This document shows positions 1 through 64,000 of a DNA stretch of 64,000 nucleotides, piece by piece. The stretch lies in contig CAVUZH010000022.1 in the NCBI GenBank assembly GCA_963745835.1, positions 96,001 through 160,000 on the forward strand, given 5' to 3'. The stretch comes from an uncultured delta proteobacterium (GTDB lineage: Bacteria; Desulfobacterota; Binatia; UBA9968). The notes beneath the pieces are model-generated. The model was not told the origin of the DNA. It searched no databases and was given only the letters and a program-made list of their open reading frames with translations. Made by a program: the position numbers and the translations under genes. The first letter of the stretch is position 1, and every line of letters starts with the position of its first letter.

Positions 1-665
1 AGCGGCTGGATCGTATCCGCAAGGCTCCGTCCGACCCGCGGATCGTTTTTCGCCCAGCCTTCGACGACCTTGAGCCATTTCGGGCCGATGAGCTTGTCGA
101 GGTTGAGAACGAACTGCAGTGTGGTCACGTGGATCCCAGGATTGGCCATGCCGAACTTGCCCTTCCACTTGGGATCTACCAGTTCTTCCCAGGTCTTCGG
201 CGCCTCCGACGCTTTCAAGAGCTGATGGTTGAAGTTGATGCCGTATGGGAGCACCCGCCAGGGCGTCATTTTTTTGTCCGCATCGAGAAACTGCTTGGGA
301 TAGCCTTTTGCCGCTGGTGGCTCGAATACAGCAAAGAGATTTTTCTCATCGAGGCTGGCCATGACGACTTCATTGCCGAGGGTCACGTCAAATCCTGGCT
401 TGCCCGCCCGCGCCTCGGCTAGCGAACGATTGATCAGCTCAGTCGCATCGCCGCGCCAGTGGCGCAATTTGATGCCGTATTTCTTCTCGAAGGCATCGCC
501 GATGGCTTTCGATGAACTGACGGTGATGGCGCCGTAGAACATCACCTCGCCTTCCTTCTTCGCCGCTTCGATCAGCTCCGGCGTGATCTGCGCCAGAACC
601 GTGATGGGTAACGTAAAAACAAGCACGGCGATCGTCAGCGCCGCCCGCAAAACACGTTGCAACAT
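1..665 (-). CDS. ABC transporter extracellular solute-binding protein (Fe3+/polyamine-type), 3' end beyond window
   Basis: Manual translation from ATG at 665 after RBS GAGGAGGAG: MLQRVLRAALTIAVLVFTLPITVLAQITPELIEAAKKEGEVMFYGA...APKTWEELVDPKWKGK; paralogous to 47186..48196; not in ORF track because it runs off the edge. Confidence 0.85.
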   Translation of the reverse strand, partial: MLQRVLRAALTIAVLVFTLPITVLAQITPELIEAAKKEGEVMFYGAITVSSSKAIGDAFEKKYGIKLRHWRGDATELINRSLAEARAGKPGFDVTLGNEVVMASLDEKNLFAVFEPPAAKGYPKQFLDADKKMTPWRVLPYGINFNHQLLKASEAPKTWEELVDPKWKGKFGMANPGIHVTTLQFVLNLDKLIGPKWLKVVEGWAKNDPRVGRSLADTIQP

Positions 666-762
666 TCTCTCCTCCTCGAAGGTCTGAATCTCTTGTATCC
701 CCGACGGTTTAGCGAATCAACGTCGGCCTCTCGAAGGAGCCTGCTAGATGATGATTATCGGA

Positions 763-900
763 CCACGGCAACTTCTTGATTTAACAACATGCCGCGAGCA
801 AACCGTCATTTTCTCACTGGTTGTGTTTTGGCATATCGCTCATCAATGCAGAGAAGACAGTTGCAATCGTTCCAAATGTTCCATCGCAATCGCTGCGCTC
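763..900. repeat. Dispersed intergenic repeat, copy A (matches 7849-7873 and 7960-8078)
   Basis: Shared ACTTCTTGATTTAACAAC and CATCAATGCAGAGAAGACAGTTGCAATCGTTCCAAATGTT blocks. Confidence 0.85.
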
Positions 901-1353
901 GTTTCAAGCTGTTGAAGACAATGGGTTGGGAGGAGAATCGCGTTTGATCTCACCAAGGCGTTTGCCTGAGAGAGAAGTTTAACCGGCTGGGATGGGATAG
1001 TGAGCCTCGATGCGGTTGACTTAGAACATATGGTCCGATTGGCGGCTATCCCGTCCCTGATCACATAGACAACTCGGCGTTGCTGTGATTCGATGGGTAC
1101 GCCACGCCGTGAGCCACAATTGGGTTGGCCCCCGAACAGGGAGTGCCATAGGATCTGTGATCCTATAACCGTTGGACGCGGCGTGGTACCGATCGTTTTC
1201 TGGGGCTTTCGAGGTAGATATGAAAGCCATTAGATTGGCTTTATACGGCAGCCAACCAAGAAGACAAATGGTCTTGTGCAGTCCTTCAGACGACTGACTT
1301 CTTGCAGGTTGTCTCGTATCGGTGTCAGTATGGTACGCTCATAGGGTTACCAC

Positions 1354-2355
1354 ATGATTGCAACTGAGATTAAAAATATGTCGGGAGGAGTCGAATTCGG
1401 AGTCCTCCTCCACACACGGCATTTGATTCGCGACGACGGGATGGAGCCTGGATTTGAGACCATGTGGGAAGAGGCCGCGCTTGCTGAAAAGCTCGGCATG
1501 GATCACGTGTGGATTGGCGATAGCGTGACGGTATTAGACAGGGCGAGGGGTGATTGTCTAGCCTTGATGGCTTCCCTTGCAATGAAAACAAACCGCATCA
1601 AAGTGGGCACGGTGCCTCTTCTTCCCGCCTTGCGCTCCCCGGTATTGCTAGCCCACACTCTGGCGACGCTTGACGTGATCTCACAGGGTCGTGTCCTAAT
1701 TGGCGCCAGTGTCGCGCCCTCCTTACCCTATATACAGCATCAGTTCGAAGCATGCAGCGTTCCGTATTCCGAAAAGGCCGGTCGACTTAGCGAGTCGATC
1801 CAAATCATGAAGCGGTTGTGGACAGAAAAAACGGTAAGCTTCGAAGGCAAATATCACAAGCTCCAGGATGTCGGCATACTACCTCATCCCATTCAAAAGC
1901 CGAGCATCCCAGTATGGATAACCGCAGACCGTAGCGAAAACGCTTTCAAGCGCGTCGCGCGCTTGGCCGACGGTTGGTTCACGTCGGGCTCTCGCCCAGT
2001 AGAGAAATTCGCGATAAACCGGAATAAAATTCAGGCTTACGCGGAAACCTATGGCAGACGAAATTGGGATTTGCCATCGGCTATCTATGCCACGTTCAAT
2101 CTGAATACAAACCGGGAAAAGGCGATGGAAGAGGGGTGGAAGTGGGTGGTGGATTTTTTTCGTCAGCCGAAGGCGAATTTGAATCATCTCTTTACTATCT
2201 TTGGAACACCAGACGACTGCGTCGAACTTCTCCGAACGTATGTAGATGCGGGGCTAACAGTAATCGTTGCCCGTTTGGCTTCTTCTGATGTTGAAAGACA
2301 AATGCGACTGTTGCTTGAGGAAGTGAAGCCTCGGCTGAAATCCGGAGTTGTATAG
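1354..2355 (+). CDS. LLM-class (luciferase-like) flavin-dependent oxidoreductase
   Basis: FGVLL...DHVWIGDS...LATLDVISQGRVLIG...ARLADGW motifs; start could be 1378. Confidence 0.9.
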   Translation: MIATEIKNMSGGVEFGVLLHTRHLIRDDGMEPGFETMWEEAALAEKLGMDHVWIGDSVTVLDRARGDCLALMASLAMKTNRIKVGTVPLLPALRSPVLLAHTLATLDVISQGRVLIGASVAPSLPYIQHQFEACSVPYSEKAGRLSESIQIMKRLWTEKTVSFEGKYHKLQDVGILPHPIQKPSIPVWITADRSENAFKRVARLADGWFTSGSRPVEKFAINRNKIQAYAETYGRRNWDLPSAIYATFNLNTNREKAMEEGWKWVVDFFRQPKANLNHLFTIFGTPDDCVELLRTYVDAGLTVIVARLASSDVERQMRLLLEEVKPRLKSGVV

Positions 2356-2503
2356 TTCGGCGCTCGTCACGAAAGAACGCAGAGCGTTGATTAGAAGCTT
2401 TCTATGGGAAAACGCGGTCTCTAGGTAGTCTACGCCCATTGACCGGTTTGAAAGAATGAGATTGTCACGGATGCAATTTCTTTAGAATAAAAAGGAGTGA
2501 GCT

Positions 2504-3358
2504 ATGAGTAAATCAACCCCTAGCGTTGTCCGAATCGATCACGGAGTTATTCCGACCAACGATTTGGGAAAGTCACTGTCTTTTTTTACCGATGTCCTGG
2601 GCGCGCGGTTTAATGCTCTCGTAAATGTCAACCTGCGTGGGCTTAATCGTGAAGTTCCGGAGATGGCATTCTTTACGTTAGCAAACCACCGAGGATTCGG
2701 TCTGTCGCTCGAAGATCAACCGATTCCGCCGACGATTCGTCCTTTAGAAGGACCTGTATGGGGATTCGAGGTCGATGACCGCGGTTTGGCAGGTGTAATC
2801 GCTGCTTTAAACCAGCGAAAGATCGCTTATGAGGGACCCATAGAATATGCGCAGCCTAGTCCGATTGCCGCGTCCCTCTTCATACGAGATATCCATGATT
2901 TCAACTACGAGTTTTCGGTACGGCGTGACGGACAAAAGAGCACTGACGCCGGTCAGGGAGACTTGGGACTTCGTCGCATCAACCATGTCCGACTCGAGGT
3001 GACGGATTTACCGCTTGCGGAGAGTTGGTACCTGGATACGCTCGGTTTGAGTCGAACCGACCCGGTACCAGGGGATCGCCAAGCATCACTGGTGGTAGCG
3101 GAGACGGGGCAGATGTTTATCCTTCATGAAGTGTCGCAGATGACGCAACGAAGCCACTACTGCCGTGGCCCTCACGTGGATGTCAAGGTTCCTATTGGGT
3201 CATTTGAGGCGTTCGTCTCGAAATTAACCAACGTTGAGAAATACTGGGGTCCGTTCGGCAATCGCATCCCGTGGCATGAACCAAATACGCAGACGGTTTA
3301 TTTCTACGATCCATTCGGCAATCGTCTGCAGGTGAGTGAAAATAGACCACATCATTGA
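2504..3358 (+). CDS. Two-domain VOC (glyoxalase/extradiol dioxygenase-fold) protein
   Basis: RIDHGVI...FFTDVLG, INHVRLEVTDL...WYLDTLGL, VYFYDPFGNRLQV; RBS AGGAG. Confidence 0.85.
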   Translation: MSKSTPSVVRIDHGVIPTNDLGKSLSFFTDVLGARFNALVNVNLRGLNREVPEMAFFTLANHRGFGLSLEDQPIPPTIRPLEGPVWGFEVDDRGLAGVIAALNQRKIAYEGPIEYAQPSPIAASLFIRDIHDFNYEFSVRRDGQKSTDAGQGDLGLRRINHVRLEVTDLPLAESWYLDTLGLSRTDPVPGDRQASLVVAETGQMFILHEVSQMTQRSHYCRGPHVDVKVPIGSFEAFVSKLTNVEKYWGPFGNRIPWHEPNTQTVYFYDPFGNRLQVSENRPHH

Positions 3359-3584
3359 AACTGCGCGATCATTGCTGCTATGCCGCAGGCTGTTGGAGCA
3401 CGCTTATCATCGGGATAATGGCTGAAGCCGTCGCTTTTACAACGGGTCTAATTCTTTAATTTTCCAGTTCAGCACCAAGAACGATTAGCTCGTTCTCGTG
3501 CTGGTAGATTCAGGTGCTTAGCTGTTCCCTACCATTGTGTGGCAACATGGCGCTTTTGCGGGAAGACTAAAAAGGAGAAGAACT

Positions 3585-4697
3585 ATGATTAGCAGTCCGA
3601 TTTCCGACATGATGCTCGGAGTCAAAAACATGATTGAGGCGGCGGATATCCGGACCGGAGACCAAGTGTTACTTTTGGCAGACCGTCGAAGCGACCCCGT
3701 GAGTATCGAAGCTCTCACTGCAGGGCTCAAGATGCACGGTGCCATCCCGATGTCGTTAATTACTGAACCGATTTCCCGCTACGGGCATGTTCCCGACGCG
3801 GTGCTACAAGCCATGCATGCCTCGGACGTCGCTATATGGGTTTGGCCAGTTTTCATCACCTTCACCCCAAAGCATCGAGCGATGGGTCGGCAGCGCGAAG
3901 AAAGCGGCACCCAGCTCAAGGAGCGAAGGCTAAAACCGTACTTCGTTTACTTCGAGGGCACTCCCGGTCTCTTGGCGCGCGATTATGCGAAATTTCCTAA
4001 CAAGGTTATGTGGAAGTTGGCTGAAAAAGTACGGGAGGTGGTTGCCTCTGGCCGCGTGGTTAGAGTCGAAGACGATCTGGGTACTAAATTGACTGCTACC
4101 TACGACGGCAAACGCCTTTATGGCATGCAGTTTCGCGCCGGCGATCCACCGGGCCGCTGCCATTTTCCGTGGGGTCGTTGCGGCGTTTTCAATGGCGACG
4201 GAAACGCAGATGGAGAACTCTATTTAAGTTGCGTCCAGGGTGTGGCCGGCATGCTATCCGAGCCAATGCGCTGGAAGGTCAAGAACAGCTGGGTGGTGGA
4301 AGTTGACGGTGGAGGAGAGATCGGAGAGGAATGCCGCAGACTCTTTGAAGAGGTTCCGGGATCAAATCGTTTGATCGAAATTATGTTCGGCTATCACCCT
4401 AAGGCTTCGATTGCCCACGGGATCGACGATCCGATGCACTGGGAACTCATTAGCAAGATGCCTTGGGCTGGTCTAGGTACCGACCGCAAACACCCGAACT
4501 TTCGACATGTGGACGGCTCGGTCATGAACGCTCGCCTTTACATCGACAATCGGCTCGTTGTTGACAAGTACGGGATGCTCGATCGGTCGCTGCTGCATCA
4601 TCCGGAAGTAATCGAAGCGGCTAGTCAATATGGAGATCCCTATCAAGTGCTCGCACCGGTTTCACATGAAGCACACGGATCGAATACATTATGGTGA
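3585..4697 (+). CDS. Aminopeptidase-T/M29-like protein, NicX (2,5-dihydroxypyridine dioxygenase)-like fold
   Basis: GDQVLLLAD, DDLGTKLT, EIMFGYHPKA, RHVDG (HxD) motifs; RBS AAGGAG before ATG 3585. Confidence 0.6.
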   Translation: MISSPISDMMLGVKNMIEAADIRTGDQVLLLADRRSDPVSIEALTAGLKMHGAIPMSLITEPISRYGHVPDAVLQAMHASDVAIWVWPVFITFTPKHRAMGRQREESGTQLKERRLKPYFVYFEGTPGLLARDYAKFPNKVMWKLAEKVREVVASGRVVRVEDDLGTKLTATYDGKRLYGMQFRAGDPPGRCHFPWGRCGVFNGDGNADGELYLSCVQGVAGMLSEPMRWKVKNSWVVEVDGGGEIGEECRRLFEEVPGSNRLIEIMFGYHPKASIAHGIDDPMHWELISKMPWAGLGTDRKHPNFRHVDGSVMNARLYIDNRLVVDKYGMLDRSLLHHPEVIEAASQYGDPYQVLAPVSHEAHGSNTLW

Positions 4698-4875
4698 TGG
4701 CAGGTTTTTCGGGTGTGCGATTAGGAAAAAAATGTAACGGAAAATGCCTGGACAGATGTTGTCACGACCGCTGGTGATAAGATCGATGTTTAAAACTGCA
4801 GCAAGATAATCTTACGTGATCGATCCCTCGCCAATCCATTCCTGAAAAAGCTCAGAATGAGAAAGTGAGTGACAG

Positions 4876-5862
4876 GTGCTGAACATTCGAACTGACGTCG
4901 CGCGCCGAGTTGTTGCCGCATCGCTGATCTTCGCATGGCTCGGCTCCACTCATGCCGAAGAAGTCAGCGTGTCTTATGCTACGTTCACTGCGTCCTACAT
5001 GGACCATTTGGTTGCGTTCGAAAGAGGTTATTTCACCGAAGAGGGATTGACTCTGAATAGGATTATAGTGGGTGGCGGAATTGCAACCCAAACTCTTGTC
5101 GCCAACAAATTGGATTTCAGCTCCTCTGGCAGTTCGGCCATAAGCGCGGCCATCCGCGGCGGACCTGTCAAGGTTATTTATACCAACCTTTCACGACCCG
5201 GGTATAAACTGGTGACGAACAAACTTGAAATTCGGACAATGCAAGACCTGATCGGTAGAAAGATTGCGATTAACACCCACGGAGATACGGGTCACCTCGC
5301 AACGCTTTTGCTGCTAAAAAAACATCACATCAATCCTAAATCCGTTTTGTTCATCGCCGTGCGCAGTAATGATGCAAAGCTTCCTGCGTTTCTCGCAGGT
5401 GCGGTCGATGCCGCGCCACTGACTGCCGGGGAAATTACCAAGATAGGCCCGGACAAAGGGCGAATTTTTGCTGATTTTCGCACGGAAATACAGATGGTGT
5501 ACACCGGTGTGGCGGTTTCCAACCGGTTTCTAGCGGAAAGACCGATGACTGTGGAACGCTTTATGCGCGGGCTGGCAAAAGGGCGCGAACATGCGAGACG
5601 TTTCAAGGAGCAGACGGTCGCCATTGTCTCTAAACATAATCCGCTGCCGGTGGAAGCCTTGTCGCTCGATTATGACATCGCGCTGGGCAGCATGACCGAG
5701 GAGGGATGGATTAGTGATGAGACGCTTAACGAAGAAGTAAAGACCCGTGCTGAGTTGGTTAATGCTACCCAAGTTCCGGATGTGAGAACTATTTTCGACT
5801 ATACTCCGATCAAAAAGGCATATGCAGACTTGAAGAAAGAGGGATGGAAGCCGATGCGATGA
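4876..5862 (+). CDS. NMT1/THI5/TauA-like ABC substrate-binding protein
   Basis: Signal peptide; VAFERGYFTEEGL, DLIGRKIAI, VERFMRG. Confidence 0.9.
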   Translation: MLNIRTDVARRVVAASLIFAWLGSTHAEEVSVSYATFTASYMDHLVAFERGYFTEEGLTLNRIIVGGGIATQTLVANKLDFSSSGSSAISAAIRGGPVKVIYTNLSRPGYKLVTNKLEIRTMQDLIGRKIAINTHGDTGHLATLLLLKKHHINPKSVLFIAVRSNDAKLPAFLAGAVDAAPLTAGEITKIGPDKGRIFADFRTEIQMVYTGVAVSNRFLAERPMTVERFMRGLAKGREHARRFKEQTVAIVSKHNPLPVEALSLDYDIALGSMTEEGWISDETLNEEVKTRAELVNATQVPDVRTIFDYTPIKKAYADLKKEGWKPMR

Positions 5863-6179
5863 CCCATAAGCAATTCCGTCCAATGCTCGCCGCGTCAGCA
5901 ACGTTCTTTTCGCAATCGGTGCCTCTTCCTCGTTCTTAGCCTATGACAAAACAAATTTTTGTTCGCTAGTTGCGCGAATCGTAAAAACCCGCACACAAGG
6001 AGATTGCTCTTGCAGCGCAATCGATGATGCCGTGTGACCGTAAGTATGACTTCTCCTATCACACAGACGCCTTTCTATTTCATAGCCGATTCATAATACC
6101 TGGTGTCGACTATCCTCTCGCGGTGGCAAAACGCCTTGAAAGGAATCCTTCCCTGAGCAACCATTCTGCGGCTATCTGG

Positions 6180-6749
6180 AGCACCGCTGTATTAAGCTTG
6201 GCAAGTTATAAATCTTTTGCTGGATCGAGCCTCCAAGGCCCATCGCATCGTCTTGTCGTCAAATTTCGTGATGAGGCCCAATATCCGGACCGCATCTTCA
6301 CAATTGGCTCTGTCGTAAAGCGCACTGGGTCGCGCGGTGAACGGCTCTCACGTACTTCACGATGATCTCTCTATTAACGGCGGCCCAGTTTCTCCTGATG
6401 ACAACACACGTCCATGGGAATGTCTCCCAATCGGCAGGAGACGCGACTATTTTCATCCCCGCTTCTTGGGCCTAAAAGCATAGGCCGTCGACAATACAGT
6501 CGCGCTGATTTGTCCGGTTTGAAGCGCCGCAAAAGCGATCACGAGACCCGCCAATCTTACGAAACTTGATGGTGTGGGCGTCCATCCCGTTTTTGGCAAG
6601 AAATTGTTTGGTCAAGAATTGGTCGGTCGACGGAATTTTCCAAACACCTATCGTTTTTCTTTGAGCTCGCCACAGTCTCGACACCGGGCGCAAGAATCAT
6701 AAACTGGGAGGGCCGTCGGCTGAGATCATAAACAGTGTGACAAGGTCAT
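6180..6749 (-). pseudogene. Decayed NMT1-like substrate-binding protein
   Basis: Frameshifted fragments ...ELKEKTIGVWKIPSTDQFLTKQFLAKNGMDAHTIKFRKIGGSRDRF; 5' end cut at the repeat starting at 6750; left boundary approximate. Confidence 0.55.
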
Positions 6750-6862
6750 GGTGTCAGGTTTTCGTATTGCGTATTGTGATAATTCAACGACCGTTTCCTC
6801 CACCAATGTCAAACAGGTGGTGGCGCCGCGAAGTTTCCCCGGAGCCGCAACTTAGCGACAGA
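6750..6862. repeat. ~113-bp imperfect direct repeat, copy 1
   Basis: GGTGTCAGGTTTTCGTATTGCGTATTGTGATAATTCAACGACCGTTTCC...GTTTCCCCGGAGCCGCAACTTAGCGACAGA aligns with 9081-9194. Confidence 0.9.
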
Positions 6863-7048
6863 CTTCCACTATATTCGATTGTAGAAGGCAACCGCATTGC
6901 CTAGGTTACGGGAGGGGAATCGTGGCTCGTCAGAGTGTAAAGATAGAAACCCGCATGCTGGAGCATCAGGTGAAAACAGAGGCAAAGTGCCTGGGATTTA
7001 CTTTGCCGGCATTAATTTAGTATGGACTTCATAAACTGAGCCCTCATC

Positions 7049-7744
7049 ATGAATGACCAGACGATTTCCTTCTTGCGCCAGCGCATTCTTGTGCGCTATC
7101 ACCCATCTGCATTCCTGCTCGGGGCACAGTTCTTGAGCCTGCTGCTTTACGCCGCATTCGATGGGGTGCACAGCGGGCGTGCATTGCTCGGCGCGTTCTC
7201 CGTCATCGTACTGGCGCTGGCAGTCTGGGTCGTAAGTCGCAGTCCTGCGATCAACTGGATCGCGTGGGTGATTGCGATTCCAGCGTTCCTTTTGTCACTT
7301 CTCTCCGCATTGTACGTCGATCCGCACTTGCTAATTTGGTCGTCGCTACTGGAGGCGGCGCTGTATTTCTACACCGCGGGCAGTCTGATCGCCTACATGA
7401 TGGGGGATCACCGGGTGACGAGGGACGAATTGTTCGCCGCCGGCGCCACCTTCACGCTGCTCGCCTGGGGATTCGCGTACGTTTATCTGGTCTGTCAGAC
7501 GTGGTACCCGGCCAGCTTCGCCGGCGCGACCCGTCCCGGAGAGCCTCGGACCTTTCTAGAACTCCTCTTTCTGAGCGTCACCAATCTTTCAGCAGCCGGC
7601 CTCGGCGATGTTCTGCCGATAACCTCGCTAGCACGCGTCCTGGTGATGCTCGAACAATTCGCCGGCGTCGGTTATCTAGCAGTAGTTGTCTCCCGCCTGA
7701 TCGGCCTAACTATCGTACGCCAACGTCGCAAAGATAATTTCTGA
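7049..7744 (+). CDS. Potassium-channel family (Ion_trans_2) membrane protein
   Basis: About 6 hydrophobic segments; pore region LLFLSVTNLSAAGLGDVLPITSLARVLVMLEQFAG. Confidence 0.8.
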   Translation: MNDQTISFLRQRILVRYHPSAFLLGAQFLSLLLYAAFDGVHSGRALLGAFSVIVLALAVWVVSRSPAINWIAWVIAIPAFLLSLLSALYVDPHLLIWSSLLEAALYFYTAGSLIAYMMGDHRVTRDELFAAGATFTLLAWGFAYVYLVCQTWYPASFAGATRPGEPRTFLELLFLSVTNLSAAGLGDVLPITSLARVLVMLEQFAGVGYLAVVVSRLIGLTIVRQRRKDNF

Positions 7745-7848
7745 ACAGCCATTGGTTCGAAGCTCTGGATCAGACTCAAGTCTTGCCTTTTGACGTTGTG
7801 CTTTGTGCTTTAGGAATCAGCGTTTCATAGTCACCTACTCGCGTCGCC

Positions 7849-8078
7849 CCACGGAACTTCTTGATTTAACAACGTGAGATGACATGCAAGGCACCGTCTA
7901 CGCTGTTAAGGTCCGACTTTTTAGGCTGAAAAGCGTTGGTTAAGGGAAAACGATGCACCCGAGCAAAACCGTCATTTTCTCCATGGTTGTGCTTGGCATA
8001 TCACTCATCAATGCAGAGAAGACAGTTGCAATCGTTCCAAATGTTTCAATCGTTCCAGTCATTCCAACTCACTGCGCT
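7849..8078. repeat. Dispersed intergenic repeat, copy B, with 9-nt tandem units
   Basis: Matches 763-900 plus ~85 nt extra; GTTGCAATC GTTCCAAAT GTTTCAATC GTTCCAGTC units. Confidence 0.85.
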
Positions 8079-8446
8079 AGATACCGGAGGACAACCTGTT
8101 CGACAGTTCAAACGGTCGGATCCAGAAGCGCTTGAGACCGCGCGCACGGTGCAGGGACATGAAGCAGAGTATTGACAGCGGGGCAAGCGAAAGTTTAGAA
8201 AGTTTGCCAACTGGCGTGCCACTTGTCAGGGTGTCGGCCAATTCCACTCGCGAAGATTGATCGGCTCATTCACCATCACTTTGACCGTGCTCGCATGAGG
8301 ATCACTAATCCTTGTAGCATTATGATTCTATTAGAATGCCTTGACTACAGCGCCGGCTCGCCAGGTTGTGGCATTAACGGCCGCGGAAAATCCGTAAAAA
8401 ATCAGGGACGAACGTCGCAGAAGAAACTAATAAGGAGTAAAGCTTT

Positions 8447-9064
8447 ATGACATCAAAGCGTATTGGCGTCCTCACTTCCTTGTCGCTGTTACTGATCATC
8501 GCGGGTTGCTCCAATGTCGGCGGCAACGTTTTCGCTGGTCGTAATGCACTACAAACCGGTCGGCCCAAGGATGCAATTGACTACTTGGTGCGGGCAGCCG
8601 ACACCGATCCGAATTACAAGCTTCCCTACCGGATTCGCCCGGGCGTACTGGTATACCTCGGCCGGGCATACCTCGAAACGGGCCAAGACACAGAAGCTCG
8701 ACAAACGTTGGAAAGAGCAGTCAAGCTCGATAAAGACGATCCGCTTGTGCATCTGTACCTTGGGATCGCGCTGTCAAAGACCGGCGAGCGCGAACGCGGT
8801 CGTAAAGAAATCGAAGATGGGCTTCGAGCCATCCACGACACGCTCGCATATATCGCAGAGGATCGCGTCTACGGGTTCTTCTGGGATCCCGCAATGGAAA
8901 TTCGCAATGATATTCGAGCATCGTTAGCCGCCACACTCGATGACACACAGCTCATTATGGCGGGCGAGCGCATCGGTCGTAAGTTCGACGAGGAGATCGA
9001 CCAAGCCCGACGCGATGAAGGACGAATACGCGGAGGCTCCGACAGCAGTGGCGGTGGCAATTGA
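8447..9064 (+). CDS. TPR-repeat lipoprotein
   Basis: Lipobox IIAGC; YLGRAYLETG...A..LERAVKLD and HLYLGIAL TPR patterns; RBS AAGGAG. Confidence 0.85.
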   Translation: MTSKRIGVLTSLSLLLIIAGCSNVGGNVFAGRNALQTGRPKDAIDYLVRAADTDPNYKLPYRIRPGVLVYLGRAYLETGQDTEARQTLERAVKLDKDDPLVHLYLGIALSKTGERERGRKEIEDGLRAIHDTLAYIAEDRVYGFFWDPAMEIRNDIRASLAATLDDTQLIMAGERIGRKFDEEIDQARRDEGRIRGGSDSSGGGN

Positions 9065-9080
9065 TCACCGAGTGGCTCCC

Positions 9081-9194
9081 GGTGTTGGGCTTTCGTATTA
9101 CGTATTGTGATAATCCAACGACCGTTTCCCTCCACTAATGTCAATCAGGTGGCGGGGCCGCGGAGTTTCCCCGGAGCCGCAGCTTAACGACAGA
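9081..9194. repeat. ~113-bp imperfect direct repeat, copy 2
   Basis: Aligns with 6750-6862. Confidence 0.9.
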
Positions 9195-9228
9195 GTAAAG
9201 GGGATCTTTCCGGATTCACTCGGCGACG

Positions 9229-10065
9229 TCATACTCCGCGCTGAAGAAACCGCAGGAGCACAGGCGCTATGGTGGTATTTGGCTCTTCGTTTACGCGCCG
9301 GCGCGCTGGATTGTCATCCGCCAAGGTAAACCAGTGATGACCGGCTCCGGGAATCAACATATCTTCGACTGAAGCGTCTTTAACGCGCAGCGCGGCAACA
9401 AACCGCTCGGATTGGTTGTGATGCACTATCGCGTCCTGGTCGCCGTGTATGATGAGGTACCTGACCGCCGGCTTACCCGCGAACTTCTGCAGCCGATGAA
9501 TCGGGGAGAAATCCTCGTAGTCCTCTTTCGCCTCCGGGTAAGATCTTCCCATAAGCTTGACGACGGGATCGTCGGTGCGTTTGGGCGGCTGCGTTACGCG
9601 CCACCAATCCGGCAGATCGTAGATGCCGTAGACTCCAACCATAGCGCGAATGTGTTTCGCTGTCGTTTCATGCAGCGACAGCATCGCTGCCATGTGGCCG
9701 CCAACGGAATCGCCAACGGTGCCGATGCGCGCCGGATCGATATGCAGCGATGCGGCGTTGGCAATCAGCCAATCCAATGCCCGGCAGACATCTTCCCACA
9801 CACCCGGCCAAGCTGGACTAACCTGACTCGAAAGGCGGTAATCCACTGCGATCGCGGCATAGCCTCGCTCCGCCAGCCAGGGTGCCCAACTCTTGTACTG
9901 CCGTTGGGAGCCGCGCAGCCATGCGCCGCCGTGTAAACACAGCAGAGCCGGATGGGGCCCGGCAGTCGTGGGCAGGTAAATGTCGACGCAAAGATTACGC
10001 TGCGGCCCACCGCCGTAAGGCAAATCCAGGCGAACTTGAACGTTGCTCTTATTGCTGTCGCTCAT
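9229..10065 (-). CDS. Alpha/beta hydrolase (HSL-like esterase)
   Basis: HGGAW oxyanion motif, GDSVGG nucleophile, HGDQD, GAGH. Confidence 0.9.
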   Translation of the reverse strand: MSDSNKSNVQVRLDLPYGGGPQRNLCVDIYLPTTAGPHPALLCLHGGAWLRGSQRQYKSWAPWLAERGYAAIAVDYRLSSQVSPAWPGVWEDVCRALDWLIANAASLHIDPARIGTVGDSVGGHMAAMLSLHETTAKHIRAMVGVYGIYDLPDWWRVTQPPKRTDDPVVKLMGRSYPEAKEDYEDFSPIHRLQKFAGKPAVRYLIIHGDQDAIVHHNQSERFVAALRVKDASVEDMLIPGAGHHWFTLADDNPARRRVNEEPNTTIAPVLLRFLQRGV

Positions 10066-10139
10066 ATGAAGTGTTACCTCGGGCGTGAAGCAGCTTCGGT
10101 TGAATATCAGCTTTAATACTTAGCTTTACAAGATCGCGT

Positions 10140-10340
10140 TTAGTTCGCGTACAGAACACTCCGGTTGCCTTCGATCCTCTTTCTCATCCTAACCGGCATC
10201 GCCTTCTCGGCGCTGCGCAGGTCATGGGCATTTGCAGAGTATCCAGATTTCCGTCGACGTTGTGAAAGACCCCGCGCTAGAAAGCCCTCATTGAGAATTT
10301 CACCCGGCGGAACCAGTCGCATGCGATTCTTTTTATCTTG
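10140..10340 (-). pseudogene. HigA-like antitoxin remnant with internal deletion
   Basis: MRLVPPGEILNEGFLARGLSQ joined almost directly to NAHDLRSAEK; central HTH is missing. Confidence 0.55.
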
Positions 10341-10414
10341 TCGTGCATTGAGATCGTGCAGGCGACGGCGTTTCTTTTCGCACCACGAATAAGGCGGCTG
10401 GAACCAGAAATGTT

Positions 10415-11380
10415 TTACGCTCCCAGAGCGATCGCGGTAATGCAAGGCAAGCCGTCGATCAGCGTCCGCGCGCGGCCGGATGGCTCGATCTCGACAACCT
10501 CGCCGTCGGCTGTGACGACCAACACTCCCTTCCCGCTGGGCGCGGCGCACATATCCATCACTCCTCCCTGCATGTTTTCACTCAGCAGCTCCCAGTCGGC
10601 ACCGTCGCGCGATTTGAATATCGCGGTTTTGGCCCGGCCGGCGCGGGTCCATGTGCGCGGGCGGTCCTGGGTGATTCCCAAATAGATGTTGCCGTCTTCA
10701 TCTTCAGCCAGCGCATTGCCGTAGGTGCGGCCGCCCGGCGGCGTGACTTTTTTCCAACGCGAGCCCCGATCGGTGCTGCGCGATACGCCTTCACCGCAGG
10801 CGGCGACAACGAGGCCGAGATTTTTTTTCGAAGGCAGAATCTGGTGCAGGTCCGGATCGGTCAGCCCTTCGTTCGCAGGCGACCAGCTCTCGCCTTCATC
10901 GTCGCTGACCAGAATGCCTCCGACTTCGATCCCCGCAAAGAGCCTGCCGCCAAGCTTGTCCTCTCGGCTGAGAACGCGCGTGCGTGCGGGAAAATCGGGA
11001 TTGGGCGGAAACGTTCCGCCTACCGCGCCTGTCCGTACGCCTTTCACTTCTTGCCAGCGCGTATCCCCTTTCACGTAAAGCGCGGCGGGTGTGGTGCCGA
11101 CAAGAAGCCGACCCGGCAATGCGAGCATCGAGGACATCGCCAAACACGGCACGTTGGGGTTGGCGCGCATCCATTCTTTGCCGCCATCATCCGAAACGAA
11201 CATGCCGGAGCGCTCGGTGCCGATATACACGCGCTCGGGATTTTCCGGGTCCACCTGGATGCAGCTCATCTGCCAGAACGTGAGCGCGCGATCCGTCGGA
11301 TGCCAGTCCTCGCCCGATCGGTCATAGCGATACCAACCTGAATGAGTGGCCAGATGCAAAGTTTCGGGGTTTGTTGCCAT
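10415..11380 (-). CDS. BNR/Asp-box beta-propeller protein
   Basis: Repeated SDDGGKEW, SDDEGESW, STDRGSRW, SRDGADW; RBS GGAGG before ATG 11380. Confidence 0.85.
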   Translation of the reverse strand: MATNPETLHLATHSGWYRYDRSGEDWHPTDRALTFWQMSCIQVDPENPERVYIGTERSGMFVSDDGGKEWMRANPNVPCLAMSSMLALPGRLLVGTTPAALYVKGDTRWQEVKGVRTGAVGGTFPPNPDFPARTRVLSREDKLGGRLFAGIEVGGILVSDDEGESWSPANEGLTDPDLHQILPSKKNLGLVVAACGEGVSRSTDRGSRWKKVTPPGGRTYGNALAEDEDGNIYLGITQDRPRTWTRAGRAKTAIFKSRDGADWELLSENMQGGVMDMCAAPSGKGVLVVTADGEVVEIEPSGRARTLIDGLPCITAIALGA

Positions 11381-11622
11381 AAGCACCTCCGGATAAATCT
11401 CACAATAGGCCGGGGCAGCTTTTTCCGTCAAGCTCTTTGGGGCGTTCTGAACGCAGCGCAGCGATCAAACCTCTGGTTTGGCATGCATGGTCGGGCTGTG
11501 CAATTCCTTGATTCAGCATGGCGTGCCGCTTTTCTTGACACATTTTTTCGCTTAGAACTAGGAAGAGAGCGCACCTTCCCCAAAACTATTCTAAACATCG
11601 CGGAGCAAAAGTATCACCAGCC

Positions 11623-11915
11623 TGGGGTGAATTCTTGCCGTACCACATTGTTTCACCTCGGTTGCACGATCTGTTTGAGCGTGCTGCTCACCGTGCCATA
11701 GTGAACGTCCAAATGCGCTGCAATCTCACGGAGCCGGTATCCATGATCGTATGCCTCGGCTAACGCTCTCTTCCCGCTTTTTGCAAAGATCCGCCCCCGC
11801 GACGGCTTGGCGGCTCTTAACTGCACCAGCGGAATTTCTTTAAGATCCTTTATTAGGAGCTGTGTGCTTCTCGATAAATGCGTAGCTCCTAAATAGATCT
11901 GCCCTTTTGGCTCTT
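11623..11915 (-). mobile_element. 3' remnant of REP-associated tyrosine transposase (RAYT/IS200-like with C-terminal HTH), copy 1
   Basis: Frameshifted GQIYLG...KEIPLVQLRAAKPS...YDHGYRLREIAAHLDVHYGTVS; adjacent GGGGTGAATTCTTGCCGTACCACAT end. Confidence 0.7.
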
Positions 11916-12327
11916 CTCAGGAGCACTGTTTACTTTAAGCCGACGCGATCGACGGCTAACGTCTTTGATGGGTAACGCGAACGACTTTGCCATCATCGCG
12001 TAATTTTTTCTCTGCCAACTTGCCGAACCGACACGTTTATTACCTCCGACTCCACGAAAATGCCTTCCTTTATTCTGGTATAGGCGTTGCGCACATATCG
12101 CACTCGACGTTGATGCTATGAACTGATTACCCCGTGGTCACCATGGGTGTCAGGGAGCAAATGGTGAAACCGGCAACAGTCGCGGTCGCTTACTTTGCCT
12201 CCCTAAACCCTTGGTCGTTCACGGGGAATGATCCATCTGCACAACAAGCATCAACGGCATAAAGCCGAGCGGAACTCGGTTTATAAGACGGCTGACGTAG
12301 CAGGCGAATATAATTCAGGTGGTTAAC

Positions 12328-12756
12328 ATGCAGCAAACCTCAACGAGAGCGTTTTTATTGGTTGCACTTAGTTTGGTCCATCTGAATGGCTGCGCTGCTC
12401 CTTTGGCGCTGACTCTTCTCGGCGTGGGTGCCGGCGTAACAACCGGTACAGCAGTTTCATACACTATGGACGGGATTGCTTACCGAACTTTTACAGCACC
12501 CCTTCCACAGGTCGAGCGGGCCACGCTAACGGCGCTAAATGATATGGGAATGGCTATCGAGGGCACAGAGAAGACTGACGAAGGGAAAGCGATAAAAGCC
12601 AAGGGACTTGAGCGTCAGATCGAGATTGAACTACAGGCCATAAGCTCCAAGACGACCCGAATCCGCACGGTTGCCAAGGACGGAATATTTTTTAAAGACC
12701 GAGCGACCGCTACGGAGATCATTTTACAGACCGAAAGAATTCTTGGAAAAGCGTAA
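12328..12756 (+). CDS. DUF3568-like lipoprotein
   Basis: Lipobox LNGC, GVGAGVTTG segment, TRIRTVA...DRATATEII. Confidence 0.7.
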   Translation: MQQTSTRAFLLVALSLVHLNGCAAPLALTLLGVGAGVTTGTAVSYTMDGIAYRTFTAPLPQVERATLTALNDMGMAIEGTEKTDEGKAIKAKGLERQIEIELQAISSKTTRIRTVAKDGIFFKDRATATEIILQTERILGKA

Positions 12757-12784
12757 ATACACGTAAATACAAAGGAGGTTATCT

Positions 12785-13608
12785 ATGAAAAAAGTCACCC
12801 ACTTTTTTGCGATCGCCGTTTCGTTAGTGATCGTGGCAGCGGCTCCGGCACCGAACTTTGCTCAGACATCTTCTGGGAGTAGCACGCCGGCGACCAACAT
12901 CAGCAATGACTACAGCTACTTCCTTAAGAACGTTGATTCGAAGCAGGTCGTAAACGACCTTAGAAACGGGCAGTGGACCACCACTACTACAGACCCTCGA
13001 CGAATATGTCGACGACCACCACCGAGGCTCTTCCAACCGGGAAGATGGGATTCGGAAATGTGAAGATTTCCTTGGCTCTAGCCCAGGAGAGCCTAAGGCA
13101 GCAAAACATCATGCAACCGACATCTGAGCAGCTTCACACCTCTTTGGTTGGCGGGCAGATGGTTCCGGGCGACTCCACGACCACGACCAATGGCATTCTC
13201 CAGATGCGCGCCGAAGGAATGGGTTGGGGACAAATTGCACAAAAGTATGATGTCAAACTTGGTCAGCTCATGAGCGGCAAGCAGCCTGCGTCGACGACAA
13301 CTACCAGTACGACGAGTACGACTACGACCAGCAGTGGAAAGTCGTCGACTACCGTGACAGGTAAAGGCAATGGCAAGGGCATTTCCGGAAGCAATTCTCA
13401 GGAAAACGGAATTGTCAGCGCCTCGGGCCGGACCTCCGGCACTTCCTCTAGTTCCACGAATCAGGGTGGCCGCGGCATTGTGAGCGGGTCCGGTCGATCC
13501 GTCGGCCATACCAGCGGGATTGTTACTGGGGCCGGCAATGGGCATCAACATGGCGCATCGGGAGGTGGTCAAGGTAACAGCGGAGGACATGGCAAGGGCC
13601 CGAAATAG
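12785..13608 (+). CDS. Secreted Thr/Ser/Gly-rich protein with GMGWGQIA motif, frameshift near 12996
   Basis: ORFs 12785..13063 and 12973..13608 join (…TTTTTDP/STNMSTTTT…) by adding one base in GACCCTCG; RBS AGGAGG and signal peptide. Confidence 0.7.
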
Positions 13609-13641
13609 CGGTCAAGCGTCTAATTAGAGGAGAAAAAAACC

Positions 13642-13953
13642 ATGAATGCTACTTTTATAAAATTATCAGCTGTGGCAATTGCGTTCAGCATGAGCGTGGC
13701 GATTCCGGCCGCTTACTCAGAAGGAAAAGGGAAAGGTAAAGAAAAGGGAAAGCAGAACGTCGATGCAAAAGAGAAACACGGCCGTGAGGCGGGCGAACTT
13801 CCGCATGGTCTTGAACAGTTCTCCGAAAAAAAGGGAACCCTCCCGTCAGGATTGCAGAAAAAGAAGGACGAGAATGAATCACTAACTCGGGGCCTTGAGC
13901 AGGGCGGCAAGAAACTAACCTCGACCAGCAAAGGAAAGAGGAGTTCAAAATAA
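13642..13953 (+). CDS. Small secreted Lys/Gly-rich protein with LPxGL repeats
   Basis: Signal peptide; LPHGLEQ and LPSGLQKK; RBS GAGGAG. Confidence 0.75.
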   Translation: MNATFIKLSAVAIAFSMSVAIPAAYSEGKGKGKEKGKQNVDAKEKHGREAGELPHGLEQFSEKKGTLPSGLQKKKDENESLTRGLEQGGKKLTSTSKGKRSSK

Positions 13954-14051
13954 GCTGCGCGCCTAGCTCCCGCTGCGGTGCTCTAACAGCTCGTGGAGGG
14001 AGTGACTGGAATAGCCCCTCACAAAGGTCCAAACTCCCACCTGCTGCTGGC

Positions 14052-14470
14052 TGGGTCAGGTCTTGCCGTACCACATCCTTTAATTCCTTCACTCGAGCTG
14101 TTTGAGTCTGCGGCTCACCGTTGCATCGTGAACGCGCGAATGGCGCGGCAATCTTATGAAGCCGATATCCATGATCGAGTGCCTCGACTATCGCCCTCTT
14201 CCCGCTTTTTGCAAATATCCGGCCCAGCGACGGCTTGGCAGCTTCTAACTGTACCTGCGGAATTTCTTCAAATCGCTTCTTCGGAGCTGGGTACTTCTCA
14301 AATAAATGCCTCGCTACCTAAATAGATCTGCGCTTTTAGCTTTTCCCATGGCCGCCTCGCCACTCCAGCCCTGACGAATGTTCGGTACTCTTTCTGCGCT
14401 TGTGCCCTTCTCTTGCCGAATTCGGCGATACCCAGTCGGTGCTCAGAAATTCGTGCATCGGCCCCTGCGG
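14052..14470 (-). mobile_element. 3' remnant of RAYT-like transposase, copy 2
   Basis: FLSTDWV..FGKRRAQAQKEYRTFVRAGVARRPWEKLKAQIYLGSEAFIEK...HGYRLHKIAA...VSRRLKQLE; end GGGTCAGGTCTTGCCGTACCACAT. Confidence 0.75.
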
Positions 14471-14564
14471 CAAAACAGGTGCGGAAGACTCATTCGACTG
14501 TTACTCGCCATTCTCACGTAGTACATTCAGGGTGGCCGATTGAACTTTGCAAGAGGATAAACCA

Positions 14565-15710
14565 ATGAAATCCCTTCCACAGACAGATTCCGAAGTCGAG
14601 CGAGCGTCGTCTCCTCTGCTGGATGTGTTAATTCGCGCCAGCTTGATCGGCCTATTGGCGGTGCTGTGCTACCAAATCTTTTCGCCATTTCTGACGCTGA
14701 TGGTCTGGTCCATCATCTTGGCGGTCACGTTGTATCCGTTGCATCAATGGCTTGCCGGAAAGGTCAGCAGGAAGCAATGGCTCGCCTCGATTATTCTGGT
14801 GATCGTCGGGCTTGTGTTGATCATCACTCCGATGGCATTGCTGATGAATTCGTTTGCCGACTCGGTTCGTCATTTTATCGGCGCCGTGCAACAAAACACG
14901 CTGACAATACCCGCTCCGCGAGAGGGCGTTGAAAAATGGCCGCTGGTCGGCAAGCAGGTCCATGATGTGTGGTCGAGAGCTCATGCCGACCTGCCCGAAT
15001 TCGTGCGGAGCATGCAGCCGAAGATCGGCGAATTGGCCCAGCGAGCAGTTGCCATTGTCGCAAGCATTGGCAGCGGCCTGTTGCTGTTTATAGTCTCATT
15101 CGTGATCGCCAGCATCCTGATGGCATACGGTGAATCGGGCGCGCACGGCAGTCGGGCGATTTTCGTTCGTGTTGCTGGCGCCTCGGCAGGCGAGGGCCTC
15201 ACCAAACTCTCCACGGCAACCATCCGCGCCGTCGCGCTAGGCGTCGTCGGCGTCGCCTTCATCCAGGCAACCCTCATCGGGTTGGCACTGCTGCTCGCCG
15301 GCGTACCGGCGGCGGGCGTGTTGTCAGCGATCGCGCTCGTATTGGGCATTGCCCAAGTGCCGGCTCTAATCGTCACGGTTCCAGTCATCATTTACATTTG
15401 GTCGAGTGGTGATTACGGAACCGCTGCGGCGATCACACATACCATCATCCTGCTGCTGACCGGCATGGCGGATAACATTTTGAAACCGCTGATGCTGGGT
15501 CGCGGCGTCGACGCACCCATGCCGGTGGTCCTGCTCGGCGCGTTGGGCGGTATGGCGACCGGCGGAATTTTAGGAATGTTTGTCGGCGCGACGTTGTTGG
15601 CGCTTGGCTATCAGATCTTCATGGGTTGGATCGCCACCAGTCCGAACTCGGATCCGGCAGTGTCACAAAAGGAAGAGACTGGACTGGGCAATATCGGGCC
15701 AAAAACTTAA
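14565..15710 (+). CDS. AI-2E family transporter
   Basis: PFLTLMVWSIILAVTLYP, DNILKPLMLGRG, GGILGMFVG. Confidence 0.9.
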   Translation: MKSLPQTDSEVERASSPLLDVLIRASLIGLLAVLCYQIFSPFLTLMVWSIILAVTLYPLHQWLAGKVSRKQWLASIILVIVGLVLIITPMALLMNSFADSVRHFIGAVQQNTLTIPAPREGVEKWPLVGKQVHDVWSRAHADLPEFVRSMQPKIGELAQRAVAIVASIGSGLLLFIVSFVIASILMAYGESGAHGSRAIFVRVAGASAGEGLTKLSTATIRAVALGVVGVAFIQATLIGLALLLAGVPAAGVLSAIALVLGIAQVPALIVTVPVIIYIWSSGDYGTAAAITHTIILLLTGMADNILKPLMLGRGVDAPMPVVLLGALGGMATGGILGMFVGATLLALGYQIFMGWIATSPNSDPAVSQKEETGLGNIGPKT

Positions 15711-15856
15711 AGCGGTGCCCGATGTCGGACAATTCGCTTGGCTTAACAACTCATTCAGGCAAACCCCGCAATAGCTCGCTCTTTTCATGATTGCTCTTTG
15801 CCATGAAACCTGGATCCTGTTCGCGCCGGCTCGGTTTATTGGGGCGTTCGGAGTAG

Positions 15857-15966
15857 CTGGAGTCAGGGTTGCCTGCCACATTGTTCAATTCGTTTGCTCG
15901 ATCTATTTGGAGTCTGCGGCTTACGGCTTACCTGTCATAGTGAACGCCCAAATGCGCGGCAAATTT
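15857..15966 (-). mobile_element. Short 3' remnant of RAYT-like transposase, copy 3
   Basis: GCTGGAGTCAGGGTTGCCTGCCACATTGTT...GAGTCTGCGGC...CATAGTGAACGCCCAAATGCGCGGC matches copies 1 and 2 (AAHLGVHY). Confidence 0.65.
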
Positions 15967-16136
15967 TATGAAACGTTTATGAAACGCCGCGCTGCACGTG
16001 TTAAAATTCACAGGCAGCGATAGAACTCACTCGGGCTTTAGACGGCTGCTTAATTCCCCGTTGCTACAATGCCGAAAAGGCACGTCGGTTGCCAAGCCGA
16101 ATTCTATCCAGCTCAAAGGAGAACTCGGGCCTGAAA

Positions 16137-16973
16137 CTAGCGCCCGAGTCGTTCCAGCTGCTCAAGGTGATCTGTTTCCGATGCCAGCATATCCTCCAAC
16201 CGTATCACGAGGCCTTTGTCACCGAACTCCGCTGCCTGATCAATGCGCTTGGCATAGTTGCTTATGATCTTTCGTTCGCCGGCGATATTTTCCTGCAACA
16301 AGTCGCGGGAAGCAGCCAGCTCTGCAGGCACTGCGGGGCGAATACGCACCGCACCGCCGAGCGCGACGATTTTATCGGCGATAAACATTGCATGATCCAG
16401 CTCGCTCGGCAGCTCCTTCTTCAATAATTCACGAAGCTCGTGTCCGAGCATACCGCGACCGGCCGCAGCGTGATACACGCCTCTGAGAAGCGTTTCGAGC
16501 TCCAGATTTAAATCTTCATTCAAGCCGGCAATGAGTTCCTCGCGCGTCATAGTCACGGAGTGACCCACCACATGAATCACAGGCAATTTAAAGCGACGCT
16601 CTATGCGCCGGGGCTGGTCGAGCGCTACCCAACGGGATCTTTGTAGTGGCAAGGTAGAGATGACGATCCCATCGTATTTTTGTTCATGACGTTGCAGCTC
16701 ATCTTCGATAGCTTTGACGGGCGACGGGTCGCCCACTTCCGTCCGAATAACATTCGCGCCCACTCCTTCCAAATGCTCTTTGGCGATTTGAGCCGTGCGT
16801 TTCGCTACCGCTTCATTATCGCCGTCCTGCCAATCCAGCAAATCTTCCACCGGCGTGGCGGGAACCAGCAAGACAAACTCCGTAGCGGCGTCTTTCTTGA
16901 TGATCTCTCGAACGGCATTGGTCAGCTCCGGGCTCGAGGCTGTCTGATTGGCCAAAATAAGGATCCGCGGCAT
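16137..16973 (-). CDS. USP-like domain fused to ferritin-like (bacterioferritin-type) domain
   Basis: N-term RILILANQT...FVLLVPATP...GDPSP...ISTLP; C-term LNEDLNLE, ELDHA, ETDH. Confidence 0.8.
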   Translation of the reverse strand: MPRILILANQTASSPELTNAVREIIKKDAATEFVLLVPATPVEDLLDWQDGDNEAVAKRTAQIAKEHLEGVGANVIRTEVGDPSPVKAIEDELQRHEQKYDGIVISTLPLQRSRWVALDQPRRIERRFKLPVIHVVGHSVTMTREELIAGLNEDLNLELETLLRGVYHAAAGRGMLGHELRELLKKELPSELDHAMFIADKIVALGGAVRIRPAVPAELAASRDLLQENIAGERKIISNYAKRIDQAAEFGDKGLVIRLEDMLASETDHLEQLERLGR

Positions 16974-17183
16974 ATCTCACCTCCGGAAAAGTTTGTAGCT
17001 AATGGTAAATTAGGACGAATCAGATGTCGGTACAAGATTTATTAGATTCGTCTGTTCGGGCTGCTGTTATCCGATGCGATCCAAGCGGCTCGAAGAATCA
17101 CTGGCCGGGCTCATTGGATTGCCGTCGATGCTCTAGCGTAGTGTCTCTTAACTTCACGTGATTTTGAAAACGTCATTCGGGCC

Positions 17184-17255
17184 AATGCGGAGAGACAGTT
17201 ACAATTGTTCCAATCGTTCCAGTCGTTTGATCGCTGCGCTCCGTTCAAGACGTTT
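17184..17255. repeat. 9-nt tandem GTTCCAATC-type repeat, copy C
   Basis: AATGCGGAGAGACAGTTACAATTGTTCCAATCGTTCCAGTCGTTTGATCGCTGCGCTC resembles copies A and B. Confidence 0.75.
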
Positions 17256-17695
17256 TACCGAGACAGCAATCTAGCCTGCAGCTGAATCGGATCCGCGATC
17301 ATCGCCGGTATTTGCATCGGGTATTCGAAGCAAAGAAGCCGTTCGGTTTATCGGTGCGGCCTTCATGGTCCAAGCTCGAATCATCTAAAAATTTCTCTGA
17401 AAAGGAGATCTCAATGAAACGGAAAAACACTTTCGCGACGGCTCTCGTGCTGACGGGGAGCATCGGCTTTGGATTCTATACGCGACTGATAATCTAGGCT
17501 CAGTTACCGTTCGTTGACCCGTTAACGTTCTTCAGGCCCTAACACTGCACTTCTCGATTATGCAGCTCTCGAAATCTGATTTGAGTCAACTCAGGAGTGG
17601 TTTTGAGCTCTTGGTCGCTGTGTCGTGTTGCATGAGAGCTTGTCGTCGGCTATTTAAAAGCCTGCTTATTAGCTTCTTCTAGAGAGGAGATACTC

Positions 17696-18103
17696 ATGAA
17701 AGATATGAATCGAGCAAAAGAATATTTACCGGGGAGTGAAAGGCAAAGAAGCCGAGGATATTCACCGGCCGTTATAACAAGTGGAGGGAGAACTGTTTAC
17801 CTGGCAGGCCATGGTGGTTACAGCGATGAATCCGGCAAGACGTATCCAGGAGATTTTGACGCTCAGGTGCGAATTTGTTTCGAGCGCATCGGCGCAGTTC
17901 TCGCCAAAGTGGGCGGCACGCTGGACGACATTGTCTCGATGACTGTATTTATCGTTGATATGAAAAATGGCGACCGTTTTACAGAGCTGCGCAGAAGCAT
18001 TTTCTCCGAGGGCTATTATCCGGGAAGCGCTCTGATTGGGATCAAGGAGCTTGCACACCCTGAGATGATGCTCGAGATACAAGCGATTGCCGTGATCCAA
18101 TGA
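17696..18103 (+). CDS. RidA/YjgF family protein
   Basis: YSPAV, VYLAGH, LDDIV, LEIQAIA; RBS GAGGAG. Confidence 0.9.
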   Translation: MKDMNRAKEYLPGSERQRSRGYSPAVITSGGRTVYLAGHGGYSDESGKTYPGDFDAQVRICFERIGAVLAKVGGTLDDIVSMTVFIVDMKNGDRFTELRRSIFSEGYYPGSALIGIKELAHPEMMLEIQAIAVIQ

Positions 18104-18125
18104 TGCGGGACGCTGATTTACGTTT

Positions 18126-19118
18126 TCAGCTCCGGCCGTAAAGCTTATCGAGGTAGCCGCTTTTCTTGAGCTCGTCGAGAAAGCGGAAGTCGACGAAGTC
18201 CTCCGGTCTGGCCTTCGCCGCCTTGGGATCGATCGTCGCCTGAATCTCGAGGATATTTTTGATTCCTTCCAGCGTAGGATACGTGTCTTCGACGAGAAGT
18301 TTGTTGAAGGAATCGTATCCCCCTTCCAGAGCAGGCCTGCTCATTCCTCGCGTATATTTCGCCATGATCTTGAGCACATCTTCCTTCCGAGTTCGATAAA
18401 AGTGCAGAGCATCCACCATTGCTCGAACCATGCCCCGAACTTCGGCGGGGTTTTCACGGATCATTTTTCCGGTCGCGATTGTACAAGTGAATTGAAATGG
18501 CAAATTCATTTTCGCCATGTCGACGATGACCTTCAGCCCGGCTTTTTCTCCCTCGACTTTTCCGGACCCCGTGACCACGGTGAAATCTAATTGGCCGGTC
18601 TTAACGGCGGCGATCCGGGGTGAAGAGCCTCCAACCATGACGGTCTTCACATCCTTGATATTGAGACCGGCAGTTTTGAGTCCAAGGCGAAATGCGAAAT
18701 CGGCCGCGGTTCCCGGAAGATGCACTGCCGCAGACCTCCCTCGCATGTCCTCCGGGGTTTTAATTTCGGGTTTTCCGATTATGTAATAAGGAAGGGTGTT
18801 GCCAAGGCTATTGATAATGGCAATGTCTCCACCCGCCAACTTTCCGTTGACCGCGGCGGTGCCTCCTGCAGAGGTAAATTGAATATCTCCAGCCATAAGG
18901 CTTTGTGTGGCCATCACACTGCTGCTGACGAATACCAACTCTATGTCCAGGCCATGTTTCTTAAAGAAGCCGGCATCTTGAGCTACCCAATACGGCGCTG
19001 AAGTATCGGCTGACTGGGAGATATAGGCCAGGTAAGACTTGGCTAATGCGTTCTGATGAGTCAGAACCACTGACACAAATGAGGCAATGATAACTACAGC
19101 AAAACCGATTTTCTTCAT
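18126..19118 (-). CDS. NMT1/THI5-like ABC substrate-binding protein
   Basis: WVAQDAGFFKKHGLDIELV, DPKAAKARPEDFVDFRFLDEL. Confidence 0.9.
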   Translation of the reverse strand: MKKIGFAVVIIASFVSVVLTHQNALAKSYLAYISQSADTSAPYWVAQDAGFFKKHGLDIELVFVSSSVMATQSLMAGDIQFTSAGGTAAVNGKLAGGDIAIINSLGNTLPYYIIGKPEIKTPEDMRGRSAAVHLPGTAADFAFRLGLKTAGLNIKDVKTVMVGGSSPRIAAVKTGQLDFTVVTGSGKVEGEKAGLKVIVDMAKMNLPFQFTCTIATGKMIRENPAEVRGMVRAMVDALHFYRTRKEDVLKIMAKYTRGMSRPALEGGYDSFNKLLVEDTYPTLEGIKNILEIQATIDPKAAKARPEDFVDFRFLDELKKSGYLDKLYGRS

Positions 19119-19433
19119 TGAGTCTCCGGATCTCCGATTCAGTCAGATTATACTTGGCAAGATGGCATCTTCAGAATGAAACGTAGTGAAAGGAAATTAG
19201 CATTAGTTCTAAAACAATCCCTTTCATGGCAGAGGGCAAAATTCTTGTCAACGATTTGCATCGAGAAAGTTGTAGCAGAGACGACCGGGAACGCTGATGA
19301 TAAAGTATACCCGACACGCGAGCCTGTAATTTTGGACTGGCCTTCTTTTGCCGATGTCGTCTGATAGGTTATTTATTATCCGCAGCGCGAGCGGCATCCC
19401 ATTTTAAACTATGCCGGAAGGAAAGGAGCGGAA

Positions 19434-20336
19434 ATGAACTCTTCTGCCATGGAACTCGGGCCCATCGGAATCTGGACGGCGCAGTTTGACTATCAGCCTG
19501 CCGCCAAAGTCCGAGACGCTGCCGCGGAGCTCGAACAGCACGGGTTCGGAGCGATCTGGTTTCCCGAAAGTGTCGGCCGTGAATCGCTCACGAATGCAGC
19601 CATACTTCTGAGCGCGACCAGCCGACTAGTCGTGGCCACCGGCATTGCCAATATTTACGCTCGCGATCCGGTAACCACCGCTGCCGGACAGAATACTCTG
19701 GCTGAAGCTTACCCGGGACGGTTTCTGCTTGGTCTGGGTGTCAGCCACATTCCGCTTGTCGAACAGCTAAGAGGCCATACTTACGGCAAGCCTATCGCTT
19801 CTATGCGGGCATATCTGGAGGGAATGGATCGCGCTCCCTACCGCGCCGTTGCTCCCAGTATCAAACCCATTAGAGTGTTGGCAGCACTGGGCCCTCAAAT
19901 GCTACGGCTGGCGGCCGAGCGAGCCGACGGTGCTCATTCGTATTTCGTCCCTCCCGAACACACCGCGCGCGCCCGTGAGATTCTGGGCAGCGATCGGCTT
20001 TTGGCTGTAGAACAGGCCGTCGTACTTGAAACCGATGCAATCAAAGCGCGAGAGATCGCGCGAGCGCATACCTCCAGGTATCTCGCCTTACCTAATTACG
20101 TGAATAATTTGCGCAGCCTCGGATTTGCCGACGCGGACCTGACCGACAGCGGCAACGACCGATTGGTTGACGCCATCGTCGCCTGGGGTGATTTAGCTAC
20201 TGTTACCGATCGGATTCGCGCGCATCAGTCCGCGGGCGCTAGCCACGTTTGCGTTCAGGTGCTTCCCGCGGATCCCCAGGCGCTGCCACTTCGGGAGTGG
20301 CGTGAACTCGCAGCGGCACTGCTGACCAAAAGGTGA
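19434..20336 (+). CDS. LLM-class, probably F420-dependent oxidoreductase (TIGR03620-like)
   Basis: GRFLLGLGVSH, LAALGPQML, GAHSY, LPNYVNNL. Confidence 0.85.
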   Translation: MNSSAMELGPIGIWTAQFDYQPAAKVRDAAAELEQHGFGAIWFPESVGRESLTNAAILLSATSRLVVATGIANIYARDPVTTAAGQNTLAEAYPGRFLLGLGVSHIPLVEQLRGHTYGKPIASMRAYLEGMDRAPYRAVAPSIKPIRVLAALGPQMLRLAAERADGAHSYFVPPEHTARAREILGSDRLLAVEQAVVLETDAIKAREIARAHTSRYLALPNYVNNLRSLGFADADLTDSGNDRLVDAIVAWGDLATVTDRIRAHQSAGASHVCVQVLPADPQALPLREWRELAAALLTKR

Positions 20337-20624
20337 AATGGTTCGGCTGGTTTGAGCCGGGGAAAGCAGTAGGCCGAGATACGGGTTGAGAGTAAAGCCT
20401 GACTTCTCCCTTTTTCTCTTTCCTCGTACCCTTACCTCGACACCACACACTAGATTCAAAGAATACGCAAAAAAAATCTGACCGCCTACGGCGCTCTTAG
20501 CTGTCTACGTTTGTGGTTATCAAAACTGGACATTAGATTTGGGTTGGAGTAATGACTGGGTGATTCCAACTCCGGTGTTCATGTTCTCTACGCTTGCTAA
20601 AAAGCACAAGAGGGGCGCCGAACC

Positions 20625-21266
20625 ATGGCGAACGACCAAGCGATACGACGCTATCCCGTACCGGGCACGATCGTTAGAGAATGGATCATCCCTGCTAAAG
20701 AGTACTCTGCTTTTACGATGAGCCGCGGGCAGATTCTGCGGTTCGTGGATATCGAAGGCAAACAGGTGCCGGATCTGGTTTGCTTCAACAAATCGGATCT
20801 GACGGAAGACATCAACCTGGGCAACACTCTGCTACTGAACAAGCGGCGCGAGCTGCGCCAGGGAGACGTACTCTATTCGGTCATCTGCAGTCCGATGATG
20901 ACCATCTGTGGCTACTCCAACGAAGAAAGCTACGCCTACGGCCCCATGTGCAGCGAAGAGCTGAACCGCATCCGCTACGGCGTGCCCGGAACGCGCAACT
21001 GCCGTGACAACTTCGCCATGGCGCTCGCTCCCCACAAGTTCGACCGGCGACAAATTCCCAACGCCTTCGTCCCGTTCATGCGGGTGGAGGTCGAGGCTAA
21101 CGGATCGATGGAAATCAAAGAGCCGACCAGCCGCGCGGGCGACTTCTACGATCTCAGAGCAGAAATGGACCTGCTGGTGGCAGTGTCTAACTGCCCGCAG
21201 GAGCGCAACCCCTGCAACGGTTTCAATCCCACACCGACGGGCATCATCATCTATGAAGCCGGTTAG
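20625..21266 (+). CDS. Urea carboxylase-associated family protein (DUF1989)
   Basis: GQILRFVDIEGKQVPD, NCRDNF, LRAEMDLLVAVSNCPQ..NPCNG. Confidence 0.9.
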   Translation: MANDQAIRRYPVPGTIVREWIIPAKEYSAFTMSRGQILRFVDIEGKQVPDLVCFNKSDLTEDINLGNTLLLNKRRELRQGDVLYSVICSPMMTICGYSNEESYAYGPMCSEELNRIRYGVPGTRNCRDNFAMALAPHKFDRRQIPNAFVPFMRVEVEANGSMEIKEPTSRAGDFYDLRAEMDLLVAVSNCPQERNPCNGFNPTPTGIIIYEAG

Positions 21267-21300
21267 AGGCAAAGTACCGCATATCCCGTGTTAGGAGACA

Positions 21301-22332
21301 ATGATGAAACTCATTGGGGCGCAGCTAAAGACAGCCTCTTTACTGGCTTTGCTTAGTGCCATTGGCGGCCTGAGTTTCTCCCCGGTCTATCTGAGTGCCG
21401 CTGAGAAAGCCAAAGAGACTCCGGTTACCATCCGGCTCGATTTTATCGTCGGAGGAAACCATGCGCCGTGGTTCGTTGCCTGGGAGAAAGGCTTTTACGC
21501 CAAGCGCGGCCTGAATGTCACCATTCAGCCCGGAACAGGTTCAGCGGATACGATCCGCACTATAGCTGCGGGCGGGGCTGACGTTGGGTTCGCCAATGTT
21601 TCAACTGCCATAGTCGGCCGATCCCGAGGCGCGCCTATTGTCTCCGTTGCCCAGCTCGGCTACATAGCCGTCACGGTTCTCTGGCGCGACGAAACCGACA
21701 TTAAGTTTCTCAAAGATCTGGAGAGAAAATCTTGGGCCATTAGCCCTGGACAGGCGCAATGGTTTCTGCTGCCGGCGCTTGCCAGGATCAACAACTTAGA
21801 TTTCAAGTCGATCAAGATCGAGGAGACCGCACCGCCTCTTCAGCCGGCGGCTTTGCTTGCCAAGAAAGCGGACTTCATCACGATGTTCCGCGCCTCGAAC
21901 GATGAAGTGGCCGAGATGACTGCGGCTAAACAAGGGATTCGACTAAAACGAATCCACATGCGCGATGCCGGCCTCGATATCTACGGTAGCGCTCTCGTAG
22001 TCAAGGAAGAGGATATCAAACGCCGGCCCGAAATGATTCGCGCCTATGTCGAGGGAACCATGGAGGGTCTAAGATACACTCGCGATCACCAGGAAGAGGC
22101 GCTGAGAATCCTATTGAAGCTCAAACCAGAGCTGGATAAGGAGCTGACAAGACTACAAATCAAAAACGGGGTGGAGGAAGTATTCATTCCGGCGGAATCG
22201 CTGGCGTCGGGATACGGTTATATGAAGCCTGATGTGATGGAAAAGACTGTCAAGATCACCAACGAGTTTTTTGACGTCGCCGGAAAGGTCTCAACCGGCG
22301 GTGTTTACAGTAATCAGTTTATCGGAAAGTAA
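21301..22332 (+). CDS. NMT1/THI5-like ABC substrate-binding protein
   Basis: LDFIVGGNHAPWFVAWEKGFY, GTGS, YSNQF. Confidence 0.9.
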   Translation: MMKLIGAQLKTASLLALLSAIGGLSFSPVYLSAAEKAKETPVTIRLDFIVGGNHAPWFVAWEKGFYAKRGLNVTIQPGTGSADTIRTIAAGGADVGFANVSTAIVGRSRGAPIVSVAQLGYIAVTVLWRDETDIKFLKDLERKSWAISPGQAQWFLLPALARINNLDFKSIKIEETAPPLQPAALLAKKADFITMFRASNDEVAEMTAAKQGIRLKRIHMRDAGLDIYGSALVVKEEDIKRRPEMIRAYVEGTMEGLRYTRDHQEEALRILLKLKPELDKELTRLQIKNGVEEVFIPAESLASGYGYMKPDVMEKTVKITNEFFDVAGKVSTGGVYSNQFIGK

Positions 22333-22358
22333 GACGTGCGGGCATGCCAGCATTGCGC

Positions 22359-23297
22359 TCAACTCGCTTCCGCGACGCCGGCTGCGCGCCGGTAATGAGA
22401 TAGATCGATGTATTTCTCCACCGGCGGGAAAGGCGGCTGCAGATAGCCCATCTCAGCCCGTAACGTCAGAACAGCGGCCAGCCCGGGAATATTGAGTTTA
22501 GCATCGGGGTAGAGACCTCGGTCAGGCTCTAAAAGCGTTCCTAATGTATTTTCCGCCCGCTTCTCGTCGAGGCCGCTATGTTTTTTGAGCAGATCCAAAC
22601 AAGCGCGCCGATTCGACGGATTGAAACACCAGCGTGTCGCTGCCAGATAAGCTCTGATGTATCGCACTAAGACCTCGTTGTGATCTCTCGCCCAGGCCTT
22701 TCGCGCGGCGCCGCAGGTCGCTTGATAGACAGGTAGAATCTGGTCGCCGCGGGCCAAGAGATGACAGCCGGATGCCAAAGCATCCGCCACAAAAGGCGAG
22801 GTCAGCAAAGTCGCTGCGATTTGCTTATCCAGCAGAGCGCGGTAGCGGAACTCCCAACCACCGATCTCGACCAGGCTGTAATCCGCGAGTCCGAATCCCT
22901 TAGACCGAAGAAACTTTTCCAACAAGAAGACGAAACCCGTGCGTCTGGAATCCACGCCAAGTAATTTGCCCCGAAGAGACTCGACGTCAGGATATTCCGG
23001 CGCGGTAATCAGGCTTAAGAGACCGCTATGGAGTCCCATAAAGAGAAATAGATCGATTTCGCTATCGTGCTTATGAGGTTCGCTTTCAACCGCCGCCACA
23101 AGATCATCGGCTGCGGGGTGGGCTATTTCGCATTTGCCGGTCTGGAGCGATTCGATGAGGTAATCGGAACCAGGAGTGTAGGCGATCTCAACTTCAAGAT
23201 CATGCGTGGCAAAGATGCCGTGCTCTACCGCCGCGTGAACCGGCAGATTATAGCCGGCGCGAAACTGAAGCAGTCGCAGATGGTCCAATCCTGCCAT
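22359..23297 (-). CDS. NMT1-like substrate-binding protein, no obvious signal peptide
   Basis: GIFATHDLEVEI, LRGKLLGVD, KYIDLSHY; ATG 23297 after GAGGA. Confidence 0.8.
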   Translation of the reverse strand: MAGLDHLRLLQFRAGYNLPVHAAVEHGIFATHDLEVEIAYTPGSDYLIESLQTGKCEIAHPAADDLVAAVESEPHKHDSEIDLFLFMGLHSGLLSLITAPEYPDVESLRGKLLGVDSRRTGFVFLLEKFLRSKGFGLADYSLVEIGGWEFRYRALLDKQIAATLLTSPFVADALASGCHLLARGDQILPVYQATCGAARKAWARDHNEVLVRYIRAYLAATRWCFNPSNRRACLDLLKKHSGLDEKRAENTLGTLLEPDRGLYPDAKLNIPGLAAVLTLRAEMGYLQPPFPPVEKYIDLSHYRRAAGVAEAS

Positions 23298-23323
23298 TGA
23301 ATCCTCCGTCCTCAGTCGTATCA

Positions 23324-23487
23324 CAGGTTGCTGAAAAAGATCACAACTATGCTTAGAACAGTTAACCTAACCTAAAGCCTAACGCGATTACTGATGCTCA
23401 TTCGAAATCGATTGTGACTGCCGCTTGGCTGACTCGTGACGATAATTCGGCGCGGCCTCATCGCGCTGGATCTTTTTGAGCAACCTG
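23324..23487. mobile_element. MITE-like element with 19-bp terminal inverted repeats
   Basis: CAGGTTGCTGAAAAAGATC ... GATCTTTTTGAGCAACCTG (18/19 match), no ORF. Confidence 0.75.
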
Positions 23488-23934
23488 CAAATAGGGCGAC
23501 GGTTTCAATTCGCACCCCATTTGCTTCATGCTTCCAGGAAAAACAAAGATAGAGTGTTGCCCCAGGAGTGCGCCTCGGATGGGAGCGGGCACATGAACGT
23601 AAAGCTGCGCCGAGGTGGAATCGACTTGGCAAGAAGTTTAATCGGGGTTCTCAACTCCTACTCGTACACGTAACACACTTAGGTTTGAAGGCCATCCTCA
23701 AAGTACAAAGGGCCAATGCTCGCGACTGGAGAGGATCGCTCCTCGGGCGCTCTTTGTGAAAAACTCACCCTTGCCGCAATCCGCTTTATCCTTGACACAA
23801 TTAGTACCTTTCGATAATCAAAACCCCAGCGTAGGTCCGTATCGGTGCGAGACCGTTCGTCGGCCGGGCGCACAGCAAAAAGCAAACGGTTGTAACGATA
23901 TTCCGCCGGCTCCTGAAGTCGTTTAGCGGTAAAA

Positions 23935-24720
23935 ATGGAGAACCGTCCGTCTAACGGTACGCCTTCCATCAAATGGTCGGCGCTATTTTTCCTCTCTATT
24001 CTAGTTCTCTGGCAGTTAACTCTCCCGCTGCTGAACATCCCGTCGTATCTACTTCCAACGCCATTGGAAATCTTCGCCGAATTTCAAAAGCGCGGCGGTT
24101 TTATTTTCGCGCACTTTCTACCAACTTTTTACGAGACCATGCTAGGTTTTTTGATTGGCGCATTGGTCGGAGTCGTCTCCGCCCTGGGGATAGTCTACTC
24201 GAGAATACTCTGGATCACGATCTATCCATCGCTGGTCGTTATTGGGTCCGTGCCGCGAATTGCCATCGCTCCGCTCATTTTGATTTGGCTCGGCATCGAC
24301 TCCATTTGGTCCAAGGTCACCATTGCCTTTCTCGTGGCCTTTTTCCCCATGGTGGTCAATTCCGTCGTGGGATTTTCACAGATTGAAGGCGATATGTTGG
24401 ACCTGGCCAAGACCATGGGAATGAAACCTTGGACTGAGTTCAGAAAGATTCGTCTGCCAAACTCGATTCCTTATCTATTTGCCGGCTTCAAAGCCTCCAT
24501 TGCTCTAGCGGTGATCGGCGCCGTGGTCGCCGAGTTCGTCTCAGGCCAACAAGGTCTCGGCTATGTGATCATCATCGGCAACAACAACCTCAATGCCGCG
24601 CTCATATTCGCGGCGATCACGCTCCTTTCGATCATGTCGCTGGGCCTCTTCGGAATCATCGTCGGTCTGGAAAAGGTGCTCATGCCCTGGCGCCGCGGCA
24701 TCTATCCGACAGAACTTTGA
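23935..24720 (+). CDS. ABC transporter permease (SsuC/TauC type)
   Basis: LLPTP, FFPMVVN, LAKTMG...IRLPNSIPYLFAG, AVVAEF. Confidence 0.92.
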   Translation: MENRPSNGTPSIKWSALFFLSILVLWQLTLPLLNIPSYLLPTPLEIFAEFQKRGGFIFAHFLPTFYETMLGFLIGALVGVVSALGIVYSRILWITIYPSLVVIGSVPRIAIAPLILIWLGIDSIWSKVTIAFLVAFFPMVVNSVVGFSQIEGDMLDLAKTMGMKPWTEFRKIRLPNSIPYLFAGFKASIALAVIGAVVAEFVSGQQGLGYVIIIGNNNLNAALIFAAITLLSIMSLGLFGIIVGLEKVLMPWRRGIYPTEL

Positions 24721-24762
24721 GCGGCTCTCAATCGAAGTAGAACCTGAACACGGAGGACAATC

Positions 24763-25776
24763 ATGAAAACAAAAATGATAACCCTGGCAGCGGTGTTTCT
24801 GCTCAGCGGGAGCATTGTTTTCGGCAATGGTTCCACGGCCATGGCGGCGGACGCGATAAAGGTTCAGTTGGATTGGATCATCGAAGGAAAGCACGTGCCT
24901 TTCTACGTGGCGCGTGACAGGGGTTTTTTTAAAAAGAATAATCTCGAGGCGACCCTGCTCGAGGGCAAAGGCTCGGCCAACTCTGCGACCTTTGTCGACG
25001 TGGGTCAGGCCGATTACAGTTACGGCGACCTTCTCACCGCGGTCCAAGTCATGTCCAAGGGCGCGAAGAATCGCGCCATCGGCATCGGCATGGCGTTCAA
25101 CGGAGGCGGGCTGATTTTCTTGGAAAGCTCGAAAATCAAAACCGCCAAAGATCTCGAAGGCAAAAGTTTCGGCACTAACCCGAGCGATTTCGCCTATGTC
25201 CTGCTGCCCGCCGTTGCCGGCGCCGCGAAATTTGATGCTGGCAAAGTCGTCATCAAGACCATGGAACCCGCTGTACGCACGCCCGCCTTATTCGAAGGAA
25301 AAATAGATTTCATGTCGGGGACCAATGGTTCGAGTATTCAAAGGATGGCGATTCTGGGAAAGAAGCAGGGAAAACAAATCAAGTACCTGTTCTTTAAAGA
25401 CATGGGGCTGGAGACTTACGGCCATGTGCTGCAGGTCCGTGAGGATCGCATCAAAAACAATCCGGATCAGGTCAAAAGGTTTGTCTCGGCGGTTTTCGAC
25501 GCCTGGGCATGGTCGCTTAAAAATCCCAAGGAAGCCTTTGAGATCTTCATGAAGGCCAATCCGCAAAATGATCGCGATATAAGCTTGGCCCAAATGGAAG
25601 CCGGACTCGATGACGTCGTCGACCCGGAGACCAAAGAGCGCGGGCTTGGCTTCATGACAGACGCGATGATGAAAAAGTCGGTCGATATCGCAAACAAATA
25701 CTTTGAGTTGTCGCCGGCGGTTGACTACAAATCGACGTACACGAATCAATTCATTGGGAAAAATCCCGGCATGTAG
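24763..25776 (+). CDS. NMT1/THI5-like ABC substrate-binding protein
   Basis: LDWIIEGKHVPFYVARDRGFF, EGKGS, YTNQF. Confidence 0.92.
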   Translation: MKTKMITLAAVFLLSGSIVFGNGSTAMAADAIKVQLDWIIEGKHVPFYVARDRGFFKKNNLEATLLEGKGSANSATFVDVGQADYSYGDLLTAVQVMSKGAKNRAIGIGMAFNGGGLIFLESSKIKTAKDLEGKSFGTNPSDFAYVLLPAVAGAAKFDAGKVVIKTMEPAVRTPALFEGKIDFMSGTNGSSIQRMAILGKKQGKQIKYLFFKDMGLETYGHVLQVREDRIKNNPDQVKRFVSAVFDAWAWSLKNPKEAFEIFMKANPQNDRDISLAQMEAGLDDVVDPETKERGLGFMTDAMMKKSVDIANKYFELSPAVDYKSTYTNQFIGKNPGM

Positions 25777-25784
25777 GAACCGGA

Positions 25785-26543
25785 TTGGCCAGCCTCATCG
25801 AATACGAGCGAGTCCGCAAGATTTACAACTCAGGCAACGATGAGGTGATCGCGCTTGAAGAAGTTTCCTTTGGCGTGGAGCCGGAAGAATTCGTTACGGT
25901 GGTTGGGCGCAGCGGGTGTGGTAAAAGCACACTGCTTAAGATCACCGCAGGACTTTTGCCCGCAACCGGCGGAGAGGTTCGCGTCGCCGGCATTGCCGTC
26001 AAAAGTCCGCTGACCAACATCGGCGTCGTCTTCCAATCGCCGGTTCTGTTGGCGTGGCGCAAAGCCCTCGATAACGTGCTGCTGCAAATTGAAGCGCGGG
26101 GCTTGGACGTTGATGCCTACAGAGAAAGAGCGCTCGAGCTTTTGGAACTTACCGGATTGCGCGGTTTCGAGAACAAGTATCCCAATGAGCTTTCAGGCGG
26201 CATGCAGCAGCGGGTCTCGATCAGCCGCGCTCTCATCCACGAGCCGCCGTTGCTGCTGATGGACGAGCCGTTCGGCGCGCTCGATGCCATTACTCGTGAC
26301 GAGATGAATCTGGAACTGCTGAGGATCTGGAGCGAGTCAAAGAAGACCGTGCTTTTTATCACGCACAGCATTCCCGAAGCCGTCTTTCTGGGGGATCGCG
26401 TAGTAGTGATGACGCCGCGCCCGGGCAAAGTCGCTGACATTATGACTATCGACTTGCCGCGCCCCCGCACCACGGCTTTGCGCGACGATCAAAAATTCAT
26501 CGGTTATGTGAGAAAAATCCGCGAGCGTCTCGGCGTGCAATGA
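25785..26543 (+). CDS. ABC transporter ATP-binding protein (SsuB/TauB type)
   Basis: GRSGCGKST, LSGGMQQR, LLMDEPF; TTG start. Confidence 0.95.
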   Translation: MASLIEYERVRKIYNSGNDEVIALEEVSFGVEPEEFVTVVGRSGCGKSTLLKITAGLLPATGGEVRVAGIAVKSPLTNIGVVFQSPVLLAWRKALDNVLLQIEARGLDVDAYRERALELLELTGLRGFENKYPNELSGGMQQRVSISRALIHEPPLLLMDEPFGALDAITRDEMNLELLRIWSESKKTVLFITHSIPEAVFLGDRVVVMTPRPGKVADIMTIDLPRPRTTALRDDQKFIGYVRKIRERLGVQ

Positions 26544-26570
26544 TTCGAAAGGAGCGACGGCCGCCTGCAG

Positions 26571-26615
26571 AGTTCAATTCGTTCAAGTAGTTTAAATCGT
26601 TCAACACGTTTTGAA
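26571..26615. repeat. 9-nt tandem GTTCAA-type repeat, copy D
   Basis: GTTCAATTC GTTCAAGTA GTTTAAATC GTTCAACAC GTTTTGAAT. Confidence 0.65.
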
Positions 26616-26909
26616 TCGGATTCCGCAATAGAGATTGACATCGTCTGCTCATCAAGGGGTGAGCCTGGAGGAGCGCAGGCACAGAAGCGAACACTTTCAA
26701 TTTATTTCTGGTGTTTGGCTGATCGCCGCTATTTTTTTTGAGGCGGCCACTGCAAAATGGAGACTGCGGATGAGCCACAGACTCATTGCCTCCGTTCCGG
26801 AACGCTCATCCCTTGATGCTGCGTCGCTTTGAACTGAGGAAATCCGACTTGATTCGTACAAGTCGTGCAAAATGTTTTTGAACGCGGATTGCGCAAGGTG
26901 GAGCGAAGA

Positions 26910-27100
26910 GGCAACCCTTCCGGCCGCAGGTGATGGGCCTCTGACTCCAAGGCCGCCCGCACCCCCACAAGGGTGCTCATTCCAACTGTCAGGACCTGGC
27001 ATCACCGCACGATCTCACGCCTGCGGCCTCCAGGCTCGCCCCTTCGCTCATCGAAGCTCACCCGTGGAGCAGTCCCCGTGTCATGGCTTCTACTCGGAGC
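26910..27100 (-). ncRNA. Candidate structured non-coding RNA (possibly IS110 non-coding end)
   Basis: Nested stems 26922-28/27022-28, 26929-35/27000-06, 26941-45/26988-92, 26959-64/26971-76; strand assignment is tentative. Confidence 0.45.
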
Positions 27101-27118
27101 ATCAGTAAAGCGGGTCGG

Positions 27119-29455
27119 TTAGCGGGATCGGCCAGCGATCCAGGCGCGAATGCGGTCAGGGGTGAGAGGGAGAGCTTTCACCTGAACTCCAAAATCACTG
27201 AGAGCGTGAGAAAGCGCGTTGGCGAGCGCTGCGCCGGTGCCGACGATTCCGCCCTCGCCGGCGCCTTTGACGCCGAGCGGGTTGAGCGGCGAGGGCGCCT
27301 CTTCGAGTATCACGCTGCCAATGTCGGGGACATCCGTGCTCGTGGGCAGTAGATAATCCATCAGACTACCGGTCAAGAGCTGGCCATTGTCATCGTAAAT
27401 CAGTTCTTCCAACATCGTGCCGCCGATGCCCTGGACCGCCGAGCCGATGGTTTGGCCGTGAACCAATAGCGGATTGATGCAGCGCCCGACATCCTCAACG
27501 ACGAGATACTTGAGAATTTCCATCAAGCCGGTCTCGGCATCCACCGCCACATGGGCCAGATGAACCCCATAGGAGTAGGTCATCTGGCTCGAATGGAAAT
27601 AGGCGGTCTCTTCCAATTCGGGAAGTCCCTGATTGAGGGTTCCGGAGTGGCGTACTTGGGCGGCAATCTCGTTCAGATCTACTGGCGGCGCTTCGGTGCT
27701 CGTCCGGTAGATTTTTCCATCGCGCAATTCCAGTGTGCTCGCTTCGTCGCCGAGTTGTTCCGCCGCAACTCCGAGAAGCTTCTGCTTGAGCTTCTGCCCC
27801 GCGAGATGAACCGCGCTGCCGCACATGACAGTTCCCCGGCTGGCGAAGGTGCCCCAACCGAAGGGACTCGTGTCCGTATCGCCGTGATAAACAGTGATCC
27901 AGTCCATCGGCACACCCAACGCATCGGCGCAGATCTGTGCCATGCCAGTTTCGTGACCCTGGCCCAAAACCGAGATGCTGAGATAGACGGCGACATCGTT
28001 GCGGTCGCCGATGACGATGCGCGCGCCCTCATAAGGTTCCAGGCCGCCGGTGTTCTTGACGAAGCAGGCAATGCCGGTGCCGTGATATCTGCCATTTTCA
28101 AGACGACCTTGAAGCGGCTGCAATTTTTCATAGCCGAATTCAGCGAGGCCGCGCTTGAGCGCGCTCGGATAATCGCCGCTATCAAGAACCGTGGGACCGG
28201 ACCCCGGCCGGGTAACCCCTACTTCGTAAGGTATCTCCTCTGGCCGGATGAGGTTCTTGAAGCGTAGCTCCACCGGATCGATTCCCAAATCTTTTGCCAT
28301 CAAATCGAGCATGCGTTCCCGGTAGAAACACGATTCGTAGCGGCCCGGAGCGCGAAAGGTTCCGAGGCCGGTCTTGTTGGTAACCACTAAATGGATCTTG
28401 GCGTGATAATTTGGTATTCGATAAGGTCCGGTTAATAATGCCGCCGTCGAACAGGGCACCAATCCGCCATGGGTCCGCACATAGGCGCCCATGTCGCCGT
28501 AAACGATCGCGCGAAAGCCGAGGATCGTGCCGTCCTCGCGCGCGGCGACCTCGAGCTTGCAACGATTTTCCCGCGAATGATTCGCCGCCATCAGATGCTC
28601 GCGTCGATCTTCAATCCATTTGACCGGCTGTCCCAGTTTTACAGCGGCAAACGGAATCAAAAAATCTTCCGGATAAAGCTCTCCGCGGATGCCGAAGCCG
28701 CCGCCGACATCGTTTTCAATGAAGTGCAGTTTACGTTCGGGAAGTTTAAGAAACGCGGCGATGGTCTGCCGGTTGAGATGCGGCAACTTGGTGACGCCCC
28801 AAACGGTCAGCTCCCCCTTGCCTCGGTCGAAAGCGGCAACGAACCCCCTGGTTTCCATCGGATTGCCGGTGAAGCGATGAACGCGAAACTCCTCCCGGCG
28901 GGTGTATGGAGCCTCCCGGAACGCACGCTCCACATCGCCAATGGTAAATTCATGGACAGCGGCGAGATTGGTTCGGGCTTCGTCGTTAACTAGAACTTCA
29001 TCTTTAAGCGCTTCGTAAACATCAACTACCGCGGGCAAATCTTCGTACTCAACTTCGATGGCATCGAGGGCATCCTCGGCAAGGTATCGGCTCTCCGCGA
29101 TCGCCAGGGCCAGCGGCTCGCCGACATAGCGGACCTTATCGTGCGCGAGAAGAGGCTGCAGGTGGCGTTCCAGTCCGGCGAGCTGATACATCCGAATAGG
29201 CACGGGGACCGCCAAATTTCCGAGATCTTGGAACGTGAACACTTTAATCACACCGGGAAGCTGCAAAGCTTTCGACGTGTCCATGGAACAGATTCTTGCG
29301 TGGGCTCGCGGACTGCGCAGGATGGCCGCGTGGAGCATGTTGGGAAGCTTGATATCGTCGACGTAGGTCGCCGCCCCGGTAATGAAGCGAACGTCTTCGC
29401 GCCGTTTGATCGGCATACCCACGTAACCTTGAGCGGTCTTACTGATGGGTTCCAT
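27119..29455 (-). CDS. Xanthine dehydrogenase-family molybdopterin-binding subunit (CoxL-like, not form I CODH)
   Basis: RREDVRFITGAATYVDD, DVGGGFG, FRAPG, GQGHET, GTFASRG, GVKGAGEGG. Confidence 0.95.
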   Translation of the reverse strand: MEPISKTAQGYVGMPIKRREDVRFITGAATYVDDIKLPNMLHAAILRSPRAHARICSMDTSKALQLPGVIKVFTFQDLGNLAVPVPIRMYQLAGLERHLQPLLAHDKVRYVGEPLALAIAESRYLAEDALDAIEVEYEDLPAVVDVYEALKDEVLVNDEARTNLAAVHEFTIGDVERAFREAPYTRREEFRVHRFTGNPMETRGFVAAFDRGKGELTVWGVTKLPHLNRQTIAAFLKLPERKLHFIENDVGGGFGIRGELYPEDFLIPFAAVKLGQPVKWIEDRREHLMAANHSRENRCKLEVAAREDGTILGFRAIVYGDMGAYVRTHGGLVPCSTAALLTGPYRIPNYHAKIHLVVTNKTGLGTFRAPGRYESCFYRERMLDLMAKDLGIDPVELRFKNLIRPEEIPYEVGVTRPGSGPTVLDSGDYPSALKRGLAEFGYEKLQPLQGRLENGRYHGTGIACFVKNTGGLEPYEGARIVIGDRNDVAVYLSISVLGQGHETGMAQICADALGVPMDWITVYHGDTDTSPFGWGTFASRGTVMCGSAVHLAGQKLKQKLLGVAAEQLGDEASTLELRDGKIYRTSTEAPPVDLNEIAAQVRHSGTLNQGLPELEETAYFHSSQMTYSYGVHLAHVAVDAETGLMEILKYLVVEDVGRCINPLLVHGQTIGSAVQGIGGTMLEELIYDDNGQLLTGSLMDYLLPTSTDVPDIGSVILEEAPSPLNPLGVKGAGEGGIVGTGAALANALSHALSDFGVQVKALPLTPDRIRAWIAGRSR

Positions 29456-29983
29456 CTATAACGGTGGCTCGTTCGATTTTCTTTGCAATTCAGAGGACGC
29501 CTCCAGGATTGCATCGATTATCGGTTGATAGCCGGTGCAGCGGCAGATGTTGCCTGAAATGGCGTCGCGCACATCTTCCCGGGTCGGCATCGGATTGTCT
29601 TTCAAAAAGGCCGATGCCGTCATCAGAAAACCGGGTGTGCAGAAGCCGCACTGAAGCGCGTGCCGATTCTGGAAGGCTCGTTGTAAAGGATGCAGCTCAT
29701 CACCTTGGGCGAGGCTCTCGACAGTGCGCAACTCGGCGCCGCCGGCTTGCACCGCGAGTATGAGGCAGGAACGCACTGCTTCACCGTTCATGAGGATCGT
29801 GCAGGCGCCGCATACGCCATGCTCGCAGCCGAGATGAGTGCCGGTGAGATCCAGCTCCTGTCGGATGAAATCCGCCAACGTCATCCTTACTTCGACCAGA
29901 CGTTCATAGGTTCGTCCGTTGGCCGTAACTTTGATGAGTTGCTTTGCGCTCAATCGCTCACCGTATCTTTTGCCTTGGACCAT
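29456..29983 (-). CDS. (2Fe-2S)-binding subunit (CoxS-like)
   Basis: GCEHGVCGACT, QCGFCTPG, NICRCTGY; start could be TTG near 29953. Confidence 0.95.
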   Translation of the reverse strand: MVQGKRYGERLSAKQLIKVTANGRTYERLVEVRMTLADFIRQELDLTGTHLGCEHGVCGACTILMNGEAVRSCLILAVQAGGAELRTVESLAQGDELHPLQRAFQNRHALQCGFCTPGFLMTASAFLKDNPMPTREDVRDAISGNICRCTGYQPIIDAILEASSELQRKSNEPPL

Positions 29984-30834
29984 GCCGATTGCAGTGCCCG
30001 GCGCACCAACACGCCACCGACTTCCTTGCGGTAAGCAGCCGAAGCGTGAACATCCGAATCGGGGTCAAGTTCTTCGGCGACGACTCTGCTCAGCTCGCCT
30101 AAAAGCGCCTCGTCGATGCGGCGTTCGTTCAAGAGCGCTTCAGCGCGTTCCATCCTTTGGGGTTTGCCGCCCACGCCGAACATAACGATGCGAGCATTTT
30201 GTAAAATATCTGCGCCGTCCAATGCAGCCCGCAAGGCGACTCCGGCGAGGGCGAAATCACCTTTTCGCCGCGCGATCTCGAGGACGGCCCAGGCTTCGTC
30301 TGGGCGCCATTTGGGCAAACGAATTTCCGTGAGCAACTCCCCTGGCCGGCAGGCGGTGGCCAAGTACCCGAGAAAAAAATCCGCCGCCGCAACCAGACGC
30401 GCGCCCGACTTGCTTCTCAACAAGAACTCGCCGCCGAGGAGCAGGCTCACCGCCGGCAGCTCGGCCGCTGGATCCGCATGAACCAAACTACCGCCAATGG
30501 TTCCCCGGTTGCGAATCTGAAAGTGGCCAATAAGCGGCATCGCCGCGGCGAGCATCGGATTTTGCTCCTGAATAATCGTGGAGCGCTCCAGGGTCCGCTG
30601 GCGCGCCAGCGCGCCGATCGTCAGGCCGCCGTCCGGCGCAGTTGAGATCGCATCGAGATTGCGCAAACGGTTAATATCGATAATCACGCGTGGCCGCGCC
30701 AAGCGTAGGTTGATTAGCGGCATGAGACTCTGCCCGCCGGCAAGGATCTTCGCCTCATCGCCATAGCGCTCGAGCAGATCCAAGGCTTCTGGCAACTCCA
30801 ACGGCGCATAGTATTCAAAAGGGGCCGGTTTCAT
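29950..30834 (-). CDS. FAD-binding subunit (CoxM-like)
   Basis: MKPAPFEY, LAGGQSL, QIRNRGTIGGS, HADPAAE. Confidence 0.95.
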   Translation of the reverse strand: MKPAPFEYYAPLELPEALDLLERYGDEAKILAGGQSLMPLINLRLARPRVIIDINRLRNLDAISTAPDGGLTIGALARQRTLERSTIIQEQNPMLAAAMPLIGHFQIRNRGTIGGSLVHADPAAELPAVSLLLGGEFLLRSKSGARLVAAADFFLGYLATACRPGELLTEIRLPKWRPDEAWAVLEIARRKGDFALAGVALRAALDGADILQNARIVMFGVGGKPQRMERAEALLNERRIDEALLGELSRVVAEELDPDSDVHASAAYRKEVGGVLVRRALQSAWSKAKDTVSD

Positions 30835-30881
30835 TGGCTGTCATCGACCAGATATCAAACTCGGCGCTAACGGCAAATAAG
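30825..30881. repeat. 57-bp direct repeat, left of C-depleted insert
   Basis: CCGGTTTCATTGGCTGTCATCGACCAGATATCAAACTCGGCGCTAACGGCAAATAAG. Confidence 0.97.
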
Positions 30882-31866
30882 GTTTTTTTTTTGTTTTGTT
30901 TTGTGTTTTTTTTTTTTTTGTGTTTATTGTTGAGTTTGTTTTTTTATTTGTTTTGTATTTAGTATGGTTGTTTTTTAGTGTTTTGTTTTTTTTTTTTTTG
31001 GAGTTTGGTAGGAGTTTAGGTTTTTTTTTTTGATTGTTTTTTATTTTATGTATTTTGTTTATTGGTTTTATTAGTAGGTTAGGTGTTGGTAGTATTGTTA
31101 GATTTATTAATGTTTTAAAGATTATATGATGTTGTTGTTGGATTGGTATATAGTTAATTTGGAGTTTTGTGATAATTTTTGGTATGTTGTTGGTAATGTT
31201 GTTGAGTGTGGAGTGTGGAAAGGTGGTATGAGAGTTGGGATTGTTGTATTTGTGAGTTATTGTATCTATTATCTTTATGATAGTTTTGAAGGATTTTTTG
31301 TTGTTGAGAATTAGGATGTTATATAAGGTGTGAGGTAGTGGTGAAGGATTGGTAAGGGAGATTGAAGGTGGTGGAGGAGTAGGTAAGTGAGGTAATGTAG
31401 CTAGAAGGTGTGGAGAGTGTTGTTGTTGTAAAAGGTTGGTTTAGTGAAATTTTGTTTAATTAAGATTATGGGATGATTGATATTTTTAGTTTGGAAGGTG
31501 ATTTATATGAGAGTGTGATGGAATTTTTGATAAATTTTTGGTAACAAGTTGTAGTTGGAGAGATTATTATAATAGAAGATTATTATAAATGGAAAGAATG
31601 TAAAAGAGATGTAAATGATTTTTTTTAGTAAAATTAGTTGAAAGAAATGATTTAATAATTAAGAGAGATATATGTGTATATTGTTAAAGAAGAATATATA
31701 AAATAGTTTTTAGTAAGTTTTGTTAAGTGATGATATGTTTTTATAATTAAATTTTAAATTTTGAAATGAAATTATTGAATTGATATGTGATTTTATGATA
31801 TATTAAATTTATAATTAAAATAATTAGTGATAAATTAGATATAGAAATATAAAGAGTATTTTTTGT
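30882..31866 (+). other. Cytosine-depleted ~985-bp insert carrying a degraded TylF/MycF-family O-methyltransferase
   Basis: Only 4 C on + strand by manual count; reads GNVVECGVWKGGM, YLYDSFEG, VKGWFSE, LEGDLYESV, IIIEDY. Confidence 0.8.
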
Positions 31867-31924
31867 CCGGTTTCATTGGCTGTCATCGACCAGATATCAA
31901 ACTCGGCGCTAACCGGCAAATAAG
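31867..31924. repeat. 58-bp direct repeat, right of C-depleted insert
   Basis: Identical to 30825-30881 except one extra C (AACCGG vs AACGG). Confidence 0.97.
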
Positions 31925-32049
31925 CGCTTCAACCGCAACACTCTAATGAATTCTCCTGAGAACCCTCGGCTCATTCTTCGAGAAACTCAGCAGGAGCATC
32001 AATACATCCTGCTTGAAAGATGGCGCCGCCTCGTCCTATGCTCACGGGC

Positions 32050-33048
32050 ATGGCGGAGAAAAAAACAACTTTCGGACTCACCTTGTCGAACCGAGCACTG
32101 GTTACCAGAGGAACACAACCCAAGGACATGATCGACATGGCGGTGCAGGCCGAGAACAGCGGCGCGATCGATGCTATCTGGGTCGGCGACAGCATTCTTA
32201 GCAAGCCTCGTTTGGAATGCATTCCACTGCTAGGCGCGATAGCCGCGCGGACTTCAACTGTTAAACTTGGCGTAGCGTGCATGGCCACCATCGCGCAGCG
32301 TAATCCCGTGCTGCTTGCGTTGCAGTGGGCGAGCCTGGATGTCTTATCGGGCGGGCGCACATGGCTCGCCGCCTGCATGGGATACCCGGCGAGTCAGCAC
32401 CCGATGGCGGCCAAGGAACTTGAGGTAATGGGCGTCGAGAGCAAGGAGCGGCCGGCGCGATTGGAAGAAATGATCCAAGCCCTGCGAGTGCTCTGGTCGG
32501 ACGAACATGCCAGCTTCAAGGGTAAGTACTATTCGTTCCAAGATGTAAATCTCCTGCCCAAACCGGCGCAACAGCCTTGCCCGATCTACATCGCCGGCAC
32601 ACCGCGATCCAATCAGATCGGCGATAGTGGACGTGGAGCGTTCGTTGCGGAGAATCGCCCGATTCGCCGACGGCTGGATGACCAATCAGATCGAGCTCGA
32701 AAGGTTTAGAGATTACGTCGGGCGATTGCGTAGTATGTTGTTGGAAGAGGGACGCGACCCGAATGGCTTCAAGACCGTTTTATATTACGGCATCTCGGTC
32801 AATGCCGACTGCGATCAGGCGTTTCGCGAAGCAAAAACTTTTCTCGATGCCTATTATCAAAAAGACTTTTCGCGCCAGGGCGTTGAAATTTGGAACGCCT
32901 GCGGGCCTGTGAGACCACTGCGTTAAATGTGTAGAGTGGATTTATCGAGGCAGGAGTCGACCACGTCACCATTCGCCCGATCGGTAACGATTTAAGTGAG
33001 CAGCTTCGTATCTACTTGGAAGAGGTTCTTCCGGCCTTACATTCGTAA
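32050..33048 (+). pseudogene. LLM-class oxidoreductase with three +1 frameshifts (pseudogene or consensus errors)
   Basis: WVGDSILSKPRLE, WASLDVLSGGR; removing single bases near 32630, 32912 and 32937 restores ...RFADGW...GPVDHCVKCVEGFIEAGVDHVTIRP...EEVLPALHS*. Confidence 0.8.
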
Positions 33049-33096
33049 GCTTGCCAACAATCAAATACCAATTTTGCCGGCAAAGAATTCCTGGAG

Positions 33097-34659
33097 CTAC
33101 AAATTCCTTGGTAGTGAAGAATCAATTGGAGGGCTCCGTCTTAGCGTCACCCCATTCAAAATCCCGACCGGCAACACGATGGTGAACGTTGTGCCTTTGC
33201 CGATTTCGCTCCGGTATGTGATCGTTCCCTTATGATCGCTAATGATCTGCTGCACAATCGGAAGCCCCAAACCCGTGCCCTCGGGTTTGGTGGTTCTAAA
33301 TAACTGGAAGACATCAACGCCATGGGCTATTCCCTCACCCGTGTCCGTCACTTCCAGAATAACCCCTCCCTCTGAAGCAGTGGCCTTGACGATTAACCTT
33401 CCGCCGTTGGGCATCGCTTCGACGGCGTTCTTGCAGAGGTTCAAAATCACCTGCTTTATTTTTTCGCGATCGACAACCATGCCTGGAACGTTTTCCAACT
33501 GAGTTTGGAGGGCGATTTTTGTCGCCCTATACATAGGCAATTGGGCGCTCAGCACCTCCTCGATAATCTGCGTCAAATCAGCCGGGCGCAGGTTGAGCCT
33601 CTGAGGTCGCGCAAACGTTCGATAGTCGGAAAGCAAGGTTGCCAAGCGCTGGACTTCTTGAAATGCGATCTCCAGCGTTTCCTGCAAAGCCGGATCGATC
33701 TTGTGAGCCGTTTCGAGAATCGATTTGACGATTTGTAAGGAAGTGGAAATGCCATTGAGCGGATTACCGATCTCATGGGCAAATACCGCGGCGGTTGTGC
33801 CCAACGTGGCGAGTCGCTCTTTCTCCTGAAGCAATCTCTCCGCCTGCTTGCGTTCCGTGATGTCGCGAATTGCCGCGCTCATCAAAACTTCCCGCCCCGT
33901 TGCAATCGGGCTTAAGCTGATTTCAACCGGGAACTCGCTGCCGTCGCGGCGAACGGCAAATAACTCCATGCCCGTTCCCATCGGCCGAACGTGCGGATTT
34001 TTTGCAAACAAGCCGCGGTGATCCTGATGTCGCTCACGGAATCGTGCGGGAACAAGCCGTTCCACAGGCTTTCCCAGAAGTTGTTTTCGATCATAACCGA
34101 ACAGTCTTTCTGTTTGTGAATTTATCAAGGTAATCATTCCTTGCGCATCGACGATCACCATAGCGTCAGGCGCCGACTCGAGTAAGGAACGGAAAAGCGT
34201 CTCGGTTTCTCTTAATTTCTGCGCGGCAAGTTCGCGCTCGGCGATTTGTTGTTGCAGTTCCTGATTGACCATTTCGAGCGAGCGCGGGCTAGGAAGCGCC
34301 AGCGCCTGCGGAATCAAAGGCCAAAGGGTCGCGGCAGTTGCCACCGAAAGACCGGCGGTGATCGCCTTGATACTTCCGTCCAACCAATAAACCGGTTCCC
34401 AGAGCTTCCATATTCCCATCAGGTGTGTGGTGCCGCATGCAAAGATGAACGCGCTGAACATCAGAAACATCCAGTTAAACGCAAGATCTCGTCGCTTACG
34501 CACGAAGATAACCAGAGCGACAGGTATTAGGTAGTAAGAAATTGCGATCAAAGAATCCGACGCTATATACAACCAGAGGAGCGGTCTCTGCCAGAGAAAA
34601 CAGTGGCCGTGCGGCTCGAAGCCCTCGGATGTAAAAAAGTTGCTCAAAGTTTCGAACAT
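33097..34659 (-). CDS. Sensor histidine kinase: ETR1-like membrane domain + PAS + HisKA + HATPase
   Basis: SDSLIAISYYLIP...FIFACGTTH; LESAPDAMVIVD PAS; AHEIGNPL; NAVEAM, DTGEG, GTGLGL. Confidence 0.92.
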   Translation of the reverse strand: MFETLSNFFTSEGFEPHGHCFLWQRPLLWLYIASDSLIAISYYLIPVALVIFVRKRRDLAFNWMFLMFSAFIFACGTTHLMGIWKLWEPVYWLDGSIKAITAGLSVATAATLWPLIPQALALPSPRSLEMVNQELQQQIAERELAAQKLRETETLFRSLLESAPDAMVIVDAQGMITLINSQTERLFGYDRKQLLGKPVERLVPARFRERHQDHRGLFAKNPHVRPMGTGMELFAVRRDGSEFPVEISLSPIATGREVLMSAAIRDITERKQAERLLQEKERLATLGTTAAVFAHEIGNPLNGISTSLQIVKSILETAHKIDPALQETLEIAFQEVQRLATLLSDYRTFARPQRLNLRPADLTQIIEEVLSAQLPMYRATKIALQTQLENVPGMVVDREKIKQVILNLCKNAVEAMPNGGRLIVKATASEGGVILEVTDTGEGIAHGVDVFQLFRTTKPEGTGLGLPIVQQIISDHKGTITYRSEIGKGTTFTIVLPVGILNGVTLRRSPPIDSSLPRNL

Positions 34660-34720
34660 AGTGATTTCCCTGCACGCCGCCAGCCGCGCGAACTGACACG
34701 GCTATCAACGGAGTGTCGCG

Positions 34721-35077
34721 TTAGTGCGTAAACTGAATTGTATCAAGCAGATCGCGCAAAGAGATCGGCTTTTCGAAGTAAAGCGCGCCTACCGCTGCGG
34801 CTTCTGCTTGAGCTTGCTCGGAGCCGAACGCAGTAATGAGAATGAGACGTTTTCCCGAACCCCTACAACTTTGATACTTTAGGACGTCTAGGCCGTTCAC
34901 CTTTCCCGGCAGACGAAAGTCAGAGATGACGATCTCAAAATCGACCCGAGAAATAAGCTCTAACGCAGCCTCGCCATTGTCGGTCTGGTGAACCGTGAAT
35001 TCGGCTTGCTGAAGAAACATTGCCAAGTTCCGGCGGGACAAAGGGTTGTCTTCAACCAGAAGCAGATTACACGACAT
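34721..35077 (-). CDS. Single-domain response regulator
   Basis: LLVEDN, ISDFRLPG, LITAFG, EKP. Confidence 0.88.
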   Translation of the reverse strand: MSCNLLLVEDNPLSRRNLAMFLQQAEFTVHQTDNGEAALELISRVDFEIVISDFRLPGKVNGLDVLKYQSCRGSGKRLILITAFGSEQAQAEAAAVGALYFEKPISLRDLLDTIQFTH

Positions 35078-35392
35078 GCCGGGACAAATTAAACCAAGAT
35101 TGTATTTTAAGCAACAAAAACTTCAGCTTAAGGCGGCAAATTGCGCTTTAGAAACAGCTTCTGTGAAGCTCTTTAGCGCTGCCAAACAGCGCCGCCGTAG
35201 CAAATTGATACAAAATATTTCGATCGATGAAGCTGCTGCATGTAAGCGAGCAGCTTAGGCAGTTTTTCTAGTTTCGCGGAGGCACTATAAAGCTATTGAG
35301 ACCGCGTTTGCATGCTTTTTGTTACTTAGCAGACAAGTCCCTCTTGACCGTTGAGCCCCGATATTTGAGCTCAGAGATCTCTGCCCAGCCGG

Positions 35393-35953
35393 TTACGGCG
35401 TCGCACGCACCGCGGGCCGCTCGAGCAAACGCTCCATCCAAGCTTTGACGTGCGGCAAGTCATCACCAATGCTCACCTGATAACGCTCGCGTCTGACGAA
35501 GAAAGGAATGTAAGTGATATCCGCGAGAGAGTATCCATCGGCTATGTACTCTCGCCCTTGCATTTGTCGATTGAGATTCTCGAGATACGTTCGAAGCTCC
35601 GTTCCGGACTCTTCGACTTTGTAGTTGTGGGCGATATAACCGGCGGCGCGCTGCACGCGGGTGTTGCAGTAGTCGATCCAAATTCTTATGCGCGCCCGGG
35701 CCAGTGGGTCTTTGGGCATCAACGGCGCTTCCGGATACTGTTCTTCCAGGTACTCGTCGATAATCGCGGACTCGTAAACAACCGCATCACCATCGACCAG
35801 AACCGGAACTTTGCCGTAAGGATTTAACTCGAGAAGATCTTTGGGCTTGTTGCCGAGGTCGCATTCGATCAGATCATAGGGAATCTTTTTTTCCGCCAGG
35901 ACAAGCCTTGTCCTGTGAGCGTAGGGTCAGGGGCCGTAAGAAAAGAGCTTCAT
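35393..35953 (-). CDS. Glutathione S-transferase (omega/SspA-like), probable selenoprotein, 186 aa
   Basis: RBS GGAGG, then MKLFSYGP-TGA-PYAHRTRLVLAEKKIPY...LNPYGKVPVL...ESAIIDEYLEE, in frame with ORF 35393..35722. Confidence 0.85.
35897..35915 (-). promoter_or_regulatory. Putative bacterial SECIS hairpin
   Basis: CAGGACAA-GGC-TTGTCCTG perfect 8-bp stem beginning 11 nt after the in-frame TGA (35929-35927). Confidence 0.7.
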
Positions 35954-36111
35954 GACGTCACCTCCATCTGATGGCCTTGTACCACCTGAGAGCCGCGGCG
36001 GCAACAATGCTGATTGATCGAAAGAATTTTTTTACTCCTCAACGTAGAGCGACTTCTTCTCTCAAATTAATTTTAGCGCCGCATCTTAGCAATTGATGCG
36101 CGGGCAGATGG

Positions 36112-36139
36112 TTGACACCCGCCTACGCTATGCGATAAG
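36112..36139 (+). promoter_or_regulatory. Possible sigma70-type promoter for amidohydrolase operon
   Basis: TTGACA-N16-GATAAG with TGn extension. Confidence 0.35.
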
Positions 36140-36211
36140 CGGCCATATAAACCTTTACTGGAATAACGTTTTCACTCTGCATGACGCCGGCAGTTAGCTG
36201 GAGGAGGCCGC

Positions 36212-37141
36212 ATGATTATCGATACGCACTTTCATGCCTTTCCAAAGAAATTTCTCGAGCTCGTGCCCGAGCAATCACAAAGCGACGTTCGCGGCGTGGG
36301 ATTCCACGGCTTTGACCATCAGGAATACCTCGATGTGATGGATCAACACGGCATCGATGTCGGCGTGCTCTCCAATACCGGCGGGCGAATCGAACAGGGC
36401 GGCGACCGGCGCAAGGCGCTGGAGCTGTGCACCATCATCAACGACACATTTGCCGAAGCCCACGCAAAGCACCCGCGCCGCTTCAAAGCGTTCGCCCGTT
36501 TGCCGATGGTCAACCTTGATGATTGTGTCCGGGAGCTCGAGCGGTGTTACCGTGATCTCAACATGCATGGCGTGATCCTGTCGACCAATCTGGCCGGAAG
36601 ATACCTCGACGAGCCGGAATTCAAACCCTTCTGGGACGCGCTCGAGTCAGGTGGAAAACCGCTGTTTCTTCATCCGGCCAATGCGCCATGCCAAGCCAAT
36701 TGGAACAAATATTCGCTGCACCAGAAGCTCCTCTGGCCCACCGACAGCTCTCTGGCGATATCGCGCATCGTTTATAGCGGCGTATTCGATCACTATCCGG
36801 CCATCAAACTCATTGCCTCGCATCTCGGCGGCATGCTTCTGCTTTACCTCGACCGGCTCAACTGGCACGAGGGAAATGTAGAGTGCCGGCGAGAGCCGGA
36901 GGAATACTTTAAAAAGATGTACTACGATACCGCCGGTCCGATCCGCGCCGAATTCATCAAGCTCGTCTACGACACCGTCGGTCCCGATCAGATCCTGTTC
37001 GGCGCCGATTATCCGCACGGCAGAGGCGGCCGCGACGATCAGTTCTATCCGATGACTTTAGCGGCGATGTCGAAGCTCGATATTCCAGACAGTGATAAAC
37101 AGAAGGTTTATTATCTAAACGCGCAGAAACTCGGATTCTGA
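36212..37141 (+). CDS. Amidohydrolase_2 family protein (ACMSD/LigW-like)
   Basis: IDTHFH, LFLHP, SHLGG, YYDT, LFGADYPH. Confidence 0.9.
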   Translation: MIIDTHFHAFPKKFLELVPEQSQSDVRGVGFHGFDHQEYLDVMDQHGIDVGVLSNTGGRIEQGGDRRKALELCTIINDTFAEAHAKHPRRFKAFARLPMVNLDDCVRELERCYRDLNMHGVILSTNLAGRYLDEPEFKPFWDALESGGKPLFLHPANAPCQANWNKYSLHQKLLWPTDSSLAISRIVYSGVFDHYPAIKLIASHLGGMLLLYLDRLNWHEGNVECRREPEEYFKKMYYDTAGPIRAEFIKLVYDTVGPDQILFGADYPHGRGGRDDQFYPMTLAAMSKLDIPDSDKQKVYYLNAQKLGF

Positions 37142-37267
37142 CGGGCCGCTGAAAAAGACCCATATGCTTCGTTGCACTCGGTCGGCTCCGCTCCAACGTA
37201 CTACAACGTACGTCTTCGCTCGTCGATCTTCGTACGCCTCGCATCTGGATCTTTTTGAGCAGCCTGT
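37141..37267. mobile_element. MITE-like element with ~27-bp imperfect terminal inverted repeats
   Basis: ACGGGCCGCTGAAAAAGACCCATATGC ... GCATCTGGATCTTTTTGAGCAGCCTGT. Confidence 0.75.
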
Positions 37268-37307
37268 AGGAGATATTTCCACCAGTCGCTGAATTAAGGA
37301 GGAATCT

Positions 37308-37664
37308 ATGAGCAATCGATTGGAGCACGTTGCCATCTATTGCAAAGATATCAATGAATCGATCGAGTTTTATCGAGCCCACTTCGGCGGTCAGCCCACC
37401 GCTATCAGAAAAGGCGCCGCGGGCTACTCGTTCTGTTTTGTGACTATCGATGGCACGCCGTCGATACAGCTAATGGAATCGTCCGACAAAACCGGCGTAC
37501 ACCACTACGGTTTCATCAGCGATGATATCGAGCAGGCGGCAAAAGAATTCAAAGCAAAGAACGCGCGAATCCTGCGCGAAAATCGTGATCAGTCAGGCAA
37601 ACTCACAACTATCTTTGTACAGGATCCGCACGGGCTAGAGATGGAGATCCGCTCGGCCCGTTAG
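37308..37664 (+). CDS. VOC family protein
   Basis: LEHVAIYCKD, HHYGF, FVQDPHGLEMEI; RBS AAGGAGG. Confidence 0.9.
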   Translation: MSNRLEHVAIYCKDINESIEFYRAHFGGQPTAIRKGAAGYSFCFVTIDGTPSIQLMESSDKTGVHHYGFISDDIEQAAKEFKAKNARILRENRDQSGKLTTIFVQDPHGLEMEIRSAR

Positions 37665-37803
37665 CCAGGGGGGGATCCAGAGAGTCTTTTTGGAAACTCT
37701 CCGATTGCTTTCATGTCGGAACCCAGAGCTACTCAGTTGACATCGTCTGACCTGGGTACGTAGCTTCTCGCAAGGCCGTTCCACCAGCCCTTGAGGAGGA
37801 ACA

Positions 37804-38826
37804 ATGTTTACCGCTCGTTACCAACGCAGCGCCGGCATCATCTTCTTTGCTGTGATCTGGGTGGCGATTGCCGCTGAAGCCGCGCGAGGCCAGGCAAAAC
37901 AGGACGACATCGCCATCGGCTATGCATCCCCGAGCGGCGTCATGACGCCGCTGTACGTCGCGCAGGAACAGGGCTTGTTCAAAAAACACGGCCTGGGAGT
38001 AAAGGAGTTGCTTCTGCTCCGTGGTACCGGGCCAGCCGCGGCGCAGATGCTGGTCGCGGGTACGGCGCCGATCGCCGCCCTCGGCGGCGCTCTCGTGGAA
38101 GGCGCGATTCGCGGCGCCGGCATCGCCTACATCGCCAGCACATCCAATCACCTGATCTTTTCGATCTATTCACGTTCGGAAATCGCCCGTCCGGAAGATC
38201 TCAAAGGAAAAACCGTCGCAGTCGATGCCAAGGGCGGCTCCATCGAACTGGCCACGATCATCGCCCTGAAACAGTTCGGTCTGACTCTCGGCAAAGACGT
38301 GAGCTCGGTTTATCTCGGCGGACCCGTGCCGCAACTAGGCGCTCTGGAAAAAGGCATCGTCGATGCGACGACGTTGTCGGCGCCGACAACCTTGCGCGCC
38401 AGAAAGATGGGCTATAAAGAGTTGATCAACATCGGCGCGCTCAAGCTCAGCTATGTTCACACCGCTATCGGGGTAAACCGCGCCTTCGCCAAGAATAATC
38501 CAGAAAGTGTCGAGGCCTTTCTCAAAGCTTATATCGAAGCGATGAAAATGACCCGAGAACAACCGGATGTCGGAATGAAGGCGATCGCCAAGTACACTCA
38601 GATCGCCGACCCCGAGGCGCTCAAGGCCACTTACGAGACCTTTCTACCCGCATTTCAACAACGCGTGCCTTATGTTTCGCGCGACTCGGTTCAGGGCGTG
38701 CTGAACTTCTCTAGTTCAGCGGAGGCTAACGCTCAACGCGCCGACGATTTTATCGACCATTCTTTGTTAAAGAAGATCGAAGCATCATCTTTTGTTAACA
38801 AACTTTATGGCGACGGCAACCCGTAA
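37804..38826 (+). CDS. NMT1/THI5-like ABC substrate-binding protein
   Basis: LYVAQEQGLFKKHGL, DLKGKTVAV, FLKAYIEA. Confidence 0.9.
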   Translation: MFTARYQRSAGIIFFAVIWVAIAAEAARGQAKQDDIAIGYASPSGVMTPLYVAQEQGLFKKHGLGVKELLLLRGTGPAAAQMLVAGTAPIAALGGALVEGAIRGAGIAYIASTSNHLIFSIYSRSEIARPEDLKGKTVAVDAKGGSIELATIIALKQFGLTLGKDVSSVYLGGPVPQLGALEKGIVDATTLSAPTTLRARKMGYKELINIGALKLSYVHTAIGVNRAFAKNNPESVEAFLKAYIEAMKMTREQPDVGMKAIAKYTQIADPEALKATYETFLPAFQQRVPYVSRDSVQGVLNFSSSAEANAQRADDFIDHSLLKKIEASSFVNKLYGDGNP

Positions 38827-38936
38827 TGAATTCAGGTGCAGCCGCTAACGACCGCTCCAATGAGATAGAATCCGAGAAGCTGGCGGCTACAGAACCCGCT
38901 CTCAGTCTGAGATTTCGAAGGCAGCGAGGATAACCA

Positions 38937-40325
38937 ATGCCGAGAGATATGCGCAGTTGGATTATGCAGTTGGAAGAAGCGGGCGAGCTCATCCGTATCG
39001 CCAAGCCTGTGCATCCGCACACGCAAATGGGCGCGCTGTTATATCAGTCGCGTGAAAGAGGGTTGCTGTTCGAAAACGTCGACGGCTTTCCGGGATGGCG
39101 CAGCCTGGGCATGGCCCCCGCCAACTTGCGCCACGCGGCGATTGCCTTCGATACCAGCATTGAAAAATTAATTCCCACCGCCGCCGAAAGAACTCTCAAA
39201 CGACGCCCCGTCGAGCTGGTCTCAACCGGTCCTGTCAAGGAAGTCATCCTGAAGGGCGATCAAGTCGATCTGACGAAGTTGCCGGCGCATGTAGCAGGCA
39301 GTGAAGAGACTCCCTACATCGCATCCGGATTGATGGTTGCGCGGGATCCGGACAGCGGCATCCGCAACGTCGCGTTCCACCGGTTGCAGATCAAAGGGCC
39401 GAGAAAAACCGGAGCTTTGATCGTACCGCGGCACACCCGCGAGATTCTCAACAAGCACGAGGCGCGCAATCAGCCGATGCCCGTTTCTATTTTTATCGGC
39501 CATCATCCGCTTTACTACATGGCGGCGGCGAGCACCGGCGCGTTCGAAATGGATGAGCTGGAATTGGCCGGCGGCTTGATCGGCGAATCCGCCAGGGTGG
39601 TGAAATGCGAGACCAACGATCTCGAAGTGCCGTTCGACGCGGAGATCGTTCTTGAAGGACGCATTTTGCCAAACGTGCGCGAAGACGAGGGGCCTTTCTC
39701 CGAATTCCATGATTATTACGTCGCCGGCATGGGCAAAAATCCGGTGATCGAAATCGATTGCATCACCAGACGCCACGATGCAATCTTCAAAGCGATCCAG
39801 AATGGCTCGGAGGTCGAAGGCTGCATCTTTCACAAAGTTCCTTTCGGCGTCGCGGTCTACAATCACATCAAAAACATCGGCGGCTATGTCAATTTGCACA
39901 ATCTTCTGGTGCTACCCGGCTTGTTCGGCATCGTCGTGCAAATGACGCCGCGCTTCTACGGCGAGGCGAAGCAAATTTTAATGGGGGTTCTGTCGAGTCC
40001 AATCCTGCACCCGAAGGTGGCCATCGCGGTCGATGAAGACGTCAATATTTTCAATTACTGGGAAGTTCTCTGGGCGGTCAATACGCGCTGCAACCCGCAA
40101 GACGACATCATCGTCATTCCCGGAACTCGCATTCACCCGATGGATCCGACCGGTGTCGAGCCCGTGCCGCCGGGAGGACCTTACTGGCACCGGGTCGGCG
40201 GCAAAGTAATCATCGACGCCACCAAGCCGCCGCTTTGCGCCGGCGAACAGGCGCGCCAACCTTTTCAGCGGCTAAAACCCATGGGATGGGAAACAGTTCG
40301 TCTGGAAGATTTCTTGCCCGGATAG
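38937..40325 (+). CDS. UbiD-family (prFMN-dependent) decarboxylase
   Basis: RNVAFHRLQ, AEIVLEG, EGPFSEFHDYY, VDEDV, IIDATKP. Confidence 0.93.
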   Translation: MPRDMRSWIMQLEEAGELIRIAKPVHPHTQMGALLYQSRERGLLFENVDGFPGWRSLGMAPANLRHAAIAFDTSIEKLIPTAAERTLKRRPVELVSTGPVKEVILKGDQVDLTKLPAHVAGSEETPYIASGLMVARDPDSGIRNVAFHRLQIKGPRKTGALIVPRHTREILNKHEARNQPMPVSIFIGHHPLYYMAAASTGAFEMDELELAGGLIGESARVVKCETNDLEVPFDAEIVLEGRILPNVREDEGPFSEFHDYYVAGMGKNPVIEIDCITRRHDAIFKAIQNGSEVEGCIFHKVPFGVAVYNHIKNIGGYVNLHNLLVLPGLFGIVVQMTPRFYGEAKQILMGVLSSPILHPKVAIAVDEDVNIFNYWEVLWAVNTRCNPQDDIIVIPGTRIHPMDPTGVEPVPPGGPYWHRVGGKVIIDATKPPLCAGEQARQPFQRLKPMGWETVRLEDFLPG

Positions 40326-40356
40326 ATACTATGCGGCGATTGTATGCGCGATTGGG

Positions 40357-40746
40357 CTACGTTCTGTCAGCTTCCGAACCTTTTGCGAAACGCGTTGTGT
40401 TGATCACCGCCCGGCCGTGCGTGCCATCGCCGATCTTGACGTTTTGATCGTTGGTCGCCGATACCGTATAACGCAGCTTGTTGCCTTTAACTTCGCGAAG
40501 CTCGGCAGTGACCGTAACGCTCTGGCCGATATTCGTCGGTGCTAGATGCCTGACATCGACGTGAATTCCGACTGTCTGTTCATTTTCTTCCAGGTAAGGC
40601 TCGGTCAATTCAACGCAAGTTCTTTCCATGAGGCCGATCATCGCCGGGGTTGAGAAAACGTCGCGAGGGAGTTGTCGCGCCCGCATCTCCAGCGTTGTTA
40701 AGTAGATTGCTGTACGGGATAGACCCGGGCTCAGTTGGCTTTTCAT
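40357..40746 (-). CDS. FlK-like hotdog thioesterase
   Basis: VFSTPAMIGLME, TVGIHVDVRHLAPT, GTHGRAVI. Confidence 0.88.
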   Translation of the reverse strand: MKSQLSPGLSRTAIYLTTLEMRARQLPRDVFSTPAMIGLMERTCVELTEPYLEENEQTVGIHVDVRHLAPTNIGQSVTVTAELREVKGNKLRYTVSATNDQNVKIGDGTHGRAVINTTRFAKGSEADRT

Positions 40747-40884
40747 TCCAGCAATATAACATGCGAGCGGCTCACGGGTAGCCATCGGGCACGTCAAGTC
40801 TCTAACCAAGGGGCGCAGGTGTTTGCGCTCCAATTTTTCGGCTCGAGTTTTGCGGCCCTGAGAAAATATTGATAATAACGGGTT

Positions 40885-41142
40885 ATGGGTCCGGCGGAAA
40901 AGATCACTGTCGTCCTACGCAACGGCAGCTCGACTCTAACCACCAACGAGTTTGAAGTATTTGATAACGTTTGTAATCAGACTCTCGGAACATTCACCTT
41001 GAAAGGTGGCGAGTCCAGATCCATTGACATCTCTCAGGATGATACCGGCAAGGGCCACTTCAAGATCCGGAACCTGGATCTCGGCCCGAACGATTGGCTG
41101 GAGGTTCCTTCCGTCAGTCGCGGAGATATCGTCACAGCTTAG
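40885..41142 (+). CDS. Small hypothetical beta-rich protein
   Basis: 85-aa ORF with coding-like composition, no recognised family. Confidence 0.55.
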   Translation: MGPAEKITVVLRNGSSTLTTNEFEVFDNVCNQTLGTFTLKGGESRSIDISQDDTGKGHFKIRNLDLGPNDWLEVPSVSRGDIVTA

Positions 41143-41282
41143 CCGCGATCATCACCTGCCGCAGATACCGGCATCCAATATTCTCTACTTGCGTTCCGTA
41201 AGGTTGAAACCCCGACTTCCTTGCTTGGTCATAGCCAAGCAGCGCATAGTACGATACCAGCCGCGAGAATCGTTGAGCTGCA

Positions 41283-41894
41283 ATGCTGTTAAGTGAATTC
41301 TTTACTTGTCCCATTCCATACTCGATCAGTCTTCTCTACACTCTTTTCGTATGCGTTCTCGTGCCGGCGTATTGGCGGCAATACGGTCCGGCAAATTTTC
41401 TTTGGTTTTCCGACCTTGCTCTGTTTATCGGGTTGGCGGCTCTATGGCTAGAAAGTTCGTTGCTGGCGAGCATGCAAGCAGTCTCGGTGCTCCTGCTGGA
41501 GCTAGTATGGAATATCGATTTCTTTGCCCGCCTGATTACCGGCAAACAGATTCTCGGGCTTGCCGAGTATATGTTCAAATCCGATAAGCAGCTCTGGCTG
41601 CGCGGGTTGTCGTTGTTTCATGTTCCTCTGCCAATAATTTTGCTTTGGCAGGTTTGCTGTTTCGGATACGACACCCGGGCCTGGATCGCCCAAACGAGTC
41701 TGTTCTGGCTGGTGATGCCAATATGTTTTTTCTTCACTCGACCGGAAGAAAATATCAATTGGGTGTTCGGACCAGGAAATCTGCCGCAAAGAAAAATGCC
41801 CGCCGGAGTCTACTTGATATTGCTGCTAATTGGCGCCCCGCTGTTCATTTATCTGCCGACGCACCTTCTTCTGAGCGCGTTAATGCCCAGATAA
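41283..41894 (+). CDS. Conserved integral membrane protein
   Basis: YGPANFLWFSD, LSLFH, ENINWVFG, YLPTH; multiple TM segments. Confidence 0.8.
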   Translation: MLLSEFFTCPIPYSISLLYTLFVCVLVPAYWRQYGPANFLWFSDLALFIGLAALWLESSLLASMQAVSVLLLELVWNIDFFARLITGKQILGLAEYMFKSDKQLWLRGLSLFHVPLPIILLWQVCCFGYDTRAWIAQTSLFWLVMPICFFFTRPEENINWVFGPGNLPQRKMPAGVYLILLLIGAPLFIYLPTHLLLSALMPR

Positions 41895-41977
41895 TAAGTT
41901 GCCGCTCAATGCTGATAATCCGCCGATAGTTGGCGCGGCGATTCTACAGTTAACGCGGCGATTCTACAGGTAAATTG

Positions 41978-43228
41978 TTAGAGCTGTTCCTTGAGCGGAA
42001 TCGTGAAGAGTTCGAGGAATTTCTCGCGCCACGGACGAGCCTTCCAGGCTTCGTAGGTCAATTTTTTTGAATACTTTAAATCATCGGCAAACGCCTTCTC
42101 GAGCTCGCCGGCAACAACGTGATCGTACGCGATTAGATTGATTTCCTCGTTCAGAGCAAATGAACGGTTGTCGAGGTTGGTGGTGCCGACATGCGCCCAG
42201 ACCCCGTCGACCACCATGGTTTTGGCGTGCATCAACGCCGCCTGATATTCGTAGATTTGAATACCACCGAGCAGCAGAGGCTCGAATCCCCTGCGACTAG
42301 CCCAATACACCAGCTTATGGTCGATTTTCCCCGGCGTTAGCACGACCACCGACACTCCCCTCTTCACTGCGTCCAAAAGCGCTTCTTGCATGCGCTCGTC
42401 GGGTAAAAAATACGGGTTCGACAGATGAATGCTTTTGCGCGCCGACGAGATCGAGAGCAGCAACAGCATGTACGATTCGTAGGTGCCGCCGAGAGGCGAG
42501 CTTTTAACGATCTGCGCGTTGACCTTGCCCACCGGTTTCAGCGCCGGGAAATAAAGATCACCGCCGAGGATATGGCCGGTCGTATCGCGCCAACTCTCCA
42601 CGAACGCGGCCTGCAGTTGTTGGACAATCGGCCCTTCGACCCGGACATCGGTATCGCGCCATTTTTCGTCCGTGCGCCCGTCCCCGGTCCATTCTTCGGC
42701 CACGCCGTGACCACCGGTAAAACCCAGGATGCCGTCGATCACCAGAATGCGCCGGTGATTGCGATAATTGTAATTCAACAGCTCCCATGGGGTGATGAAT
42801 TGAAATAATCTGACACGTCGAAACCATTCGAGTTGACAGCCGGCATCGGTCAAAAGCTGGGGAATGTCTTTGGGGATCTTGCCGCCACCATGTGAATCGA
42901 GCAGAAGTTTCACGGTCAGGCCGGCGCGGCAACGCTCGGCAAATGCCGCGGCAAGCTCATACGCAATGGCGCCGTCTTGATAAAGATACTGGGCATAGGT
43001 GATCGACTTGCGCGCGCCGCGGATCGCTTTGAGCATGGCTGGGAAAGTTTGCTCGCCGTTGAGCAGGACGTCGATCTTATTGCCGCCGATGATGGGCGCG
43101 TCGGTATGCGCGGCGATGGTTGGGAAGAAAGTTGCTTCGCCAACGATCATCGGGTCGATTTTGGTGACCGGAGTAGGTCCCGCACAACCCAGAAGCAACA
43201 TCAAAGTCAGGAACAGAATACGGATCAT
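41978..43228 (-). CDS. Cardiolipin synthase-like phospholipase D (ClsB-like) lipoprotein
   Basis: NHRRILVIDG and MHAKTMVVDG motifs, NPYFLP, NLDNRSFALN; lipobox LLGC. Confidence 0.88.
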   Translation of the reverse strand: MIRILFLTLMLLLGCAGPTPVTKIDPMIVGEATFFPTIAAHTDAPIIGGNKIDVLLNGEQTFPAMLKAIRGARKSITYAQYLYQDGAIAYELAAAFAERCRAGLTVKLLLDSHGGGKIPKDIPQLLTDAGCQLEWFRRVRLFQFITPWELLNYNYRNHRRILVIDGILGFTGGHGVAEEWTGDGRTDEKWRDTDVRVEGPIVQQLQAAFVESWRDTTGHILGGDLYFPALKPVGKVNAQIVKSSPLGGTYESYMLLLLSISSARKSIHLSNPYFLPDERMQEALLDAVKRGVSVVVLTPGKIDHKLVYWASRRGFEPLLLGGIQIYEYQAALMHAKTMVVDGVWAHVGTTNLDNRSFALNEEINLIAYDHVVAGELEKAFADDLKYSKKLTYEAWKARPWREKFLELFTIPLKEQL

Positions 43229-43898
43229 CTACATTAAAGGTAACAATTTCTGTAAAGAGCAACAAGTAGCTCCGGCGAGTGTCATCCATAGGCATCTCCG
43301 TTTTGTAGCTGCGATTTTCAAGCCTTTGATACAAAATGTAGCGTTGTACCAGTTGTATCGGCATCACGGCTGGACAACCCGCAAGCCCCAGCTCAAATAG
43401 AAGTAGCCGGAGATTAGATGGCCGGTTGGTTGCATTTCAGCCGAACGCCTACTCTGCCAAGCACAATTCGGCTTCCAGAGAATACAGAAGCAAACATTTG
43501 CTTGTAGCCTTGTCAGGGTCAAGTTTTTTACCGCTAATAACGCGATACTGTCAGCCAGGCACACGGGGTGGCGCTCGGAAGCGAAAAATCAACTTATCGG
43601 AGCGGTGAGACCGGAGATAGCCGCGATCTGATCTGCCACTCGCTGCTTGTAAGCGCAGCTGGCAAGAATCAGCACGTGCTCTCGCCAACTCTCTGGGAAG
43701 TCCAGGCAAGTCCCGCTGCAAATATAACCATCGCCTTTCTTGACATTGGTTGCCGCCATTCCTACTGTTGATAGAGTAGCTGCGTTGCGAGTGGTGTGAC
43801 AATGACAAGGGGCGTTGCACGCCGAATCGGACTCACCGACGGATGAGCCTTCACTTCGCTACTAGGGTGCCCCTTAGTTGTTGGAGGCAGCGATTAAA

Positions 43899-44333
43899 AT
43901 GGCTGAACGTGATGATTGGGATTTATTCATATGGTCTCGAGCGAACGATCTGCTCCACCGAGCAGAGCGGATCCAGCGCAACTTCATACAGATTGCCGCG
44001 GCGACCCAATATCGGTCATCTCAGAGTCGCGCTCCGAGCTGGGAGCCTCCAGTCAACGTTATCGAAACCGATGAAAGCCTCTGGGTGATCTCTGCCATTC
44101 CCGGAGTATCGTCGGACCAGGTACAAGTGCGAATCGAGGCCAACGAACTGGTGGTCACCGGTCATCGGCCTCTGCCCAAGTGTTGCAACGACGGGGATCT
44201 AAAAATATGGGAAATTCCGCTCGGTCATTTCGAGCGGCGTCTCAGGGTAATAGCAGGCGAAACCCCGTTCATTCTCGGCGAGATCACATTGAAGGAAGGC
44301 CTGCTGATTATTCAGCTAAGGAAACATTCATGA
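43899..44333 (+). CDS. Hsp20/alpha-crystallin family protein
   Basis: WEPPVNVIET, IPGV, EIPLGHFERRL, EGLLIIQLRK. Confidence 0.88.
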   Translation: MAERDDWDLFIWSRANDLLHRAERIQRNFIQIAAATQYRSSQSRAPSWEPPVNVIETDESLWVISAIPGVSSDQVQVRIEANELVVTGHRPLPKCCNDGDLKIWEIPLGHFERRLRVIAGETPFILGEITLKEGLLIIQLRKHS

Positions 44334-46741
44334 AAGCTGAACCGGCGGAAACTCCTAAGTCCAAGCCTCGGATAAACATCCCGGAAGGGGCAATGGTCAT
44401 TTTGCCGCTGCGCAACGCCGTACTCTTTCCGTCGACGATCATGCCGCTCGTGGTCGGTCGCCCGGCCAGTCTGCAAGCTATTGAAGAGACGGTGCGACAA
44501 CAGCTGCCGGTCGGTTTTGTCGGTCAACGAGACCCGGCAGTGGAAAACCCGACGCCTCAAGACCTGTACAACATCGGCACGGCAGCAGAAATACTCAGAA
44601 TGTTCAGCCTGCCGGATGGGCAGCGGCAAATCATTGCCCAAGGCCGGCGCCGCTTCGAAATAGCCGAGTTTCTCCAAGTCGATCCGTTGCTGATCGCGCG
44701 GATCACAATGGTAGAAGAGACGATCCCACAGACCAAACAGTTCGAGGCCAGAATCGTTAATCTGCGTCAAGAAGCGTCGAGAGCGCTGTCTTTGCTGCCC
44801 GAACCGATGAACGAGTTGAGAACGACCATTGAGAGGATCGAAGATCCTTTGATGTTGATCGATATGATCGCCTCGACACTCGACATACCAACGGCTGAGA
44901 AGCAGGAGCTACTCGCAACTCTCGACCCGGTAACCCGCGCTCAAAGAGTTTCAGAAAAATTGGCGCGCCAAATCGAAGTCCTGGAACTGAGCAAGAAAAT
45001 CAGCGAAGAGACCAAGGACTCGATGACCAAGGCGCAGCGCCAGTACTTTCTCCGTGAGCAGCTAAAGGCGATTCAAAAAGAGCTTGGTGAAGAGGACGGT
45101 AAAGGCGTCGAGGCGGAGGATCTGCGCCAGAAAATTTTTGATGCGAAGATGCCTCCGGAAGTGGAAAAGGAAGCGCTTAATGAACTGAATCGATTGCAGC
45201 GCATGCCGGAGGGCGGCCCCGAGTACGGTTCGCTGCGCACCTACTTCGACTGGTTGGTCGAACTACCCTGGAGTGTTCTCACCAAGGAAGAGATCGATCT
45301 GCCCAAGGCGCGTGAGATTCTCGATGCCGATCATTATGACCTCGAGAAGGTAAAAAAACGGATCGTCGAATTTCTTGCGGTCCGCAAGCTCATGCCCGAG
45401 GGAAAAAGTCCGATCCTGTGTTTAGTCGGACCTCCGGGAGTTGGAAAAACATCTCTCGGACAAAGTATCGCGCGAGCGATGAATCGCAAATTCGTGCGCC
45501 AAAGCTTGGGCGGCGTGCATGACGAGGCGGATATCCGGGGCCATCGCCGCACCTACATCGGTTCACTGCCGGGCAACATCATCCAAGGCATTAGAAAAGC
45601 GGGCAGCAGAAATCCGGTCTTTATGCTGGACGAAATCGATAAGCTCAGCGCCAGCTTCCACGGCGATCCTTCGGCGGCACTGCTGGAAGTTCTGGATCCA
45701 TCGCAAAACAACAGCTTTCAGGATCACTATCTCGGCGTGCCCTTCGATCTGAGCCAGGTCCTATTCATAGCCACGGCAAACGTCCTCGATACCATTCCCG
45801 GCCCGCTCCGCGATCGCATGGAAATCCTCGAAGTGCCCGGTTACATCGAGGACGACAAATTAGCCATTGCCAAGGGCTTTCTCATCCCAAGACAGACGGT
45901 GGAGAACGGACTTAAGCCAGAACAGATTCTTTTCACTGATGAGGCGATCCGGGAAATTATCAGGTCGTACACTCGAGAGGCCGGCGTCCGCCAACTCGAG
46001 CGCGAGTTGGGCGCTGTGTGCAGGAGCGTGGCGACCCGCGTTGCCGAAGGTCATACCGAGCCGATCACCATTGATGCCGAATCGATCGTCAATTATCTCG
46101 GCCAGAAGAAATTCTTTAACGAGATCGCGCTGCGCACCAGCTTACCGGGAGTGGCGACCGGTTTGGCCTGGACACCTGTAGGCGGTGATATCTTGTTTGT
46201 CGAAGCGACCAAAATGCCGGGAGAGGGTCGGTTGATTTTGACCGGCCAGCTGGGGGAGGTGATGAAGGAAAGCGCGCAGGCCGCGTTGAGTCTGGTCAAA
46301 TCACGCGCCGAAGCGCTGGGCATCGACCCGGAGGTGTTTCGAAAGAACGATCTGCATATCCACCTTCCCGCTGGCGCAATCCCCAAAGACGGTCCCAGCG
46401 CCGGTACTACGCTCTTTGTCGCTCTGGTTTCACTGTTGACCGGACGCCGAGTTAGCAAAGACGTTGCCATGACCGGCGAGATCAGCCTGCGCGGTCTCGT
46501 CCTGCCGGTCGGAGGAATCAGGGAAAAGATGCTGGCCGCCAAACGCGCCGGGATCACACACGCCTTGCTGCCCGAGCTGAACCAGAGGGATATCGAAGAG
46601 ATTCCGGCGGCAGCACGCGCCGGGATGCGCTTTGAATTTCTAAAAACCGTCGACGACGCCTTGTTGCTTGCGTTGGAATCCAACGGCGCGAGCAGCGGCT
46701 TCGATGCCCCTGATAGGCCCGCCGCCGACGCTATATCCTGA
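44330..46741 (+). CDS. lon: ATP-dependent Lon protease
   Basis: LPLRNAVLFP, GPPGVGKTS, GHRRTYIG, LDEIDK, PKDGPSAG; ATGA overlap with hsp20. Confidence 0.96.
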   Translation: MKAEPAETPKSKPRINIPEGAMVILPLRNAVLFPSTIMPLVVGRPASLQAIEETVRQQLPVGFVGQRDPAVENPTPQDLYNIGTAAEILRMFSLPDGQRQIIAQGRRRFEIAEFLQVDPLLIARITMVEETIPQTKQFEARIVNLRQEASRALSLLPEPMNELRTTIERIEDPLMLIDMIASTLDIPTAEKQELLATLDPVTRAQRVSEKLARQIEVLELSKKISEETKDSMTKAQRQYFLREQLKAIQKELGEEDGKGVEAEDLRQKIFDAKMPPEVEKEALNELNRLQRMPEGGPEYGSLRTYFDWLVELPWSVLTKEEIDLPKAREILDADHYDLEKVKKRIVEFLAVRKLMPEGKSPILCLVGPPGVGKTSLGQSIARAMNRKFVRQSLGGVHDEADIRGHRRTYIGSLPGNIIQGIRKAGSRNPVFMLDEIDKLSASFHGDPSAALLEVLDPSQNNSFQDHYLGVPFDLSQVLFIATANVLDTIPGPLRDRMEILEVPGYIEDDKLAIAKGFLIPRQTVENGLKPEQILFTDEAIREIIRSYTREAGVRQLERELGAVCRSVATRVAEGHTEPITIDAESIVNYLGQKKFFNEIALRTSLPGVATGLAWTPVGGDILFVEATKMPGEGRLILTGQLGEVMKESAQAALSLVKSRAEALGIDPEVFRKNDLHIHLPAGAIPKDGPSAGTTLFVALVSLLTGRRVSKDVAMTGEISLRGLVLPVGGIREKMLAAKRAGITHALLPELNQRDIEEIPAAARAGMRFEFLKTVDDALLLALESNGASSGFDAPDRPAADAIS

Positions 46742-46858
46742 CGGCGCTCGACTCCTGTCGAGTTGACCGAACGCAAGGCCCAATTTGGATTGCTGAAGTG
46801 TCAGAGCTTCGCTGGGGATTTCACCCGCTACAAGGAGTTTAGGTAATCCCTTCCACGG

Positions 46859-46966
46859 TCGAATATCTATTCGGCAGGCTACTGCCGGCGGCTCAATCCT
46901 GAACTGCGTATCATCAGCCGCATCACGCTCGAGAAAAATATCGAAGCTTTCTATCGCGCCGAGGAC
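46859..46966 (+). pseudogene. Fragment of TrkA-N/RCK domain protein
   Basis: NIYSAGYCRRLNPELRIISRITLEKNIEAFYRA with no start or context. Confidence 0.55.
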
Positions 46967-47185
46967 GAATCCACCGCCTCGAGATGAAATTCGAAAGAGC
47001 CGGACCAACGGAATTGGCAGCGAAAGTTCAAGGTCGCGAGTCCAAGGCAAGTTCTTGCGCGACTCACCTACCCTGGTAAAAAACTTACGGATTACTGAAC
47101 TGAAAGATATTCGCAACCGACGCTAGATCGTCAATCATTTGTAACCACCAGGACCCAACACTTTAGCAACACCAAGGAGGAATCG

Positions 47186-48196
47186 ATGCACAAAAAACTA
47201 CGTCTGTTACTAGCACTGTTGACTGCTGCGTTGACCGCTGCGCCGACTTATGCGCAGGAGCCAAATCTCGTCCAAGCCGGAAAAAAAGAAGGTAAAGTTA
47301 CAGTATACGGATCGCTGGAGACCGACAGCGCGGAGGCTGTTTTCAAGGTCTTCAGGCAAAAGACCGGCATCGAGCTCGAGTACTGGAGAGCGTCATCGAC
47401 CAAAGTGATGGATCGGGCTCTGACCGAGTATCGCGCCGGCAAACCGGGCTTCGATGTGATTCTGACCAACGACAATCCGATGCAGATCATGTCGAGAGAA
47501 GGAATCTTTGCAAATTACGAATCGCCTTCGGCCAAAGAATTTACCAAGGAATCGATCGATCCCAAACTGGGCCCTCGCTACCGCAACGTCATGATCGGGA
47601 TTCTTTACAACAAGAGCATTATCAAACCTGGCGACGCGCCAAAGTCACTCGAAGATCTACTTAAGCCGCAATACAGGGGCAAGCTGGTAATGGCCGATCC
47701 GACCCAGCACACGACCACGACTCAGTGGGTCGCGAGCCTGGAAAAATTGCTGGGCAAGGAGAAGGCCGAGAAATTCACCCGCGACTTGGCCGCAACCAAA
47801 CCGATCATGGTCGAGTCCCTGTTGCCGGCAGCGGAGCGCGTGGCCAGCGGCGAGACACCGGTCGGCATCACCTATGTTAAATACGTTCATACCTTCGGCG
47901 AGAGAGGCGCGCCGATCGATTACGTGAGGCTCGGCAAGATGATGGGCGACGGCCACTATCTAACGCTTGGCAATAAGGCGCCGCACCCGAACGCAGGCAA
48001 GGCTTTTATCGACAGCTTCCTCGGCGCGGAAAGCATGACGATCCTCGCCAAGCAAGGCGAATTCGTTAATCGCAAGGGGATTTATCCGCCGATTGCCGAT
48101 GCGGAAAAAATTCAGTTCGTCGAAATGCACGATCTCGACTCGAAGGCGTTTGCCCAGAAGAAAAAAGAGTATCAAGAAATTTTTCTACGCAAGTGA
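47186..48196 (+). CDS. ABC transporter extracellular solute-binding protein (Fe3+/polyamine-type)
   Basis: GKKEGKVTVYGS, APKSLEDLL, APHPNAGKAFID; RBS AAGGAGG. Confidence 0.92.
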   Translation: MHKKLRLLLALLTAALTAAPTYAQEPNLVQAGKKEGKVTVYGSLETDSAEAVFKVFRQKTGIELEYWRASSTKVMDRALTEYRAGKPGFDVILTNDNPMQIMSREGIFANYESPSAKEFTKESIDPKLGPRYRNVMIGILYNKSIIKPGDAPKSLEDLLKPQYRGKLVMADPTQHTTTTQWVASLEKLLGKEKAEKFTRDLAATKPIMVESLLPAAERVASGETPVGITYVKYVHTFGERGAPIDYVRLGKMMGDGHYLTLGNKAPHPNAGKAFIDSFLGAESMTILAKQGEFVNRKGIYPPIADAEKIQFVEMHDLDSKAFAQKKKEYQEIFLRK

Positions 48197-48274
48197 TCTG
48201 ACCCGGCACCCAGGCTGTCGGTTAGTAGAGCGGCGGAATTCGGCAACAGCATCCAAGCATCGTTAGCTGATTAT

Positions 48275-48308
48275 AAACGAGGCGGTCACTCCAGTGACCG
48301 CCTCGTTT
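48275..48308. terminator. Hairpin terminator between convergent genes
   Basis: AAACGAGGCGGTCAC-TCCA-GTGACCGCCTCGTTT perfect 15-bp stem. Confidence 0.8.
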
Positions 48309-48338
48309 AGCTTCTGCCTCTGTCATCGCAAGCGAACT

Positions 48339-49361
48339 CTAAGCAGCCGCCTCCATCTGTTTATTATAGCTGCCGCTGCGAGCCGCGCTGTTGCATTTTG
48401 CCCGGTGGTAGAAAATTTTCTGCGCCGCGCCGATATTGCCTGGATCGCCTTTCCACGCTTTCAAAGCCGGGTCCTGGAGGGCCCGCGCATAAGAGAACGT
48501 AACCTCCCAAGGAAGCGGTCCCATGGCGTTCATGGCATTGAGATGTTCGGTAGCGCTCTCCGCGCTCTGTCCGCCTGACAAAAAAGCGATGCCCGGAACC
48601 GCTGCCGGGACGGTGCGCTTCAGGCAACGAATCGTGCGCTCGGCAACTTCTTCAACACTGGCTTTCTTAGGAGAGTCCTTTCCTGGAACCACCATGCTCG
48701 GCTTGAGAATCATTCCTTCGAGGTAAACCCGCTGCAGAAAAAGCTGCGTGAAAGTGACCTTTAACGTATGCTCCGTCACCTCCTGAGCCCGTTCGATGGT
48801 GTGGGAGCCGTCGAGCAACACTTCCGGTTCGACAATCGGAACAATGCCGGCTTCCTGGCACAGCGCCGCATACCGGGCTAGCGCCTCGGCGTTGAGCTCC
48901 AGGCAGGTATAAGTCGGTATCGCGTCGCCGATCGAGATCACCGCGCGCCATTTGGCGAATTTGGCGCCGAGTTCCTTGTACTCCTTCAGCCGCGCGCGTA
49001 GTCCGTCCAATCCTTCGGTGACAACTTCCCCGGGAAAATTAGGAATGTCCACCGGACCTTTATCGACTTTGATGCCGGGCATGATGCCTTTCTTGGACAG
49101 CAATTGCGCGAACGGCGTCCCATCGCTGGCCTTCGTGCGCAGTGTTTCATCGAAGAGAATCACGCCGCTAATCGCTTCCTCGATGCCTTTGGTGGTAAAC
49201 AACATCTCGCGATAGGCGCGGCGGTTATCTTCGTTGGATTCAATTTTGATGCTGTCAAAGCGGCGCTTGATGGTTCCCATACTTTCATCGGCAGCCAATA
49301 TCCCCTTGCCTTTTGCCACCATACCTCGAGCAACGGTTTCCAGTTCCTGTGTGTTGACCAT
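48339..49361 (-). CDS. Class I fructose-bisphosphate aldolase (eukaryote-like type)
   Basis: GKGILAADES, GIKVDKG, FAKWRAV, VPIVEPEV, LKPSMV, FLSGGQS, FSYARALQ. Confidence 0.96.
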   Translation of the reverse strand: MVNTQELETVARGMVAKGKGILAADESMGTIKRRFDSIKIESNEDNRRAYREMLFTTKGIEEAISGVILFDETLRTKASDGTPFAQLLSKKGIMPGIKVDKGPVDIPNFPGEVVTEGLDGLRARLKEYKELGAKFAKWRAVISIGDAIPTYTCLELNAEALARYAALCQEAGIVPIVEPEVLLDGSHTIERAQEVTEHTLKVTFTQLFLQRVYLEGMILKPSMVVPGKDSPKKASVEEVAERTIRCLKRTVPAAVPGIAFLSGGQSAESATEHLNAMNAMGPLPWEVTFSYARALQDPALKAWKGDPGNIGAAQKIFYHRAKCNSAARSGSYNKQMEAAA

Positions 49362-49634
49362 GATCGACGTGCCTCCTTTGACTAGAGCTTAGAAGTTCGT
49401 GTGACTCTTAAATGAACCATTATCAATTTGCACTCCATTTTACATTGTGAACGGGGCATGGCAAGCGGCGTAATATTCGTGTTCGTGATTGTGGGATCGT
49501 ATTCGTGGTAGAGGCCAACGACGAAAGTGGAGCTACGTAAAACCCGAGACGCAGAACTTAATTTTGCTAACACAAAGTAATCACGTTTCTTCTCCCAACA
49601 CGAGCACGGTAGTTCTCCGATCACGAACACGTCT

Positions 49635-50516
49635 TCAATCACGTTGCTTCATCGCTTCACGCCAATAGCTTGCATCGAAAAATCTTTCCGGTGGATCGTA
49701 GGGTGGTTTGTACACACCCATTTCCTTTCTTAGCTCGATAACCGTGTTTATCGCCGCCGGATTGATCCTAGCTTGCGGCACGACCTTGCGATAAGCCTGC
49801 TCTGCGGAATCTCGGTTGAGCCCTTCTTTGGCCATGATCAGTTCCAGAGTTTCCGCCCGATTTTGCGGCGTCAGCAACCAGTCCGTTGCCGCCGCCCAGG
49901 CGCGAATAAAGCGCACCGTCAGATCGCGATGCTCGAGCAGCCAGCGGCGCAATGTCCAGCCGCATGTCAGCGGCCAACCGGGGACATAGTCTTCGGCGTT
50001 GGCGAGCAGCACCCCGCCCGCGGCTAAAGCCTTGTCGGAAGCTGGCGGCGTCAACATTGCAGCAGCGACTCTGCCGTTCAGAAAAGCCTCCAGCCGTTTG
50101 GGCGAGCTGCCGATGATTTCAATTTCATATTGGTCATCGTCCATGCCATGATGACGAAGGATCTTCTTGCGAATGAGATCGAGGTTCGAATCGCCGGGAT
50201 CACCGGCAAGCAGTTCCCCGCGTAGCTGCGCGATCGACGCAATCTCCGGCTGGCCAATCAGGTACGCGCTCAATCCCTCTTCGGCTTGCATGAAAAGAAG
50301 ATAATCAACTCCATCGGTAGTTGTGCGGGCAATCATCGTATCCGCGCTGCTGAGCGTTAAATCCCAACGTCCCTCGGCCATACCCCGGTTATGATCCGGA
50401 GCATAGGTCGTTTCGTGAAAGCGAATTTCGAGCCCTTCACTAGCGAAAAAGCCCTTATACTCGGCGACCAAATGAGGCGGCCTGCGTTGGTATCCGGTCG
50501 TACTGAGCACATCCAT
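49635..50516 (-). CDS. NMT1-like substrate-binding protein, no signal peptide
   Basis: VAEYKGFFASEGLEI, VRFIRAW, FFDASYW; RBS GGAGG before ATG 50516. Confidence 0.8.
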   Translation of the reverse strand: MDVLSTTGYQRRPPHLVAEYKGFFASEGLEIRFHETTYAPDHNRGMAEGRWDLTLSSADTMIARTTTDGVDYLLFMQAEEGLSAYLIGQPEIASIAQLRGELLAGDPGDSNLDLIRKKILRHHGMDDDQYEIEIIGSSPKRLEAFLNGRVAAAMLTPPASDKALAAGGVLLANAEDYVPGWPLTCGWTLRRWLLEHRDLTVRFIRAWAAATDWLLTPQNRAETLELIMAKEGLNRDSAEQAYRKVVPQARINPAAINTVIELRKEMGVYKPPYDPPERFFDASYWREAMKQRD

Positions 50517-50734
50517 TGCGTTTCCCTCCCAGTTCTTCTCTCTTCTATCGCCAGATGCGGCAACGCTCAAGCAGTCGAACAGCGGGCTTGATCTGGCCAT
50601 TACTCGCCGATTACGCCGATCATCCAACTGTCGCCTGTTAGCTGTCCCATCAAACTGCGCAATCAAAGTCATCTTGCTTTGGCAAACCAATTCAGTAGAC
50701 ATAAGACTAATTATATCTAATCAGGGACACCTCA

Positions 50735-51436
50735 ATGAAGCTAAAAGACAAAGTCGCGCTGGTCACCGGCGGAGCAAGAGGAATCGGTAAAGCCGTCGCC
50801 CTGGCTTACGCGCGCGAGGGCGCCAGGTTGGCGATTTGCGCGCGCACGACATCGGAGATCGATGAGACGGTTCAAGAGATTCAAAAGTTGAAAGCAGAGG
50901 CCAAAGGTTGGTCCTGCGATGTCTCCGTCGAAGATTCGGTTAAAGACTTTGTCGGCGATGTTATAAAAGACTTCGGACGTATCGACGTGTTGGTGAATAA
51001 CGCGGGAGTGATGACCCGGCCGGTTCCAATCACTCAGCTCGAAGTGAAGAAGTGGGATTATACGATTGCGGTAAATTTGCGCGGACCATTTCTCATAACT
51101 CAGTCGGTGTTGCCCGTCATGATCAAGCAAAAAAGCGGCTCGATCATCAACGTTTCATCGACGGTGGGACGCGGCGCCTACGCCAACTTTATCGCCTATG
51201 CCACTTCAAAATGGGGACTGGAAGGATTTACTCAGACCCTGGCCGCTGAAGTCCGCGCGTCAAACATTCGTGTCAACTCCGTAGAACCAGGTTACGTGGC
51301 AACCAAATTGACAGGCTATAGCGGCAGTCGCCCGGAATCTGTGACCGATGTTTTTCTTTATTTAGCATCGGATGAAGCGAACGGGATCACCGGCAAAATG
51401 CTGAGCTCCTCAGGATGGAAGTCTCAAATAAAATAA
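50735..51436 (+). CDS. Short-chain dehydrogenase/reductase
   Basis: TGGARGIG, NNAG, YATSK. Confidence 0.95.
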   Translation: MKLKDKVALVTGGARGIGKAVALAYAREGARLAICARTTSEIDETVQEIQKLKAEAKGWSCDVSVEDSVKDFVGDVIKDFGRIDVLVNNAGVMTRPVPITQLEVKKWDYTIAVNLRGPFLITQSVLPVMIKQKSGSIINVSSTVGRGAYANFIAYATSKWGLEGFTQTLAAEVRASNIRVNSVEPGYVATKLTGYSGSRPESVTDVFLYLASDEANGITGKMLSSSGWKSQIK

Positions 51437-51477
51437 ACGCCCCGGGGCGAAGTTCCGATTCAGCTCTAGTTCCATCA

Positions 51478-52494
51478 TCATCCCCTCGTCGGCACCCCGT
51501 CTGGATAGATCTGTTTGAGCAAGCCGTCGTCGATGAGCTGCTTCATAAAGCGGTTGTCGACAAATTCAGCGATGAAAGCCTCGGCCTGCTGGCCCGATAC
51601 TCCTAGATGTTCGAGAATGCTTCTCACCCCTTCGGCAGTCGGGGTGGGCACGGGCTCCATGTATTGGACTTCAGAATCATAGGTGTGTTGCAGGATCGCA
51701 CTATCAGAAACCCGGGTATACTTTTGTAAAATGCTCCTGGCTTCACTCGGGCGCCTTCTGATATAGGCGACTGCCTCGGTGATGCCGGCGACAAAGCTGC
51801 GCATGCGCGCCGGCTGTTTGGCGGTATAAGAACGCAGCACCGTAGTGCAATTTCCGGCATAGGGAATGTTCAGATCGCCTAGCTCCAGCAACGGCTTGAA
51901 GCCTGCCGCCGCAGCCTGGATATCGTTGGGCGGTGACGCAAAGATGCCGTGCACTCTGCCATTGGCCAGCGCGGCAAAGGCAGCGCTGGTGGAGCCGCTA
52001 TAGATGATCGAAACATCCTGCCCGGGCCTCATTCGCTCGCGTGCCATAAATAGTTTAGCGGCAAAATCGCTGGCGGAACCTGGATTGGCGACCGCGACAA
52101 CTTTCCCCCGCAGATCGGCAATCTTCTGGATTGCCGGGTGCACCATTATCTTGGACGTGAGCTTGTGAACCACACAGGAGGTAACCGCAACGTCTCCCCC
52201 GCTCAAGCGCATCTGCACCACAGGGGGCCCGGCGGAAAAATACACCTGTATGTCGCCGCTCACCAGGGCCGGCCTGCCTGCGGCGCGCGGCAGATAAATT
52301 GGCCTGACCTGCAGACCATGCTTTTCAAACAGCTTTGCATCGGTCCCGACCCAGAGAGGCAGGATCGATCCAGAGAGGGTTCCGTGTCCGGCGAGAATGG
52401 TCGGCCGTTCTTGAGCATGCGATGCTCTCGACGACAAAACGATGATCGCCAATGCAATCAGTTGTTGCCGTAAAAGGCGACGGTTCAGTCTCAT
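51478..52494 (-). CDS. NMT1/THI5-like ABC substrate-binding protein
   Basis: LWVGTDAKLFEKHGL, DLRGKVVAV, FVDNRF. Confidence 0.9.
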   Translation of the reverse strand: MRLNRRLLRQQLIALAIIVLSSRASHAQERPTILAGHGTLSGSILPLWVGTDAKLFEKHGLQVRPIYLPRAAGRPALVSGDIQVYFSAGPPVVQMRLSGGDVAVTSCVVHKLTSKIMVHPAIQKIADLRGKVVAVANPGSASDFAAKLFMARERMRPGQDVSIIYSGSTSAAFAALANGRVHGIFASPPNDIQAAAAGFKPLLELGDLNIPYAGNCTTVLRSYTAKQPARMRSFVAGITEAVAYIRRRPSEARSILQKYTRVSDSAILQHTYDSEVQYMEPVPTPTAEGVRSILEHLGVSGQQAEAFIAEFVDNRFMKQLIDDGLLKQIYPDGVPTRG

Positions 52495-52755
52495 ATCAAC
52501 CTCACTGTAGGAACGATATTTCAGGCGCGCACGGGCGAAGCTGTGATTACGAATTAGCGCGCCAAAATAGAATGCACGTAGACATTTCAGTGCCTGGCTT
52601 GGCGCCAGTTTGCAAGCTGTTCAGGGGTCTGGACCGGCAGTTTTGTTTGTCGTGAAGTCAACCGAGGCGGGCAGCTTGATATAAATCCGAAGATCAACAG
52701 GCAGTTCGAGCCAAGTGTTCGCCGTGGGTTCTTGAGCAGAACGCTTCGTGAGTAA

Positions 52756-53142
52756 TCAAGAATGATTATCGTCGCAGTTTTGTGTGATTAGCTCGCCAAT
52801 CTTTCGCTTCAATTCTATCATTGTGAAGGGCTTGACGATGTAACTGTTGCAACCCGCTTCCAGGCAAGCATTGAGATCGGCACGGCGACACATCGCCGTA
52901 GCCGCGAGAATCGGGATGTCCTTGGTCTCGGGATTGTCGCGCACGGCCCGGCTCGCCTGCCAGCCATCCATCTCCGGCATCATGATGTCCATCAGGATTA
53001 AGTCCGGCTGCTCTGCAATCGCTTTTGCAATTCCTGTATAACCATTCTCGGCCGAGATCACCAAATAACCTAGCATTTCGAGTTGACATCGAAGTACTTC
53101 GCGTACGTCCGGGTTGTCGTCGACAATCAAAATTTTCGCCAT
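52756..53142 (-). CDS. Single-domain response regulator (DivK-like)
   Basis: ILIVDDN, PDLILMDIMMPEMDG, YIVKPF. Confidence 0.9.
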   Translation of the reverse strand: MAKILIVDDNPDVREVLRCQLEMLGYLVISAENGYTGIAKAIAEQPDLILMDIMMPEMDGWQASRAVRDNPETKDIPILAATAMCRRADLNACLEAGCNSYIVKPFTMIELKRKIGELITQNCDDNHS

Positions 53143-53293
53143 GCTAAGTGCTCCGGCGGTGCTCTCGGAACATGCCGGGGTACTATTATCGCCTAAGATT
53201 GTTGCCGGGCGCAAATGATTCAAATACTTACATGCAGGATATCGGCTGATATCTGAGGGGATCATGGGGGCTTGGCCGCGACCCCCAGATGGA

Positions 53294-54295
53294 CTAACGC
53301 AGGAGGGTCAATGCGACGGCGGCGAGCGCCGCGATCAATGCAGTGCCGGCCAGCCCTAAAGCCACGACAACGGCGGTACGCCATCGCGCCGCAACGCTTC
53401 GCCACTCGCTCACCGAATCGGATGCCGTGACACCGCCTTCAAAAAGCGACTGCTGCATTACTGATTTCGCCGAAAGCACGTCTTCGGCGGCCCTTTCAAA
53501 ATGCTCCTGCCCTATTTGCTTGCCTAGGTCGGGACCGGATTCGGCGGCAGCAGCGGCCGCTGCCTTGATAACCGCATTTTTGATGTCGCCGCCGCTCATC
53601 TGGTAGCGCTCGGCGAGCCGGCGGAAATCTACATCCGCCCCGAGCGGTGTCTTTTTCGGGTGAATTTGCAGCTCCCAAATACGGACGCGCTCCTCCACTC
53701 CCGGCATTTCAAACAACACATGGGTTCGAATGCGCCGCTCAAATGCCGGGTCAAAATTCGCCGCTAGGTTGGTCGCAAAGATCACGATGCCGTTGAAAGC
53801 TTCCAGCTCGCGGAGAAGAACGTTGATGGTCAGGTTGCTCTCGCGGTCGTGCGGCAAAATGCTCCCCGCCGAGCGGCGCGTTGCAATGGCATCAGCTTCA
53901 TCAAAAAACAGCACCGCGCTTTGCTCGGCGGCGGCGCGAAATGCCGCGACTATGTTTTTAGGCGTTTCCCCGAACCACATGGACTCTGCTTGAGCATAGT
54001 CGACAACGAGAAGCTTCAGGCCGAGTTCATGCGCAATAGCCTCGGCGCAGATGGTCTTTCCCGTCCCCGGCGCCCCGGCAAAATTAAAAGCTAAACCCCG
54101 TCCGGCAGTGTGCCGCTCACCTAAACCCCAACGGCCAAAGATCAGTTCATGATTTCGCACTTGAGCCAGCGCGTGCTCCAATGTCCGCCGGGTTTGAGGA
54201 GGGAGGACGACATCCGCCAACGTGCGCCCCGGGGTGACGGTTTCCACGACTCGTCGCGAGCGATTGGTAAAGAACGAAAACAGAGGAGTAGTCAT
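53294..54295 (-). CDS. AAA+ ATPase with C-terminal transmembrane helix
   Basis: GAPGTGKT, LFFDEADA, ATN...DPAFERR, SGGDIKN; C-term VVVALGLAGTALIAALAAVALTLLR. Confidence 0.9.
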   Translation of the reverse strand: MTTPLFSFFTNRSRRVVETVTPGRTLADVVLPPQTRRTLEHALAQVRNHELIFGRWGLGERHTAGRGLAFNFAGAPGTGKTICAEAIAHELGLKLLVVDYAQAESMWFGETPKNIVAAFRAAAEQSAVLFFDEADAIATRRSAGSILPHDRESNLTINVLLRELEAFNGIVIFATNLAANFDPAFERRIRTHVLFEMPGVEERVRIWELQIHPKKTPLGADVDFRRLAERYQMSGGDIKNAVIKAAAAAAAESGPDLGKQIGQEHFERAAEDVLSAKSVMQQSLFEGGVTASDSVSEWRSVAARWRTAVVVALGLAGTALIAALAAVALTLLR

Positions 54296-54447
54296 AATTG
54301 ATTCTAATCAAAGACGCGGCTGGGTTTGTCTTCGACTTTTCCACGCCGGTCATAAAACCAAACTCTATTTACCGTGGTGTGTCTTGCCACCGAGTCGTTA
54401 TGTGTCGGGGCTTATCGCCTCAACATCCTGTAAATTCTGCCTGCCAA

Positions 54448-54828
54448 CTAATTTGAGATCGCGATGATTATAGCAGTCATGACAGCCACGATGCTGCAAA
54501 TCATCGCAACGATAGCGATAACATTTGCCCGACGTGAGTTAGCTGCGGCCAATTGGCTGAGGGTCATCGCCTCACGAGAACGAGATATAGCCTCCGCGGC
54601 CGCCGCAGCGGCCGTGCGCGCCGTGGAAAAAGCCTCTTCGGAATTCGCTAAGCCTTTTGTCTCCCGTGCAGCGCGGCGTTCGGATTCTTTGGAATTCAAC
54701 CATGCTTTAACGGCTGTCGATTTGGAGCTCCCAACCATTCCAAATTCCCCGCGTGCCAATCGCGTACGCACTTCCGCTTCGCCGATTCTCTCCAGCTCGC
54801 TCACTAGATCGTTTCCCCAGGACGTCAT
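54448..54828 (-). CDS. Hypothetical coiled-coil protein with C-terminal TM helix
   Basis: Ala-rich helix followed by ANVIAIVAMICSIVAVMTAIIIA. Confidence 0.7.
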   Translation of the reverse strand: MTSWGNDLVSELERIGEAEVRTRLARGEFGMVGSSKSTAVKAWLNSKESERRAARETKGLANSEEAFSTARTAAAAAAEAISRSREAMTLSQLAAANSRRANVIAIVAMICSIVAVMTAIIIAISN

Positions 54829-54904
54829 TAGCTTATCCGTTTCAAACAGTTTAACTTACTACCAAAAAGGCCGTCCAGCCACACAGGCGATGCCTGGGGG
54901 TGGT

Positions 54905-54945
54905 TCTTTCGAAAAGATCTCTCACTTCGTTCGAGATGACAGCTC
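54905..54945. repeat. REP-like palindromic remnant
   Basis: TTTCGAAAAGATCTCTCACTTCGTTCGAGATGACAG; single copy in window, called from pattern resemblance. Confidence 0.35.
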
Positions 54946-55779
54946 CATACTCTGATGTGATTCCAAAATCCCCCGGTGAGACTCAGGATAAGCCCCCAGA
55001 GCGTTCTTTCCCTCGGGAACGATCAAAGCAACCTCGAACTGAACCACTACCAATTCCCGTTCGGCTGCTAATCCGTCCAAGCTCCCGGCTCTTCAGCGAT
55101 TTTCTTCCGATACGCAAGAAACCTGTGCCGATTATTCACAATATGGAAACACTTTCGGTGATAGGCTGGCCGAACATAGATCTGAGCTCGACAATCAGGC
55201 AAGGAAATCATCCGCATACAGCCGCACTTCGTTACGACAGCACCTCGCTTAAAAAGGCGCACATATTGCCGTACTGTTATATTATAAATGAGAAAAAGCT
55301 CTCTGCATTCGAAGATTCTCTGGCACAGGAAACAGAACTGTTGTATGTCGTGACAGTGGTGATCTTTATCTTGGTCTGCGATCTGATCATGGCCTGGATC
55401 GGCTCCCCGCGGAACGGCAATTCTCCCAAGTAGCTAGGAACGGCACCACTCTGATCATGTCCTTTTGAGCGAGAAAGAAGCGCATGAGACATTCGAATCC
55501 GAGAAACGTATGGGCATCTTCCCGCGATCGACCACTTTGCTTACGAAGCCGATTACCTTGTAAGAAATGGCGGGCCTGGTCCCGCATAACACGGCTCAAA
55601 CCCCCTGAAATCCAGTCTCCGCGCCCGCCATCTGCTGATCTGCCTGATGAATATGTGCCCGGCGTCATTAAAGGAAGTGAAATGACACGTGATAAGACAA
55701 GCTCGAAATTAGATCGCAAGTCTCGCGCACCGCATACCTAAGGATCGAATCGAGACGTATCACGATCAAGGAGAAGGCC

Positions 55780-56685
55780 ATGTTTACCAAACTACTTGTA
55801 CCGCTGGATGGATCAAAGACGGCTGAAAAGGCGCTGCCGTACGCCCGATATTTGGCACAGGACAAGAATGTTGTGGTTGAACTGTTGGCGGTAGTCGATG
55901 TCGCGAATATGGCGAGTTCTATGACTGCCGAACGGGCGCTGCACCTTGATACGATGGTGGACGACGCGGGTCGCGCCAGTGAGAAATACTTACAAGCGGT
56001 CGCCGGTACTTTAACTGCAGCTAAGATCAAAACGGTGGTGGACAGCGGCAGGCCTGAAGAGGTGATTATTGAAAAAGCCGCGGCGGACCAAGATACGTTG
56101 ATCACGATGGCGACCCATGGTCGTTCCGGCATGAACCGCTGGCTGCTCGGCAGCGTCGCCGAAAAAGTTCTCCGGGGGGCCAGCAATCCGGTGTTATTGA
56201 TTCGTGCAACAGAAAATACCAGAAGCGAAGACGGGCCGACGCTTAAGTCGCTGATAGTACCGCTGGACGGATCCGACTTGGCGGAAAGAGTATTGCCGAC
56301 GGCGATTGAGCTGGCCAAGCAGAAGAATCTGGATATCGTGTTGATCCGCACCTATAACATTCCGAGCACTGCATATGCCGGAGTCGAGGGGTATGCATTG
56401 CCGATAGACGATTTGCTGAACGAGATGAGAGAGGAAGCCTGTGAGTATCTCGAGAACAAGGTCGCCGATGTGAAGAAGCTCGGAATCGCCAGGGTATCCT
56501 TCACCGCCAAGGAAGGCTTACCCGCCGATGAAATCATATCCTTCGCCAAAAACCTTCCCGGCGGGCTGGTTACCATGTCGACTCACGGTCGTTCAGGGGT
56601 AAGGCGCTGGGTGCTGGGCAGCGTCACAGAAACGGTGGTGCGGCATTCGGAAAATCCAGTGCTGGTGATTCGAGCTTCAACGTAG
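55780..56685 (+). CDS. Tandem universal stress protein
   Basis: Two LVPLDGS ... MATHGRSG...LGSVAEKV domains. Confidence 0.95.
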   Translation: MFTKLLVPLDGSKTAEKALPYARYLAQDKNVVVELLAVVDVANMASSMTAERALHLDTMVDDAGRASEKYLQAVAGTLTAAKIKTVVDSGRPEEVIIEKAAADQDTLITMATHGRSGMNRWLLGSVAEKVLRGASNPVLLIRATENTRSEDGPTLKSLIVPLDGSDLAERVLPTAIELAKQKNLDIVLIRTYNIPSTAYAGVEGYALPIDDLLNEMREEACEYLENKVADVKKLGIARVSFTAKEGLPADEIISFAKNLPGGLVTMSTHGRSGVRRWVLGSVTETVVRHSENPVLVIRAST

Positions 56686-56801
56686 AAGCCGACGATGCCG
56701 GCGACTTGCGGTGCTGCTCAATGGATCAATGAGACGTTGTGCGTCTGATCGCATAGCGCTATCGGCTGGTGGGTCATTCTTCGTTGGATGGCTTGCGCGG
56801 G

Positions 56802-57563
56802 TCACCAACTATTCATAACTCGGCGCGGCCGCCAGTGATGGGCCTTATGCTCAGCCACATAATCCGAGCGCGCAAACAGTTTCACGAGCACAACTCCGGC
56901 TACGAATCCACCGACGTGAGCCCAGAAAGCGACGCCGCCTGCCTCTCCACCGAAAGACACCCAGCCGCTAACGAACTGAATCAGAAACCAGTAACCGAGC
57001 ATCACCCATGCCGGCAATGCCATTGAGGTAATGAAGAAACCAAGGACCAGCAATGTATAGACGCGCACTGTTGGATAAAGCAGCAGGTAGCCACCCATGA
57101 CTCCGCTGATCGCTCCGGACGCGCCAACCATTGGAATCGCCGAGTCGGGGCTGGTGATGATCTGGGCGGTTGCGGCCGTCAAACCGCACAAAAGATAGAA
57201 CACGACGAACCGCAATCGTCCCATGGAATCTTCGACATTATTGCCGAATAGCCACAAGAACCACATGTTACCCAACATATGCATCCACGAGCCATGCAAG
57301 AACATGTGCGTCAAGATATGGGAGAGCTGACGGCCGGGATCAGTAGCGCAGGCAATCCCCTCCCCTATGGGAAACTGCGTACCGGGCGCGATCGACCCCG
57401 TCAGTTCTCCGGGTATCAGCCCAAGCTCGCATACCGAGCGCGCCAGCGCCAACGTGCTACCGGCCCCTTGAACGAACAGCCAGGCAAACACATTTAGCGC
57501 AATCAGCGTCAGCGTCACGATCGCTGTACGTTGAGTCTCGTTTTCATCGCGATAAGGAAACAT
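56802..57563 (-). CDS. Rhomboid intramembrane serine protease
   Basis: MFLHGSWMHMLGNM, GASGAISG, AHVGGF. Confidence 0.95.
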   Translation of the reverse strand: MFPYRDENETQRTAIVTLTLIALNVFAWLFVQGAGSTLALARSVCELGLIPGELTGSIAPGTQFPIGEGIACATDPGRQLSHILTHMFLHGSWMHMLGNMWFLWLFGNNVEDSMGRLRFVVFYLLCGLTAATAQIITSPDSAIPMVGASGAISGVMGGYLLLYPTVRVYTLLVLGFFITSMALPAWVMLGYWFLIQFVSGWVSFGGEAGGVAFWAHVGGFVAGVVLVKLFARSDYVAEHKAHHWRPRRVMNSW

Positions 57564-58122
57564 GCGCGCTCCTCTCTTAATCTAATCTTAATCTAACTCC
57601 CAAGGGAGAGTAGAGTTTAGTTAGACAGCTGGCATTCCCGATGATTGCGAGCGTTCTCACTCAACATATCCGGCGGAATATAGTTGCGCTAGTGTTGCGT
57701 ACGTTGAGGTAGTCATACCCCGTTAAAACCGAAATGTGCATATGACGAAGTGAAGGAAAGTCACCGCAAAATGCCGTCTTATTTACAGATTCTCTGTCGG
57801 TTATATTCCGGCAAACATGCTGGCCCGGAAAATTGCTCCCGAACCCATAATTCTCCGTGCTTCCGCAAAAACTTTGTGGGTTTCATGCGTAAACGCTACA
57901 TGATCATAAGACGTCCACAGACGCTTAAACCCGTTGCCCTTTTCTCGATTTCGGTTGTCCGAACCAATCGCGACGTTAACCGCCTCTAGTCTTGTAGTTA
58001 ATTTTCAGAGTTATACAATTTCACCAGCGACATTGCGCGTTTTAGCTTCAGCAAATTCGTGCTTGGCCTATTAAGACACCTGAAGGAAAACCGATGGCCA
58101 CGATCTTCTACATCAAAGCCGG

Positions 58123-58569
58123 TATGATACGCCGCGCGCAGACGCACCTACCCTTCTGCGCCTTTAGTTCTGTGATCTTTTCAGCGGCATTCCTATTTTT
58201 CGGTTGCAGCATCTTGCCTTTGAACTCGGAGCGCACGGCTATGCCGGCATTGGAGCCTTTTCGAAGGCGGAACTCAGCTTGCGCACGGCTGCGGAAGCCC
58301 GGGCTGACGAACTCGCTCCGATGGATTTGCAAAGAGCTAAGGAAAAATTGGAAAACGCCAGAAGAGCGATGGCGGCGGGGAGGAATACCGAAGCTCGCCG
58401 CCTCGCCGAAGCCGCTGATGTAGAAGCGGAGCTCGCCCAAGCAAAGGCTGAAGCCGAGATTATGCGTGTGGCTGCGGATCAACTTCGACTGCGCGGCGAC
58501 GCTCTGCGACAGGAAATGGAAGGCGCCGCAAGGCGGCGATCGGCGACGGAAGCACCAAAAGGCCAATGA
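58123..58569 (+). CDS. DUF4398-like lipoprotein, frameshift in T-run near 58260
   Basis: Lipobox FFGC in one frame continues as SKAELSLRTAAEARADELAP...AELAQAKA after adding one T. Confidence 0.7.
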
Positions 58570-58922
58570 TGACTTCGAAAAGTATTTTGCAGAAGTGGAA
58601 AGGGAGGGCAACGGTGCTGTCGTTGCTGGCCTTGCTTTCGGCCTCATGCGTCGCCGAGGTGCGTAATCCCGCCTTGGAGCGTGGACGAAACGCCTACGAA
58701 AGAGTTCGGCGCGACCCGGCAGTTGTCGGGCGCGCCGCGGTTGCTTTGGAAAAAACCCGTTCGACTCTAGAAGAAGCCGAACGCGTCTGGGCCGAGGAAA
58801 AGGATGCTAACGAAGTCGAGCATCTGGTTTACCTCACCGAGAAAAGAGCCGAGATCGCCCTTGCTATCTCAAGACGCAGGATAGCGGCCGACGAAATCCA
58901 ACAGCTCAGACCACAGCGTTAA
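58566..58922 (+). CDS. DUF4398-like lipoprotein lacking OmpA domain
   Basis: Lipobox SASC, NPALERGR...EVEHLVYLTEKRAEIA. Confidence 0.75.
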   Translation: MMTSKSILQKWKGRATVLSLLALLSASCVAEVRNPALERGRNAYERVRRDPAVVGRAAVALEKTRSTLEEAERVWAEEKDANEVEHLVYLTEKRAEIALAISRRRIAADEIQQLRPQR

Positions 58923-59107
58923 AGCATGCGCCGGCGCGCACAATGGCCTCAGGAGCCGATTATCACATCACCGCTGGCGTCGCCTTTGCAATCTCCGCCC
59001 CTGCGGCAAATTCGAGCACCAATAAACCCACCAGTCGGGCGCAAAAACTTGAACTTGCCTGGCACCATCAAGGTCGCTACTTGAGATGCTAGGGCGGCCA
59101 CAAACAA

Positions 59108-59143
59108 CAAGGGGGCGAGCCGATTATTCGACTTGCCCCCTTG
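59108..59143 (-). terminator. Intrinsic terminator of ubiD-like gene
   Basis: CAAGGGGGCGAG ... CTTGCCCCCTTG stem followed by TTGTTTG on minus strand. Confidence 0.7.
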
Positions 59144-59168
59144 ATTCGGATTGGAAACGTTCTAGCTC

Positions 59169-60608
59169 TTACTTCTTGCCGTTGGTGCTGAACAGTTCTG
59201 CGCCCCACTTTTTAGCCGTCGCATCCAGCACTTCCTTACTCGACTCCGCAACCGGAGGAAAATCTTTCATCCACTCATACGGCCGGGTGGCATCGATGAT
59301 TGCGCGAGAGTTAAAGCCTTTCTTGGTCGGGTGAATCACCGGATCGAGCGGGCCGCTCCAACAGCGCCGCAGAATATCGATGTCTTGCTCGGGTTCGCAA
59401 CGAGTCGACATCGCCCAAATCATGTCGTCGGTGTTTGATGGATCAATATCATCATCAACAACGACGACGAAGCGGCCGAGATACGCTCCCGCGTGACACT
59501 GCGAGGCAATAACCGCGGCCTGCTTGGCATGGCCCGGATAGCGTTGCTTGATGGAAACACACATCATCAATCGGCTACCGCCGGAAACTGTAAGCCACAC
59601 GCCCTTCACATCCGGCACACCAGCTTTTTCCATTTCATCCCAGATAAGAGCCGATCGGAGGTACGAACGGTACCATCCCAACTCTGCGGGCGGTCGCCCC
59701 GGAGGCGAACCGAGAATGATCGGGTCGTTGCGGTGATAAAGCCGCTTTACCTCGACCCACGGTTCGGCGCGTTCTGCGCTGGCATAGTAGCCGGTCCACT
59801 CGCCGAACGGCCCTTCTACCGTCGGATTATCGAAATGAACGTCACCCTCGACCACGATCTCGGCATTGGCCGGAATCGGCAGTCCGGAATACTCGCCTTC
59901 GATCATTTCGAAGGGTTCGCCGCGCAACCCGCCAATAAACTCATATTCAGGCACACCGTATGGCACTTCGATGCTGCCTGCGAGAAAAGTTAGGGGATCA
60001 TGCCCGAACGACATGGCAATCTTGAAAGGCTTGCCGTTGGCGGCGTACTTTTCCCGCTGAATGCGGCCGTGCTTGCCGGGCGAGATGTAAAATCCCAACT
60101 TGTTCTTGTCGTGGATCATCACCCGGTAAGTACCGTAATTGACCCAGCCCTCATCGGGATCGCGGGTAATATCGACGCTGCCGGTGCCTATATAACGACC
60201 GCCGTCTTTGTCGTGCCAAAATGGCGTCGGAAATTTAAACATGTCGATATCGCCGTCCTTGTAAACGTTATCGAACAGCGCGCTTTTCTTGACGAACTTT
60301 GCCGGTACCGGCTTGATGCTTTTGTAATTGTCTTTCCAGATTTTGACGAAATCCATCTTGGTCTCGCCCGAGGGAAGCCCTAATGTGAGCGCCAGCCGCT
60401 TGCGTGACGAAAGCGAGTTGGAAAGTACGCGGTAGCCCTTGGGGTAACCTTTGATGTCTTCGAAAAGCACCGCCGGGCCGTCTTCTTTGTGGGCCACGAG
60501 CTCGGTGATGGCGCCGATCTCGAGGTTCCAGTCGCAACCCTTGAGGGTCTTGAGTTCGCCCATTTCATCCGCGATTTGGATCCAATCTCTAAGATCCTGA
60601 TATTCCAT
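59169..60608 (-). CDS. UbiD-family decarboxylase
   Basis: DGGRYIGT, NYGTYR, EGPFGEWTGYY, VVDDDID, IIDATRP. Confidence 0.95.
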   Translation of the reverse strand: MEYQDLRDWIQIADEMGELKTLKGCDWNLEIGAITELVAHKEDGPAVLFEDIKGYPKGYRVLSNSLSSRKRLALTLGLPSGETKMDFVKIWKDNYKSIKPVPAKFVKKSALFDNVYKDGDIDMFKFPTPFWHDKDGGRYIGTGSVDITRDPDEGWVNYGTYRVMIHDKNKLGFYISPGKHGRIQREKYAANGKPFKIAMSFGHDPLTFLAGSIEVPYGVPEYEFIGGLRGEPFEMIEGEYSGLPIPANAEIVVEGDVHFDNPTVEGPFGEWTGYYASAERAEPWVEVKRLYHRNDPIILGSPPGRPPAELGWYRSYLRSALIWDEMEKAGVPDVKGVWLTVSGGSRLMMCVSIKQRYPGHAKQAAVIASQCHAGAYLGRFVVVVDDDIDPSNTDDMIWAMSTRCEPEQDIDILRRCWSGPLDPVIHPTKKGFNSRAIIDATRPYEWMKDFPPVAESSKEVLDATAKKWGAELFSTNGKK

Positions 60609-60761
60609 TGATACCTCCTAAGTTTTCTCGGTAGACGAAGCTATGAAGACGCTCGGCTTGTAACTCAGACCTTAACGAAATTTCCCAGAACGGTCAAGAA
60701 GTCGATAACGTCGGAATCACGAGTAGTTATAATTGAAAACAACGGCTGATCATGCTACCCC

Positions 60762-61247
60762 TTGTGTGTGTCGGGGAAGCTCAAAAGCCTTGAGGAGATC
60801 AAGGCAATCGTCGTCGACGCGCGCACCAACGGCAAGAAAGTAGCTTTCACCAATGGGTGCTTCGATTTGCTTCACCGAGGACATGTGCATGTTCTAAGGG
60901 CAGCAAGAGCTTGCGCAGATCTGCTGATCGTCGGCATTAACAGCGATCAATCCGTCAAACAGATCAAGGGTCCCACGCGTCCGGTGCTGCCGGAATCGGA
61001 CCGCTGCGAGTTATTGGGCGCGATGGAAATGGTCGACTTCGTTATCCTATTTAACGAGCCGGACCCTCATAATCTGATCTCGGCCATACGGCCCGATGTG
61101 CTGGTTAAAGGCGGGGATTGGAACACCGAGAAGATCATCGGCGCGGACAATGTAGAGGAAGCAGGCGGTAGAGTAGTGGTCGTTCCCTATATAAAGGGTT
61201 TTTCAACAACAGAAATAATCGAGAGGATAAAGAACTCAGATGGCTAG
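60762..61247 (+). CDS. rfaE2: D-glycero-beta-D-manno-heptose 1-phosphate adenylyltransferase
   Basis: [42 protein letters not shown]. Confidence 0.93.
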
Positions 61248-61431
61248 AATTTGCTCCCTATGCGGCAAAGGTCGCTCGGTCGGAAACAGTGTCAGCCACG
61301 CCAACAACAAAACTAAGCGCACCTGGCGTCCGAACTTGCAGCGCGTTAAGGGCAACTTTGACGGTCAAGTTAAACGCGCATTGGTATGCACTGATTGCAT
61401 CCATTCAGGCCGGGTTCAAAAAGTCGCCTGA
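61240..61431 (+). CDS. rpmB: 50S ribosomal protein L28 (Zn-ribbon form)
   Basis: [10 protein letters not shown]...[20 protein letters not shown]...VCTDC. Confidence 0.96.
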
Positions 61432-61449
61432 CGTTTAAACATAGGAGCC

Positions 61450-63663
61450 TTACTGAACTTCTGCTTTCGCTGCCTGATCTCTTTCCGGCGTACCGCCGGT
61501 GCGACCGCGCGCGCGAACCGCTTTATAGACTCCATTCACTTTCAAGATGTTCTGCAGCACCTCTTTTAGGTGCTCGGAGTTCTTGATCATGACCTCGAAG
61601 GTGTTCACTGCTTTTTGTCCCGTGAACGTTCGAATCTGAGCGCGCGCAATATTGGCTTTGGCGCTGGTGATCGCGGCGCTAATTGCGGCTAATAGGCCGG
61701 GCTGATCCACGCAACTCACTTCGATCTTCACCGGACGAGGCGCCTGAACATTTTCTTCCCAGGTAACCTCAATTTTGCGGTGGGGATCGCTCTCAAGAAT
61801 GGTCGGGCAGCCGACGGTATGAACGGTGACGCCCCTGCCGCGGGTTATAAAGCCGACGATGTGTTCTCCGGGTAGCGGATGGCAGCACAAAGCGAACCGA
61901 ACCAGCACGTCGTCGATCCCTTTGACGCGAATCCCGAGATGCTTGATTTTTCCTGATGCCAGGCGGAAGAGCCGTTCGAGTGAACTTTCAGGCTGTTTGT
62001 GCCCGGGCTCGAGTTTTTCCGGTGGAACAAGCTTTACTAAAATCTGGCGCGCGGTGATCCGGCCGTAGCCCAGCGCCGCCAATAATGCCTCCTCATCCTT
62101 CAGGCCAAGCTCCTTGGGCAAAACCTGCAGCTTGCCCTGGGTTCTCAAGACTCCGTAATCCATGCCATGCCGATGCAGATCGCTCTCCAAAATTTCCCGC
62201 CCTAGAGCGACGCTGCGCTCGCGCTGCTGCGCCTTAAGCCAATTTCTTATCTTGGATTTGGCCCTTGGTGTCTTGACCAATTTCAACCAGTCCCGGCTCG
62301 GGACCTGCTGAGGCGTCGTGATGATTTCGACAGTGTCGCCGCTACGTAAAATGTACTTTAACGAAACCAGTTGGCCGTTAACCCTGGCTCCGGAGCAGTG
62401 CAGCCCTATGTCGGAGTGAATGCGGTAAGCGAAATCGATAACCGTCGAGCCCTTAGGGAAGTTGAGCAAATCACCTTTAGGCGTAAAAACATAAAGCCCT
62501 TCGGAAAAAAGGTCATCTTTCAAGCTATGCAGAAACTCCTGCGGATCTTGCAGATTCTGTTGCCATTCTAGCAGCTGACGCAGCCAGGTGTATCGTTGTA
62601 TGTCGCTGACGTGGAAATCTTCTCCTTCTTTATAGCGCCAGTGCGCTGCGATGCCTTCTTCCGCCACTCGATGCATTTCGTGGGTTCGGATTTGAATTTC
62701 CATTCTTTCACCGTACGGACCGATAACACTGGTGTGCAGCGATTGATACATATTCGGTTTAGGCACCGCGATATAGTCTTTAAACCGCCCTGAAACGGGA
62801 CGCCAATGCGAATGGATGATACCCAATGCTTCGTAAGCTTCTCTCGGAGTGTCCACTAGAACCCGAAACCCGACCAGATCGTAGATTTGATCGTAGAGCA
62901 AATTCTGACTCTCCATCTTCTGGTAAATACTGAAGAAGTGTTTGGGCCTGCCGGTCACATCGGCCTCGATCCCTTCGGACTCGAGTTTGCGCGCAATGAC
63001 TGAAATCACTTCTTCGATATATTTTTCTCGGTCGGTTTTCTTCCTGGCGACATTGCGCTTAAGCTGATGATAGATCTCGGGATGCAAGTACTTGAGCGAC
63101 AAGTCCTCCAGTTCGGTTTTGATCCAGGCGATGCCCAGTCGATGCGCCATCGGCGCATAAATATCCAGACTTTCTTGCGCCGTCAGGATCTGCTTGTCGG
63201 GCGGCATGTGATCGAGCGTCCGCATGTTGTGAACACGATCGGCGAGCTTGATGAGAATGACCCGAACATCCTTCCCCATGGCACCGAGCATCTTGCGAAA
63301 GTTCTCTGCTTGTTTCTCTTCGCGGCTGCTAAAGTTGGTCCGGCTCAGTTTGGTGACGCCATCAACTAGAGCCGTAATTTCCTTGCCGAAGATGCTTTTG
63401 AGCTCATCGAGGCTCGTCAAGGTATCCTCGACCGTGTCATGCAGCAAACCACCGACGATGCTGGGCTCATCGAGCTTCAAGTCGCTGATGATGCTGGCTA
63501 CGGCCAGAGGGTGAATTAGATAAGGCTCACCTGAGGCTCTTTTCTGCCCCTGATGAACTTTGGCGGAGAATTCGTAGGCCTTGCGGATGACCTCCACGTC
63601 AGCGGCGGGATGATACGACCGGACCTTCTCAATCACGTCGCCAATCTTGATGTCCTTACTCAT
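61450..63663 (-). CDS. spoT: Bifunctional (p)ppGpp synthetase/hydrolase (Rel/SpoT)
   Basis: LLHDTVED hydrolase motif intact, KDYIAVPKPNMYQSLH, TGS (VFTPKG), CCHP, ACT domain. Confidence 0.96.
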   Translation of the reverse strand: MSKDIKIGDVIEKVRSYHPAADVEVIRKAYEFSAKVHQGQKRASGEPYLIHPLAVASIISDLKLDEPSIVGGLLHDTVEDTLTSLDELKSIFGKEITALVDGVTKLSRTNFSSREEKQAENFRKMLGAMGKDVRVILIKLADRVHNMRTLDHMPPDKQILTAQESLDIYAPMAHRLGIAWIKTELEDLSLKYLHPEIYHQLKRNVARKKTDREKYIEEVISVIARKLESEGIEADVTGRPKHFFSIYQKMESQNLLYDQIYDLVGFRVLVDTPREAYEALGIIHSHWRPVSGRFKDYIAVPKPNMYQSLHTSVIGPYGERMEIQIRTHEMHRVAEEGIAAHWRYKEGEDFHVSDIQRYTWLRQLLEWQQNLQDPQEFLHSLKDDLFSEGLYVFTPKGDLLNFPKGSTVIDFAYRIHSDIGLHCSGARVNGQLVSLKYILRSGDTVEIITTPQQVPSRDWLKLVKTPRAKSKIRNWLKAQQRERSVALGREILESDLHRHGMDYGVLRTQGKLQVLPKELGLKDEEALLAALGYGRITARQILVKLVPPEKLEPGHKQPESSLERLFRLASGKIKHLGIRVKGIDDVLVRFALCCHPLPGEHIVGFITRGRGVTVHTVGCPTILESDPHRKIEVTWEENVQAPRPVKIEVSCVDQPGLLAAISAAITSAKANIARAQIRTFTGQKAVNTFEVMIKNSEHLKEVLQNILKVNGVYKAVRARGRTGGTPERDQAAKAEVQ

Positions 63664-64000
63664 ACGTTACGAACTTTTGCTTGCCTTCTTAAAGGAGCGA
63701 TTCCCCAAGCTGTAACCCTTGAAATCTTTTGCCTTTCGGCCAAAATAATCGCTTCCAAGGTTCCCACAGCTTCTTCGATATCGCTATTAACTATATAGTA
63801 ATCGTACTGAATTACATCCCGGATTTCACGCCGGGCATTGGCCAAGCGCCGGCGGATGATCGCACGATCATCCGTGGCACGGCCGCCCAATCGCCGCTTC
63901 AATTCGCTCCACGACGGCGGCAGCAAGAAAATCGATACCGCTTCAGGATATTTTCTTTTGATCTGCCGGGCGCCCTGCACGTCGATGTCCAGGAACAGAT
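63660..64000 (-). CDS. gmk: Guanylate kinase, 5' end beyond window
   Basis: LDIDVQGARQIK, IFLLPPS..EL..RL..RATD, YDYYIVN. Confidence 0.93.
   Translation of the reverse strand, partial: LFLDIDVQGARQIKRKYPEAVSIFLLPPSWSELKRRLGGRATDDRAIIRRRLANARREIRDVIQYDYYIVNSDIEEAVGTLEAIILAERQKISRVTAWGIAPLRRQAKVRNV

Follow-up and report, generated by a model that had tools for sequence, protein, structure and literature searches.

The window analysed here is a 64-kb stretch of one contig from the assembly of an uncultured bacterium of the class Binatia (assembly G000, 25 contigs), and it holds an insert at 30882-31866 that is almost devoid of cytosine. By base count on the plus strand, its 985 nt consist of T470, A274, G237 and C4, in agreement with the C-poor insert reported in a preliminary description of this DNA. 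The four remaining C stand at positions 31266, 31273, 31401 and 31545 and leave C-free runs of 391, 321, 143 and 127 nt; the longest such run in the rest of the 64-kb window is 37 nt. The C content of the whole window is 26.8% and the GC skew over the block is +0.93 to +1.0.

The block is enclosed by two direct repeats, copy 1 at 30825..30881 (57 nt) and copy 2 at 31867..31924 (58 nt), which share 47 exact bases, then differ by one extra C in copy 2 and end on 10 identical bases. Copy 1 is contiguous with an intact coxM-like gene for a FAD-binding subunit (FAD_binding_5 and CO_deh_flav_C; 29950..30834, minus strand), whose ATG and first codons lie inside the repeat, just as the near-perfect 57/58-bp duplication over the coxM-like start codon had first been described. 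The C missing from copy 1 (at 30871, 11 nt before the insert) is present in copy 2, in four relatives and in metagenome contigs, and copy 2 is the version that matches these relatives and contigs. Downstream of the insert, a luciferase-like monooxygenase gene (32020..32926, plus strand) is broken by three 1-nt insertions in this region (32632, 32915/6 and 32937) that are specific to this assembly. A cluster of indels at 23343-23711, seen against the same-genus genome G006, was considered as read error and set aside; it lies in an intergenic region and gives no evidence of such error.

Direct copies of 57 and 58 nt at both ends are what a target-site duplication of transposons and insertion sequences would look like. 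The other marks of an insertion sequence are missing: no inverted repeats were found in 30000-33000, no transposase or recombinase is present at the insert, where the TylF remnant described below is the sole coding content, and no further copies were found in any of the 25 contigs, in either four-letter or three-letter space. To our knowledge, a 57-bp target duplication is also far longer than those of known transposons.

A TylF methyltransferase ghost

The insert copies, in collinear order, a TylF methyltransferase cassette whose four-letter form is found in a genome of the same genus (G005) and in one metagenome contig. It takes in a single gene along with its flanks, starting 95 nt upstream and stopping ~25 nt short of the next gene. 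The left end (30882..30963, plus strand) is the ghost of the ~95 nt ahead of the TylF start in the donor; T has taken the place of A and C there, which leaves almost only T and G. The ghost reading frame follows on the plus strand at 30964..31740, with its ATG at 30964 and an approximate end, and the right end (31741..31866, plus strand) is an A/T-rich, weakly aligned ghost of the donor's downstream intergenic region.

Translated with X at stops, 31416-31700 matches the Pfam TylF family (PF05711) with an E-value of 1.5e-15 and a score of 57.6 bits, where the cut-off is 23, and 31102-31440 reaches an E-value of 0.009 and 15.7 bits, under that cut-off; the natural G005 protein gives 9e-40. Of the TylF ghost first read from the sequence, the C-terminal part passes the family threshold and the N-terminal part falls short of it. 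About 20 in-frame stops interrupt the ghost (13 in 30883-31380 and 10 in 31332-31700, in the respective frames), next to a deletion of 3 nt near 31238 and one of 1 nt near 31331, the latter of which shifts the reading frame. The underlying gene belongs to the same family as the TylF/MycF/NovP-type SAM-dependent O-methyltransferases (PF05711), but in contrast to these the window copy is not a gene; with its stops and frame shift it has no protein-capable ORF and is a ghost rather than a PF05711 member.

The donor is ~15% distant from the G005 and L094 copies, which is comparable to the 85% identity between G000 and G005 in syntenic flanks. The cassette is one of the genus itself, which alters the earlier proposal of a read from another organism: the donor is not a distant one. 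In G005 the cassette adjoins tRNA-Leu(CAG) and lies inside ~2 kb that is absent from G000 at the syntenic position (C3:1002613-1002768). No four-letter copy of the donor was found in the G000 assembly, which is 97.1% complete. A three-letter search for the unconverted donor, suggested earlier as a check, found none either: with C>T on both strands of the 25 contigs it returned only the block, its own complement and low-complexity matches, and the best match outside the T-rich left end scored 74 bits. The TylF-like genes of G000 itself (on C11 and C3) were rejected as donors at only 33-34% identity. With the ghost as query, a word-based search of longer proteins returned nothing, and HMMER over 1.84 billion representatives returned distant TylF relatives only (best 41% identity, E 1.8e-17), missing the close donor.

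Substitution spectrum

At the 118 conserved donor C sites the insert carries T in 77 cases, A in 30 and G in 5, while 2 sites are deleted and 4 kept. The change is graded along the block: in the alignment to the natural G005 gene, every 100 nt of 30900-31199 show 23-26 C>T against 0-1 C>A, and those of 31400-31699 show 9-11 C>T against 9-15 C>A, so that the T-to-A gradient from left to right, noted from the letters alone, is confirmed. The insert ends lose A or G besides C, and A>T at the left end amounts to 16/22 in the 30900s and 10 of 24 sites at 30960-31059. Each of the four surviving C occupies a position that is C in the donor, and none of 416 non-C sites has turned to C, hence nothing in the block has changed since its conversion. 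The non-C bases are accurately read and diverge from relatives by 15.3% at first, 5.8% at second and 26.4% at third codon positions, a purifying-selection pattern, so the block is not noise.

The choice between T and A follows position, with no dependence on the neighbouring bases (n = 75), which leaves modified bases unsupported as the possible cause raised in the preliminary description. Pure deamination or bisulfite treatment had been called a misfit there, and rightly, given that 30 of the 118 conserved C sites became A. Deaminases of the APOBEC or DddA type would produce C>T only, with a preferred neighbour and at a fraction of sites, which is not what is seen here. Hypermutation by APOBEC-type enzymes on single-stranded DNA, or by reverse transcription from a biased dNTP pool, affects a fraction of sites, has a context preference and yields transitions. 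The insert is similar in being strand-coordinated and limited to one base in one stretch, but differs in that ~97% of sites are changed, context plays no part and one change in four is a transversion. The insert resembles bisulfite or enzymatic C-to-U conversion in having one strand nearly C-free, with few C kept and other bases intact. Conversion gives C>T only, whereas in the insert A stands at 25% of conserved C sites, A or G is lost at the ends as well, and A>T is present. Bit-level corruption of a 2-bit packed sequence was also considered and rejected, given that setting one bit would turn A into G no less often than C into T and the observed rates are 17/130 for A>G and 107/118 for C>T/A.

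Empty sites and independent data

Two genomes of the same genus as G000 carry the empty site, with one repeat copy and without the insert (G006, C11:2148-2757 and 2700-3282; G004, C151:8080-8684 and 8627-9209). In metagenome contigs from two runs of two studies, 30824 is directly followed by 31867, with 1042 nt left out (X5 record 16, 1517 nt; X9 record 22, 556 nt, 1 mismatch). Near-identical strains elsewhere carry the empty site, and the view that the block is foreign to its site is borne out by both the two genomes and the two metagenome studies.

The insert does not occur in independent data from the same strain or nearly identical ones. None of the 20 partly matching sequencing runs holds half of the query words; the best word share is 0.45, and the flanks alone make up 54% of the query. 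A 50-mer from the ghost had 0 matches in genome contigs and 0 in metagenome contigs (two collections). Four runs from other samples gave no coverage of the insert, although an uncovered part proves nothing by itself. In X2, depths of 0.62 and 0.8 in two insert bins, with an unrelated AT-rich loose end, were taken as chance low-complexity contigs.

Similar blocks in this and other assemblies

A scan of the 25 contigs (7.28 Mb) found only one other such block, C25:65278-66117, a low-complexity sequence of A500 G267 T71 C2 inside a stretch of ~1.19 kb that is absent from G004. No donor could be assigned to it: its alignment to the neighbouring G006 homologue was no better than shuffles outside a four-letter tail, and a class-wide search returned other junk only.

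With the two G000 blocks as queries over 401 genomes of the class, similar junk was found only in assemblies of 4 to 90 contigs. G239 has an A/G-only block of 518 nt between noisy direct repeats of ~250-290 nt. In G101 the junk comprises C-free three-letter stretches, poly-T runs of 215-290 nt and poly-A, and the flank is re-read repeatedly in degraded form. Poly-T extends over 1877 nt in G385 and about 1700 nt in G252, G174 has poly-G, poly-A and (CA)n at a contig start, and G181 and G346 have poly-A. The same kind of block recurs in unrelated places and in further assemblies of this type (C25, G101, G239, G385, G252, G174 and G181). All multi-letter blocks (two in G000, and those in G239 and G101) are C-free on the contig plus strand and none is G-free; the homopolymer junk elsewhere consists of T, A and G, so the strand argument comes from four assemblies only.

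The junk in G101, G239, G385, G252 and G174 resembles the insert in its size of 0.5-2 kb, its C-free plus strand and its pull towards T or A, and has in common with it a flank that is read twice with small errors and an assembly of few contigs. The difference is that the insert carries an accurately read foreign gene, whereas the other assemblies have junk or degraded copies of the local flank only. No second example of a recognisable foreign gene was found inside the junk of other assemblies, and the three-letter junk of G101 yielded neither a donor nor a gene ghost.

Discussion

We consider the insert to be a technical artefact of what is probably a long-read type of assembly, and not part of the chromosome, with a probability of about 80%. 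A chimeric long read was favoured in the preliminary description, and a chimeric long-read or assembly artefact is the best reading because two genomes of the genus and metagenome contigs from two studies have the empty site, because the insert is in no other public data searched, because G000 has a second C-free block, and because C-free junk, kilobase poly-T and noisy re-read duplications occur in other few-contig assemblies of the class. The errors beside the junk, namely the C missing from copy 1 and the three 1-nt insertions, count in the same direction, as do the C-free plus strand of all multi-letter blocks and the lack of any change in the insert after its conversion.

In such an artefact, ~1 kb from a single molecule of the TylF cassette, belonging either to this lineage or to a sister strain that occurs with it, would have entered the contig and been placed between two readings of the same 57 bases, under a decoding bias that never emitted C and leaned first to T and, by the end, to A. 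Its origin may lie in one read or in a consensus step. Possibly a read was interrupted, another short molecule was read under shifted signal, and reading resumed a few dozen bases back; the overhang of a chimeric read could also have been garbled in the consensus step.

Several observations count against an artefact: the accurate non-C bases, a context-free choice of T or A that is unlike the k-mer-dependent error expected of a basecaller, a non-local gene without a four-letter copy in G000, and the missing second example of a foreign gene in other assemblies. We know of no described artefact that cleanly drops one base. A literature search outside subscription journals found neither a one-base-free artefact nor such a bacterial hypermutation. 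Basecalling-induced repeat errors are reported for nanopore telomere reads (PMC9414165) and share with the insert a systematic strand-specific base replacement instead of random error. As reported, the telomere case concerns short tandem repeats with fixed miscalls, whereas the insert is unique coding sequence with the loss of one base and a positional gradient.

It is unlikely, though the best of the alternatives, that the insertion is real and only the loss of C technical. A four-letter TylF cassette would then have been captured upstream of coxM with a 57-bp duplication, and a consensus or polishing step would have garbled the thinly covered stretch. The match of the insert to a single gene plus its flanks agrees with this, as does the place of the G005 cassette in a strain-variable stretch beside tRNA-Leu(CAG) that is missing in G000; the distance of the donor from G005 and L094 fits the G000 lineage, and the C-free plus strand of all blocks suggests a contig-level step. 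However, the site has no recombinase, transposase or inverted repeats in 30000-33000, the 57-bp duplication is far above the transposon lengths mentioned above, the layout of repeat, junk and repeat is also seen in G239 with pure junk inside, and near-identical strains elsewhere have the empty site.

An in vivo event is more doubtful still. One strand of the cassette would have been made without dCTP, depleted for example in phage defence or infection, by an error-prone polymerase, or fully C-deaminated single-stranded DNA would have been copied with abasic-site bypass, and fixation at a staggered break would have given the 57-bp duplication. The change is C-specific, on one strand and confined to the insert, the duplication resembles a target-site duplication, and a position-dependent, context-free choice of T or A is what a drifting nucleotide pool would give. 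The usual mispair order opposite template G is T > A > G, which the counts of T 77 > A 30 > G 5 match. Nevertheless, the kilobase poly-T runs, A/G-only blocks and stuttered re-reads in this and other few-contig assemblies form one class of object with the insert and cannot have a biological origin, and this recurrence in other assemblies makes the real hypermutated insertion, offered earlier as the alternative, improbable. The insert is also missing from every other data set searched and the block has no later mutation, A to T on the left and G or T to A on the right are unexplained by C loss alone, and we know of no conversion of ~97% over 1 kb in cells. Just as improbable is the specific form in which the insert is real DNA, a cassette of a neighbouring lineage synthesised in a dCTP-emptied cell, with the C-less strand fixed at a staggered break upstream of coxM. 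A phage-defence or phage function of the dCTP-deaminase or dCTPase type would be an example of the emptying agent, and an error-prone polymerase would set T, then increasingly A, opposite every template G.

Least probable of all is that a molecule from another library, converted chemically or by enzymes (bisulfite or EM-seq type), contaminated the reads and was joined in. It would give a three-letter sequence on one strand with few unconverted C (4/118) but does not account for the 30/118 C sites turned to A with their gradient, the A to T changes at the left end (10/24 sites at 30960-31059), a donor gene from an uncultured genus that is no usual methylome subject, or the flanking duplication and the A/G-only C25 block.

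As biology, the C-free ghost is most likely without importance, being an error in a public assembly. Blocks with one base missing and duplicated flanks can pass for foreign DNA, a mobile element or the result of hypermutation; they recur in several few-contig assemblies of this soil-bacterial class, and a screen for 150-300-nt windows without one base would flag them. If the insert were backed by raw reads, it would represent a striking new mutational process, and if it came from synthesis in a dCTP-emptied cell, it would document, for the first time in nature, kilobase-scale DNA synthesis that lacked one nucleotide.

Results

The block at window positions 30882-31866 (985 nt) consists of 470 T, 274 A, 237 G and 4 C, with a GC skew of about +1 throughout. 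Its C-free runs measure 391, 321, 143 and 127 nt, against a longest run of 37 nt in the rest of the window. It is bordered by two copies of a direct repeat, on the left at 30825-30881 (copy 1) and on the right at 31867-31924 (copy 2), which agree over 47 bases and, after an additional C in copy 2, over 10 more. The repeat spans the ATG and the opening codons of a gene on the minus strand that encodes the FAD-binding subunit of a CoxLMS-type molybdenum hydroxylase (Pfam FAD_binding_5 and CO_deh_flav_C), with the Fer2_2 and MoCoBD subunits behind it. Translated with X at stops, positions 31416-31700 match the Pfam TylF methyltransferase family (E = 1.5e-15, 57.6 bits), and 31102-31440, in a different reading frame, reach 15.7 bits, which is under the cut-off. 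The C-poor block, the repeats and the TylF likeness reported in the preliminary description are all borne out by the base counts, the repeat alignment and Pfam.

The site is empty in two same-genus genomes, in which the flanks overlap by 58 nt (G006 contig C11 and G004 contig C151). Twenty public sequencing runs from nine studies match part of a query of 2151 nt, 54% of which is flank; the largest share of query words in any one run is 0.45, less than half. Among four runs from four studies compared in detail, a contig from X5 (1517 nt, 7 mismatches) and one from X9 (556 nt, 1 mismatch) join 30824 to 31867 with a single repeat copy, and depth within the block is zero in X1, X5 and X9. Run X2 has depths of 0.62 and 0.8 in two bins of the block, together with a loose end that is AT-rich and unrelated. 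A 50-mer from the block has no exact match in collections of genome or metagenome contigs, from which the window's own record may be excluded. On the compared data the insert can be dismissed as a feature of the species, a finding that does not extend to the sampled strain.

No donor was found when the complete 7.28-Mb assembly was searched on both strands in C-to-T three-letter form; the assembly's native TylF-like genes are just 33-34% identical to the garbled gene (the ghost). Comparison of the region with 31 relatives showed the block interior to match weakly at the DNA level (66-68%) in one same-genus genome, G005, in which a TylF gene of normal four-letter form (Pfam TylF, E = 9e-40) is split across the end of one contig and the start of another. 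None of our conclusions depends on two unpublished genomes in this comparison, G012 and G018. The entire insert aligns collinearly with this locus, from about 95 nt upstream through the reading frame and into the downstream spacer, ending about 25 nt short of the next gene. A second natural relative lies on metagenome contig L094, and its protein is 93% identical to that of G005. Other than these known relatives, the best match among the 401 genomes sampled from the class is 50% identical, and identity does not exceed 50% in 58 loci from a species-representative collection once G005's own two contigs are set aside, or in 80 metagenome loci once L094 is set aside.

The TylF cassette of G005 adjoins tRNA-Leu(CAG). 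In the studied assembly this tRNA gene (C3:1002613-1002699) is separated by only 66 nt from the gene that is 3' of TylF in G005, so there is no four-letter TylF copy at the syntenic place. The assembly (97.1% complete, 9.33% contaminated) has no four-letter copy of the block's non-local gene, and a real TylF cassette molecule must have been sequenced, belonging to this strain or to a co-sampled sister strain. In G005 the gene occupies part of a stretch of about 2 kb, bounded by tRNA-Leu(CAG) and a response-regulator gene (loci L010, G005:C203:6000-7706, and L009, G005:C392:1-3000), which also contains short repeats of a kind present at several places in the studied assembly. Set against the 66 nt in the latter (C3:1002514-1004978), it is a small island, variable between strains, at a tRNA gene.

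Substitutions were scored over the core 31080-31660 at sites where G005 and L094 agree. The 118 donor C sites read as T (77), A (30), G (5), deleted (2) or kept (4), while 353 of 416 non-C sites are unchanged and none turned to C. The 63 non-C differences fall on codon positions 1, 2 and 3 at 15.3%, 5.8% and 26.4%, the same ranking as in the natural pair of G005 and L094 (4.9%, 2.3% and 13.2%), so these differences reflect the ordinary divergence seen in functional orthologues at a distance of about 15%, which also means that the block's A, G and T are accurate reads. This distance resembles the 85% identity between the studied assembly and G005 in syntenic flanks. Each of the four retained C falls on a donor C, so there is no sign of later mutation. 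The proposed T-rich to A-rich gradient, for which plain deamination cannot account, is evident in the counts per 100 nt: 23-26 C>T and 0-1 C>A across 30900-31199, and 9-11 C>T and 9-15 C>A across 31400-31699. In the mixed zone (n = 75) the choice between T and A is independent of the preceding and following base. On the far left A also became T, at 16 of the 22 sites in the 30900s and at 10 of the 24 conserved A sites between 30960 and 31059, and on the far right G and T became A.

Further errors lie beside the block. Repeat copy 1 is without a C that copy 2, relatives and metagenome contigs carry. A luciferase-like monooxygenase gene (32020-32926) is broken 0.8-1.1 kb right of the block by three 1-nt insertions (32632, 32915/6 and 32937) absent from three or four relatives (G001, G003, G004 and G006); they reflect either errors of the assembly or a recent pseudogene. 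The cox genes to the left are free of such indels over 3.7 kb. The last codons of a histidine-kinase gene hold a paired insertion and deletion (33125 and 33153). Elsewhere, about 20 small insertions and a number of larger gaps separate the intergenic stretch 23300-23760 from that of G006 (82% identity, 11% gaps), between genes 93-95% identical to G006; the stretch is a fast-evolving spacer or regulatory region.

The studied assembly has one other such block and nothing else unusual. It is low-complexity (C25:65278-66117, 840 nt; A 500, G 267, T 71, C 2) and lies within about 1.19 kb of intergenic DNA missing from G004, whose spacer is 12 nt (locus L011, about 1479-2318); neither a flanking direct repeat nor, in a search including the class genomes, a donor was found. 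Just left of it, an element of about 60 nt (L011 1425-1488, C25:65224-65287) recurs at many loci in each of the eight genus genomes searched, and looks like a REP-like intergenic repeat.

With both blocks as queries over the 401 genomes, related junk was found in other assemblies that have few contigs, between 4 and 90. In G239, 518 nt made up of A and G only lie between two noisy flank copies of about 250-290 nt (L178, C4:672025-675480). G101 (L183/L193, C5:146849-151830; L180, C5:157085-160222) has C-free three-letter stretches, runs of poly-T (215-290 nt) and poly-A (about 90 nt), repeated flank pieces and tandemly copied local sequence (about 175 nt) that loses C stepwise, then T and G, to A. 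Poly-T runs reach 1877 nt in G385 (L179, C35) and about 1700 nt in G252 (L194, C5), poly-A runs occur in G181 (L195, C15) and G346, and a G174 contig starts with poly-G, poly-A and (CA)n (L196, C10:1-1935). Two matches in assemblies of 170 and 240 contigs have no base-free stretch. Homopolymers of kilobase length and stuttered re-reads have no biological origin, and the ghost shares with the other junk a pull towards T or A, the loss of C first and a flank read twice. In all multi-letter junk (the studied assembly twice, G239 and G101) C is missing on the contig plus strand and G in none, a strand pattern from four assemblies only; homopolymer junk elsewhere is T, A and G. Real DNA inserted at random would be expected in both orientations, and we therefore count this bias towards a technical origin.

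Discussion

The C-free TylF ghost is most likely a technical artefact and not a real feature, given the second C-free block in the same assembly, the junk in other few-contig assemblies, the loss of C from one strand and the adjacent assembly-specific errors. The chimeric long-read artefact favored in the preliminary description is largely right, except that the donor is the gene of a close relative and not of a distant organism, and that nothing points to modified bases as the cause. An interrupted read may have taken up another short molecule under an off-scale, drifting signal before picking up again a few dozen bases earlier; or the assembler may have kept the overhang of a chimeric read, which the consensus step would have garbled. 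We know of no described artefact that strips one base and leaves the others accurate, and the portions of the literature covered by our search hold no account of one.

A real four-letter insertion, garbled in its letters only, would fit a cassette that is strain-variable and beside a tRNA gene in G005, but it is unlikely, with neither recombinase nor inverted repeats, and G239 has the same repeat-junk-repeat layout around pure junk. We give still less credence to real C-less synthesis or total deamination, which accounts for the restriction to one strand, the order T > A > G of the replacements and their independence of context but explains neither the companion junk nor why A, G and T, too, disappear at the block ends. 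A bisulfite-type contaminant, the least probable origin, fails on both the share of C>A and the flanking duplication. In the other few-contig assemblies, the poly-T, poly-A, poly-G, (CA)n and A/G-only blocks and the degraded re-reads are probably errors in public genomes.

Follow-up and report, generated by a model that had tools for sequence, protein, structure and literature searches.

Selenoproteins with a glutathione S-transferase (GST) fold have been described in small numbers from marine metagenomes. GST is listed as a selenoprotein family with four sequences in the Sargasso Sea set of 2005 (PMC1088965), and the GOS study of 2008 gives 12 members with selenocysteine (Sec) against 1,036 Cys homologs (PMC2398784). 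The family is entered as "GST-like protein", PF13409 / COG0625, in reviews of 2022 and 2026 (PMC9312934, PMC13188914), the later of which describes the functions of GST-like selenoproteins as largely uncharacterized (PMC13188914).

The locus described here was found in a window of 64,000 nucleotides (C22:96001-160000; the whole stretch of DNA that was analyzed) from the genome of an uncultured delta proteobacterium. An earlier reading of the window, made from its letters without database searches (the sequence-only reading), had proposed a GST with Sec in a U-P-Y-A motif and had remarked that such proteins, while rare, are reported from metagenomes, which is correct (PMC1088965, PMC2398784). 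As far as the published family is described in these sources, the locus shares with it the GST fold, an in-frame UGA, a SECIS-like hairpin downstream and widespread Cys homologs, and its top Pfam hit is likewise PF13409. The published members are of marine origin and number only 4 and 12 sequences, whereas the U-P-Y-A clade defined below comes from soil and rhizosphere and extends across an order; the comparison is with the published descriptions only. A literature search found no report of a Sec-GST in the Binatota/Binatia lineage. The family is known but rare; its soil-borne, order-wide member is new and is systematically mis-called in public databases. We consider it very likely that the locus is a genuine selenoprotein gene, encoding a GST whose catalytic Sec is specified by UGA.

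The reading frame and its hairpin

The gene lies on the reverse strand of the window and comprises the following elements.

35961..35965, minus strand: GGAGG ribosome-binding site, read from the sequence, with a 7-nt spacer before the ATG
35393..35953, minus strand: full coding sequence of the putative selenoprotein GST, 186 codons including Sec9, plus TAA; translated with TGA as U
35953-35951, minus strand: ATG start; codons 2-8 encode KLFSYGP
35927..35929, minus strand: in-frame TGA at codon 9, motif U-P-Y-A, from sequence and conservation
35926-35916, minus strand: 11-nt spacer from UGA to hairpin, from sequence
35897..35915, minus strand: SECIS-like hairpin, from sequence and folding; the loop begins 19 nt past the UGA
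35915-35908, minus strand: 5' arm of the hairpin, CAGGACAA, from sequence
35907-35905, minus strand: hairpin loop, GGC, from sequence
35904-35897, minus strand: 3' arm of the hairpin, TTGTCCTG, from sequence
35395-35393, minus strand: TAA stop; the frame is open from the TGA onward

Translated with TGA as U, the frame yields 186 residues with the N-terminus MKLFSYGPUPYAHRTRLVLAEK. Pfam recognizes both the N-terminal thioredoxin-like and the C-terminal helical domain (GST_N_2, 76.5 bits, E 2.5e-21; GST_N_3, 75.2; GST_N, 62.8; GST_C, 36.6; all above cut-off). The succession of elements put forward by the sequence-only reading (GGAGG, ATG, KLFSYGP, TGA and a frame open through a complete GST) is borne out in each part by sequence, translation and Pfam. 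It had also observed that the open reading frame track holds only a C-terminal part of this gene, and the table-11 list indeed contains only a 109-aa piece with a TTG start (35393-35722).

The hairpin claimed for the position 11 nt past the TGA is present as a perfect 8-bp stem closed by the loop GGC. Every window position on both strands was scored by the four rules that PMC13188914 prints for the bacterial SECIS model (the Zhang and Gladyshev consensus). The GST hairpin passes all four (loop GGC, 8 bp, spacing 19, hairpin-only energy -9.2 kcal/mol), in agreement with the bacterial-SECIS-like spacing and apical G first read from the letters. In its location within the coding sequence, its 11-nt spacer and a loop 19 nt past the UGA it resembles the SECIS of E. 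coli fdhF type, and it has in common with bacterial SECIS elements G at the first loop positions (GGC, closed by an A-U pair) and an energy below -7.5 kcal/mol. The E. coli fdhF-type SECIS carries a bulged U; the GST hairpin differs in having a 3-nt loop and a perfect 8-bp stem without this bulge. It is further unlike typical SECIS elements in that its sequence is essentially invariant across the order and matches no Rfam model: a search of 35000-36300 at E up to 1 returned no family and only a chance snoRNA match.

Taken by itself, the hairpin is statistically unremarkable. The fold of a 66-nt region has z = -0.63 relative to shuffles, 46 of 200 being equally stable, and an equally good hairpin under the SECIS rules follows 2.1% of 127,820 window positions and 54 of the 2,072 UGA trinucleotides (any frame) in the window. 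Its evidential weight derives from its conservation and not from single-sequence statistics. Once relatives are compared, the joint occurrence of TGA, open GST frame and hairpin is far beyond chance.

Conservation of the UGA codon and the hairpin

Relatives were searched in six frames, using a set of 41 genomes (that of the window and 40 others) from three families and 22 genera of one order; the unpublished genomes G012 and G018 are included in the GST and selB tallies, and all statements hold without them. The GST match contains exactly one in-frame TGA in 39 of the 41 genomes, at 54-99% protein identity, and orthologs of equal length are likewise present in 39 of 41. One further GST copy ends at a contig edge before codon 24, an extra match in G034 starts at residue 15 and is uninformative on the Sec site, and one genome (93% complete) gave no ortholog-level GST match in the six-frame search. 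Forty loci were excised, one of which lacks its 5' end. The remaining 39, which include L030 from the unpublished G018, were scored for codon 9; 36 are of the ortholog type and three are second paralogs. This codon is TGA in 39 of 39 loci, with the start codon eight codons upstream, and a GGAGG- or GAGG-like site stands at the equivalent place in most relatives.

The sequence-only reading had pointed to the TGA and hairpin of close relatives, and to homologs with Cys or TGA at codon 9, as places to look. Both features are kept in these 39 loci, extending to distant relatives, and Cys appears at the site in distant homologs. A quick maximum-likelihood tree (148 sequences) groups the 39 U-P-Y-A sequences in a single clade (SH-aLRT 97) that contains no Cys form; no full-length Cys form was found among the 120 best database hits either (at least 71% identity). 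In a phylum-wide even sample, an ortholog (E <= 1e-45) was found in only 2 of the 301 genomes searched, both from the family of the window. An exact scan detected the 31-nt UGA-plus-hairpin pattern unchanged in at least 120 public metagenome contigs. Eighty contigs were fetched, 63 of them with a complete downstream frame whose protein is just 54-79% identical to that of the window; having been chosen by the pattern, the 80 gauge its spread and are no unbiased measure of conservation.

Within the gene, hairpin codons 14-18 are frozen at synonymous sites (36 non-redundant sequences, including L030). Arg14 and Arg16 are encoded by AGG in 72 of 72 instances, compared with 52 of the 485 Arg codons in the rest of these genes, and Val18 is GTC in 36 of 36. 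Leu17 is CTT wherever it occurs (23 of 23); the other 13 sequences carry Ile (ATT), a change confined to the third base of the loop. For Thr15, 30 orthologs use ACA and six use ACT, the latter producing a U-U mismatch within the stem. Flanking invariant residues vary in codon (four codons for Pro10, three for Ala12, six for Leu3), and the median codon entropy over 73 conserved degenerate columns, hairpin codons included, is 1.35 bits.

RNAalifold was run on 26 of 34 distinct sequences, omitting near-duplicates, the unpublished L030 and three U-P-W-C genes (below). The six core pairs are identical in all 26 sequences, and no covariation was found in the hairpin within the U-P-Y-A clade (covariation term 0.03), because the core stem is invariant there. 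The basal C-G pair is U-G once, U-A once and broken in 4 of 26. Strict contiguous-stem scoring passes 29 of 42 Sec loci at -7.5 kcal/mol, and whole-segment folds return the same hairpin in all 27 distinct 48-nt sequences (-8.1 to -17.3 kcal/mol).

The stretch is present in soil and rhizosphere runs of 11 studies. Four runs were compared as assembled contigs, not reads: one DNA run and three RNA-library runs from three studies. The RNA-library contigs, derived from close relatives (90-99% alike) and possibly including DNA carry-over, span 35323-36012, 35617-35960 and 35856-36030, crossing the start codon, TGA and hairpin. Among the listed differences none falls in 35856-35955, while many lie elsewhere in the gene. 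The inspection of 35927-35929 suggested by the sequence-only reading thus has an answer at the level of contigs, all four runs covering the TGA and no listed difference affecting it.

These data bear on whether the TGA is a true stop, in which case the locus would be a pseudogene, the result of a sequencing error, or a leader peptide of eight codons with an N-truncated GST initiated internally behind it. Table-11 gene finding yields only truncated ORFs, as such a reading would have it, and 118 of the best 120 database proteins are calls of 136-177 aa that lack the N-terminus (of the other two, one starts right past the TGA and one has W at the TGA). Against it, the same TGA is found at the same codon in 39 of 39 loci from three families and in one DNA and three RNA-library runs, and error and recent decay are therefore ruled out. 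Codons 1-8 and 10-28 change in the manner of coding sequence, conserved residues showing many synonymous substitutions, and a start codon is placed exactly eight codons before the TGA in 78 of the 80 pattern-chosen contigs. A truncated product would lack strand β1, the catalytic residue and helix α1 (the Pfam N-domain match covers residues 1-76); in the window no start codon comes right past the TGA, and the first table-11 start gives 109 aa only. A true stop is extremely unlikely on this evidence. The public records of the clade (P0002-P0121) are named glutathione S-transferase family protein, and the titled relatives are MAGs labeled Candidatus Binatia or Deltaproteobacteria.

The genome of the window carries a second Sec-GST paralog at C3:947431-947982 (L058, L081), 55% identical, with the N-terminus VKLYSCHT-U-PYAHRTRIVLSEK and the same hairpin except for the loop, GGA. 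A Ser-type GST paralog (S-S-P-N-C-Q) is located 11 kb from it, at C3:959000-959587. No SECIS-like hairpin was found in eight Ser-type paralogs with this motif, the best scoring -5.8 kcal/mol. Some relatives possess a separate Sec-GST clade with the motif U-P-W-C (UxxC), approximately 35% identical, with TGA at the equal position (L061, L062 and L063, from G009, G017 and G033; also a match in the unpublished G012). The tree places these sequences outside the U-P-Y-A clade. Their hairpin, AAGUGCG-GAU-CGCACUU with a spacing of 20, has another sequence and the same geometry. A U-P-W-C Sec-GST was not found in the genome of the window.

Selenocysteine machinery and the reading of UGA

The machinery for Sec, which the sequence-only reading had proposed to look for in the genome, is all found. 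The tRNA-Sec reaches 74.2 bits (cut-off 47) and is called tRNA-SeC(tca) by ARAGORN, and selA (608.6 bits), selB (394.3) and selD (383.4) each exceed their curated cut-offs. The three sel genes are grouped at C22:65479-70161 (L017, L009 and L018), on the contig of the window and outside the window itself, 61-66 kb from the GST. Across the genome set, selB is above cut-off in 36 of 41; the five genomes with no selB match are MAGs of 210-790 contigs, estimated to be 81-100% complete. TGA is the commonest stop in the genome of the window, where it ends 1,015 of 2,417 long frames, and is thus an ordinary stop in a code that is not reassigned.

Two formate-dehydrogenase-like regions and selD also contain in-frame TGA codons. 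The formate dehydrogenase alpha-like gene at C18 ~417150-419000 (L075) has its Sec site in HQARL-U-HSSS, followed by a SECIS-like hairpin with an 11-nt spacer, a 7-bp stem and the loop GGUCU; a second in-frame TGA occurs 46 codons upstream (FKTNQ-TGA-EGRVVN). At C23 ~50200-53200, a second such region reads NQARI-TGA-HSSS, and the homology spans three frames, which suggests frameshifts or assembly errors. The TGA of selD lies in V-K-A-A-G-U-A-A-K, and its hairpin, GUGCAA-GUU-UUGCAC, has the loop 33 nt past the UGA. Scanned genome-wide, an AAG[GT]NTT apex that has a stem and is preceded by an in-frame TGA turned up at eight candidate sites, of which five were rejected, having no recognizable coding context, and the two GSTs and selD look real; this apex motif is too narrow for listing the selenoproteome. 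The genome is rated 9.3% contaminated.

An alternative to Sec is that the UGA is read without selenium, by a reassigned code (Trp or Gly) or by a near-cognate tRNA (Cys or Trp), with the hairpin acting in mRNA stability or pausing. Bacteria are known to read through UGA with near-cognate tRNAs, the assignment of Sec is made from sequence, and database entry P0002 has W at the site; this W probably arose because the gene, on a contig of 1 kb, was called with TGA as Trp. Several observations oppose this alternative: TGA is the commonest terminator, the Sec system is complete and order-wide, and the site is that of the catalytic Cys in homologs. In addition, the hairpin conforms to SECIS rules of spacing and loop, common to the fdh and selD Sec sites. 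Were Cys or Trp sufficient, a sense codon would be expected, and it occurs in 0 of 39 loci. Reading of the UGA without selenium is very unlikely, and the interpretation as a U-P-Y-A selenocysteine GST, as first proposed, finds support in the conserved TGA and hairpin, the Sec machinery and the Cys at the aligned site.

From this combination we infer insertion of selenium at codon 9. Translation would begin at the ATG at 35953. At the UGA of codon 9 the hairpin CAGGACAA-GGC-UUGUCCUG, 11 nt downstream in the mRNA, would recruit SelB with Sec-tRNA(Sec), and Sec would be inserted in place of termination. The hairpin is built from the helix α1 codons for R-T-R-L-V-L, AGG ACA AGG pairing with CUU GUC CU; these codons, including the otherwise rare AGG, would be fixed because they form the hairpin.

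Catalytic site, gene context and the U-P-Y-A clade

Among the best 150 cluster representatives, 127 of at most 330 aa were aligned; 19 are without the N-terminus, and 108 were scored. Of these, 90 have Cys at the column of Sec9, 17 have Ser and one has Asp, for the most part in the form C-P-[FY]-x. The best solved structures (PDB entries 6v91 and 4qq7, E about 5e-30, both labeled stringent starvation protein A) align the Cys of TCPFSQR with Sec9, and the plant GST 7dwf aligns the Ser of W-P-S-P-F. In Cys- and Ser-type GSTs the catalytic Cys or Ser occupies this position at the start of helix α1. Cys-type GSTs (human GSTO1, PDB entry 1eem; the SspA-like 6v91 and 4qq7) have C-P-[FY]-x at helix α1, which in 6v91 and 4qq7 aligns with U-P-Y-A; the protein differs from them in that Sec replaces Cys.

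U-P-Y-A is the Sec analog of the Omega motif C-P-[FY]-A, and GSTO1 entries match with E 1.5e-23, from query residue 2 and GSTO1 chain residue 24-29. Omega-class GSTs have an N-terminal extension before strand β1. Such an extension is lacking here, only eight residues preceding Sec9. No curated GST subfamily model matches at cut-off, the best being SspA (NF007016) with 109.9 versus 314 bits, and for this reason the label "omega-type" exceeds the evidence.

In an alignment of 92 sequences, Pro50 never varies and Ser62 is conserved to at least 90%. These residues (the cis-Pro of a VP motif and the Ser of E-S before helix α3, respectively) belong to the G-site of GSTs, and their retention is consistent with an intact glutathione site. 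The genome contains gshB above cut-off and a GCS2-type glutamate-cysteine ligase, and the Sec-GST may well use glutathione.

The protein might instead be a Sec protein devoid of glutathione-dependent activity, an SspA-like RNA-polymerase-associated regulator with a redox-sensing selenol. The best curated model and the labels of the best structures, 6v91 and 4qq7, both point toward SspA. The score of 109.9 bits is, however, far below the 314-bit SspA cut-off, and the glutathione-binding Pro50 and Ser62 are kept. E. coli SspA is not known to have a Cys at the position aligned with Sec, whereas the U-P-Y-A clade always keeps Sec there; moreover, two to three paralogous Sec-GSTs per lineage are more like an enzyme family. 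An SspA-like regulator is very unlikely.

The selenoprotein GST would accordingly be pictured, from the type of its catalytic residue, as a cytoplasmic Cys-type (thiol-transferase) GST with Sec in place of the catalytic Cys at the start of helix α1, in U-P-Y-A. Its selenolate would attack a glutathionylated or disulfide substrate, forming an Se-SG selenenylsulfide that a second glutathione would resolve to GSSG. The chemistry would be the deglutathionylation and reduction of Cys-GSTs, sped up by selenium.

The genes flanking the GST are listed below.

36212-40325, plus strand: divergent cluster upstream of the GST, with Amidohydro_2, glyoxalase/VOC, an NMT1-type binding protein and a UbiD-family decarboxylase
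33097-34659, minus strand: histidine kinase, with an ethylene-receptor-like N-terminal domain (ETR1_N, E 1.2e-40) and the domains PAS, HisKA and HATPase
34721-35077, minus strand: single-domain response regulator next to this kinase; the pair is directly downstream of the GST

These neighbors accompany the GST in eight of eight loci within the genus. None of their orthologs was found at 12 loci from other genera, one of which has a 24%-identical Amidohydro_2. The neighbors in other genera include PaaA/PaaC-like proteins, a metallo-β-lactamase, an NMT1-type binding protein, a cupin, DUF3105 and another GST. The compared loci yielded no operon partner common to them, and the Sec-GST gene looks monocistronic; in a scan for promoters and terminators, sites were no more numerous than in shuffles. 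The divergent amidohydrolase/VOC/UbiD cluster noted by the sequence-only reading is present, but the hint of aromatic or xenobiotic catabolism that it drew from the cluster is weak: with neighboring genes conserved only within the genus, a link to aromatic catabolism is unsupported. The gene context gives no firm clue to the substrate.

It is tempting, if only tentatively, to see in these sequences a distinct terrestrial Sec-GST subfamily with a single origin in this Binatia-labeled order, no reversion to Cys, and a SECIS frozen down to 54% protein identity. If so, the enzyme would catalyze a reaction in which sulfur cannot replace selenium, and its hairpin, 19 nt long and nine codons into the gene, would rank among the smallest natural SECIS elements of bacteria and among the most rigidly conserved. 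The U-P-W-C clade in the same order would then represent repeated recruitment of Sec into GSTs.

The public records found for the clade are N-truncated and lack the catalytic residue, and functional and selenoproteome surveys of soil metagenomes consequently under-count it. The short, invariant hairpin in its early position may offer a compact natural system for studies of SelB-SECIS recognition. GST-like selenoproteins, previously a handful of marine sequences, prove to be fixed in a soil lineage that is abundant, and the genome of the window has two Sec-GST paralogs.
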